Shown: in pieces, positions 1 to 64,000 of the stretch | Numbering within the stretch: the stretch's first letter is position 1 | Layout of the letters: every line of letters starts with the position of its first letter | NCBI RefSeq assembly: GCF_902652985.1 | Contig: NC_047026.1 | Location: forward strand, 3,906,001 to 3,970,000 | Direction: 5' to 3' | Length of the DNA stretch: 64,000 nucleotides | Source of the DNA: Pecten maximus | Lineage: Eukaryota | Translations under genes and position numbers: made by a program | The notes under the pieces: model-generated | Database searches by the model: none | The model's input: only the letters and a program-made list of their open reading frames with translations | Told to the model about the DNA's origin: nothing

Positions 1-1270
1 AATCGGTAAAGGGGTTGGTGGTATAACTACAATATATGTGAGCCCATTGGTGTAGGGATTGATGATATATCTATATGAGCCAATGGGTAACAAGGTTGGT
101 GGTAAATATGCATGTATTTGTGGAGTTTGTCAAAAGGTAATTGCAATACTTTGCCATTTGAATTGTGTATATCCTATCAAATTGTGTAACTTTGAATGAC
201 ATCTTGTATAAAGGAAACTCTATCTTATCAGTAGTCAGCTCAGTTGTCCTTGAACGGTTGCAGTATTGTTTTACATGTTATGGTGGTTTGGGGTTCAGAT
301 AGACAATGTAATTATAACCTTAATGTTAATTTGACACAAAGAAATATCACGTGACCAATTTAGCAATAACTATTGGTTGTTTAAGGATTGTACGTCACTT
401 GAAAGCCAACCATGTCTCCATGACACAAGTGAATACAACACAAACACTAGGACTTGCTGGATGAGGTACCTATGCCTCTCTGCGTATAAAGAGATCACCG
501 TTGGACCTATGTCTTGAATAGAATTGTTGACAAAATGTAACTGTGTGCGCGTATTGACATTTTGGAGTTCTTCTGCCTTAAAGGGTCAGCAACTATACTT
601 GTTTAAAAACCATTCATCCGCTAAGTCAACATGTTCTAGGTAGGTATTACAAAATTTAGCAGTTTTGTGGTTCGTAACTTGAATATTGATAACATAATGC
701 ACCGTCCGGACAACTCATCCTAAATCTGTGAACTGATTTCATTGAAACAATTAATATGTGAGCCCACTGGTAAAGGGGTTGGGGGTAAAGGGGTTGGTTG
801 TATATCTGTGTGAGTCTATTGGCAAGGGATTGGTGGTATATATTTGTGTGAGCCTATTGGTAAAGGGTTGGTGGTATATCTATGTGAACCCATTGTTAAA
901 GGGGTTTGTATCTTTAGTATATCTTTGTGAGCTAATCGGTAACGAGGTTTGTGGTATAACTGTGTGAGCCCATTGGTGAAGGAGCTGGTTGTATCTGTGT
1001 ATGAGACTATTGGTAAACGGGTTGGTTGTATATCTATTTGAGCCCATTGGTGAAGGTTTTGGTTGTATCTCTGTGAGCCCATTGGTAAAGGGGTTGGTTG
1101 TATATCTATGTGAGCCCATTGGTAAAGGAGTTGGTTGTTTATCTATGTGAGCCTATTAGTTAAGGGGTTGGTTGTACATTTATGTGAACCCATTGGTGAA
1201 GGATTTTGTGGTACATCTGTGTGAGCCCGTTCGTAAAGGGGTTGGTTGTATATCTTTGTAAACCAATTGG
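1..1270. repeat. ~37-bp minisatellite (GAGCCCATTGGTAAAGGGGTTGGTTGTATATCTATGT), copies at 1-110 and 755-1270, split by ~640 bp of unrelated sequence
   Basis: GAGCC starts at 1040, 1075, 1112, 1149; ORFs at 758-1400 are translations of this repeat. Confidence 0.85.
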
Positions 1271-1274
1271 TAGC

Positions 1275-1710
1275 CCATTCCCCTCTGTTATCTCCTCCCT
1301 CGCCATACCTCTACCCATCTGTTATTCCTTCTTCTATAGTCACCCATTTGTCACCCCTCTTTCCATAGTTTTTACCCCTCTGTCACCCCTCTTTCAATAA
1401 GCCTATCCCTCTGTCACCCCTCTTTCCAATATTTCTTACCCCTCTGTCACCCCTCTTTCCATAGCCCTTATCCCTCTGTCACCCCTTTTCCCATAGTTTT
1501 TACCCCTTTATCACCCCTTTTCCCATAAGCCTCACCCCTCTTTCCATACGCCTTACCCCTCTGTCACCCCCCTTTCCGTAAGCCTTACCCCTCTTATACC
1601 CCTCTTTCCATAGTCCCTACCCCTCTGTCACCATCCCTTCCATATAACATACCTATGTCATGCTCTTCCCCTCCATAGTCCCTATCCCTCTGTCCCTTTC
1701 CCACTCCATG
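1275..1710. repeat. Pyrimidine-rich ~30-bp minisatellite (CCCTCTGTCACCCCTCTTTCCATAG...)
   Basis: Repeated CCCTCTGTCACCCC units; degenerate copy at ~2340-2510 and inverted copy at ~2565-2640. Confidence 0.8.
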
Positions 1711-4344
1711 TGGTGGGCAATCAGGAGATGTCATCAAAAGAAACATTTACATGTTTTATCAATTTGAATATCCTGCCATCCAATCGGGAAACTCCTATTA
1801 CTAGTTACCTGTCAGTCGAGCTAATGTGATTGTAGTATTGTGGAACATGTTATGGTAGTTTAGGTTCTAAATTACAGATACATAATAATCATACCTTATA
1901 TAATCCTCAGTGTATGTTTAAGTGACGTATTCAGAAGGATGTGTCCAGTGATTAATTAACAAATCAGTATATTCAGGAATGTAATAGAACACCTTTGATC
2001 TAGATTGTATTGAGATAGCCATTGGACTTATTCCAAAAATTGAATGCCTGCTGTGTATCGTGACGTCAGAGTTCTAAAAATAGTATTTGATTCATCTGAA
2101 CTACCTGTGCATGTCGTCAGTTTGGAGATCTGCCTGATAGAATATATAACTAGACCTCAAATACCTGTGTTAAAAGATAATGTCTTCAAGGTCACCACAT
2201 AATACTTTAGTACACTGACTAGTATGAAGAAAATATAGTGGTGACAGAAATATCTAAAACAATAGAGGAACATGAGTAGTATTAATGATATAAAGGCATC
2301 ATCACTTCATGCCCCCCCCCCCTGGAAAATAACTGTTTCCCATAGTCACCCATCCCCCCTCCATAGCCCCTACTCCTCTCCCAACCTCTCCCCTCCGTAG
2401 TCCTTCGCTACTCATCCCTTAAACCCTGCCCTTCCATAGTCCATGTCACCGTCTCAACCCTCGCCCCTAGTTATTCCTATCTCAACCTCTCCATCCATAG
2501 TTCTTTTCCTTCCCTGGTCGATTCATCAACTTTTGTCTAAATCCTTAAGAACATAACATAGGTAGGTTATATGGAAGGAATGGTGACAGAGGGGTAAGGA
2601 CTATTGAAAGAGGGTTGACAGAGGGTAAGGCTTATAGAAAAGGACATAATCGTTGTTTACTAAATTTGATCAGAAGCATTCTTGGGGGGAAGGAGAACAG
2701 ATAATATATAATTAATGAATCTAGAAACCCTGGCACTGTAGGAGCAGGGCCCATTAAGGCTACTATATGTAAATTCTTTAAGAGGATTTTAAATGAATTT
2801 TCGGAAGTATACTCAGGGGAAGGGAAACCAATTGATGATCAATGGTGAAGTTGGCCTTTCTGTGGGCGGAGTTACAGGACATGCAATAGGAAAACGATGG
2901 TAAACCCTTTGAATTTCTATTCGTCCTAAAGGACTGAATGGAATTTTATGAAATTTGGTCTTGATTATTGTTGGGTAAAGGAGATTCCGGGTTGTATAAA
3001 TGAGGATTATGGATTCCCCTGGGCAGGAAAAGTGGTGTCCAATAGGTAAAGATAGCAAATTCTTTAAAATGTTTTTTTTTTTTTTTTTTTCACAGGATTT
3101 GATCTACATTTGATTTCTAGATTCTTCTTTGGATTCAGAAAGCTTAATATGTCAGTTTTAGGAAAGTGTAGACTACAGAATAACTAAATTAACCTCAGTT
3201 TTGTCCTTGATCAGGCCAATCTACTATATTCTTTCCACATGTTCAACCAGATAGGAATGAAACTTTTGAGAATTTAGAAATGCCGCATTTTAACATTAAG
3301 TAGATACCTTAGTGGAGAACACTTCTTTCCAGAAGTAGACTTAAACCACAAAATGGTACCAGCACATTAATGAATTTCTGTAGAAAGGGGAAAATATACT
3401 TTATTTTTCCAAACTTGTCATCACTTTGCAGTCATATTGATCAATGCCACCTTCTTAGTTCTTTATTTTCAATAGAGCTGCACCTACAAGCAACTACATA
3501 AAAAGAGGATGGCCGAAAAACCTAGTGAGGGTATTATTTATACAAGAGCTGTACCTTCAAGTAATTCTAGTGTGAGTATTATTTACATTTTGGGTACCTC
3601 TGTATTGAAATGGAATATATATGGCTAAACTAATACGAACTTCCTTTTCGACTGCAACACTGGACATCAAATTATTTTTGAGAGATCTCCTTGACTGACA
3701 GTCAAATATCAATCATTCTATTTGTCATTTTCTACAGATGTCCTCAGCTGAACGTCAAATACTAAACCCTCTGTTGGTCTTTTCTATAGGCATCCTCGGC
3801 TGACATTCCTATACTAAACACTTTTACATTTTACAGACGTCCCCAGCTGATAATCATCAGTATAAAATCAGAAATCTATATTCTGATATGGTATTACGTC
3901 TCCGGGAAATGATCAACCCAAATAAGAAATCGGCCTGGGACACACTTTTGACAGCACTAGACCCATTGTTACCTCATGAACTCCATGGTGATGACATAAC
4001 ATATATTGGACAAATACTTGAGAAGTTGAGGGCAAAAGGAAAGATTGATCTTATGAGAGGTTCCTTTGAGAAACTCCATGATGCACTCAAAAAAGTTGAT
4101 GTTGATGCAGCCAAGGTTGTTCAGGATACTATTGTCTTAAGGTTTGTCCTATTATATTTACTTGTTCTTAAATATAATTTTGTTTTAAATGTTAAATCAT
4201 AAATAATCACACAAACTTGGTAATGGTAAACCATTGATTAACGGCTTGTAAGGCAGGTCCTATAAAATGTTATAGTATGCTTCAATTTCAGCAGGAGAAT
4301 GATTAAGTAATGATTGATGTGTCCTTTTAATATTACAATAGAAC

Positions 4345-4715
4345 TGATCAGTGTCTGGTTGTAACAGCTTGGTACCCAATGGCATCACAGCTGATTTATG
4401 TCTGGTTGTAACAGCTTAGTACCCAATGGTACCACAGCTGATTGTGGTCTGGTTGTAACAGTTTAGTACCCGATGGTACCACAGCTGATCGATGTCTGGT
4501 TGTAACAGCTTGGTACCCAATGGCATCACAGCTGATTTATGTCTGGTTCACACAGTTTAGTACCCAATGGTATCACAGCTTATTGAGGTCTGGATGTAAC
4601 ACTTTGGTACCTAATGGTATCACAGCTGATTGATATCTGGTTGTAACAGCTTTGGTACCCAATGGTACCACAGCTGATTGAGGTCTGGTTCTATCAATGT
4701 GGTACCTGATTGATG
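4345..4715. repeat. 47-bp minisatellite (GTCTGGTTGTAACAGCTTGGTACCCAATGGCATCACAGCTGAT..), ~7.5 copies
   Basis: GTCTGG starts at 4353, 4400, 4447, 4494. Confidence 0.9.
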
Positions 4716-4954
4716 TCTGTTTAAGATTATAGCATACCATTCATCTACTTACAGGAGATCCAGCAGCAAAAAGACATAGGAGTGGAGATGGAGTCCAGAT
4801 TAAAGGTTAGTAGTGAGCAGGATATAGCCTGACGTTTACCTGTATTGTTAACTTTAAGTCAGAAAGGAATATTCTGTGAATTAGAAACAAAATGAATTAA
4901 TGTAAGATTGTGTGTAGATGCTCCATACCAAAAATTGAAAGTAGGGTCAAAATA

Positions 4955-5325
4955 GAGACTTGTGTCAGATTGTGTATAAGACATCTATATAGATATACAC
5001 AAGACAGTGAAACCTGTAGTGAGGCTGTATATAAGACATCTATATAGATATTCACAAGACAGTGAGACCTGTGTGAGGCTGTATATAAGACATCTATATA
5101 GATATACACAAGACAGTGAGACCTGTGTGAGGCTGTATATAAGACACCTTTATAGTTATACACAAGACAGTGAGACCTGTGTGAGGCTGTATATAAGACA
5201 TCTATATAGATATACACGAGACAGGGAGACCTGTGTCAGATTGTATATAAGACATCTATATAGATATATACACGAGACAGGGAGACCTGTGTCAGATTGT
5301 GTATAAGACATCTATATAGATATCC
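4955..5325 (+). repeat. 54-bp minisatellite A (GAGACCTGTGTGAGGCTGTATATAAGACATCTATATAGATATACACAAGACAGT), ~7 copies
   Basis: Direct tandem units; 18-aa periodic ORF 5007-5306. Confidence 0.9.
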
Positions 5326-6432
5326 ATTAAGTGATGGATCAGATAACATCAGACAGCCACAATGACTAAGTGATGGATCAGATAACAACAACCGGCCATA
5401 ATGACTAAGTGATGGATCAGATCACATCAGACAGCCACCATGACTAAGTGATGGATCAGATAACATCAGACAGCCACAATGACTAAGCGATGTATCAGAT
5501 AACATCAACCGGCCACAATGACTAAGTGACGGATCACATCAGCCAGCCTCAATGACTAAGTGACGGATCAGATAACATCCGCCAGCCACAATGACTAAGT
5601 GACGGATCAGATCACATCAGCCAGCCTCAATGACCACGTGACGGATCAGATAACATCAGCCAGCCACAATGACTAAGTGATGGATCAGATAACATCAGTC
5701 AGTCACAATAACTACGTGACGGATCAGATCACATCAGCCAGCCTCAATGACCACGTGACGGATCAGATAACATCAGTCAGCCACAATGACTACGTGACGT
5801 ATCAGATAACACCAGCCGGCCACAATGACCACGTGACGGATCAGATAACATCAGTCAGCCACAATGACCACGTGACGGATCAGATAACATCAGACACCCA
5901 CAATGACTAAGTGATGCATTAGATAACATCAACCGGCCACAATGACTAAGTGACTGATCACATCAGTCAGCCACAATGACCACGTGACGGATCAGATCAC
6001 ATCATTCAGCCACAATGACCACGTGACGGATCAGATAACATCAGCCAGCCACACTGACTACGTCACGGATCAGATACCATCAGTCGGCCACAATGACTAC
6101 GTCACGGATCAGATAACATGAACTAGCCACACTGACTACGTGACGGGTCAGATAATATCAGCCAGCCACTATGACTACGTGATGGATCAGATAACATAAG
6201 CCAGCCACAATGAATACGTGACGGATCAGATAACATCAGACAGCCACAATGAGTACCTGACGGATCATTTAACATTAGTCAGCCACAATGACTACGTAAT
6301 GTATCAGATAACATCAGCCAGCCTCAATGACTATATGACGGATCAGATAACATCAGCCAGCCTCAATGACTATATGACGGATCAGATAACATCAGTCAGC
6401 CACACTGACTACGTGACGTATCAGATAACATA
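5326..6432 (+). repeat. 39-bp minisatellite B (GTGACGGATCAGATAACATCAGCCAGCCACAATGACTAA/C), ~28 copies
   Basis: Direct tandem units; 13-aa periodic ORFs interrupted by TAA-containing units. Confidence 0.92.
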
Positions 6433-6679
6433 TGGCCTTGACCGTAGGAGGATGGTTACATGAACTGTTATTGTTTGATACAAAATTGATATTTTGCGTG
6501 CTCTTTAACACACAAACATTAATATTTCAACTTTCACAAGCTGCTGTTTCTGATGACTTCTTGTCGACCTTGTCCTGCAAACTCACCTATCATAGCTTTA
6601 AACTTAGGATCCAATTTTGTAAAATAAAAGGATATAATCAACTAAACAATAATTTATGTAATATGACATTGTCTTACTT

Positions 6680-7212
6680 GCTGTCTTGTGTGTATCTATA
6701 TAGATGTCTTATACACAGCCTGACACAGGTCTCCCTGTCTTGTGTATATATCTATATAGATGTCTTATATACAATCTGACACAGGTCTCCCTGTCTCGTG
6801 TATATCTATATAGATGTCTTATATACAGCCTGACACAGGTCTCTTAGTCATTGTGGCCGGTTGATGTTATCTGATCCATCACTTAGTCATTGTGGCTGAC
6901 TGATGTGATCAGTCACTTAGTCATTGTGGCCGGTTGATGTTATCTGATCCATCACTTAGTCATTGTGGCTGTCTGATGTTTTCTTATACATCACTTAGTC
7001 ATTGTGGCTGTCTGATTTGATCTGATCCGTCACTTAGTCATTGTGACTGGCTGATGTTATCTGATACGTCATGTAGTCATTGTGGCTGGCCAATGTTATC
7101 TGATCTGGCACTTAGTCATTGTGGCTGGCTGATGTTATCTGATCCGTCACGTAGTCATTGTGGCTGACTGATGTTATAAGATCCATCACGTATTCATTGT
7201 GGCCGGCTGATA
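6680..7212 (-). repeat. Inverted copies of minisatellite A (6680-6842) and B (6843-7212)
   Basis: Reverse complements of the 54-bp and 39-bp units, e.g. CTTAGTCATTGTGGCTG.CTGATGTTATCTGATCC. Confidence 0.9.
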
Positions 7213-7904
7213 GAAACAGATTGTAGTATTTTCTTGGTGCAGCATCTGTCGCCTCTCAACTTTTTACGTTACCCAAAGACACGCGCAGCCATCTTTGATT
7301 CTATGATTTAGAAAATTTGTAGTTTATCACCATTTCTTGAGAAGTAATGTTAGCTATTTTGCAACTTATATGAAGGTTCCCATTGACCCTAGTTGTGTCC
7401 CGTTTAATATTGAGACTGATTGGTACCGTATTTAGAAATAAGAAAGGAAGGAAAAAGTAAAATAAAAATATCAGTCTTACACAGAACCAACAAGATCATT
7501 ATTTTGTTGGCGCCAAAAATCATATTGAGTGATTAAATGATTTATTCGTTGTCATGGATTGAACATCACAATATTTCAGATTCGATTCATTAGAATTGGG
7601 GAAATCCTAATAAGGAAGGACCAGTTTAATTCACTATCATTTGCTAATTTTAATTGTTTTCAAAAACGTAGTTAAATCAGAATATTTAGTCTGAATTTTG
7701 ACGGATCATGAAGGTCAAGGGTTTGAAATAGTGAGAAGCATTGATTGGCTAATAGGCGAGCGATGTAGGTTCTTTGGGCCATTTTGTAATAGTTTGTATT
7801 TAAACGTACATGCATTTCTTCAGAGAAACATTTAATGTATTAATAGTAATATGTGACAAGTTATACAGATATTTATATATACAAAAAATATATATATATT
7901 TATA

Positions 7905-8005
7905 TGTAAACACAAATGACAACAAGGCAATTCCGGTTGAATATCGCTAACGTTTTCAAGCAATATTCAACCGGAATTGCCTTGTTGTGTCATTTATATT
8001 TACAT
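7905..8005. repeat. Palindromic hairpin / MITE relic
   Basis: AACAAGGCAATTCCGGTTGAATAT ... ATATTCAACCGGAATTGCCTTGTT perfect 24-bp arms with imperfect extensions. Confidence 0.7.
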
Positions 8006-10388
8006 ATTTAAACGATACACGATTTCATCATCAAGTTGAACTATATATTTATATATATATATATTTTGTAGTTGTTTAGTTTTTGCACTTCGGGGTTTTC
8101 TATCATTTTTAAAGTAAAAATATCTTTTCTGGTGCACCCGGGGTACTGGCTATTTCATGCTGATGTTAATTCTTATAAGTATAATCTTATTTCATTGCAG
8201 ATACAACAAAGTCTGCAATACAAACAGAAAAAGAAAGCTACCAGTTTGTTTCTACCAAAAGTCTCAAAGATGCCCATCAACAACTTCTGGAGAATAAGAT
8301 CGTTATATTTCAGGGAAACACAGGGGACGGAAAATCGTCTATTGCACTTGAACTTCTACGTTTGCTGTGCCATGATGAGAAGGAGGGGCAACAGAAACGA
8401 TGTAGACAACCACTACAACTACACGATCTAACAGACTTAGATTCGGTTTCACCAAGATCACAATTAGTTATTTTGTTAGATGATATATTTGGAAAGAATG
8501 TTGTGTGTCGGGAAGATGTGAAAGAATGGGAAGAAACGAGAAAAAGGAATTATTGCAAAACTTCGTAGAAATGAGACTGAGGCCAATTATCTTGTCATTA
8601 CAATTCGCAGTGGAATTTTGAATTCTTTGAATTGCTTGGAAAAATCATTTATCAAACAAAACATTGTTGACCTCCGCCAGTACAAAGATGAAAATGAAAA
8701 ACTTACATTGTTAAGGGTGTATGAACCAGAAGGTGAATTTGTTAAATGGACAGATGATGAGGAGAAACAGATTATTTCCTCGGCACCTGACATTGGGTTT
8801 CCGCAGTGTTGTAGGTTATTTAGGGACACACCTAGTTTACAAACAGAAAGAATCAAATTCTTTAAAAGACCTTTACATCATTTTAAATTGTCTTTGTCTG
8901 ATTTAGAAGACGGGAAAATTTATGGTCTGATGTATCTATTCCTCAATGGTGGCTCAGTTATGGAACATGATTTAGACCCTTCCATTGACAAAATTGAGGA
9001 AAATGAGAAAATGAAAGCAGCATTTGCTTTTGATGTAGTCAAAGTTAACCCAACACGTGAGTTAAAATACTAAAAAGAGAAGAACGCTGAATTTGTAAAA
9101 GAGTCGTTAGAATGCCTTTTGGGGTGGATGATGAAAAAAAGAGTCTACACAAAAACAGGGGAAAAAATGTCCCTCTTACAAATTCAGCCACGACTCCATT
9201 GAGGAAACTGTGGCACTTCACTATGGAGAGAAAAAAAAACCATTGGCTACATACAGAATTGTCCCAAAATGTTCCTCAGTTATTTAGCTACATCAAAAAA
9301 CACCCCAAACAGGATAATTATATCATCTGATGATCAAACCAATGCCATGTACAAACGTACAGTGAGAGAGTTTGAATCTGTTCATCTAAAAAGTTACTTG
9401 CAATTTAGTGAGTGTGAATATTTAGCTACATTAGACGTATGGACAGATACCCTGTTTCTACAGGGATTAATCAGATGGCTAAGTGATCAGATTGATGATC
9501 AAAACTTATGCCACCAGATACAATGTGCATTGTTAAATGGAGCATGCTTAACTGGTTCAGAAGATAGTGTCTGGTGTCTCCTTGCTGTGGGTGCCACACC
9601 TGACGAGGAGACACCGTTTTGTGTTGTGAACGATGGGAATGTACAATTATTGAGTAAACTACTCAAAGATTTTGTCATTCCTACAGAGAGGGCACACATG
9701 TCAGGATCATCAAGTTATACTAGAAATAACAATGTTCTACACGAGGCGTGTTTGCTTGAGAGAGAAGAGATGGTGACAATGTTATGTGACACTTATCCAA
9801 ACTTGGTACACGATACTGATCACGATGAACTAAGCACGCTTCATGTTGTGGCAAAGACCGGAAACTGTAGTATATTTCAGACAGTGGACAGCATAAGTGT
9901 GAGTCAGAAGATGGTCGTGTGGTACATAGGAGTTGTGTGTGTGGGCAATACATGTCACAGTTAGTGGACAAATGCAACGGGATGACAGTGTTACACTGGA
10001 GTTGTATGTTTGGACACAGGCAGCTTAGTTTAGAGCTGTGTAAATGTTATCCAGCACTAACCACAGCTGTAGATAGCCTAGCGTATAATTGTCTACATTA
10101 TATAGCCAGGCGGACGACAGATGTAGACATGTTCACTAAGTGTGAACTTCACGTAAAACAGTACATAGAGTTAACAGGAGGTACGTATGACATCACGACC
10201 ATACTTACTAATAACGGGAATCTGTTTTAGACTTGGCAAAGGAACAGATGGAGTTAAGTAGCAACCCTTTGCATGATCATCTTGTCAAAGTGTTTAGTAA
10301 ATAAAATTACTCAATATTATTAACACTTAAGCACGCTTGTTAACTGTTATTCATAGCAATGATTAATGGGACACACCCCTTTAAGAAA

Positions 10389-11793
10389 TGTAATATGTAT
10401 ATGTGTAGTTTACTTAAGGGAAATAACTCTTAGAAGGATCTTGATCTATTTGGAACTTTCTGGGAGATATATAATGCTTTGTTTACAAAGTGTTTATTGA
10501 CAAGTGGTTGTTGACAAAAAGTGTGTTCCGGAATTCCAGAAAAGAGATGGTTGGAGAATTACTTGAAAGATTTGGAAATATGGTATAAATACCATGAGAG
10601 ACAAATTGTTATTCAGAACTGATTTACAATTACCAAGGAGAGCTATATGAATTATGTTGGATTATTAATTGCCTGGAATTGTGAACTATTGGATTTTTAA
10701 ACCGTCTTAATTCTGGAGAAACAGATAGGAAAGGATCTCTCAAGGACAGCTGTTATAAGAAAATCTAGTATTGTTCTATATTCGTGTAGTATTTTTCTAT
10801 CATTCTATACAATTATTGTTGTATGTATTTTAATAGCGCATCTGTCTGTTGACCGTTGGTAATTAGATGGGGGACACGCCGGGCCGTTAATCCGTGAAGT
10901 AATTAATTCTTCAGCACTGATCGTCCGCCTGGCTCTCCTTCAGTTTTATTGCCCACTGTTAGAGAGGTATGCATCGCCTTTCAATCCCATTATCTACTGC
11001 AGATAGGTACACTGATCTGGGGCTCCTGTCATGTCTATATCTATATTACACAAGGTAAACATTTACTTAATTGTCGCTAAATGTTTTTCCAAATGTTATG
11101 TGTATTATTATTGTGACGTTTAGGTAAAAGGAGCCGGCTTCTCCTTCACAGGAGCGGGGTGCTCCTTTTGCTTCTTCTGCTCCTTCAAGCGCTCCTGCAG
11201 GTTTCTGTATAAAAGGGGTGATAGTGATAGCGGAGTGAGAGTTCGAGTTTTACTTGCCTAGGTGTTACTTTGTTGGATATCACTGGTATTCCATATGCGA
11301 GAGCGGTGTTGTGAATTACTCTGTGAACTGTAACGATGTACTTTGTATGCTAATGTTGCTGAATACAGATAGCCTGGAACTGTACTACGGTGTTGAATCA
11401 CAGGTGCCCGACTCGTTTTATAATATAATAACATATAAGAGTACTTACAATTTAAAATTTATATGTACTCTTATATGTTATTATTTTATAACACGAGTCA
11501 GGCACCTGTGATTGAATTGTGTTTTCTCGACGGCCCACTCTACTTTTTCTCTAAACTCGGGTATTGTAGGGGGTGTCTGACGCTACCACGAAGACACCTA
11601 CCGAGGGCTACGGGATTCAACAGTTCTGCAGTTTTCGCTACAATAAGTAATTAACACTGTTGATTTGATACACCATCTTGTACAGAACTCAATTGTAATT
11701 GTGAATTATCTTTTTAACTTACTTAGTTTTGCATATATTATTAAATTTTGTTTTGAACTTAGATGCTGGTCTTCATCTTTCTGCTATTATCAC
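10389..11793 (+). mobile_element. Possible solo LTR of an LTR retrotransposon
   Basis: Begins TGTAAT, internal TATA-like CTGTATAAAAGGGG (~11206), AT-rich polyA-like tail ending ..TTATCA; no TSD found. Confidence 0.3.
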
Positions 11794-12389
11794 GTAAAAG
11801 ATATGAAGACCAATATAAAAAGGAAATCTGTTTAAGAAACGGACAGAACAATAAGGGAATTTTTGCAGGATCATCTTGTTAAGTTTATTTGTAAATAAAT
11901 GTACTTGGAAATATTCACTCTTAGTTTTTTTATCTTCTGTACATCAACTTTTATCAAATACCTATGTAATCATGCAATAATTATTCAACAAATCTCGGTG
12001 TTTGTTTTGTGTTGGTTTGAATCACACATAAATATACAAGATGTTGTATCATCATACTAGCCGGAGCTACTTTTAAGGAGAATTCCCTTTCCCATATCTT
12101 ACAACTTTAATTTAAAAAATATGAAAATACTTTTAAAAAATAAATGAATTTAGATACAAATAAAAACACAACTGCTTGAATATTTTAAATGTATCTTTAT
12201 TTCATTGAAACAAATATTTTCCTCCGACATTTCTGTCGTCTGCTAACAGAGTCTGTCTGACACCACATATTGTATTATCAAACATAGAACTTTCGGACCT
12301 TAACTTTGAAATTCTTCATGATCTGATTGTTTGATGAAGAGGATCATGATCTGATATTTGATGAAGTGGATAACGAGGAAGCAGGGTTT

Positions 12390-13381
12390 TCCACTGAACA
12401 TTTCATAAATAGGGTCCTTTTCAGATAAAATGAGGTCCCTACTTGTGAACAGGTGCATTCTCCTGATGGAATAACACACCTTTTGTGAGCTTTCCGCGGC
12501 GCTTAAGTTTAATATTTTCCCGTATCTGCATCAGAAGTGAAGCATAGTATGTGCCATTGACTGTTTGTCCATTTTGGAAATACTTTATTAGCACAATACC
12601 ATCTGCATCCCAGAAAATCGAGGCCATAACCATCCCAGCTGATGGAATAGTATTTGCCTTCGATTCTTTGGCGGGGAGAGTGAGGATGCTTCCATCGTTT
12701 CGATTCTTGTTTGGCCTCTAGGGTAATTTCTGGACCCATGTTTCATTCAAAGTGGCAAATATCTGAAGAAAGTTGGCAGGATCTTCCTCAAAAAGGTTAA
12801 GATTAGCACGCGATAATGTGCGCCTGGTGTGCTTCTGATCAACTGTCAGAAGTCTTGGGACCCATCGGGCCGAAAGCTTTCTCATTGCAAGATCCTCGGT
12901 CAGAATGAAATGTACTCTTTCCTGTGAAATGCCAACTCTACTGGCTATGTATCTTTCTGTGACTCGCCTGTCAGTCATAACAATATCATGAACTTTATTG
13001 ACCAATTCTGGGTTGCAACATTGACAGGCTCATCCTCAAGGCTCTGTCGGCCGCGCTTAAATTCCGCCACCCACCTTTTCACTGTAGCATATGAAGGGGC
13101 GTCTTTCTTTAGTGTTGCTACCATATCATTATGGATATCCTGAGGTGTTAAACCTTTTTATGCAATTATTGGATCGCTGCTCTTTCACAGATTTTGTCCA
13201 TTTTGCAAAAGCCGCTTGTCTTGTTTAATTTAGAGTGCTACCTTGTCGATATAAACTAACCAAATGAGACCAGTCCTTAAGTGCACGGCCCTATATAGTC
13301 GGAGAATAGTAGGACTTAAAAAGAAGACCATTGAGTACCTCCTTCAATACGAGACTCACAACATATCAATCATCCCTCGTA
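12390..13381 (-). mobile_element. Degenerate mariner (Tc1/mariner) element with frameshifted transposase pseudogene; one TIR retained
   Basis: ATG at 13201; HTH region, RKLSARWVPRLLT (WVPHEL-type motif), NETWV, VMASIFWDADG, VLFHQENAPVH; terminal TA+CGAGGGATGATTGATATG on minus strand at 13381-13360; 3' part deleted, second TIR not seen. Confidence 0.9.
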
Positions 13382-14084
13382 TATTAGATGGTATTACTTA
13401 TGTATAATATGTTGAGAGCCTATATGAATTTGATTTGATTTGATTTTTATTGATTTTCATAAAAACTAACGAAAAACCAGTGGAGGCAATTCAACGTTCA
13501 TGCAGTTGAGTGGTCACAATAATGTTGACAACATGAATAATTACAGTGACATCCAGAAATGTTCGAACTTCTACAAAATGTCCCCCGAATATATCTTTAA
13601 CAAGTCTGTTTCGTCACCAATTTCTCTTAGTGAACCGGCAATGTGAAATTCCAGAAATGAAAACGCGGTTGCATCTATGAAAATCCAATGTCATGGTAAT
13701 CTGGAGATTGTCAAAATCACAGGAATGTTTTCTTGGGCGGCACGTTTAATATTACCTTTCAATTATCATTCACTATGCGACTGAGTCATAACATCAATAT
13801 TGGTACCTGGTACCGGCTTTACTAGAAATTACTGTGATACCAGGAACGGAGCAATGGGACTGCAAGTGATATTTTGTGTGGTTTCAAAACACATATGATC
13901 AGTTCAACGTGGAACATAACATCGCCGTTTGTAACGACTCTTTGGATTGGCTGATAATGGTGGCAAATTAATTTGTAGAGAAAAGATGCCATCAATAAAA
14001 GTGGATTTCAAGAGCATTGATAATAGTAAATTAAGGACTAGCTTGAATATATTTTATGTTACAGAATAGAATACAAAAAAATGT

Positions 14085-14525
14085 GTAATTAAACCACTTC
14101 CCCTCCTTCAGCAAATGGTGGGCTATTCAAATCGCCTTGCGTCCACGGTCCGTGGGTCATCCATCCGTCCGTAAACTTACTGAAGGGTTATTTTTCAAAC
14201 TCAATGTTTATGTTCCCTTTTATCCGTAGTTGTGCCAATCTAATTTAGATTTTTTATTAGAAAACAAAAACAAAATGGCCGATAGGAAGCTATCTTTGAT
14301 TTTGAGAATTGAAGTTCGCTATTGCTATTTCTTGAAAAAATTTTGAGGAATATTCCTCAAACTTCATGTGTGTAGATTCCACTTATTCCCAAGCTGTACC
14401 AATTAAGTTTAGATTTTTGATCAGAAAAACAAAATAGCCTACAGGCGACCATCTTGGATTTTGATATTTGAAGTTTGTTATCACTATTTCTTGAAAATTA
14501 CTGGAGGGATATTCCTCAAACGCTA
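14085..14525 (-). mobile_element. Helentron/HINE-type non-autonomous element remnant
   Basis: GGTGGGCTATTCAAATCGCC and (CCGT)n match the reverse complement of the 3' end of the 47757-49547 element; two degenerate internal repeats. Confidence 0.65.
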
Positions 14526-14889
14526 TTAACTATCAAATCAGTGTTTGTCAGGTCCCGATTTTATTTAATGACATTAATTCTAATAATGCTTCTTTAAATT
14601 CTAATAATGCTTCCTTAAATTATATCAATGCTTCCTAAATTCTGTAAAACTTTCTAAACTTTGTATTCCTAGGAGAAATTGTAAGCAAAATCTTTATGGC
14701 TTTGGGCCTTTTGGTTATTGAGAAGTCACTTAAAGATTTTAATATATCTGACCCTTGTGGCTTTGGGAGCCCTTCATCCCAATATGCTGCAGGCACAATA
14801 TCAGGACGCGATCCTATTGCTAATTGAGAAGTTGTTTAATGGGAAAGGTCCACTCCGGCTGGATGTCTGGATGACTGCCGATGCGCAAC

Positions 14890-15490
14890 GGCATCAGCCC
14901 CATGGGCCTTAACGGTCATCTGACCTTAACAGACCCCAGTACTATTGTAGTATACATACTCAGTAGCAGTACAGTGGTACTGACAAAAATTGGGATTAAG
15001 CAACACTATATGCTGGCCATGGCAACCATCTTGGATTTTGGACAGACTCAAAAAAAAAATATAAAAAACACGTATTCAGGATCATCATTTAAGACAAGTT
15101 TGAGTTGAAACCAACTGGTGGAACTCAAGAAGAAGTTTGCAATGCGTTTTTCAAAGGGATTTGAGACCGTACTTAAAACACATGTCCAAGACCATCTCAG
15201 GATTATTCCACGCAACTTGAGCTGAATCCCACTGGTGGAACTTATGAAGTTTAAATCATGTTTTTCTTAAGATGGCAACTATGGCGCCATCTTTGATTTT
15301 GGAACTACCCAAAAAATAACAACTCTTGGTTCGGATCATCTCGGAATCATTTCAGGCAAGCTTGAGCTGAATCCCACATGTTCAACTTAGGAAGAATTTT
15401 GAAATGTGAAAAGTTTACGCATGGAATATGACGGACAATTAGGGATGGAGCAGAATGGCTGTAGGCCTTTGGGTCAGATGACATAACAAC
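14890..15490 (+). mobile_element. Helentron/HINE-type non-autonomous element remnant
   Basis: 5' GCCCCATGGGCC palindrome, internal degenerate repeats with CCATCTTGGATTTTGG, GACGGAC microsatellite near the 3' end. Confidence 0.55.
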
Positions 15491-18400
15491 AGAAATGAGA
15501 CAATTCGTGAAATTGACAACACTTTATTTGGAATGTATAGATTACATAATGTCTATATAATTTTTGTTACATAACAACAACCAGCATTTTATTAAATTGT
15601 TACAAAACCCAAATTCTGTTTACTACTAGGCACTAATCCTTCATTATTCTTGTGAAGTTTTCAAACAAACGCTTATTTTCAGAAGTAACCAACTGAATGT
15701 TGACAGATCATGAAACATAAACATTTTGATACTTAAAAAATTTCAACGAGAACGATGGAATTTTAGTGATAAGCTTCTTTGTACAACAAATTCAAAGGAA
15801 TAAAATACTTTCTGTAAAGATACATAACCTGTATCATATCTTTTCTTTAATCTCAATATTTTGTCTTAAATATTTTTCTTCAAAAAGAAAAAAAATCAAC
15901 AATATAATAAAATTGAGTCATTAAACAAAATGTGTATGGTATATTATATATACCAGTAAAATCTTTATGTAAATGCATTTGGCAATATATAATTTTTTGT
16001 ATAAGATAAAATCATTTAAAAGAAATTTTCCTTTTTGCACCAAAGTCACGATTTCGATAATAATTATTATTTCCTGTGTTCTACTAAACGAGTACTAATG
16101 ACTAGAAACCAGATTTAAAATCGAAGTTTTGTAATGTGGGAACGCATCCTATACAATAAACATCAAACAAATCCCATGGTACCCTTGTCTACACAGAGAA
16201 GATGTTTTATATAAAAACAAATTAGAAACCAGCAGAAAACAAAAATTGATAAAAGATTAAATAACTGACAACTTGACATAAAATTAATATTGTCTCTTTA
16301 CCTAGAAACACTTTGTCATGGCTGTCATCTGCTCAAACTTGAAATTATAATGATTGTGGGAAAAAAATTCTTTTATCAGTGAACTCCACTTCTAAAATGT
16401 TCAGAGCTAACAAAATTAACAATTTTCATGGAACAGATTTGTATCTTTAAGTAATACTTTACAATGTCCCAAATAATTAACAAAAACAGTTAAATAATTA
16501 TCTTAAAATGCTGTGGTATGCTACTGTATTGCCAGAGAGGACAAGGTAGATAACTCCGCATTTGGGGTTACCATGGTTACATACATACATAGACTAGACT
16601 TAACACACAGTTGAGCTGCCTTCCATACTGTAAGTGTAACAGTAATAATTACGCAACATGTCGGAGTAAGGAAAAACAAAAAATTATTCAGCAGCATGAC
16701 AAAATTATATATGACAGATAAAACAGTTTAGAAAATACACAAAGAACTACTGTTACCTGTTTTATTTATTGAGGTAAAATATTAAAATGCAAGTTCCAGT
16801 TGACGGGCTATTTTTTGTATGAATTTGACACCGTCGTCCCAAGATACATCTGAATACCAATAATAATTAAATTTGGACGTAGATTTATGTAACAAACAAT
16901 GTTATCCCACAACAAACTTGCATGATAGGAAGACAAAGTCAAATATTTGTGAATTAAGACGGTGTGCAAACTTACAGCCGTCCTGCAGTTGGGTGGAAGA
17001 CACGGTTTCCCAGGTAGATGTAGTTCATTTTTCTGTGACAATGAAGCTATCATTCATTTTAAAGTATAAATCTGGTTTAAATGCTGAACACAATCTTAAT
17101 AGCAAAACATTAAAAGCACTATTTAAGTTTAATTATCAAAGGGGCATTCCTTCGTTTCAATAAAGTTTAGGTCATCAAAATTAAACTTACTGGAAAATAT
17201 ATATTTTCCCCAAGTAGTAAAAGTTATAATCTTCACATTGATAAAGCAGTTTTACTCTAAAGATTAACCAAAGTTTTTGAGTAATAAGTCTTGAAAATTC
17301 TTAATTTGACCCGAAGTAACACTAATTACCGCAAAGACATACCGTATTTGTATTTTTCCCTGTACATTTCGGCGTTAATTTCATTACTTGTAGGCACAAA
17401 CACTCATATAATCATCATTCGGACATAGATTTCATCAATAGGAATTGTGCATGTTTCTGATGTCTGAACGAAGGAATGTCCATTCAAGCACTTTTATCAC
17501 ATTTAATGAAGTAAACTATGTTACCTTGTAACTATTTTTCTTAAATAATGTTCATGACATTTAGAGATACCTGTATCACACTTTCAAGTATTTACATGGA
17601 AGTCCATCATTTTCTTTTGAGATTAAATATTCCACCAAATATAACTTATCTCAACTGTATGCTTACAAAAAAACAAAGGGTACTAACTAATATTATAACA
17701 GTTTCTCAGGAAAATTTTAACATGTGATATCAGTATTGGGGATAAATTCTCTGAAAATAAAAGTCTGGTTATTAAAGATAAGACTGTATGGTGTTTGTAT
17801 TGGAAGATTATTGCATTTAGCAACATTTTCATGAGCTTCAAGAACATACATCTAATTAACCCAGAAAACAAATTTTGGTATGCTTTAATATTGGGGCAAG
17901 TGATAATTTTAGGTTAAATTCGGTAGCAGAAATATTATTATGTGCAGTACTTAGTGGTGAGAGTGTCTAGAAAACCAACACAGTACAGAATGAGGATTGA
18001 TTAAGATCACTGTTAAATCTACCTAGTACGATATATACTACACACATCTGGAAATACTTATCCTCAACATATCTATCTCAAATCATCTACACCTTGTTCG
18101 TCACAGAAACAGCTTCAGGACTCCATTTTTACCACAAAATTCAACGCATTACACTACATTTCAAGTCTAGTATTATTTTTTTTTGTGTCAGGGCGAAAAA
18201 AAGGAAAGAAATACATGTATTATTAAGGAGATCTTTTCACGTCCACACTTTCATGGTGTGATTTTTTTTCTACAACACAAACATTTTTTTTCAACAACAT
18301 GTATACAACCTATTTCTCTAAAAAAAAACAATGAAAGGCTACCTACAACTCCCACATAACACAACATTTATACAGACATGACCTACATTTACTCATTCAG

Positions 18401-18579
18401 CACTTTGGTTCTACAATTAATAGATACAAATATGGGACAATCTAATATTGTTTGATTAAATACCTGAACACTTCGTCCCAAACCGCATTCGATAATGGAA
18501 AAATTTATCAACCTACACCCATAGCTCTTAAATGTTGAACAGTTCATTGTAAACAAGATAACAATTTCAATAGATAAAA

Positions 18580-18880
18580 ATACAGTGATTCTGAAACATT
18601 GTAATACTGTATGTAAATATGATTGTATAATTGGTATTCCATTGTTTCATTATTCTATTGTTACAGTATTCTATTGTAACAGTATTTCATCGTAAGAAAT
18701 AACAGCATGATTTTCCTTTGTTTATAAAAAATACAATGATTCTGAAACATTGTAATACTGTATGCAAACATGATTTTGTAATTGGTATTCCATTGTTACA
18801 GTATTTCATTGTTACAGTATTACATTGTTACAGTATTTCATTGTAAGAAATAATAGTATGATTTTCCTCTGTTTATACAA
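18580..18880. repeat. ~150-bp direct duplication with internal ATTGTTACAGT units, downstream of the QDPR stop (likely 3' UTR)
   Basis: TGATTCTGAAACATTGTAATACTGTATG occurs at ~18586 and ~18737. Confidence 0.7.
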
Positions 18881-19044
18881 TGGGTATGGTTTTAATCTTC
18901 ATCCTCAGCAACAATAGCAATATTTACATAAAGCCAAACTTGTGTACGTAACTGTTAGCTACGATCCGGACACCAGGGGAAATGGGGATAATACAGATGA
19001 CAGACTATACATGGACATTGTTCGTTCGACTGTGTTGTCCGAGA

Positions 19045-22000
19045 TCATGCTGGAGACACCTCGGTGACGTTATCTTTCGTGACCAGTTTCATCAAGCTTC
19101 CGTTGGCTGGTCTTTCACCGCCAGTCATCCATTTGTCAAAAAGCCTGACAAAAGAATTTGAAATAAAACTATATATACTGAAAATACTGACAGCAGTGTT
19201 CCAGCTAGGTCGGTTAGCAGGGCGCGGCGCCCTGCCCCTATTTCAAAGTTAGAAATGCGCCCCGCCCCTTTTCCTGTAGTACTGCCCTTTTTCTAAGTGT
19301 CATTGATGCTCATTTTGCCTCGTATACTCTAGATCCTATTTGCTGAAGCCATGCAATATACAGTCACTAATTGGCCACCTGTAACACTAGTCCCCTTACC
19401 TGTGTTAGACCCTTATCCACGGTACTGATGGACGCTGCCCGAGGCAGAGATCGGTCAGCTGGGGATCGAGCTGGTGTTTTAATAGATTCATTTAACCGTG
19501 ACGAGTCGATAGGATCGGTTGGTAATCCAATTAAATCATAATCACGAAGGCTTTTTGAAGATGGACAAAGTAATGATAATGGATGGAAATGTAGTTTTAC
19601 TTATGTAAACAACTTTTGACAAGACCGAAAAGAGCCGCACGTTTGTCGTAAAGTTATCCCATGAGGACGTGTGCATTGGCGATCGATCTATATATCTTTG
19701 AAATTTTCTTCACGTGACAACACGAAATCCTTCTGGTTTTAACCAAGCAACTTTTAGGTAAATGATCATGAGATCACTTTCCAGTGATTTTCCAGTGATC
19801 AAAATTAGCTTTCGGTTTATTTTATTTGATGAAGTTTGGCGGGACGCCGGAAATGGTTCGTTGTAAATGCAGATGTCGCAAATTCCTTGTTGGATTGACG
19901 GATTTCTATACAAAATGTTATTTTTCATAAATAAATAAAGGACATATAAAAATATCTGCTCATGTGAATAATGGTTGCAAAAGTTTAGTTTATATTGTGT
20001 TATTTTCGTATCTGAAATGCCGACTCTGCATTAACTGCGGGTCATGTGATATTTCTGCAACACGCGGGGACCATTTGTTTACGAGAGCAACGGAACAAAT
20101 GTTTGATCAGAAACTTGCAAATCATGACCGGCCCTAATTTGTTTACCATTTCTTATAATTAATTCAAGAAAATGTTACCTGCCCTTTTCAAATCCTAGCT
20201 GGAACACTGACAGACATGTTGTAATTTCCTGTAAAATGTGTCATGTAAGATGCATATGTAGACACATGTATGTAACCCTGGTAAATACTAGCCGCAATAT
20301 ACTGCTCGGCTAGAGAGATCTTCTCTTTAGCTCGATCAGTTGAGCGTAAGACTAGTAAGCCAGAGGTCCCGGGTTTGATCCCTAGCGGAGGCATTGATAT
20401 ATAAATCTAATTCATCATGTGCTCACCAGAAACCAATCAATCCATAATGATTCGCAAAATTCCATTCTAGTAGAAGAGTTGTGGTTTAATGCTTTGTAAC
20501 AATAATTTCAGATGTAGCAGACAACACTTGTCTTTGTTAACATAGAAAGTTAGTCATCACAAAAACATTTTAAGTAAGATCTTACCCTGCGACAAACTCC
20601 AATGGGGTCCAAGTGGAGAAGTCCGCCTCTGACATAAACTTACGGTTCATGGGAGTATCAAGAGTCATTCTGAAACATCAAACATTTAATACATCCAATA
20701 TTGCTTCATTTTAAACATTATAAACAAGAGGCCCATGGGCCTTATGAGTCACTGGAGTTTTAATATCTTACAGTTTTGTTTGGTTTGGTTTATTTTGTTT
20801 AACGTCCTGTTAACAGCCAGGGTCATTTAAGGACGTGCCAGGTTTTGGAGGTGGAGGAAAGCCAGAGTACCCGGAGAAAAACCTGACAACTGCCCCACAT
20901 ATGTTTCAGTTGCCAATTTGACTCATTTTAGCTCCGCCAAAACAGCCACTGAAATTTAGTCAGGGCCAATATGTGCATACCAAAAAACTGCCATCTCATA
21001 CTGATAACACTAACCAAGTTTTAAACATTTCCAATACAAAGCAACCCAAGGATGCAGCCAATGTAAAGGTTACCCTCACAGGGGGAAACATGAGACCCCT
21101 GGGTCATGAAATTCACAATTTTGATAAAGCACTTTCAGACCCTCCTATCTATGAAAAGTATTTGATTCTACCATATCTGGTATATGTGACAAAGTTTTGA
21201 TAAGGTGAACCCATGTGCCAAGTATGAAGATCCTGTAACAAGTAATACATGTAGGAGATAGGACAAAGGTCAAAATGTAGGTCACAGTGACCTACTTTTG
21301 ATAAATGACGCACCATCTCACCTAGGTGAATCCATGCCCCAAGTATGAAAATGTAGGAAATAGCACCCGGACAAGACAAAGTGTGGAAGGAAGGACAGAT
21401 GGAAGGACGAAAGAAAGGATGGACACAATTCAAAACTATCGCCCTCCCCCCCCCCCCCCCCCCCTCCAGTTCCCAAAGGGGTTCATGGTATTACTCTCAA
21501 AGTTTGAAAAAAAAACAACAATACATTGTCCAGCAAGTTCCTGTCTAGCACAGATGGACAGACAGTGCTGGACAGACAGATGAGCAGATTGTAGTATACC
21601 AATTCCTTCACTACTTGAGTTATGATGTTAACTCTTTTCATACTTTGTGTTCTTTCCGGATTCTGTACCAGAAGTAGTTATTAGGCTCACCCAAGAAGTT
21701 TAAACAAAATGGCAGACTACATGGGCATTTTTGATGTTTTGTTTTTTTATACAGAAACACAAAGGTTAGTGTTATATTTGGACATTGAGAAATATTTAAC
21801 TGTATTAGATCTAGATGTCTCATTGAACACTCTGAAACGTCCTAGACACTGATATTTAAAATGAAAATGTAGCAAGCTGCCATATTGTTTACATTAATAA
21901 CCTATTGAGAAAATATCACCTATTAATCTAGTGGAAAAAAGTAACTTGAACGAAATAAACACGAAATTATCAACCAAAATGTTTGTTTTAAAAGTCTTAA

Positions 22001-25000
22001 ACACCTTTTATATGTCATTGTATTGGATATTTGCATGTGTTGGGTGCTGTTTTTAACAAATCAACTTTTAAATAAGGTCAGCTTAGTCTGTCGCCTATAG
22101 TCGACAGAGGGTAAGAGGGAGCTTGGAATTATGTCGACTATAGTCGACAACGGGGAAGAGGGGGGGGGGCACATTTTTATGTCGACTATAGTCGACAACG
22201 GTACTGAAAGAGTTAAAGACTATACTTACGGCAGGACGGCGACAGTCAAGGAATTAGCTGGCATACCACTCTTATCACAGGCCAAACTTTTGACTAGCTG
22301 ATGAACGGCAGCCTTGGCCATGCCATACCCAATCATTCCTGTAAAATCAAGCAAACATCTTGTACTTCTATAAATCTAGGTCTACTTTTCCCTTAATGAA
22401 AGAAATTAACTCTTATTTTGCTTTTTTTTTTTAACTTTTACATTGCTCTGCAAATTTCAGTGTTTTTTTTATCCTGCTCCTACCCCAAATTGATAAGTTA
22501 AAAGGGATCGGGTTTAATACACTGGATATGCACAGAGCTTATATATTTAGGCATTAATGAGATACATCACATGTAAAAATTCATCTTAGGACTGATGAAC
22601 TATAGGACATTACATAAAACCATAGCAACCAGATATATATCACATCATAGGTTTTCTTTTGGTCACTATAGCAACATTTACGTATATGATATATTTGCCA
22701 TTCCTCAAAACTATTATACCAATTTTAAGCTTAACTGGACAATATCTCAATTTCGGCTGATCAGAAGCCTCTGTTATGTTTCAACAGTAACGTTTCTGGA
22801 AACATATCCATTGATAAATTACACTACTTAACCAAGTTTGAACAAGGAATTAGGTCTGTTTCACTAAGTGGCTAGTACTTTAATGCATCTGCGACCTTTG
22901 ACACCATGACCTCTGGAGTGTGTCAGAAGTGAAGCTTACATCCATCTCTACAATTTTCCAAGACAATTAGCCGAGGGAGACACAAGAACATGTCATGAAT
23001 AACAAAGAAGATCCATTGAAATCCTGTTATAGGTGTTACAAAATTGTTACACTCTTACAATGGGTCTATAAATATTTTTTATTTATTTTAGTTTAATAAA
23101 AGTTTATAAAGTGTGGTTAGAGGCCAGAGAACCAGATATGTCCTAAGGGAGGTAACTCTTACAATGGGTCTGTAAAACTTACCTGGTGTACCCTCCAATG
23201 CGGGCATGGCCCCAGGCAGGGTCAGAACTCCACCTTCCTTCAAATGTTTGGCAGCAACGCCTCCCGATATAGCCGAGGTCCATACACTCTGTTTCCACAT
23301 TGCATCAGCATTTTTTATGAAGGCTGAAATATTAATATATGTATATTATTAAGTTATAATAATTAATGGTCGGGTGGCACAGTGGTAAAACACTCGCCTT
23401 CCACCTAGACGGCTGGGGTTTAAAAAGGTTTAGGGTCACCTGCCGGAAGATGTTGTTATGACATCATCACATATTTGGACAGTACATGACATCACAACCA
23501 ATTGTATTGAGGGGTCGCCTAGCTGCGAAAACACTTATACTTGTATGTACCATGGTTTCATTACTTGCGACACATTTAAACAATATTTCCTACATATCTA
23601 TACCTTATACAAGAAGCATACACATGTATATAACACCCTCCCTGCCAAGGAGTTGAACAAACCTCATTGATATAAATTATGATTGCCACCTTCTAATTAT
23701 TTGGTTGTAACTTGTAATCCATTATTGGCATTAAGGAGGAGTAGTGCTTTCAAGCTAATTTTTTTTCAGCTAAGTTTCCTTTACAGGTGCCGAACTCTCC
23801 ATCCCCAGGGGTCGAACCAGTCTCATTTATATATAAATTATGACTGAGCTCCCTCAATGATGTTTCAGACCAAATTTGGTTGTAATTCATTAAGGCTTTA
23901 AGCATTAAGGAAGAGTATCATTTCAAAGGAAAATTTCATCCAAGTTCTCCTTTTCGGGCTTCTTTCCCCAGAGGTCGAACCAGCTTCTTGTATATAAATT
24001 GTGATTCCCCGTCCCAATTAATATATTGGACCAAATTTGGTTGAAATTCACGTTGACATTAAGGAAAAGTAGCATTTGAAAGTAAAAGTTTACGCACGGC
24101 TCACAGCAACAGACTGAAAATGATGGCTACATGTCATTCTGACCATTTGGGTCCGATGACCTAATAATGACAGATCTGATTGCCCTCACCTTTAGCAGCG
24201 GCGTTACCACCTGCCCAGCCACCAGCCACACAGAATACTCCGTCTAACTTGTTACCCTCCAGGAGCCTGTCCATTTCTCCCAATATCTGGGTCTCCTGGT
24301 CCGTCCATGAGTCCTTAGTATTCACCAGAATATTGGCATCAGCTTGTTCATTTGGTGTCAGATCAATTGATCCAACCCACTGCAAAATCAGAAAACATCA
24401 ATTTTCGATAAAACCTTCAACTCCCAAAGCTAGAAATTCAACTTTAGATCTACCACATAAAACAAGACTTAGTAGAAGTGTAGCGGAAGCTGGACCGAGT
24501 CAATCGTCGGCGACCGGGTAGCTCAATCAGTAGAGCGTCTGGCTAGTGTTCGGAGGTCCCGAGTTTGAACCCCGGTCTGGCCGTGCATTTTGCCACTCCT
24601 ATTACATTTGGGGCCTGTGACCAAACCTTGTTTCAAGTGAGGTAAATACTTGACAAGGAGATACCCGAACCTGGGTTGTGAGTTGTGAAGTCTACTGGGT
24701 CGAAGACTTAAAAAAATAGGAGGGAAGAGTGTAGCGGAACTAGACCGGGTCGATCATCAGCGACCAGGTAGCTCAATCGATAGAGCATCCGGCTAGTGTT
24801 CGGAGGTCCCGGGGTTCGAACCCCGGTCTGGCCGTGCATTTTCCCACTCCTATTACAGAAGCATTCTTGCTGATGACTGCTGATGTCTACTGCAGAATCT
24901 TAAGTGAATTTCACCGATAAAAAGCACAATCCACTCTTAATTGTCTGGTATGACAGGCTCCATTCAAAGATCAGCTCTACATAAGTAAAGACTGTTTGGT

Positions 25001-26823
25001 TATATACTATCGCCAACAATGTTTATTCGAAGACAGCCTCCTCTGTTTGGAAGATTTATTATTTAGTCACACTAAATTAACCAAAATTCACCAAAATATA
25101 TTATTTACCAAAAGATGTTTACTGAAAGTGTTGGCTACTTAGAAACTTGATGTTGCTCAAACAAAAGTATTGTCTCGCAAATATTTGTCAACTCATAATG
25201 CAATAAACAATTAAAATATGTAAATTGTTGCTTTTTTGCTCGCACATAATAAATCATTAAGTACCTGATAATTTTGTCCAGCGTAAAGCAAGGGTTTATA
25301 CGGACGGAATATAACACCGATTTGGGACTAAATAGGTACCGGTGTTTTGGTGTAAATAAATATTTCATTTATCCATATATATGTTAGGTAGGTGTTATGT
25401 CACGCCAGATTATAATGTGTTTACACCAAAATCTAAGCGACAATAACCGGTGTCAGAGAATTCCACGTTTTCATATAGCAGTGCTCGTTGGCCCTACACC
25501 AGTCATGGTGTCAGGGCCAGAGGTACTCCAATAATATTAGAGGTTTACACGACAGGAAACTTTTGACAGGCTGTCATGTAACCTCGAATCACTACCGCAC
25601 GTAAAACCTGTTGCTGTGACCCACCTAATTAAAGTCGTTTAAAAGTTATCTTTACTCACATTTCATATGATCTAACTTACCTTATTCCATTTATCTATCA
25701 TAAATACACAAAGTTACATAACGTGTGTCCATATCTATATCCAAGATCAGTGATTATTAGCCTCTTTTGTCGTTTAAGCGTATAGGTCCCATTTGTATAT
25801 ACCGCCATACTTGTTTTGATTGTGACCTCTCGAGGTTATTTCCGGTTTATCCAAATTTGGAGTTGAAATAGACGAAACAAACGAAACGCTGTGAAAATAT
25901 TGCGTTACGCTTTCCGTTTTATTTGTATTCCGTATTTTATAATAACCGGAACAGCAAAGTTGTTTTAGTGACCCAATATTTGAACACAGTAGGTTGCAAG
26001 TGAATTATTGTGGATATAATTATATTTAAGAGGTGTCCATCAACAGTTTGTGCATAAATGGATTGATACTTCATCAACAAGTAAGCGTACACATATTTGC
26101 TAACATGAATTATCGTTTTAGATGGTTTATGACACTTTTTTTTGTCGCGCCCCAGAATCAGGGCGCTGGCAGCTACAAGAAAAACACGCTGAGGGGATAT
26201 GAGGTCGCAATATCCACGAATGTAATCAGGTGGAATATGACCTCATATATGTATAGGAGTAGGCCAGAGGAAACTATATTTAAGCCATCAACAAAGATAT
26301 AATTGGGCTATATTTAAGCCATCAACAAAGATATAATATTTTTTTCCTTTCACCCTCAAATCAGTGCGGAATTCGCATCGTTGGGGAAATAAGAGGTCGT
26401 AGTCGGCACAATAACCGTAATGTCTGAAAATAAATCGTCCGACCATGGGCCTCTTAATTATACTCCTACAACAATACTGTGGTCTATCTTTTACTATGGT
26501 CACTTGCAGTACACAAACGATATGTGCGCTGACCTGTTCCTTGGAAAAACATGCATATACCATTGTGTGAATATTTTATTTTAGGAATTTAGCACATGAA
26601 TAAATTTATGATTTGGTGGGTCTCCTCGCCCATGACCTCCGATCCCGGTCCGACTGAACTCCAAAAAATAAGCGTGCAACTGATGCGTATACGTGCACAA
26701 AACTGCAATTGAAGTGATCGTTGAATAACTTACGTAGTTCTTAGCTTTGAAAAAAGAAACGCATGTCGAGCCAAGTGCTCCTTTCCCTCCATAGATCAAG
26801 ACACGTCCCACTGTAGTTGCCAT
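19045..26823 (-). CDS. QDPR: Dihydropteridine reductase, 237 aa; exons 26734-26823, 24190-24379, 23183-23323, 22230-22338, 20586-20669, 19045-19144
   Basis: Spliced by hand with GT-AG sites and consistent phases (714 nt): [18 protein letters not shown]..., [29 protein letters not shown] (YxxxK), [17 protein letters not shown]. Confidence 0.97.
19194..20209. mobile_element. Non-autonomous hAT-like DNA transposon, 1016 bp
   Basis: Perfect 16-bp TIR CAGTGTTCCAGCTAGG / CCTAGCTGGAACACTG; flanks ACTGACAG and ACAGACAT (6/8 match, degenerate 8-bp TSD). Confidence 0.8.
20271..20395 (+). mobile_element. Truncated solo LTR of a tRNA-LTR TRIM
   Basis: Starts TGTAAC; CTTTAGCTCGATCAG (A box), CT-AGT-AA loop, GGTTTGATCC (B box); resembles the LTRs at 43899-44346. 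Confidence 0.6.
20725..21470 (+). mobile_element. Helentron/HINE-type element interrupted by a SINE
   Basis: 5' AACAAGAGGCCCATGGGCCTT palindrome; 3' GGAC/GGAA microsatellite and poly-C. Confidence 0.55.
20773..20905 (-). mobile_element. V-SINE 3' fragment
   Basis: Reverse complement of the V core and tail seen at 30898 and 33565. Confidence 0.8.
21632..22212. mobile_element. TTAA-flanked non-autonomous DNA transposon (piggyBac-type MITE)
   Basis: TTAA at 21628-21631 and 22213-22216; imperfect TIR CTCTTTTCATAC / GTACTGAAAGAG; three TGTCG(A/C)CTATAGTCGACA palindromes near the right end. Confidence 0.65.
23660..24165 (+). mobile_element. Helentron/HINE-type remnant with three degenerate ~170-bp internal repeats
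   Basis: TATATAAATT(A/G)TGA..CCAAATTTGGTTG..CATTAAGGA repeated; 3' palindrome GTCATTCTGACC..GGTCCGATGAC. Confidence 0.55.
24479..24857 (+). mobile_element. Complete TRIM (miniature LTR retrotransposon) with tRNA-derived LTRs, Helenus/TRIMp3-like; LTRs 24479-24606 and 24730-24857
   Basis: 128-bp LTRs TGTAG..TTACA; PBS-like TTTGGGGCCTGTGACC; PPT AGGAGGGAAGAG; perfect 4-bp TSD GAAG (24475-24478, 24858-24861); each LTR holds a tRNA cloverleaf with AGT anticodon. Confidence 0.9.
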
Positions 26824-27246
26824 GCTTAACGTTGAAGAAATTGATGAGCTCGCTGTCGATCGGAAGCTTGAATGAGAATACAAGATACATGCGGTTGTAA
26901 ACATTTTGAAGATACTAAAAAAATGACATAAACGAATATTTGATATCAAGAGTATTAGTGATATATTTTTATTTCATATGTTGTTAATTATAAACAAAAT
27001 GAAAATATTAATGTAATATTTTAGACTGGTGCGCTAGATTATAATCACGTTCGCTGAAATTGTGAATCGAGAAATCGCGTGACGTCATCATGGACCCTAT
27101 TTGCCAAGAATGTAACCTTGGAATGGAGTAGCGAAGTAGCGACAAATTGCGTTTTTCGGACATTTAGCTGGTCAAAACAATAATTATATAACAACATCCA
27201 GCCTCATAATCACGTTTCATTGTCATATTGAAACGCAGTCGCTGAT
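26824..27246. promoter_or_regulatory. Bidirectional promoter region QDPR/KCMF1
   Basis: Divergent ATGs at 26823 and 27247; palindromic CRE TGACGTCA at 27080-27087; locally CpG-rich; YY1-like CAAAATGGCC at 27286-27295 just inside KCMF1 intron 1. Confidence 0.8.
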
Positions 27247-30200
27247 ATGTCGCGTCATGAAGGTAAGTAAGAGGTGTTATCAATCCAAAATGGCCTCCAA
27301 TCGAACTATCAGTTTCTTCCGTAAAACGTCTCGTGTAGTGTGTGGTCGTTGCGATCGTAATGCGATAGTATGTCTGCTTACGTTAAGATGCAATACGTTC
27401 ATTTATCTCATGCGAGAGTTTTTAAATGGACTGATTTGTAAAATGAAATCAAAAGTATGGGTTTACCTCGAGTAGACATCAATAACAATATTGCAATGTG
27501 TGATGTAATGAGATATGGAAAAACTGCTTCGTAATGAATGAGGAACACCGTACCAGCTTCCTCGTTCATCTGCACATCAGGAGCTGACACTAATTTCTGA
27601 AACTGTGACAATAGGCGTTTGTCGGTGAACACATTGATTGTTATTTCAACATGTTGGAGGCAATTATATATATATACAATTACAAGCTATTCATGAACTT
27701 TCATTAAAAAAAAATCCCTTAAAAGTGGGTACCGAGAGACATCAAGTGAGCCTTGTTGTAAAACTTCATTAATTTCTTTTTATATGTTCTAAACTTTTAA
27801 TGTAGTGTATTTAAAATAACTGTAGCATGTGAGTCTTCTGTTATAATTCAATATACAAAAATAGGTTGTGATGTTAGAAAAAATGGTTTCAACCTAAATT
27901 AAAGCCTTGCTTATTGTGTTATCTTTGAATATACATTAAAAACCTAGGAAGGAAAATAAAAAATATATGATCAGTTGTTTTAGTGTAACTTGGTTGACAG
28001 TCCATGTGGTTAAGAGAGAAAAATGATTGTACCTGTTCAGTAACTCCTTTAAGTTGACATGGTCAGGTAATAAGTTGGAAGCATTTAATAACAAATGGTG
28101 TTATGCAACTGCTCCCTCTTATTTCTGAAGCAACAAACATTTTCTGCCATTTACTGAGAGGTAATAATAAATTTCAATTGTTTTAACCTGATTCCATTTT
28201 GGGCTTTTACTGGAAAATTACACAATATTTTTCGTTTTTCAATCGAGATCTGAATGTGGAAAAGCTTAATTTCTGATGCTTTTGCAATTGGTACAAAATG
28301 CTGTGGATTTAGTAAGGGGTTTGTTAAATGTTATTGGGTGATCCTGTTAAAATAATTCAATCTAATTAGAACTTAGGGCTGTACCTGAGTACCCAATTGC
28401 AAATACAGGTTGGGGTTGATGAGATCTATAGCTAGAACCAGGATTAAAAATGTGTTCCTGGGTACCATACACGTGTTCAGGTACTCATAATTAGCCCTAA
28501 TAAATAAAAGCAGATATATTAGTTCTGTTACTTCGAACACTTGCACAACTATATTATCTTGTGTTCTTATATTTAATAGTGTTTTCCTGATCAAGAGCGA
28601 CATCATTGTCAGACAACTTTTGCCATATTTTGTTGTGTATTTGTCAATGTTGAATATATAGTGAGGGGATTCTTATCATTGAGAAGACTTGTTATTAGTC
28701 CCTACTGGTGAAACTGGGGGGATTATAGGTTTCCTCTCCATCCATCTTATACTCATATACCTAATTATGCCAAAGCTTGTCAGCACTCTCAGGGCATCCA
28801 TTAACCCGAGACCTGGGGTCAATGATGCAGCAAAATTTAATTTGACACTTGATTTTTGCATGCCATGTCACTGTGTCAATCTGACGCTTCAAAATTTTGA
28901 CTTGCACTACTGATGTATCAGTCATATGTGTTGTCCAATATACAGACTCAACAAACGGTATATTAGCTATATATAGCTATGGTCAGTGACATTAATTAAT
29001 TAAAAGTCTTCATGATCAGTCAACTGTGACAAAGTCCGACTGTCGCCAAATTGATCACAGGTGAAGTCTCTAATGATCAACATTTATCTGTAGTGAAGTT
29101 ATGTTATTTGCAACGTAGATTTTTCATGAGATGTTATTAGAGCTGAAACGAATAGATTTTGGTATTCGAATATTCGTTTGGTATATTCGAATAGAGGATA
29201 TGAAAGATAGCAGCACTGTACCTTATTTACGATGTCATGTCAGAAAAATGTTTACATCTTTTCATTCACACGTTTTGGAACCTATTCATGTCAAAAGAGT
29301 TGTATATACATGTATTTTTATGTTAAACTGAATGCTGGATTGGAACGAAAATCTGACGTTTGAACACGTTTTCAATGAGTTTGGCCAGGAGATGATTTGC
29401 TATGTTGGATGTATAGTACCTTTGTACGTTAAAACCCCTAAATATAGCTTACATTCTGCTTAAGAATTATTGGAATTTAGCTGGAAATGCTCCCAAACTC
29501 AAATGGAACGTTTGTACATGTTTCAGATCAAAGGACTAGGGGAAGTAAATATCGTACCGAATATTCGAATACCATTCCACTATTCGAATATTCGGGGAAT
29601 TGGTATTCATTCTCGAACATTCGTTTCAGCTCTAGATGTTATACAAACCCAAAATTAACAACATTTGCTAATAAATCAGCATATTTTTAGTGATTTAAGA
29701 ATGTTGGCATAGAACTGCAGTCAGTCTCTCACAAAAATCGGCACTTTGCTGTTTGCAGCGTCCATGATTGTTGTGATGAGTCTTCTAAAATTCTAAATAT
29801 ATCAGTATACATTTGAAAACGATTCATCATTGAGATTGACTGTCAAATTTTTGTGCATCTTATATTTTGACTCTCAGGATTTTGATTTGACTCAGGATTT
29901 TACAGCTGAGTCACTGACTCTTGAGATTTTAATTCTACTAGATGCCCTGCCTCTAGCGGCTTCATTCCTTCAGGGATTTCGCTAAAGCTTCACACGATGC
30001 AATGACAAAGGACCAATTTTATTCAAACTTCACAAAATGATAAATGACCATAATATCTTGTAACAAGTTCGGAGTTTTTGGGTCAAGATCAATGTTACGT
30101 TGCTTTAGAGGAGCTAGCTAGGCCAGTAGGGGACAGGAATATATTGCTTTTAAATAACAATACCCAGTATGATTATTAGATTTAGATATAAGGAAATATG

Positions 30201-33200
30201 CTGAAACTTTAATATCATTATTTAGTATGTTATTTCCTAAGTGGGATCCATACATAACTTAACCACATATTATATATATGTATGTTGTCTCTGATTTTAC
30301 AGGGGTCAGCTGCGATTCATGTCTGAAAGGAAACTTTCGAGGGAAACGTTACAAGTGCCTGGTTTGTTATGACTATGACCTCTGTGCGACTTGTTATGAG
30401 GCGGGGGCCACCACGACACGGCACACTGCTGACCACTCCATGCAATGCATTCTTACCAGGAACGACTTCGGTAAGTCTGTGTTTTTCAGTTTTGATTCTT
30501 TTGTTTGATAATTGTGCACTGAAGTATGACAGTGACCTTTAAATGTTAATAGAAGGCAGGTGTCAATTTATATTAAGAAGTAATATCAAGCATTTCTGTA
30601 TCCACCACATCAAAGATCTACTAAAACAGGGCTCCATTAAGTCATTTCTATATATAGTACCATGACTAACCATAGACTTTATACCCTAATAAAGCACTAA
30701 AAAATTTTCTTCTTTTATGGAGGAGGGAGTCTCGATCTGTTTGGTCCACCTTGTGCAGTTTACTTTCTTTCCCAATTCACCGTCCCCTCCCTATCATGAT
30801 TTCCCATTGGTAAAAGGGATTCCAACGTTATGGCTTATAAAGAAAAGATGTTGAATTGAGAGAAAGGTCCAAAATAGAATAAGGGAATGCTGTTTTAGTG
30901 GCCACAGTGGCCGAGTGGTTAATGTGTCCCGACACTATCACTAGCCCTCCACCTCTGGGTTGCGAGTTCGAAACCTACATGGGGCAGTTGCCAGGTACAG
31001 ACCGTAGGCTGGTGGTTTTTCACCCCGGGAACTCCGGCTTTCCTCCACCTCCAAAACCTGGTACATCCTTAAATGACCCTGGCTGTTAATAGGACGTAAA
31101 ACAAAAACAAACAAATGCTGAAATATCTAAGTGAGTAATGGGGAATCTCTTGCCATACTGTTTGAATAAATATTCATCAAATGCTTGTTTTTGTACTGTT
31201 CTTGTTGGCAAATGATTGTTTTTGTACTGTTCTTGTTGGCAATGGCAGCCTTCATCCCTTTTACTGTAACACTCCTGTGATTCAACATCAGTGTGATATG
31301 ACTTATCTCATAGATTACATTTATTGTTTTGTAAACAGATTTACTTCATGGAAGTAAGACTTGAATCTTTAACCATCAAAAACATTGCATTATTTAACCA
31401 GTCATGTGATTTTCGTTACAGATTTATTTTATGGAGGAGAGGCTCTGACGGCAGAGCAAACACAGGCTTTACTTGCCCTTACTGCGGTAAAATGGGATTC
31501 ACAGAGGCTACCTTGCAGGAGCATGTTACCTCGGATCATTCTGACGCTTCCACTGAAGTTGTAAGTATTTACTGTGAAACCTGTCTTAGCGACCCTTTGT
31601 ATTCACATAGACTTAGGTGATCGAGACTATCCTATAAAAGGGGAATTCCCCTAGACTGTTTCAGAAATTATCATGCTACTGACTGACATCCCCAGACAAC
31701 AACACTACTGTACATAATGATAACAAATCATTGAATATGACAATTGTTTATTTGATAAAACTTCCATATCATTTGAACGATACATAGATAAGTTATTTCT
31801 TGGTTTGATATTGTATTGCTGGCAATATCCCATGTGCTACAGTTGTAAATATTTATCTAGATTTATCATCATTTCTAGCTCAAGTAAATTTTTGTTCAGA
31901 ACCTAACAATTTAATCACAGGTTTAATGAGAGATTTTTTCTTTTTTCCTTGGGCACGGTATGTTCACCGCATGAGAAAGAGCTTTCATATTTGGCATGTG
32001 TGTTCCTTGTCAAAAACTTTATATTGATACAATGTTTGCAGACTTACTTTTTAAAAAACCTAATTCTGAATTTAAACCCACACAGCAAACTTTGTTGTTT
32101 TCTTCTGACAACTTTTGTTTAGCTTTTTATATAGATTTGTCTTATAAATATATAATTAACTAATAATGATGCCACTAGCTGCTATGGGCTATTCCAGTGA
32201 AATATCTACCCCACCCCAGGACTGCAGGTTTTGTTAAGGCGTATATATATATACGTATACGTACCACCCATCAAATTTATTTAGTAAATTACAAAGAGGT
32301 AATTGGAGGGAAATCCAACCATGGATAGGAGTGATTTATTTTGGAGTCCTGGGGTCAGCTAGATATTTTAATGGAATAGCCCTAATGTATTATTTATTTC
32401 CTAAATCTTTAAACATTTAACTGTCAAATGCAACATGAGAAAGGTTTTCAGGCAATAAATATTATTTTCTTCACACAATAATATAAAACAGGAAGTAGAT
32501 TTGCCATCCCAGGATAAAGAAAGGATATCCTGTAACACAATGTAGATTATTTTTATCAATTTATTTATTTCTCAAACAGGTATGTCCAATATGTGCTGCT
32601 CTGCCTGGAGGCGATCCAAACTACGTCACTGATGACTTTGCAGAACATTTGACGTTACAGCACAGAATCCCAAGAGAATTTATATCCTTTCACTAAAATT
32701 TATGTGATCAATTTTGCTGTGATATTCAGAAAATATACTCTAACCTTGGTAGACCCAGCGTACAACATCAGTCAATATGATAGATAATGAGCGAAAGTGT
32801 CATCAAAATAAAAGATTAATTTTACATAGAACCAGTAAAGTTCACCAGTGTTGGGTGTCAAGATCCCTTTGGTATACAAAACAACAGCTATGGGATGTGA
32901 ATTTTGTTTGTTTATATTATCATGATCAAAGCTAAAGGCTATAATTGGAAATACATTGAAATATTTTCCAATAGATAACATTCTGAAAGATAATGTTTAG
33001 TGTCAATATTTGTGGTAATAAAATCCTTAACATCTGTGCACGATGAACCTGTTGGTATTCGACATGTGCGGAGAATTCCTCACCCTGGACGCGGTGTAGG
33101 AGGAAACCGGTCTAGAAGAGCAAATATGCACTTTTCTTCTGGGGGAACTTCATTGACTGGGCTCTCCCCAGGAGGACGGGAAACGATGGACCCTATCGCA

Positions 33201-35982
33201 GAACTATTGTCTCAGCTGTCGAGTGTGAGGAGTCGTGCGGCTGCGGCCCAGAGTGTGTCATCACAGCTACAGCAGCTGGAGATGCAGTTACAGTCAACCA
33301 GGTAACAACTGGGGGGTCCTCTAATTGAGATTATTAACCAGGTAACAACTGGGGGTCCTCTAAATGGGAGAATTATTAGTATTGGAAGGTTCTCATTGTG
33401 AGAAAAAAACACCCAACATCCCATCCCAAATATACCAGAGTAAAAAAATTATAGTTTTCCCAAATATTTACAGTATCATTAATTTAATAACATTTTGCAC
33501 ATGTGCCACCTTAGATAACCTAATATCATTATGACAAATGAGCCATGGTATTCAGCAAGCTTTGTTATGGCCGAGTTGTTAAGGTGTCCCAATCACTAGC
33601 CCTCCACCTCTGGGTTGCGAATTCGAAACCTACGTGGGGCAGTTGTCAGGTACTGACTGTAGGCCTGGTGGTTTTTCTCCGGGTACTCCGGCTTTCCTCC
33701 ACCTCCAAAACTTGGCACGTCTTAGATGACCTTGGCTGTTAATAGGATGTTAAACAAAAACAAACCAAAATTTGTTAGGGCTTTTCCATTAAAATATCTT
33801 CCTGACCCCAGCACTCCACAATAAATCACTTCTATCCATGGTTGGATTGCCTTCCTATTTCTTCTATGTAATTTATTAAATTAATTCTATGGGTGGTACC
33901 CCTTAACAAACCTGGAGTCTTGGGATGGGGTAGATGTTTTACTGGAACAGACTTAGTATTCAATAGTTATTAGTCCCCTGCCTGGCAGGTGTGATGTGAA
34001 AATTGTACCTAATGCCCCCATTACATGATCATTAGAGGGGACTAAATTAAGGATCTTATCTGTTCCTTCTTTCTAAATACTTTCCTCTTCATTGTTTTTG
34101 CCTTGACACTGCCTCACTTTTGGCCTTTAGTTGGGCGTTTGTGCCTGTGAGGAAGGCTTTGGGTTCTGTCCACTGGCCAATGTTAAGTTTTTTGCTCCAG
34201 TTTTAGTGCTCATCATATTAGGAGTGGGACGACTGGTTTGCCCATTGTTGACCACCTGGCCCAAAGGGCCCGTGAGCTTATGCCATGGTGTGTCCGTCCG
34301 TCGTCTGTCTACATTTGCTTTAAATCATTACTAGTTATAAAACAATGGATGTATTTTAACCAAATTTGGTCAGAACAATCCTTGAGGGAAGAGGAACAGG
34401 TTTTGCATTAATGATGATTCTGACCCCCAAGGGGCTAGAGAGGAATGGGCCCAATAGGGGAAATGGAGGTAATTTCTTTAAATCGCTACTAGTCTTAAAG
34501 TTATTGATTAATTTGAACCCAATGCAGTCAGAAACATTCTTAGGGGAAGGGGAACAGATTTGTGTAAATGGTGACACTGATCCTCATGGGGCCAGAGGGG
34601 CGGGGCCCAATAGGGGGAAAAAAGAGAGAAATTCCTTTAAATCACTACTAATCAAAAAGTTATGGATGGATATGAAAAATATTTGTAATGTAACTGATTA
34701 CAAATATTTTTTACCCTTTCCAGGTGAGCAATGCAGGCCCTCTGGGCCTCTTGTTAGTATATTGTCAGTCCTGCTGGGTATCTTAGGCAGTACATTAATT
34801 GGGCAGTGCTGATTGAAGGATGAAATTTGAGCATTTTCTCTGAATGGGTTTTTATTTGATTTCATGCATTTAATCAATCAATTTTCAGACAACAACTGGA
34901 GCGTTTGCCAAACAGACGTACAATGGAATCGGGAAAATCCAACATTACCAATTCTTCAACTACTGGCATCAGCACAGACCTGCAGAGTCAAGGGGGCAGT
35001 ACCAATCAAACGACTGTCAACACTGACTCGCCATACTTATTAGCCAGGTAATGTCGGAGATATAGGCTCACGAGGGACAAACATTATCTTAACACAAGAA
35101 TGGTACATAGTTTGAAAATAGCTAGAAGATATATAGAAATATCAGATCAGAATTGGGCCTAAGTTTCATTTGAATTGAATTTTAATATGACGTTGAACAC
35201 AGTACTTGTATTAATGTTTTTAGCTCACCATGCCATGATGCCATAGTTGGAAGATGCAGCAAAAAAGGTAGAAAAATAATTATGTAACTTAAAATAGTTT
35301 TGATACTGTTTTAATGCTGTGTTTCTGTTGTAGGTGCCTCGACTCCTCTGTGACGGAGTCGGAACAGAGTATATTTGAGGAGAGAGAGGATCGTGGTGCG
35401 TTTGTACAGGAACTGTTATTATCCACATTGACAGAACAGTTACACTTAGAACAGGACTTGGATGCATTAATAGGTGGTGATAGTTCAAATGATTCTGTCA
35501 AACGGAGTAACAAATTGCCAACGGCCACGTCAAACGAAGTTGATCAGCATCCTAGCACAAGTCCTTCACATCAACAACAAAACACAAATAGCCTGGGCAA
35601 GGACCCTGGTACTGCTGCTAAGTCTTTGTTACCAGAGAGAGGCAACCAGCTGTCACCAACACAGAAACAGCATGCCGGCGGCGGTGGAGGCACGGTGGTC
35701 ACTCTTTCTCGACAAAGTCAGGGTCACTCGTTTCAGGGTGTTACCCTTCGACAAAATCATGGATCCATGTCCAGTGGGAGTCAAGTTTATAATTCGCTTC
35801 CAGGCTCAAATGCTTTGGCGGGGGCTGGGATCGGCGCTGGAAACCTTCACCCCTTACCTGGAAGGCCTGGGTCAGGGGGCAGAGACAGAGACGGTCGTGT
35901 GAATCCGGCCGCAGCAAAAAAGAATATGTACAAACAGTTACCTACATCTCAAGCTTCTGATCGTGAGCCCCCACCCCACTAA
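27247..35982 (+). CDS. KCMF1: E3 ubiquitin ligase KCMF1 (ZZ + Di19-type zinc fingers), ~497 aa; exons 27247-27262, 30303-30470, 31422-31560 (1-nt deletion at ~31468-31470), 32580-32681, 33042-33301, 34889-35047, 35334-35982
   Basis: MSRHEG/VSCDSCLKGNFRGKRYKCLVCYDYDLC, FTCPYCGKMG, CPICAALPGGDPN, MDPIAELLSQLS, FVQELLLSTL, C-terminal EPPPH; splice phases consistent once one T is restored in exon 3. Confidence 0.96.
28790..29949. mobile_element. Possible hAT-like non-autonomous element hosting a nested MITE
   Basis: Imperfect TIR CAGGGCATCCA / TAGATGCCCTG; TSD not evident. Confidence 0.45.
29138..29634. mobile_element. hAT-type MITE
   Basis: TIR TAGAGCTGAAACGAAT / ATTCGTTTCAGCTCTA; perfect 8-bp TSD GATGTTAT; subterminal ATTCGAATA motifs. 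Confidence 0.9.
30898..31114 (+). mobile_element. tRNA-headed V-SINE, near full length
   Basis: A box TGGCCGAGTGG, B box GAGTTCGAAAC, V-type core GGTTTTTC..CCGGG.ACTCCGGCTTTCCTCC, tail AAATGACCCTGGCTGTTAATAGGACG + (CAAA)n. Confidence 0.85.
32186..32382 (+). mobile_element. PIF/Harbinger-like MITE, copy 1
   Basis: TIR GGGCTATTCCA / TGGAATAGCCC, flanked by TAT/TAA. Confidence 0.75.
32682..33041 (+). other. U12-type (minor spliceosome) AT-AC intron of KCMF1, 360 nt
   Basis: 5' site ATATCCTTT at 32682, branch point TCCTTAAC at 33024-33031, 3' AC at 33040-33041; joins ...HRIPREF to DEPVGIRHVRR in frame. Confidence 0.95.
33565..33770 (+). mobile_element. tRNA-headed V-SINE
   Basis: Same family as 30898-31114. 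Confidence 0.85.
33778..33953 (-). mobile_element. PIF/Harbinger-like MITE, copy 2 (inverted relative to copy 1)
   Basis: Reverse complement of 32186-32382 throughout (e.g. ATAAATCACT.CTATCCATGGTTGGATT); TTA flanks. Confidence 0.75.
34245..34757 (-). mobile_element. Helentron/HINE-type element
   Basis: CACCTGGCCCAAAGGGCCCGTG palindrome, (CCGT)n, two internal ~160-bp repeats, terminal AGGCCCTCTGGGCCTCTTGTT. Confidence 0.7.
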
Positions 35983-38819
35983 GGCTGCACATCTGCGAGT
36001 TGAGAGGATTATGAAAACGATACAGATACTTTGCTTCTTTATTCAGAATATCTTCATTTGAACCGAGTGTCCGATGAAGTTGGATAATTATTATTACATA
36101 GTTATTGTTGAGGCTATATTTATTGCTTACAATAGCAACAGAAGTTGCTGCATTATGTACTAGTAATTCGACTGGTTTTATTTTCAATTTTTTTTTTTTT
36201 TTTCCAATAAATAAAAACAAAAGCGACATGTTTTCATTGATGCTACGGCATTGTGTAGTTCCTACGTATAGCGTGAGAGAGGGATTCAAATCACATGCCA
36301 AATATGTGCTGGTGTGTGCCGTTACCACTTCCATGTCCGTGTTTAATCGTATTGTGATGTTATAATCCTTGGGTCACAACATAATGTCATATAGATGTGC
36401 ACGTTGGTATATACGGACGTAAAATCTGCATCCGAAGTCATTCTTCTGATGTCGTTCATAATTCTTTTTAATATCATATTTAAGAATTGCCACTTGTATG
36501 AAGAAATACCATTTTATCATAAAATCGTGGTGATATTAACATATTGTTGATGGAAGATCAGAAAGTAATTCAGAAAGGAATAAAGTGTTTGGAATTCAGA
36601 TACTAACACTTGAGAATCGATGACCACATGAAGTAGATATGAAGGATTTTTGGCGTTTGCAGGATAGCTTTACTTTGTTACGCTTATATCTGAATAGTAG
36701 GTGAATTCACAATTTATTGTGAAGCATTTGTGTATGTTCAATCAAACTTTGGAAGATATTTTTTATAACTTAACTGAGCAATACAAGAATAATGGAAAGC
36801 AAAACTATCCTGGTTCATGCTGAAATATGCCTTGCATCATTTGAGTTCCAAAATTAACAAAAAAAAATTGCATGAAACTTTATGTAAAGAGTCCTTCAGT
36901 GTGCGGTATACCAGAGACTCTGATCTCTGCTTATAAGCCATCAGTCCAGTTTGTGAATATTATCAATGATACATTTTCTGTGATATTAGCCTATGCTGTT
37001 TGTGTGTAAGTGAAATATGTTGTATGTCGATACCAAATCAAATTTTACCAGTGTCACGAGCTAGGTGTATGCTGTTCTTATATGGTGAGGTATTGTTCCA
37101 ATATTGATAAATACAAACTTCCTAGAGTTGAGAAGGGCCTCCAGTTCTACGAGTGCGAATCAGTGTAAATCTTTCAGTGCTAACACCTCAGTATTAACTA
37201 ATACATGTATGTGGATAGCTTGAGATCAAAATCACATTCAATTTTAATTTCCCTGGGATGTTTTTTTCTTTCCTATATGAATTTTTTTTTTTTAGTTCAC
37301 ATATATATACTGTATATGTATACATGTGTACATAAAAACTTAACTGATTGATATATTTTAATACTAGCTAAAGGCATGAAACCGTTTCATATTTTAATTC
37401 CACTTACCAGAACACTTGGAAATTAATAGCAAATGAGGAGGTGAGCTCATTGTATGTAGTCCGCGTATTTTGCCGTTAATAGTGAAAGAGGGATATGCTT
37501 ATAGAATATACAGGGTTTGAACTGTGCTGATGTGGCGAGATTTGATGTTCAAGAGAATTACACTGTACTGGTGTGAGTGATAGGTACATTTACTGATAAC
37601 AATGTACTTATGCCTAATTATCATGGTATGTACAGATGTTGATTGGGAAAGCAAGTGCTCGAGTATAATATTCATCGCCGATCTGTAGGCCCAGAGCGCT
37701 ACACTACCATTAGGGATAAAGGTTATTTAGTGTGTCGGTAGAAGATGAGAGCACTTATAATGTTTATCTGAAAAAACTTCTGATTTATGTTTAAATTAAT
37801 GTATAAATCAATAAATGTTTAAGAAAAACATGGTCTCTTGTTGATTTAATCAGGGCTGTTCCAAAATTATGGGGGGGGGGGGAGATTTTGTCAGAGACCC
37901 CACCAACCATGATCAAATACATTTGTGTATTAAAACATTTAGAAACAGGAAATCTAGAAAATGGGTCTTTACCCCCACCACTCATCAAATTTTAATAAAA
38001 GTGCCTCTGATTGAAGAGCTACCAATTTTGTTCAAATGAATGACCTTGACCTACATTCATTATCACGGGGTCAAATAGGCGAAAGCCTGTTTAACAACTT
38101 GTCTATAAACAGATACCCAGGATGTTTACATTGGGCCTGTAGCATGCTTCAATTCGTTGAAGTGCTAAAGTTGACCCCGGACGGACGCTGCACCACAGCA
38201 TAAGCTTACTTGCAATTTGGGCAGGTGAGAATTGTTGACGAACAGACGATCTGCCATGACAAGCGCTCATATTTTGTCTTCAACCAGTGGAATGAAAAGC
38301 AGCATGTTAACAAATATCACAAATAATTTATTAGCACTAATTAATATGTTTGATATTATGATTAATTACTATCATTATACTGGACTGTACACAGGTACAT
38401 TCTGTTTTATTACAAATACATTTTTACGTATGACTTGGAAGTATAAACAGTCTATCACTGCTTTCAGTAACAATGCCTCAAAATTGAAATGCAGGATGAC
38501 CGTGTAGACCAATACAAACACATCCAGATACACTAGATAAAATACTGATAAAAACATGTCGACGTTTGCCATTATAACCAGTTGATCTTGCTTGATCTAA
38601 TGATGCAGGAACATTTAAAACTCATAACTGGGTAGATGTGTCTCAAATAGCACTTATTCACATTACAACATAAAAATAAACAAAAAAAATACAAAATAAA
38701 TATTGAATATAACTAGACTCTGAAGATCTCTATATAATGAATTTGATGGCTTCGTCATCTAATCAGACTTGTTACAGTGAAAACTAGAATTTCTCAGCTC
38801 GAATCAGACTGGCCAAATA

Positions 38820-39760
38820 GGGACTTAATCAAATTCAGACTTTCCTAACCTTAGGTCATGTGAGGCTCGAACTCTCAACAATGAAAATGTGGACTTTCTC
38901 AAATTAGGGCAAGTAAAGCTCTCAACAATGAAAAGATGGACTGGCAACACTGAAAATACAGACATTCTCGATTTCAGACTTATAACAATTTAAATACAGA
39001 CATTCTGAATTTCAAGGTCATAACAATGAAGACATTCTCGATTTCATATTCACAACACTGAAAATACAGACATTCTCCATTTCAAATTAACAACATTGAA
39101 AATACAGACATTCTCGATTTATGACTCATAATAATGAAAGTACAGACATTCTCCATTTCAGATTCACAACACTGAAAATACAGACATTCTCAACTTCAAG
39201 GTCATAATAATGAAAGTACAGACATTCTCCATTTCAGATTCACAACACTGAAATACAGGCATTCTCAATTTATGACTCATAATAATAAAAATACAGACAT
39301 TCTCCATTTCGGATTCACAACACTCAAAATACAGACATTCTTGATTTCAGACTTATAACACTGAAAAAAACAGACATAATCAATTTCAGACTTAAACCAA
39401 TTTAAATACAGACATTCTTGATTTCAGATTCACAACACTGAATATACAGACTTTCTCAACTTCGGGCAAGTCAGGCTCTCAACAACAGAAATATTGACTT
39501 TCTCAAAATTACACTTGTAACAAAGATATTCAGATTTTCTCAACTTCAGACTTTTAATCTCAACATTGAAAATACTGACTTTTTCAACTTTTAAAATACT
39601 CAACAATGCAAATATGAACTTTTTCAACTTCAGACTAACAACAGTAAAAATATTGGACTTTCTCAACATTAGACTCGCTCTCACTCTTTTCCAACAATGA
39701 AAACAAGGGTTTTCTCAAGTATAGACTCATATTCACTCTTTTTCAACTTTCAAGCTTGCT
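38820..39760. repeat. ~40-bp minisatellite (AACACTGAAAATACAGACATTCTC.ATTTCAGA.TCA.), degenerate at edges
   Basis: Repeated TACAGACATTCTC units between the KCMF1 and FEM1 3' ends. Confidence 0.85.
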
Positions 39761-40839
39761 ATAAAGAGAAACCATTTAATTTTTTAGAGTGGAAAAACAA
39801 TTCTTAACTTCCATTTATTGCAATCCTGAATATCAGTTAAAACATAACAATACCCTGGTAACATTGATAATACATATTGTATCTAGGTAGTTAAAATGAT
39901 GACACTATAAGAATTTCAACCATAATGTTCTACAATCGGGTAAATGTTTTCATCATTGACTCTAAGCCTTGTACTTAACCTAATTTTATTAGATTCCGCG
40001 TTATACACTAAAAATGTGTTTTCAGTACATACCCGGTATATACTTTTCTGTATACAATTGTAAATGTACAGAATATTCGATAGTTTTCTGTTGAATATCA
40101 TATATGTATATAAATATATTAAACAAGTTTATGTCAGAATATTAAGCACATAATAATATAAATCCAACTCGCATGCAATTAACATATTCCTCATCTGTCA
40201 ATATATCAAGGTAGTGTTTCTCTGTCAGCAAGGAATATCTTGGGAATATTTTATTCTACATCTCTATTTCAGAATATAAACCACCTTCACCGTTTTTTCA
40301 GGATATATTGGGAAGTTTGCTACCCGACTGAAAATGGTGAATTTTTGCCAAGCAAAGTTTAAAAGTAAGATGAGAGGGAAAATTGCTGTCGAGAATAAGA
40401 AAATAAAAAATGTCGGTAATTTTGAAGACTTAATTTGGAAAAATAAACACACTATTTAGGACGGTGCCTAATTACTAGAACTTTCCTCATAGATTGCATT
40501 GAAAGTGTTTCAAGTGAGAAAGACTCAACATTGCAAATTAGTCATGTTTTGAATTGCTTATACTATATATGTCGGAGCAAATACAACTGAATGTAGCCGG
40601 GAACCACGGGCCTGTTCGTTTATACGGACAAAACGGTTCGTCATTTTTTAAATGTAATATTTCAAACATATATCTTGACGGACCTTCAAATGTTAATACA
40701 GGCCTTGGGAGTCTTTGTCAAGGCTCGTCTGAAAACTATATAAAATCACCAGGTCTGTCTTAATTTCATAAACGAACAACACCGGTCCAAGTGGTCTAAC
40801 CGTTTGGACCGCAAAAACGAAAACGGCCCAGATCAACGG

Positions 40840-43322
40840 TTACCCGTGCATTTCTATGAAGGGGAAAAGAGATACGGGGACCTCAGTGTGATAAGGTATT
40901 TTGTAGCGCATGATGACCTCTGCCGATAGACACCTTAGTGTACGATATTGCAGAGGGGGAACAGGCAGCCCCTGGTTTTGCATCATCTGCAGGGCACTTA
41001 ATCCTTCCCCGTTGTAGATGTCCACATGAGCACCGTTCTGAAGTAAACAAGCCAGAATGCCTTCATTTTGAAGTTCCGAGTAAGTGAGAAACTTAATGCT
41101 GTTGTGAAGTGGCGTGTTTCTTTTCTTGTCCACAGCATTAGTCTGGGCCCCGCAGGTGATAAGGGTCTGAACAACGGCCAACGATGGGAAGGGAGAATAG
41201 AACTCCTCACTGGTCAGCGAGATCTTTGGATCCACCGCCAAGTGCAGTAAGCTCTCCATATCTTGACCACGTGGGTCAAGAGTAACGAGTCGGTGCACAA
41301 GTCTGTGGAATTCAAATTTCTGTTGATCTTTGGGCTCCAGTCGAGATATGAGATGGACCACATGTAGGGAGAGCTGTAGAAGCAGTTGAAAGTCGCCAAG
41401 TGAAGAACTTGGGTTCGTAGGATTTGTCTTAAGGAAGTTTATTCCACCTTCAATTTGCTGAATCAGTATTGAAAATACTTCAAATGCATCTGTAATTTGT
41501 ACCTGTAAGAAGAAAATTAAAAAGAATTTTGTTTACAAGTTGTCTGATATTACTGACTTCAATTTTACAGACAGTGTCATCGTCCGATACCCACGGTTGA
41601 TTGCACTATGCTACACTACACTTATAATTATCACCCATGGGTCAACTCGGAGAAAAATTCTCATTTCAATTAGAAACTATGAGGACCTGTTATAACATTT
41701 GTTTTTTATTTAAACTTTTAGGGAACAAAAAGGCATCTCCCTAAATTAGCCGTTATTCATAATAAGCACATAATATGCAATTGTAGAAAATGATGAACTT
41801 TAATTTGATCAAAGTATTTAAAACATGTCAATGGAAGAGTCTGCACAATATTTCACTACAAGTTTGGAATTTATTTTACTTAACGATTCAAGTCACTGTG
41901 ACCTTAATAATATGTATTGACACACTTTCTATGGGTGACCCAGATCAGCTTCAGTACCATAATTTTTCACATCCAAACTGGAAATCAAATCAGTCGCCTT
42001 GGTGAAAGGTGAGTGTATGGTCATTACTTAATCACCATTTTTACAAAAATATCATTAATAATCAATACCTTTTCCTCTGTCGCTCCAGATTCTAGCTCCA
42101 CCTGCATCTCCCAAAAGAGCTTGATGAGAGCCTGTACGGTGAACAAACATTCGTGGTTGAGTGGTTCCCCCTTCTTGTTCCTCAGTATGTAAGCATATTT
42201 CCACAAATCCACACATCGTTGATACCTATGGCTGTCTGCATACACTGCACCTCTGTACATCAACCCGAAGGTGGTGTCCTTGTGGAACGGTCCAATGACT
42301 CTCTCTCGAATAAGTAGAGCCTGCATGTACACATCATCTGGTTCGATGATGTCCTCAACTTCCTTCAAAGTAGTGGGTTCTCGCGCATGCTGATATGCAA
42401 AATTGGTAGCTACGGGTAGATCTTTCATTATTATATTGTTTGGATCCGAATATCTCATGGACATGGCTTTTTTCCACACTGACAAAGCACGGACAATATC
42501 ATGTACTTCATCAACAAAGTTTGTACCAAGGAGTTCGTAGGAATGAATTGCAGTTTCTTTATTCTGGACAGTATTTTCTAAGATATAGTCTACAATTATA
42601 GTAAATCCTCGCAATGCCGCCGTTTGTAAAGCATCATCACCGAAATCATTTTTGGCGGTGTGATCTGAGCCACAGCTCAACAGGAGCATCACAGTGTCCA
42701 ATCTACCCTCCCTTATAGCATAATGCAGGGCAAGGTTGCCAGAGTTGTCCCTCGCATTCACATCGACACCTTTCGATATTAGAAACTCACACAGACGAAC
42801 GCTTTGAACCGAGTTGATCAGACATGTTCCGCCATTAATGTTTGGTTTGTGGATGTCCGCACCATTGTCCACTAAAAGTTTCACCACCGAGATGTTTGTC
42901 ATGTAGCAAGCCGACCGCACCGGCGTCGACTCTGTGTCAGAAGGACTGTTTATATTGGCACCGTGGGATATCAACGATTTCACCACCTCCAGATTTCCTG
43001 CCACAGCCGCGCACCATAATGGCGTCACATCGTGTCGAGAATGGTCAATCTCTACTTCGTAAATTCCACGCTGTTCATAGTCTCCGCCACATTCATCCAG
43101 GATGTAATTGCCGATGTGTACTTTCCCCCTGAGACAAGCATTAAACAGGGCAGCATTACCGTTGATTTTGAAATTGACAATTTTGCGTCGTTGATCTTTA
43201 GAGAACTTCCTGAGTGTTGCCTTGAGTTTGCTGAGCTTATCCTCCTGAATACAGTTGTGTACGATGGAGGCATACCACGAGACATCAACATCCTCGCAGC
43301 GAGCAGACGTACATGCCATCAT
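40840..43322 (-). CDS. FEM1: Protein fem-1 homolog (FEM1 family, CRL2 substrate adaptor), ~638 aa; coding exons 42069-43322 and 40840-41502
   Basis: Ankyrin repeats TPLWCAAVAG, STPVRSACY, GGTCLINSV, central YRGAVYADS..RCVDLWKYA, C-terminal ankyrin NTPLH and BC-box TLRCLSAEVI; GT-AG intron 41503-42068 phase 0. Paralogue (A/B/C) not assignable by eye. Confidence 0.93.
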
Positions 43323-43898
43323 GCCAACAGCTACTTTCCTGCAAAACAAGATACCATAATTATATATAAAGGTGACTTCAATTTTTTTTTCCTTAGAGAG
43401 TATTAGTATTGAAAAGCCCCTCCTGTACTTTTCATAAGGACTACACAGTCTGTGTTTCCATTACGAGAAAGATTTGAGAAATAACCAAATGGTTTGTAAT
43501 CAATGATGAACCCCTCCACAAATATCTTGATGTAGTATATATATATTTCTTAAGGGATATAGTAACAGAAACATTAAAAACAGAAATTTTATTGTAAAAT
43601 CACTTCAAATAAATAAAACAACCTAGTTCATAATTGGGATCTTATCAGAATCTACACAAGTCAGAGAGCTTATCTGAAATATTGTTTTTGTGAAACCGTT
43701 ACAATAAAATTATTGTATTAGTGTTTATCTATGTCGTGACTGGCTTGTTTTTGTTCTAATTATCAAAATAGTATTGTATTGATAATTTTCATAATGGAAA
43801 AACAGCTATTTATATCATGTGAAACCATACAAACTGTCTCATTTGAGCTTTTTTGCCATTCAGACGAAAAGTTCGTCCGCTAGTCAGCTTTATATTCT

Positions 43899-44346
43899 TG
43901 TAAAAGTTCAAGGAGTAGTAGTGTGCAGCCAGCAGGGATCGAACCCGCGACCCTCGGCTTACTGGTCCGCCGCTCTACCGACTGAGCTAAAGGGAAATTC
44001 CCCATAGCCGGAAGCTATAAGGCGACCATACAACTATGTACAGTATTTACAATTAAAACCCGGCCTGCTACACTACTCCCTCCTTCAAACGTGTTCGCCC
44101 CCGAACACACCAACCCAGGTTCTCTCTCCAAGGAAGCCTATTGCTTTCACTTGGAGTGGTCTGCGGCACCAATGTAAAAGTTCAAGGAGTAGTAATGTGC
44201 AGCCAGCCGGGATCGGCCCCGCGACCCTCGGCTTACTGGTCCGCCTCTCTATCAACTGAGCTAAAGGGAAATTCCCCCTAGCCGGAAGCTAGAAGGTGAC
44301 CATACAGCTATGTACAGTATTTACAATTAAAACCCGGCCTGCTACA
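43899..44346 (-). mobile_element. Complete TRIM with tRNA-derived LTRs (second family), Helenus/TRIMp3-like; LTRs 43899-44072 and 44173-44346
   Basis: 174-bp LTRs TGTAG..TTACA on minus strand; PBS TGGTGCCG; PPT GAAGGAGGGAGTAG; perfect 4-bp TSD TTCT (43895-43898, 44347-44350); A box TAGCTCAGTCGG, AGT loop, B box GGTTCGATCC. Confidence 0.92.
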
Positions 44347-45119
44347 TTCTCTTTTAGCATTTTGTGGTTATATTTGATATTTAATATTTTTGTGATACAG
44401 CAGTATTAAAATTTTATGCTGGCGTACTATAATACTATAAGTGTCATGCTCTACCTTAATGGAAACACTGATCACTCAACAATTTTAACACAGACTTTAG
44501 CAAGGAGCAAAGATAGACAAAGATAGACAGTGGAAAACAGAATTGAAATATTTCACTTTCACACACTCTGTCCCATATTTTACTTCGTCCCCAGCTTCTT
44601 GTTTAATTCAACCACAGGGGCATGTCTAGTCTTAAATAAAGGTATTTCTGGCTATTTTTTTTTTTATATATAAGATAGACATGCCCCTAGCTGTGATTCA
44701 ACCCCCTCCCCTCCCAACAGGGTTATCAGACAGTGATTTCAGAAAATTGGGAACACTAGCATCAGACAAGTTCTCCATATAGCTTGCATGAAGGCGTATC
44801 TACGCTCAATTTCTTAAAATTAACACAAGAAAAAAAATTTAACTTGCGTCATTATCGCAAACAAAATCCGGATAATTGCGTCAGCTCCCGACTCCATTTT
44901 TCAGTTAAGCAGAATACGCATGAGCACAAGTCACAAAGACGCTTCGAAAATGTGGGTTATACATGTGTGTTTTTAAAGCGTTTTCATGATCACGATAATA
45001 AAGTATAAACATGTGTGCGGTGAAGCAATCATCGCTGCGACAAAATTTGCTTTTCACGTAAGGAAAATCATTCTGAAAGACAAATAGAAACATTTATCAA
45101 AAACATTAGATGTGTTCAT

Positions 45120-46325
45120 GGGTTTGAATATCAACTGTTTACAAGAAACACCCGATAAGTCACTAGGGGTGGAGAAAGACCCCAGGGCTATTTTACATGA
45201 TCGTGTTCATCTCTTGATGCCCTTGGTTCAAGGGAAATTGTTTATAGCAAAATATAGCTCAAGTTTCCTCTGGCCCCGACACCATGTATACCAGACATGG
45301 TGTCAGTGCCTTCATTCAACCCCATTTGGGTCATGCAGTCTCCTCATTTGTAGCTTTTTGAATCTCCACCACTCGGGGAAAGCTACCAGTCAAATATGAA
45401 CGATATCTATAGCTTTGTTCCAGTGAAGAACTTGTTTATAGCAATAAAGCCAAATTTCTCCCTTTGGGGGTCAGCCCCACCATTTGTAGCTTATATAATA
45501 CAACCACCAGGAATGCTACCGAGGGACATCGATTTGATAGAGAACATCCAGAGGAGGGCCACAAAACTCATACCTGGTTTTAAAAACTTGTCGTACCCGG
45601 AACGCTTGCAGAGACTGAAACTGCTAACCTTAGAACACCGAAGGAATAGAGGTGACCTAATCAACGTCTTTAAAATCGTGAAGAATATTTATGACGAGCG
45701 AGTCACAACAAATATGTTCCAAATGGACACCACCAGCAGGACAAGGGGACACTCGCACAAAATATTCAAAAAAAACGATGTAACCTAGACATAAGAAAAA
45801 ACTTTTTCAGCTTCAGGGTAGTAGATGTTTGGAACAATTTGCCACAACATGTTATAGATGCCGAGGAGGTTAAACAGTTTGAAATTGCACTGGACAATCA
45901 CTGGGATAATAACAACAAATAACTTGTGTATATATATGAAAAAGGACAAATTAACTCATTGCACACCAGATGTATATCACATTGTAAACATTGTAATATC
46001 AATTGATATGGACATAGAGGCTTACAGCCTGCGTCCATTATTTATCGTATTAAATCGTATTAAATCGCTACCAGTCAAATATTATTAATATCCATAGCTT
46101 TGTTCCGGAGAAGTCATTTATAGCAATATAGCTAAATTGCTGCCTTTTGGCTCAGACCCTCAGCTCCCGTCTCTGGCCGACCACTTACTTTTAATATGCT
46201 TCTTTTCAAATTTGGTTAAATTCCAATCAGTAGTTAGGAAGAATAAGTCGTTTTTGTGAAATTGTTGACAGACGGACGGACAACAGATGCCACAGTATGG
46301 CCTAAGCTCACCTTTTATGAGCTAA
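45120..46325 (+). mobile_element. Helentron/HINE-type remnant interrupted by a CR1 insertion
   Basis: Internal repeats GCTACCAGTCAAATAT..TAGCTTTGTTCC on both sides of the LINE; 3' GACAGACGGACGGAC and TAAGCTCA..TGAGCTAA. Confidence 0.55.
45521..46066 (+). mobile_element. 5'-truncated CR1-clade LINE (ORF2 C-terminus, 3' UTR, tail)
   Basis: DIDLIENIQRRATKLIPG..LSYPERL..RRNRGDLINVFK..RTRGH; tail (ATCGTATTAA)n; 6-bp TSD GCTACC (45515-45520, 46067-46072). Confidence 0.9.
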
Positions 46326-46547
46326 TAATATAATTGAGGAATCAGTAGAAAACATAGATTCAGTTGTCAATACATGTATATTGGATAAATGAGATGGAGT
46401 GAAATCACTGCTGCCGACTCGTAGCGAAATTCAACACTCTGAACCATTTATGATTGATGACCCATGAGATTGGAACAAAAAGTGAAGAAATCGAAAAGAA
46501 TGAATTAACTGAATAAATTTAACAAAAATCGTTAACATCATTCTTAC

Positions 46548-46900
46548 CGTCATTTATTGATTGAAACGTTCATTTCGTCAATGTGTAGGCATCTAGATCT
46601 AGCCAAGTAAAATCCGAAATGAAATGGAACAAGTAGGCCTACACACAACTTTCACATAATGGTTGAGCCTGTAGAAACACATCAACTCTGACTTTGTCAA
46701 AACGCACATGTCGTTATGTATACTGCGTAAATCCAAATATGTCTTTAAATCTTCGGAAAGAGGACTATCACAACAATCCAAATACACCGCTTCGTCAACA
46801 TACAGACCGAACTCTCGCCAGTATGGGCGTGGCCAATTGACCGACTTCGATAGCTTCTCTCTGATTGGTCAATCCGCCACAGTATGACACGTCACTAGCG
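46548..46900 (-). promoter_or_regulatory. Putative FEM1 promoter and non-coding first exon (donor at 46547)
   Basis: GC box GGGCGTGGC 46825, CCAAT 46833, ATTGG 46864, CACGTCAC 46888; minus-strand donor ACG|GTAAGA; FEM1 coding exon has an acceptor at 43339-43340 just upstream of its ATG. Confidence 0.6.
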
Positions 46901-46983
46901 GAGGTCACAGAGTACTTAAAAGCATACTTGTAGCGATGTAAAACAATGTTTCTAAACATATGCGATAGTAAACGTGTTAGAAT

Positions 46984-47145
46984 GGGGATAGTACATTGTT
47001 TTTCGTGGCTATACTGGCGATTAGAACATGAAATTTGGTTTAAACTCTCGACCTATCGGTCTCGAGTTCAAACTCGCTCTCGAGTTCAAACCAAATGTCA
47101 TGTTCTAATCACCAGTATAGCCACTCCAAACAACGTACTATCCCC
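46984..47145. mobile_element. Palindromic MITE, 162 bp
   Basis: Long imperfect inverted arms GGGGATAGTAC..GTGGCTATACTGG..TTAGAACATGA / TCATGTTCTAA..CCAGTATAGCCAC..GTACTATCCCC. Confidence 0.8.
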
Positions 47146-47159
47146 TAAATATTGAACTT

Positions 47160-49740
47160 TTCCAGATGACAGTAAGATCTATGGAAAAATGAGGCAAGTA
47201 AATAGCATCCAAAATGACCTGAAAAAATGTGAGAATGGTCTAGAAAATGGCAGCTGAAATTCAAAACAGAAAAATGCTTAACACTACATTTAGGACAACA
47301 TAATCCAGGCATCAAATACACAATGAGGGCAGAAAACAAGGATAAACTACTACAAAATGTCAGCTTAAATTCAGTGTGCATGTCTGTAAAAAAAAGCCAA
47401 TTATTTAATAGGATGACAGGTTTTATAAGAGGAACCTTCAAAAATTTGAATAAGCAAATGTTTCTGATATTATACAAAGCTCTGATTAGATCACAAGTTG
47501 AGTGTCATTACATGATGGAGTCTAATGTTTTTAAAGCACATACAAGCCATTGATGGAAGTTCAAAAGGCTTGCAACAAAACTAGTGTATGGGCTGTGAGA
47601 AAAATCTTACAAGGAAAGGCTATTATCCCTTGGTTTACCATTCAAATATATAATTTAATAATTTGCATATACAAATTTATCCAGAAAGGTAAAAAGAAAA
47701 TAAATTATCAAAACATCTAGAGAAACCAGAACAAGAGGACACAACAAGAAATTGGAAACAAGAGATCCCAGAGGGATCTTGGCGCCCACCATTGAATGAT
47801 CTTCATAGGTTCCATGTCAGATTGATCTTTTCTCTACTTTTCCCTTCATTTTACTAATCTGTGCAAATTGAGACATCCCTCCAGTACTTTTCAAACAAGG
47901 GAATCCTAGCTATATAAGAAATTTGAGATTTAACGATAATGGGTGTTTGTTTGCCAGGTTGTTTTCAGGACAGACTGGTCCAAAAATGCATACAAGGGAC
48001 CAAGGGGAACCTACTTATGAAATTTGAGAAAGATCCATTCAGTACTTTGAGAAATAGAGATAACAAACTTCAATTGTCAAAATCCAAGATGGCGGTCTGT
48101 CGGCCATATTGTTTTCCAATTGATCTCAAAATGCAATAAGCATAACGAGGCACCAAGGGGAACCTCCATATGAAATTTGAGAAAGATCCCTTCAGTACTT
48201 TCTCAGAAATAGCGATAACAAATTTCAATTGTCAAAATCCAAGATGGCTGCCTGTCGGCCATGTTATTTTCAGATTGGTCTCAAAATGCAATATGCATAA
48301 CTAGGCACCAAGGGAAACCTACTTATGAAATTTCAGAAAGATCCATTCAGTACATTCTCAGAAATAGCGATAACAAACTTCAATTGTCAAAATCCAAGAT
48401 GGCTGCCTGTCGGTCATGTTGTTTTCGGATTGGTCTCAAAACGCAATATGCATAACTAGGCACCAAGGGAAACCTACTTATGAAATTTCAGAAAGATCCA
48501 TTCAGTACTTTCTCAGAAATAGTGATAACAAACTTCAATTGTCAAAATCCAAGATGGCTGCCTGTCGACCATGTTGTTTTCCGATTGGTCTCAAAACGCA
48601 ATATGCATAACTAGGCACCAAGGGAAACCTACTTATGAAATTTCAGAAAGATCCATTCAGTACTTTCTCAGAAATAGTGATAACAAACTTCAATTGTCAA
48701 AATCCAAGATGGCTGCCTGTCGACCATGTTGTTTTCCGATTGGTCTCAAATCGCAATATGCATAACTAGGCACCAAGGGGAACCTTCATATGAAATTTGA
48801 GAAAGATCCCTTCAGTACTTTCTCAGAAATAGCGATAACAAACTTCAATTGTCAAAATCCAAGATGGCTGCCTGTCGGCCATGTTGTTTTCGGATTGGTC
48901 TCAAAACGCAATATGCATAACTAGGCACCAAGGGGAACCTTCATATGAAATTTGAGAAAGATCCCTTCAGTACTTTCTCAGAAATAGCGATAACAAACTT
49001 CAATTGTCAAAATCCAAGATGGCTGCCTGTCGGCCATGTTGTTTTCTGATTGGTCTCAAAACGCAATATGCATAACTAGGCACCAAGGGGAACCTTCATA
49101 TGAAATTTGAGAAAGATCCCTTCAGTACTTTCTCAGAAATAGCGATAACAAACTTCAATTGTCAAAATCCAAGATGGCTGCCTGTCGGCCATGTTGTTTT
49201 CCGATTGGTCTCAAAACGCAATATGCATAACTAGGCACCAAGGGGAACCTTCATATGAAATTTGAGAAAGATCCCTTCAGTACTTTCTCAGAAATAGCGA
49301 TAACAAACTTTAATTGTCAAATTCCAAGATGGCTGCCTGTCGGCCATGTTGTTTTCCGATTGGTCTCAAAACGCAATATGCATAACAAGGCACCAAGGGG
49401 AACCTACATATGAAATTTGAGAAAGATCCCTTCAGTACTTTCTGAGAAATAGCGATAACAAGAATTGTTTACGGACGGACGGAGGGACGACGGACCACGG
49501 ACGCAGGGCGATTTGAATAGCCCACCATCTGATGATGGTGGGCTAAAAACAACAGGCAAGGATATTAAAACATCAGGAAGCATTTCTTTGGAGTTCAGGT
49601 TACAGATAACTGCAATAGCTATAGCTTGCCAGAAAGTGTGAATGCAGGCACATTCTATGGTTTTAAATCTGCTTTGAACTGCCATTGGAAAACTCTTGGC
49701 GGGAAGTTCAACCCAAGTTTCGGAACTGTATAAACATTTA
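47160..49740 (+). mobile_element. Degenerate CR1-clade LINE ORF2 fragment split by a Helentron-type insertion
   Basis: WSRKWQLKFKTEKC, LYKALIRSQVE, RTRGHNKKLE before 47757 and KQQAR..IRKHFFG after 49547. Confidence 0.75.
47757..49547 (+). mobile_element. Near-intact Helentron-associated (HINE / pearl-like) non-autonomous element carrying ~9.5 x 155-bp tandem repeats
   Basis: 5' palindrome AAGAGATCCC-AGA-GGGATCTT, short subterminal IR CGCCC/GGGCG, (GGAC)n microsatellite, 3' hairpin TAGCCCACCATC-TGAT-GATGGTGGGCTA; CCAAGATGGC recurs every 155 bp from 48084 to 49324; inserted in an A-run, no clear TSD. Confidence 0.85.
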
Positions 49741-50215
49741 CGTATGTATAGTGTTAATATTTTGAAGACAATTATATTACGCACTAAGAATACATATAGG
49801 GCATAAAATTAATATGTTTAACAAGCTTTCATGAAAAGAAATAAAGGATTCTAAGGGATTGTGGAGAAACAAAATCAAGGCGGTCCAGAAGCCTAAAGCT
49901 TATTAAAGACCAATGACTGATATACTGATAAGACATTGTCTAAGCAAGGGACTGTTGCTTCCTGAACCAAATGTTACCCATGGTTGAAGGCGGAGATAGA
50001 ACCCCCACCCCGATGTTCTGAAGCTATCAGCATGTTCTGAAGTTATAAGGAGCACTGTCAGATGTAAACACTTGAAATTTGAGTACTAAATGATAATACA
50101 CAATGTATATTGAAACATTCCCTTAAATTATTATATAGTATTAAAGCTTAGGTCAGTTGTGATCTGGCGAGAGGACAAGCCAACAGAACACCGACTATAG
50201 TCGTTGAAAAAAACA

Positions 50216-50377
50216 TGTATGTATAGCAATTGATGGAGTCAAAGTATGTATAGCAATTGATGGAGTCAAAGTATGTATAGCAATTGATGGAGTCAAAGTA
50301 TGTATAGCAATTGATGGAGTCAAAGTATGTATAGCAATTGATGGAGTCAAAGCATGTATAGCAATCGATGGAGTCAA
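50216..50377. repeat. 27-bp minisatellite (GTATGTATAGCAATTGATGGAGTCAAA) x6
   Basis: Near-perfect tandem units. Confidence 0.92.
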
Positions 50378-51754
50378 ATAAATAACTAAGTGGTTACTGG
50401 TATTTTGGTACCAATCTTATCCAATAGAGAGTTACTTCCCTTCTTTTCACTCTGTCAGATGATATACAGTGATAGCTTTGATTCTACTGACTGAGCTGAT
50501 GAGAAAGTGTCCATGGCAGGTTGTTGGATGACAGACATTGTTTTGACAAGTTATGTAACTTGTGTATATTGCATCAGTTCATGCTTTGGGTTTTGGGAAA
50601 TGTCATCATGGCAGAGACATATATAGATGGTGTTTAAACTGTTAGTGTTACAGGAATAGATCTGTTACAACAACAACTTCAGTCTGTAACATATTTAATA
50701 AACAAACAAAAATAACATATGAGCACCTGTTACTATTAGATTAAGTGGAAGAGTCTGGACAGGATCATAGCACCTGGAATCCTATCCAGAAATAATTATT
50801 ATACTGTATTACTATGAAAAAGGTGAGAGAACCAACACTCCTAATGTATCAAAGTGCGGCACTGCTCCTGAATGGATACCAGATGGTATTCAGTAGAGGT
50901 CCTTACCATGTGGTGAACATATTATGTAGAAATAAAGGATCCTCAACATCCATAGCAGTTGTGTTCTTTTATTGTGGTGCATACATCGTCTACATGTTTC
51001 GACCGCTATGCGGCCGTCATCAGGACAATTTTACATATAAAAATATGGTTATAAGGTAGGCTTTTGCGCAACTTAAAAAAACAGCAGAAATATAAATATT
51101 ATCATATATATATTAATTTAGTTAACAATTCATTGATAATGCTCGTGTGAATAGTCAAATCCCTGTGGTAAAAGGCATTGAATGACGGGAATAAGACGTT
51201 CTCTCAGTAAATAGTGTCATTTTACTACTAAAAATAGCAGCACTCGTATAAAAAATATAGGCTATCAATGCTACTATTTTAGTCTACACGAAATAGATCC
51301 ACTAGGCCTAGTCTCCGTGATAACCATTGAACGTCGGCATTTTGTTTCAGATCTGAAGCAATTTATAACATTTGAAAACTCATGATTATTTCGATTTGTC
51401 ACATTCAATTACCCAACTACAGTCCATGAGTTATACAACCAGAACGCCTGTCTCATACACCTTGGCCTACCGTAGTCAAGTCATGTTGACGGTCGGTTCG
51501 AACTTCAAGCTTCTACGCGACAACACCTTACCTGTAACAGATTACCGTAAAGACGAGAAATATGGAAACATTACTGTCGAGAATATTTAAACGAATATTT
51601 ACCTGTACAAAACTCTGTTATTGTCGTCAAGCAATCAGAAGTTAAGCTGTTAGACCAATGTATAATGAATTAATTTAACATAATAGTGGGTGGCTGACTC
51701 CGCCGCCACTTTGCTAGCGTGTTACAAACACTCCAGAGACGTCGATGCAGAATA

Positions 51755-51773
51755 TTGCCATTAGGTGGCAGCA
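51755..51773 (+). promoter_or_regulatory. Candidate CTCF site
   Basis: TTGCCATTAGGTGGCAGCA closely matches the CTCF core CCASYAGRKGGCRS. Confidence 0.5.
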
Positions 51774-52287
51774 CTTGTTTCATTAATAAAAAAAGAAGTG
51801 GGGACGGAGTGAAACTATGAATTTCCATATTCAGAAAAATGATTTGTTGTTATTCTTTCAGTCATGACGTTCTGGCTTCTGTATAAACAACAGTTTTTAC
51901 AAATCATCATTTTTACCAAATAACTTAATAACAAATACTGTACTGAACTTATAGATATCTGATTTTACATATAATTTATTAGATAAAATGTCCCTGTAAT
52001 TAACAATTTTATTAACTAAAAGGTTTTCTAGATTTTTAATACAGCAAGTACAGTGTGAGTTATTATTTTTATGCACTTTTGCAAATAAGAATAATTCCAT
52101 AACTTAAAGGAAATTCCTCAATTAAGAATAATTCCTTAATTAAAAAAAACACACAAAAAAAAACAAAAAAACATAGGAAAGCATTTTAAGATTTAAGGTG
52201 GGAATCTATGGAACTTTAAATTCTGTAATGCTTTCCTTTGGATAATAGATTTCCTTAAGTTACGGATACTGACGAACTGGAGCCCAG

Positions 52288-52441
52288 TGTAAAAGTGGAG
52301 AGTACAAGGTATACTCTTTACCAGCTCGATTTATTTTCTTCTAGCCTTGTGGGATAACATGCCGCAAAAGAGTGTTCGGATTCGCCTGTTTGAGCCCCAC
52401 TGGTATGTTTCACGGGCGGGATGATTTTTCACCTTCCTACA
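52288..52441 (+). mobile_element. Degenerate tRNA-LTR (TRIM LTR relic)
   Basis: TGTAAAAG..CCTACA followed by AATTTGG (PBS-like); A-box-like TAGCCTTGTGG, AGTGTTCGGA shared with the 24479 LTR, B-box-like GTTTGAGCC. Confidence 0.4.
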
Positions 52442-52939
52442 AATTTGGTTGTTTGAAAAAAAGTCAAATGTTTTCAGTTTTTAGTAATGCTTATATAGAA
52501 CTGTACAATACATACATCACCGAAGTCACCCAAGACTTAGAGTGATGTCATCCAGTGATTCAATATAGCTTTTCGTCTAACATAACTGGTCAGTAATGTA
52601 TCATGGGGGCCAAAATGAAGACAGGAAACTCAAAGGAGCCTAAACACTACAAGATATTTAAAATATAAAAGAGTAGGTGCATTAACCCTATGATTTAATC
52701 AATTAAATAAGTTTTTGAAATTGGATTTAAATTTCAAGAAATAATTAATTATTCTGCGTCGTCCCGAAAATGTCTCACGTTTCTACTTAAAATATTATAT
52801 TTTCCTATCTGATGTTCAAAACGTCACAACCCGGCATTTTCTCTTTGGCGTTTCAAATGCAAACAAACAAAAAAATGTATTGATAATTATATTTTATGAT
52901 ACGACATATAAACTTTCATATCTATCTGTTGCAAATATG

Positions 52940-54930
52940 GCATCTTCCCTCTTTCACCGAAATGTCACATTTACTTCTTTCACGTTGAAGATCTCGCATT
53001 TCTCTCTTGCACGTTGAAAATGTCATATTTGTGTCTTTCACGTTGAAAATTTTGTCATATTTCCGTCTTTCATGTTGAAAATGTCATATTTCAATCTTTC
53101 ACGTTGAAAATGTCATATTTGCGTCTAATGTCATATTTCGGTCTTTCACGTTGAAAATGTCATAGTTGTGTCTTTCACATCGAAAATGCCATATTTCCGT
53201 CTTGCACGTTGAAAATGTCATATTTGCATAATGTCCTATTTCCGTCTTTCACGTGGAAAATGTCATATTTGTGTCTTTCACATCGAAAATGCCATATTTC
53301 CGTCTTGCACGTTGAAAATACATGTCATATTTGCATAATGTCCTATTTCCGTCTTTCACGTGGAAAATGTCATATTTGTGTCTTTCACATCGAAAATGCC
53401 ATATTTCCGTCTTGCACGTTGAAAATACATGTCATATTTGCATAATGTCCTATTTCCGTCTTTCACGTGGAAAATGTCATATTTGTGTCTTTCAAGTGGA
53501 AAATATCATATTTCGGTCTTTCACGTTGAAAATGTCATATTTCCGTCTTGCACGTTGAAAATGTCATATTTGCATAATGTCATATTTGCATAATGTCGTA
53601 TTTCCGTCTTTCACGTGGAAAATGTCATATTTGTGTCTTTCACGCGGAAAATGTCATATGTACGTCTTTCACGTTGAAAATGTCGTATTTTCGTCTTTCA
53701 CGTGGAAAATGTCATATTTGTGTCTTTCAAGTGGAAAATATCATATATACGTCTTTTACGTTGAAAATGTCGTATTTCCGTCTTTCACGTTGAAAATGTC
53801 ATATTTCCGTCTTTCACGTTGAAAATGTCGTATTTCCGTCTTTCACGTTGAAAATGTCGTATTTCCGTCTTTCACGTTGAAAATGTCGTATTTCCATCTT
53901 TCACGTGGAAAATGTCATATTTGTGTCTTTCAAGTGGAAAATATCATATGTACGTCTTTTACGTTGAAAATGTCGTATTTCCGTCTTTCACGTTGAAAAT
54001 GTCATATTTCCGTCTTTCACATCGAAAATGCCACATTTCCGTCTTTCACGTTGAAAATGTCATATTTGTGTCTTTCAAGTGGAAAATATCATATGTACGT
54101 CTTTTACGTTGAAAATGTCGTATTTCCGTCTTTCACGTTGAAAATGTCATATTTCCGTCTTTCACATCGAAAATGCCACATTTCCATCTTTCACGTGGAA
54201 AATGTCATATTTGTGTCTTTCAAGTGGAAAATATCATATGTACGTCTTTTACTTTGAAAATGTCGTATTTCCGTCTTTCACGTTGAAAATGTCATATTTC
54301 CGTCTTTCACATCGAAAATGCCATATTTCCGTCTTCCACGTTGAAAATGTCGTATTTCCGTCTTTCACGTTGAAAATGTCCTATTTCCGTCTTGCACGTC
54401 GAAATGTCATATTTGCATAATGTCCTATTTCCGTCTTTCACGTGGAAATGTCATATTTGTGTCTTTCATGTTGAAAATGTCATAATTTTCGCTCCGATGT
54501 ATGTGTTTCTCGGAAAGCCGAGAAACAGGCCCTTCTGTACTGCCGTGGTGGTATCCTTGGGCAAGACGCTTGTCCCTCATTGCTCCAGGCCAGCATGCTC
54601 CAGCATGCAACAGGCCTCCTGCATGAACTTCAGTGAGGTAGTCACCAACTACTACAAGGATGCCCTACCTCGAAATGACCCTGGCTGTTCATGGGGTTAT
54701 AAACCCAACAATCAAAATTTTTCTGATATAGAAAATGTCATACCCATACCCGAGTATTTCGATCCTTCATGTTGAAAATTTCATATTTCCCTCTATGATG
54801 CTGATAATGTCATATTTCTGTTTTACATAAAAACATTTTCATATTTCATATTGAAAGTGTCATATTTTCCTCTTTCATGATTTTGCAAATGTCACATTTT
54901 CAAATTAACAGTGTCATATTTTCTCTTTCT
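52940..54930. repeat. 29-bp satellite (TTTCCGTCTTTCACGTTGAAAATGTCATA) with 113-bp and 145-bp higher-order periods; interrupted at ~54495-54715 by a SINE
   Basis: Tandem units; ORF track repeats at offsets of 113 (53209/53322) and 145 (53912/54057/54202). Confidence 0.92.
54495..54715 (+). mobile_element. CORE-SINE fragment
   Basis: GTATCCTTGGGCAAGACGCTT (CORE motif), tail AAATGACCCTGGCTGTT..TAAAC. Confidence 0.65.
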
Positions 54931-54961
54931 ACAGTTGATAATAATACAGTTATGTACTCAA

Positions 54962-55185
54962 TTTGGTTTGGTTTGGTTTATTTTGTTTAATGTCCTATTA
55001 ACAGCTAAGGTGATTTAAGGACGGCCTCCCGTGTGTGGTGAGTGGGTATGTGTGTTTTGAGAGGCTGCGGTACGTTCGTGTTAAGTCTCCTTGTGATAGG
55101 CCGGAATTTTTGCTGATTTAGTGCTACCTCACTGAAGCATACTGCCGAAGACACCCAGCAGGACATCCCACCCGGTCACATTAAC
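54962..55185 (-). mobile_element. Meta-SINE 3' fragment
   Basis: Minus strand AATGTGACCGGGTGGGA..TTCGGCAGTATGCTTCAGTGAGGTAGCACT (Meta-like core); tail shared with the V-SINEs. Confidence 0.65.
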
Positions 55186-55479
55186 AGAAATCAGAACGGA
55201 AGTTCCTCCATGTACAAAATAGAAATACAAATTGTACGACACAATTTTTTCAGTCAAACATTTTAATATCATGATTTCAATTAACACAATTATATATAAC
55301 AAGTCTCCTTCTGGAGAACATTTAAGGCGTGAGTATTCTGGAAGCATTTATATGACTAGAGGAGATTGCAATCTCAGGAGAGACAAGATTAAATGGATTT
55401 CATTTTAAAATAAATACATGTATATATTTATATAAAGTAAATAATAAAAGTGCTTGCAAATAATAAAATGGCAAAAAAT

Positions 55480-55517
<38 letters not shown>
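55480..55517. repeat. Poly-G tract (~38 nt)
   Basis: Uninterrupted G run. Confidence 0.9.
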
Positions 55518-55623
55518 GGAGGTCATACAATTAATTGCAAATTCTCAGTTTAATTACAAGTTACAAATTGAACCAGGCCCAAATATCATACAATTTCTTT
55601 TCTTCACTCTACCAATGTCTTAA

Positions 55624-55706
55624 CCCATTCACCCCTGTAGTGACATAATGAACTATTCCAATGTTTGAATTGGAAGAGTTCAAATGTGTCTTTAGGGGTG
55701 AATGTC
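55624..55706. mobile_element. Short piggyBac-type MITE
   Basis: TTAA-CCCATTCACCCCT ... AGGGGTGAATGT-CTAA. Confidence 0.55.
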
Positions 55707-56237
55707 TAAACTAAGATATTCCTCAATTTCATATTTCCAAATATTCTAGAATTTGAATTTTTAGCAAACAAAAGGATTATTGAAATGGGATTTGATTTTT
55801 ATAACAAACATTTAAATAAGTCAAAGGAAAGTTTGAAGAAATATTTATAATTCTTCAAATACCTGGTAAATATGATTTATATGAGATTAAGAGAAAAAAA
55901 ATAAATTTGTGAATTCAGGGCTGAAGGTATCTTATAAAAAGAATGTCTTTATCAATAAATTGATACAATAAAAGGAAAAACAGAATATATTATAATTTCA
56001 ATAAAAGGAAAAACAGAATATATTATAATTGGTATCCATTCCTTTAAGTCTTCTTAATGAATATAATGAATAGATGCACTTAAAACTCAGATTTTTTTTG
56101 ATTATTTTTCCAACTGAGAAATTCCTCTATATACCCTGGTATATATCTTTTAAAACAAAAGATCTAACAAGTTGACTGATATGACGGACACATAACAACA
56201 GTTTCGACTTGTAGCATCATTACACAATCATTATATG

Positions 56238-56440
56238 GTGGTCGGGTGGCACGGTGCTAATTCACTTGTCTTTCACCTACGTGGTCGGGGTCCGATTCCG
56301 CGACCGGAAGTGAAAAGTTATAGGGCCATATGTTTTTTTTCTCGGATACTCCAGTTTCCTACCACAGTAAGACTCCTCCCGTGCTTCAATCCGGTCCATC
56401 AAAAGTGATTTAATTTAAATTGCTACAACTAGTTTCACAA
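56238..56440 (+). mobile_element. tRNA-headed V-SINE, second family (head fragment also at ~23368-23450)
   Basis: GGTCGGGTGGCACGGTG head, GGTCCGATTCC B box, TTTCTCGGATACTCCAGTTTCCTACCAC V core. Confidence 0.65.
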
Positions 56441-57264
56441 TTATTGTAAAACAAATAAAGTTTAAAATCATAATTAGGCTTAAGCAGTGCCCATACAGCA
56501 CAAAACCACTTTCAGAATACAAAATAATAATAATGTGCAAACTTATAAAATATTAATGTTCTTATCATTTGAAAATTCTGTTATTATGATAAAAATATTC
56601 TCCTTTACATTTAGAACTGAAACACTGTCAAAAGGATATTTTGTTGTTATTACGAAAAAAGATTCTTTAAAAATCATCTTGGCTCAAATGCCAATCAATA
56701 TATTTTGTGAATACAGTAATTAAGTTTTTCATATTTGCGAAGTTGATTGCCCAATGGGTAAAAATCAAATCAATAACATAAACAATATTGCAGAAAAATA
56801 AAATTGTTGAATCTGTTTTCAAAAACTGAAAAACAAAATAAGTAACAATTGCTATTAAAAAACAAATTTAAGAAAAAATAAAAAATAGGGGGGGGGGATA
56901 TTGCCCTTCTTAAAATTTAAAATTAATAAATACAATTGCACAGCAAACTGTATTATGGCAGCATATGTGAAAAATAGAACCAATGTGCCCATATACAAGG
57001 CAGCATATACAGAACAAGCAGGATTTACCCATAACACACCAGACAGCACACAATGATCGTATACAAAATCAATCAAAATATCTCATCCATTTTAGTCACC
57101 AGGTCTAGAAAAATCATTTTATTAGGAATCACCCGGAGGCCAAAACTGGAATATCGAGTCATATTTATAGCCAGGTCTAGACTCAAGTACCACCTGGTGG
57201 TTTGACAATATTTTTCATTTTTATACCAGGTCTAGGTCCAAAACTGGAATCTTGAGCCATAACA

Positions 57265-57660
57265 GTATACTGTAAATATATATTTTAGCAGTAATCTTTA
57301 ATTTAACGTCTTTAGCGCTAGAAGCATTCACTAAAATACTGGAAACTCGAGTCACACCTGTATACTGTAAATATATATTTTAGCAGTAATCTTTAATTTA
57401 ACGTCTTTAGCGCTAGAAGCAATCACTAAAATACTGGAAACTTGAGTCACACCAGTATACTGTAAATATATATATTAGCAGTAATCTTTAATTTAGAATT
57501 TTTAGCACTAGAAGCATTCACTAAAATATCATTGCGGATAATTGTAGTTTATCTACATTGGTTTCTATGGCAATTGTTAGTGCGCTAATTCACCATTCCG
57601 CTAATCTTGATTTTACACTAAAATTTGAGTGCGTCAAATTAAGTACATCTTCTGCAGTAT
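57265..57660. repeat. 95-bp tandem triplication of the left end of a TA-flanked MITE (TACTG..CAGTA)
   Basis: GTATACTGTAAATATATA..TAGCAGTAATCTTTAATTTA repeated at ~57265, 57360, 57455; right end CTGCAGTATA ~57660. Confidence 0.65.
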
Positions 57661-59505
57661 ATAACCAGGTCCAGATTTAATGTACCAACTAGTGGCTTGA
57701 TGCTATATCCTCCTCAACCAGGTGATCCAGACATCTAGACCTGGTGGCTGGAATATTGAGTTTCGTTTTATTACAAAGTCTAATTCTGTGGCTCACCTGG
57801 CGTATCCTGTCTTTTTAACTTTGAACCAATATAGCTGAACTAACAACAATTCACTTTTTGAGCTTTAACTAACCTGACTGGATTAGTGAAATTCCATCTG
57901 CCTGTATGGCAAGCCATGATGTCATTTATTCATAGAGTAATGTTTATCCAGTACTAAATTATATAGGATATCTTATATATGAAGGACAACTTGGCTTGCC
58001 ATAAGCCTGATACGTGTAAAACTCAAAAACAGTTTCAGGCCTTGGCTGAATGTGCTATACCCTCTTAAAGATCTTGTTCTTTTAACCAATAACAATGTTT
58101 TTATTTTACAGGGGTAACCAGCTATTTCCTTTCCACCAATACTAATTTATTTTACAGGGGTAACCAGCTATTTCCTTTCCACCAATACTAATGTATCTTA
58201 ATAGAAACAAGTAATCAGGTATTTTCTGATCCGTTTTTAAATGAGTTCTACTGCATTTGAAAATTTTTTGCCTTACAGACATATGATAACGAAATTACAC
58301 TTTAAGTCTTACACTTATACAACATTACACTCACAAAAATAGCATTACACTCGCACAGCATTACACTTGCATAGCATTACACTCGTATAGACTTATAAAT
58401 GATGATCATTAAAATCAGTGACCGACTGGAAGACAGAACAGATTAAACAAACAATAAATACAGAGAAGTTGGAAGGGCAGTGTCTGAAACCAACAGAAAC
58501 AAAGCAGGTCCGGATCCCCAAGACTAGAATCATTTATACACAGATTGTATTTTACCACTGTTTATACCAAATTCTCTTCTCATTCTCCTCTCTCAATGAA
58601 TTTTGAGACAATTTTCAGTCACAGAAAACATCAACAAATTCTCTTCTCATTCTCCTTTCTCAATGAATTTTGAGACAATTTTCAGTCACAGAAAACATCA
58701 ACAAATAATACTGTAAAAATGGCAACAAATTCTGTTGTTATAACCACTCATAAATACTCAAAAATAATATATGCACTTATTCAAACGTTAATAATTTACC
58801 ATGTGTACCTCATTTAAGAAAATGTAAATCGCTCAAGGTACAAAATTTTCTACCATATTGTCAGCACTGTTCAATAAGTATTTTTCTCTTGGACTATATG
58901 TACATTCATATGTATCATATCATTACATGATAAAGTAACGGAATTTTTAAAAACATTTTGTATTTTAAATATTGACAGAATGTTTTTTTTAATTTTGTTG
59001 CTTGGTTTTGTAACTTCATCAAAAGGGAAATATATAGCAACTTGACATTATTGATAATTCTACTAAATGTCTTAAGGATACATGCTACCTTACTACAGCA
59101 TGGATTTTCCTTCCAAAAGATTTCGAAGAAAAAACCTGATGAATCTTTTTAAGTTTGCAATATTTCTCTAGTTCTGAATTATTCATCAAATCAAAGCTAA
59201 ACTAAAACATTTCAAGGGAGGTAATTCTTACACAAGTTACAGGTAAATGAAAAAGGTAGTATATAGCCTTAACATGAAAAAAAAAAAAAATACAAAAAAC
59301 TGAAGTATTTTGGCACCATGCATGTACATTCAATGTGCTAGGTTGTAAATATTGAAAGGCTTGTGTATTTAGCTCATGATTAGAGCAGGTCAAAGCTCGC
59401 TTCTCACGATCAGTCATCACATTTCAACTTTAGAGCTGTAGCACAATTTGGATTGTGCAGGATATCCTTCTGAACACAAAGGGTTTACTCCTTTCATCTC
59501 TTCTA

Positions 59506-62500
59506 TCACGTCCTTGTCACAGCAGCATGGTGCTTCACAAAAGCAATGGCTGACAACTCCTTGCAGAATTCTTCAAGGACGATAATGGCTTCAAGCTGAC
59601 CTTGACCTTCCAACCTGTTAACAGACAATTATTTGAAGGTCATTCAAATATATTTTGTTTGTATTTTACCCAACTTACCTGTTGGAAATATTAAATTCCA
59701 CTTGACATAGAAAATGTTAATTAGGTAATTTATGAGATGCCCGGTAATACCACTGCAGAGTGCTTTAAAAACAATTGCCTGAAGACACTGAAGGTACCCA
59801 GAATCCACCTGTAACTCACACAAACTACCAAACATACAAATCATGTCGGGGCAAATCAACAAAAGCAACACTGTAACAAAAACAACAAACAAAACAAGTG
59901 ATTTTTGTTAAGTGTGCAGTAAACATTTGTAATAAATGAATAAAAAAAATCTCATAAATACAGATGTCAATTTCAAATTTGTCAACACATTTGACATGAA
60001 ATTGATATTGTAGGTGATTTTCTTACCCTTGTTTTACAAAGGCCTGTATCTTTTCCATTGGGAAAATACAGAGGTATTTTTTGCCGATTCGGGAAATATC
60101 ATAAACAGACCTTTTTGATGTTTAATTTTGATTTTATCTTTGATAAATAGAAACTAGTACCAGAAGTACATCTGCTTGAAATACAAACTGATCATTATTT
60201 CTTCATACAAATTGACGTACAGGGCCACTTTAACAATTTCTGATTTGAAAAATATGATAACGAAATTGGGAAAATAAAACAAAATCTCACTCGGGGAAGG
60301 GGCCTATATTCAGCCGCAAATGTACCCCAGAAATTTATTATTACTGATAGCGTTACTGTCCAAACAGAATCCCCCGGAAATTTATTATTACTGATAGTGT
60401 TACTGTCCAAACAGAATCCCCCAGAAATTTATTATTACTGATAGCGTTACTGTCCAAACAGAATCCTGCAGAAATTTATAATTACTGATAGTGTTACTTT
60501 CAAAACAGAATCCCCCAGAAATATATAATTACTGAGAGTGTTACTTTCAAAACAGAATCCCCCAGAAATTTATTATTACTGAGAGTGTTACTTTCTAAAC
60601 AGAACCTCAATCACTGGTATAGATATCCTACTGTGCAGCTGCTTGGAATTCTGTGTGCGAGAGATGACAATGATAGCAACGTAGGACATGCATGTATAGG
60701 AATGTCTCCAAAATCACCAATAAATTAAACCCTGTCCAAAATATCCCCCTTCACCAATAACCAAAGAAACACTGATCAAAAACAGAGCAAATCTGTATAA
60801 ATGTCGAAACTTTTCTTATTTCTATAAGGCAAAGCATAAGCCAGGTTTTCGTATGACAGTAAATTCAGCAAAATTCCTGAATAAGATCATTCTACATTCA
60901 GTTATTTAGATAAAATCTGATACTCTGACTGGTGAAATAAATTTTCATTTGTGAAATAGATACATTTCGAGGATATAGCAATTCAAAACGTAAAACTATA
61001 TTTTTGTTATTATCATAAAGTTTAATTTCTTACTTGTTATAATGTCTGATGTCAGTAACAAAATCTGTTTTTTAACTACAAAAATAACAAAAATCTTTTT
61101 GTCTGAGCCGTAACCTTAAAACCGTTTTAAAATGAGACAGAAGAGATATTTTGCGTGTGTTTTTTTTATTTCTCCTGTTTAGAAAGCAGTTTACAGAAAA
61201 ACCTGAAGTTATTTCTGTAGTTTCCTTACAACGATGAACGTGAGAACTTTGTGGAGTTGTATAGTGTTTAAGCGAAGTGATGCTGCTCCTCATCACTTTA
61301 TCAAGGTCTGATACTATGATCCTTAACTGTGATCTAAGCTGTAAAAGGTCCATTTGGGTCCCTATACATGTGTTGACCAAGTGCCTTCAAGGAAAGACTT
61401 GATACCGAATATCTATCACAGAAGAAACACAATAAACCGATATTGAGGAATTTCCCTTTTTTTTTCCTTCTTTTTTTTTTCCATTACAATGTACTTATTT
61501 TCTTGTAAAATATAAACAATTTATGATTTGCATTTGGGAATGATTTATTTTGACTCCATGAAAACTGAAACAAACTCCACACAGAACAGTTTTTTATAAC
61601 TATGCTTTAAATACTGTGCTTACAATTTTAATGAATTTTCACCAATAAATGACGAATAAATTTTACTTCCACAAAAGATTTTCATAGATCTTACAAAACT
61701 TTATAACCAGATATATTTTATCAATCTTCTATGAAAAATCTGGTGTTGTAACTGCATACTTTTTCTCCCGAGCACTGATTATTTCAAACCAGAAAGAATA
61801 AGATGCAGACCTTGATAAAGCAAGAAAACAATGCTAATATATAACAATGCCACTTACCCAATGTTAGTAGTGTTTAACATCCTCAGGCTAATAACACAAA
61901 TCAAAGGTCAAGGTCACACTCAAAGGTCAAGGTTATTGCCATAACAGTACAAAAGCAAATCATAGGTCACAATCACATTCCGAAGTAAATACTGCATTAA
62001 GGAAAATAATATTTTGTAAATACAAACAGAAAATCTGTCAAGGTCACATTCGATGACATTAGTTTGATGATTGACAGGTGAGGGAAACTTAAATAACCAG
62101 AGTATAGTACAGCTCACTCTCCAGTTGATAAACCAAAGTTAGTGTCAGTAGAAAATATTTACTTATTAGTAAAAATGAAGAAAAGAAAATAATTTATTAA
62201 TTTAAAAAAAAAAAAAAAACCACTATCAACATATATACTACACATATGCGTATAAGAGGTCTTAGTCCGCCTGATTACATTGGCGAATCTGGTTACACGG
62301 CGCCTGTCAAAAGTTTCTCGCCGTGTTGAACCTCTAACATTCTTGGAGTACATATATACTAGAATTAAAGGTGTTAATTATGCATATTTGAAATGATGGC
62401 ATGCCGAAAATTAGCATTCTTTCATCAACATGCTTCTGCAATGGGCATTCAAAGCACAGGTTGACACCATGCTTACATTATCAGTACCTGTTACATGGGC

Positions 62501-63952
62501 ATTCACAGCAATTCAGGCATTGCCATAATATACTCATAACAAGTGTGGGACTTTTGGTGGGGAGGTTCTGACTGAGAACTTACACTGTATAGCACAAGAT
62601 AACAAGAAATGGATCAGAATCCGTTTTACAATGTACTGGTACAACAGACAGAAGCTACATGTATATAACTTAAATCATTGCTGAGAAATACATTACAGAT
62701 GCTGTCAGACACATGTAATCCAGATTTCTCTGACAAGACATACCTGTGGATGTTCTGTGATATGCCCATCAGTTGTTTCCTAGCAACAACCAGCTTCTGG
62801 CTCAACCCTGGGTCGTTGCCAAGCTTCACGCTAACTTCGCTGGCAATCTGTCATAAAAACAATTGAGTTGTAACAAAATGATTTTTTTGCAAACAAATTT
62901 ATCCAATTAACATCTTATCAAAATTGAAGAAGATAAAGTAAACAGAACAATATCGGAGCGTTTATTTAAAATGGTTGATACAATCACAGATCTGCTGAAC
63001 AATGCATTTTGTTTAAAAGTTATAGTTGGTAGAGGGCATAGTCACAGATTTGTGAGGGTCCATCGATATATTTGTGCATATAGACAGCCAGTCCTGAATC
63101 AAGATGAGGGGGCCCATATAATCACACATCTATGACCAGGTAAAAAACAAGCCGAAATAATTTGTCTATTCCATATATAGTCCTAACATGATTGTGCCAT
63201 CTATGTGTATGCGTGCATAAAGGTGTAAAAAATATATGTTTTTCTTTTGAAATTTGATGAACATTCTATATTTATTATCAAGTTAAGCTAATTGTTATCT
63301 AATATATTCTAACTCAGTGTACAAATGGTTCCTTTGGTCATTTGTTTGATGAAGGCGACATACTACATCATTTCACCAATTGTGATGGAAACATACATGC
63401 TAACATATTTATCCTCAAACAAGCATTCTGGGTATTGCTTAAGCAAAAACATGTCTCCTACTGGTTCCAACTAAAAATAGTGACCTTGACCCAAAAACCC
63501 TGAAACTCGAACTTGATCTGTAGCTACTTACACTGAAGTTACATACCAACTTTCGACAACATACCAAGAAGCATGGCTGAAAAAAAGAAAGTGCGGAAAA
63601 AACTGAGTGGACAGACGAAACCCGTAAGCCCCTCCCCCCTCCTGTCTCGCCAGTTGGGGGCTAATAAGCCCATATTTGAAGGCAGAGGTTTATAATTGCG
63701 GATAATTACGGTATCTATGATGTAGGGATGGTGGTTACTGTACAGCGTCTATGATGTAGGGGTGAGGGTTACTGTACAGTATCTATGATATTGGGGTGAG
63801 GGTTACTGTACCTTGGTAAGGATAGAGAAGAGTGTCCTGGTGCCATCCTTTACCGGTAGACTGGGCTCCAGCAGGTATTCACTGAGGTGTGGATGGGGCA
63901 ACATAGCCAGCTTAGACACCAGCAAGGTCACCTGAAGGTTCATGGAGTACGA
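59506..63952 (-). CDS. FHIP2A: FHF complex subunit HOOK-interacting protein 2 (FAM160B/FHIP2), last three coding exons: 63812-63952, 62744-62847, 59506-59614; gene continues beyond the window
   Basis: [30 protein letters not shown] / [11 protein letters not shown] / [21 protein letters not shown] match the FHIP2 C-terminus ([31 protein letters not shown]); GT-AG sites and phases consistent. Confidence 0.92.
60328..60605. repeat. 47-bp minisatellite (CAGAAATTTATTATTACTGATAGCGTTACTGTCCAAACAGAATCCCC) x6
   Basis: Tandem units in the FHIP2 last intron. Confidence 0.9.
63705..63811. repeat. 34-bp tandem repeat x3 starting exactly at the FHIP2 splice donor
   Basis: Minus strand GTACAGTAACC.TCA.CCC.A.ATCATAGA repeated three times from 63811. 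Confidence 0.8.
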
Positions 63953-64000
63953 CTGGAACACAAAATGTATTTTTCACAATTGTGCCTTATATATATATAT

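Follow-up and report, generated by a model that had tools for sequence, protein, structure and literature searches.

What kind of element lies on the minus strand of Pecten maximus DNA, upstream of a gene for an ankyrin protein, and how would it have been transcribed and copied? The locus belongs to a 64,000-nucleotide stretch that was analysed as a whole (the window), and an earlier note had described it as a pair of 174-bp LTRs on the minus strand around a 100-bp core. Measurement returned the same figures. A repeat finder reported a direct repeat of 174 nt in two copies (43899-44072 and 44173-44346, 94% alike), and the complete element, at 43899-44346 on the minus strand, is 448 bp long and consists of a 174-bp LTR, a 100-bp core and a second 174-bp LTR. 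Its parts, in the direction of the element, are:

44347-44350, no strand: upstream copy of the target site duplication (TSD), TTCT on the plus strand, from the flank sequence
44173-44346, minus strand: 5' LTR, 174 bp, TGTA...TACA; agrees by eye with the LTR consensus of Helenus-3_PeMa at 166/174 positions
44332-44329 and 44058-44055, minus strand: T4 run at LTR positions 15-18, from the sequence
44199-44270, minus strand: tRNA-like segment of the 5' LTR, not scored by Rfam
44073-44172, minus strand: internal portion, non-coding, 100 bp; 99/100 identical to Helenus-3_PeMa-I (by eye)
44157-44171, minus strand: primer-binding site (PBS), His-type, from the sequence and Fig. S2C of PMC10886601
44073-44086, minus strand: polypurine tract (PPT), abutting the 3' LTR
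43899-44072, minus strand: 3' LTR, 174 bp; 171/174 identical to the consensus (by eye)
43925-43996, minus strand: tRNA-like segment of the 3' LTR, boxes intact, AGT at 43963-43961
43902-43905, minus strand: T4 run close to the end of the LTR, where Pol III might stop (5' LTR counterpart at 44179-44176)
43895-43898, no strand: downstream copy of the TSD, TTCT on the plus strand, from the flank sequence

Both LTRs run from TGTA to TACA on the minus strand and align without gaps, with 11 mismatches in 174 positions (six transitions and five transversions; K2P distance 0.066). On the same strand, the core opens with a T followed by TGGTGCCG, which thus starts one base past the 5' LTR, and closes with GAAGGAGGGAGTAG, which directly abuts the 3' LTR; the PPT adjoining that LTR is a 14-nt purine tract with one T inside. 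The tRNA-His PBS, the PPT and the TTCT duplication that had been proposed are all present. The PBS is identical to that of Helenus-3_PeMa, which Fig. S2C of PMC10886601 places under tRNA-His, beside Gypsy-39_CGi. The duplication is exactly 4 bp long (extension to 5 bp fails), and, given the local base composition, the flanks would match over 4 bp by chance with a probability of about 0.006. None of the 15 open reading frames of at least 120 aa in the window overlaps the element. A length of 448 bp (below 1000 bp), two LTRs and no coding capacity are the characters of a TRIM, and the PBS, the PPT and the 4-bp TSD are those of Helenus.

Helenus elements were defined by Kojima 2024 (PMC10886601) as TRIMs bearing tRNA-derived sequence in their LTRs; they have 4-bp TSDs in animals, and 51 of their families come from pteriomorph bivalves. 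Table S1 of that paper gives, for the P. maximus family Helenus-3_PeMa, an LTR of 174, an internal portion of 100, a full length of 448 and a TSD of 4, and the element has each of these values. Compared by eye, and with no aligner, with the Helenus-3_PeMa consensus of Data S1, it is identical at 436 of 448 ungapped positions (core, 99/100; 3' LTR, 171/174; 5' LTR, 166/174), which lies within the definition of a full-length copy in PMC10886601 (more than 90% identity over more than 90% of the consensus). At all 11 positions where the LTRs differ, the consensus letter, again by eye, is that of one of the two. Contigs from three DNA runs and one presumed RNA run were mapped to 40600-47500 at 88% likeness. 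They offer a check that does not depend on the eye: the 3' LTR differs from the consensus at 44004, and there the consensus letter accounted for 98-100% of contig depth in all four runs (42, 47, 46 and 13 contigs, respectively). We conclude that the element is almost certainly a genomic copy of the non-autonomous LTR retrotransposon (TRIM) published as Helenus-3_PeMa. Its class, family and species are therefore already known, having been in print since 2024 (Kojima, PMC10886601).

The same contigs bear on a different origin, namely that a tRNA-SINE was duplicated locally in tandem and acquired its flanking TTCT by chance. The window holds only one full copy of Helenus-3_PeMa, and the duplication is a match of 4 bp alone; both points would suit such an origin. 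Against it, the spacer between the repeats is a PBS-to-PPT core, 99/100 identical to a multi-copy consensus, and the tRNA part is not a 5' head but begins within a TG...CA repeat, at LTR position 77. The marks of a tandem tRNA-SINE (a 5' tRNA head, a LINE-type tail and no PBS/PPT core) are not those of the element. Depth summed over contigs came to 25531, 78940 and 52418 in the three DNA runs for the bin of the 3' LTR, as compared with 9-45 for the FEM1 exon; this is 1650-2800 times the exon value in every DNA run. Such a sum does not give a copy number, and it takes in sister families (contigs with loose ends occur at 43934 and 44003). The bin containing the core itself stood at 400-1100 times unique depth in all three. 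In run X4, 25 contigs left the element exactly at 43899 and entered mutually unlike flanks (agreement 0.42). Helenus-3_PeMa is therefore a dispersed, multi-copy family and not a local SINE duplication. The condition under which the earlier note would have been wrong, a structure unique in the genome, fails on these contigs and on the published family, and local duplication can be set aside as almost certainly incorrect. The note's wider view, of non-autonomous TRIMs with tRNA-derived LTRs forming an old, diversified and abundant lineage, agrees with the published Helenus families and with contig depth.

A second element of the window, called family 1, lies at 24479-24857 on the plus strand. 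It is 379 bp long (128/123/128) and has a 4-bp TSD. The two families had been called independent, with unrelated LTR flanks. As for the flanks, the LTR parts outside the tRNA segment have no similarity (255/2000 and 571/2000 shuffles score as high). Independence did not survive the comparison of the cores, which are homologous in global alignment (0/2000 shuffles) and, with PBS and PPT removed, in local alignment (2/2000 shuffles), with a 12-bp exact block in common. Since the cores align far above chance, the two are not independent inventions; judged from their sequences, they are distinct sister families within a single His-primed lineage of bivalve Helenus. The size of family 1 is that of none of the five P. 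maximus families listed in PMC10886601. By eye, its LTR resembles that of Helenus-2_PeMa (129 bp, Lys-primed, 90-bp core), and its core is His-type and homologous to those of Helenus-3/4/5_PeMa and oyster Helenus-2C_CGi. Family 1 may possibly be a sixth family that the list does not include, or a mosaic of LTR and core.

In each LTR of the Helenus-3_PeMa copy, a tRNA-like segment begins at about LTR position 77. It had been claimed that both LTRs contain A and B boxes with an AGT anticodon loop. AGT does occupy the anticodon position in both LTRs, and the A box (43989-43978) and B box (43945-43935) of the 3' LTR are intact. The boxes of the 5' LTR are altered: its A box (44263-44252) has two changes, and its B box (44219-44209) is broken by two changes at the GGTTC core. 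Accordingly, all three Helenus motifs are found in the 3' LTR, while the 5' LTR retains TRGCY and is without YGG and GGTTC.

If the segment were a gene, the LTRs would encode a functional tRNA-Thr(AGT), or would furnish the element's own primer for reverse transcription. The position of AGT and the pairing of the D and T arms in the 3' LTR fit a tRNA, as does an Rfam tRNA match, obtained for the 3' LTR only, which at 29.8 bits barely passes the cut-off of 29 and covers model positions 8-63 of 71. The features of a tRNA gene are otherwise missing from the 3' LTR segment: the acceptor stem forms three of seven pairs (two of them G-U), the anticodon stem forms three of five, and position 33 is C, not U. 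The tRNA-like part folds no better than shuffled sequences (z-score -0.46). ARAGORN called neither LTR a tRNA, its sole call in the window being the 3' LTR of family 1, as tRNA-Thr(AGT). No PeMa family appears among the possible tRNAs listed in Fig. S1 of PMC10886601. As to priming, the tRNA-like 3' end pairs loosely with the PBS (-14.6 kcal/mol), and 105 of 2000 shuffles equal this value; host tRNA-His fits the PBS much better (PMC10886601, Fig. S2C), and family 1 has no such pairing (447/2000 shuffles). With a whole-LTR value of 81/500, and all shuffles being of mononucleotides, self-priming was judged marginal and was dropped; Kojima 2024 (PMC10886601) likewise rejected the idea for Helenus. 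Either role is, in our view, very improbable. Because the tRNA part has no acceptor stem, AGT is merely positional, and the loop, by its predicted pairing and C33, is not the working anticodon arm that had been supposed. We infer that the tRNA-like piece is a promoter, and neither a tRNA nor a primer.

Relative to the consensus, the copy has 12 private substitutions: eight in the 5' LTR, one in the core and three in the 3' LTR. Four of those in the 5' LTR fall in the boxes, two each in the A box and at the core of the B box. A recombinant origin was considered on account of the 8:1:3 spread and rejected, the asymmetry not being significant (p 0.13-0.23). Because its LTRs are about 6.6% apart and the B box of its 5' LTR is lost, the copy is probably no longer a source of new copies. 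Only under commonly assumed rates would its age come to millions of years; no scallop neutral substitution rate was found in the available part of PMC10294476. Contigs show presence of the insertion only, and none of the 15 joints listed, out of 170, skips the element as an empty site would. A contig from a separate study (run X5) continues from the upstream flank into 30 bp of the 5' LTR, just short of the required 31 letters, which is only a hint that another animal shares the insertion.

The gene downstream is defined by a minus-strand open reading frame at 42024-43460, which encodes an ankyrin protein. The closest solved structure is FEM1C (E 2.8e-89), with residues 20-406 aligned to residues 6-393. 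The corresponding exon is:

42069-43338, minus strand: first coding exon of an ankyrin gene resembling FEM1C, with its ATG at 43322 and its boundaries inferred from splice motifs

The element and the FEM1C-like gene are both on the minus strand, so the sense orientation stated earlier is correct. A splice-acceptor-like site at 43338 precedes the ATG and lies 560 bp downstream of the element. Because of this site a 5' intron is plausible, and so is a position of the element within it. No splice joint at 43338 was found among the 15 joints listed, out of 170, with one presumed RNA run represented (X11, one of 24 runs listed). Lying upstream of the gene's first coding exon, the copy is probably a passenger. 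The stretch at about 46550-46900, which looks promoter-like, was considered by eye as a first exon of FEM1 and rejected, being a high-copy repeat with a summed depth of 9000-125000 in the DNA runs. Short high-copy repeats with many unlike flanks also occur at 40608-40828, just beyond the FEM1C stop, and at about 41578-41625, inside an intron of the FEM1C coding region.

How would an intact member of the family be copied? In the scheme that we favour, Pol III would transcribe it from the A and B boxes of the 5' LTR, starting at about LTR position 77, and the transcript, about 370 nt long, would stop at the T run close to where the 3' LTR ends. R would then be most of the 3' half of the LTR, repeated at either end of the RNA. 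An autonomous Gypsy element would package this RNA, host tRNA-His would prime the first strand and the PPT the second, and integration would produce a 4-bp target duplication. The 4-bp TSD points to a Gypsy helper, and for animal Helenus, mobilisation by Gypsy was inferred from PBS and TSD (PMC10886601). We regard this Pol III/Gypsy mechanism as likely.

T4 runs stand at LTR positions 15-18 and 168-171, making four in the element, and both are also in the published Helenus-3_PeMa consensus. T4 can stop metazoan Pol III. Pol III can therefore make a full-length RNA only by reading through two of these runs, one where the 5' LTR ends and one where the 3' LTR begins. A literature search on T4 read-through yielded no mollusc study. 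Either T4 read-through is leaky enough, or the genomic RNA is made by Pol II.

The second possibility leaves the identity of the element unchanged: Pol II, acting from the 76-bp U3 or by read-through from the host, would make the RNA that is reverse-transcribed, and the A and B boxes would serve otherwise, e.g., in the production of short LTR RNAs or in TFIIIC binding. In addition to the two runs in the path of a Pol III transcript, it draws on the presence of the U3 T run in Helenus-5_PeMa and Helenus-4_ArIr as well, and on Kojima 2024 (PMC10886601), where the Pol III function of Helenus is given without experimental validation and, in the available portions, without transcript data. No experimental test of Helenus Pol III transcription was found in the accessible literature from 2024 on, in which a meeting report simply repeats the original account. 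It has against it that boxes A and B are the conserved part across Helenus families, while other parts of the tRNA decay (PMC10886601), and that they are conserved in the element too. In addition, Pol III transcription from within the LTR is reported for Cassandra, the 5S analogue (PMC10886601); the available text of PMC7215508 mentions LTR promoters and terminators for Cassandra, with no mention of read-through. In the presumed RNA run, depth was 2595 in the LTR bin versus 547 in the core-containing bin, an excess that does not discriminate between Pol II and Pol III because the DNA runs are similar. We consider transcription by Pol II rather unlikely, and transcription by Pol III remains the preferred reading.

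A further proposal, which we put forward as distinctly doubtful, builds on transcription by Pol III. Replication of Helenus-3 would need read-through of two T4 runs and a stop at the third; most transcripts would be tRNA-like LTR RNAs of about 95 nt, and the leakiness of the terminators would set the transposition rate. From its place 560 bp upstream of FEM1C's first coding exon, the intact 3' LTR of the present copy could still give rise to such an RNA or be bound by TFIIIC, and so act on the gene.

Several other features of the window were recorded. A solo LTR, clipped at its 3' end, lies at 20271-about 20424 on the plus strand and by eye matches Helenus-1_PeMa, a third Helenus family in 64 kb. 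At 50483-50520 on the minus strand, a decayed stretch resembling the A box matches the LTR weakly (E 0.03-0.08) and may be a further relic or chance. Within the very high-copy region 46400-47300, an imperfect palindrome of 162 bp (about 46984-47145, 80% self-complementary) looks like a miniature DNA transposon or the end of one. A high-copy, stop-free frame of 144 aa at 45354-45788 on the plus strand gave no Pfam match and presumably resembles the C-terminal end of a CR1/L2-type LINE ORF2. Tandem repeats include a satellite at 47986-49461 (9.5 copies of a 155-bp unit, 95% matches), a long 29-bp satellite array with higher-order variants at 52960-54484, and two 39-bp minisatellite arrays in opposite orientation at 5292-7221, forming a large inverted repeat. 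Death-domain, P-loop (GNTGDGKS) and ankyrin-like frames, split over several reading frames, are found at 3804-4202 and 8185-9964 on the plus strand; we take them to resemble a bivalve NLR-like protein.

The element thus represents a known, rarely cited family recovered from raw sequence. As the call made in family 1 illustrates, LTRs that carry tRNA sequence inflate tRNA gene calls. The Helenus families of scallops offer a convenient system for studying Pol III transcription of tRNA-bearing TRIMs and the question of their Gypsy partner.

Among known systems, Helenus-3_PeMa is the one that the element matches in LTR, core, total and TSD lengths and in an identical PBS; the window copy differs from it in its private substitutions and in the broken B box of its 5' LTR. 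Argopecten and Mizuhopecten contain closely related sister families (PMC10886601). Helenus-5_PeMa, Helenus-4_PeMa, Helenus-4_ArIr and Helenus-2_MiYe have the His-type PBS, core motifs and 4-bp TSD in common with the element, and the tRNA-like segments of Helenus-5_PeMa and Helenus-4_ArIr are nearly identical to its own, but all four have unlike U3 and U5 and different LTR/core lengths (157/113, 153/120, 156/113 and 158/89, respectively). The bivalve biv-TRIM (Satovic et al. 2019, PMC6934838) likewise has two terminal repeats, a short core and a PPT, but no canonical PBS was identified in it according to the available text, whereas the window element has a tRNA-His PBS together with A and B boxes. 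Cassandra of plants and Ajax of nemerteans, the other TRIMp3 groups, resemble the element in that each LTR carries a Pol III promoter from a small-RNA gene. In Cassandra and Ajax this sequence comes from 5S rRNA, in contrast to the tRNA of the window element, and Ajax has 5-bp TSDs and uses tRNA-Leu, as compared with the 4-bp TSD and tRNA-His found here.
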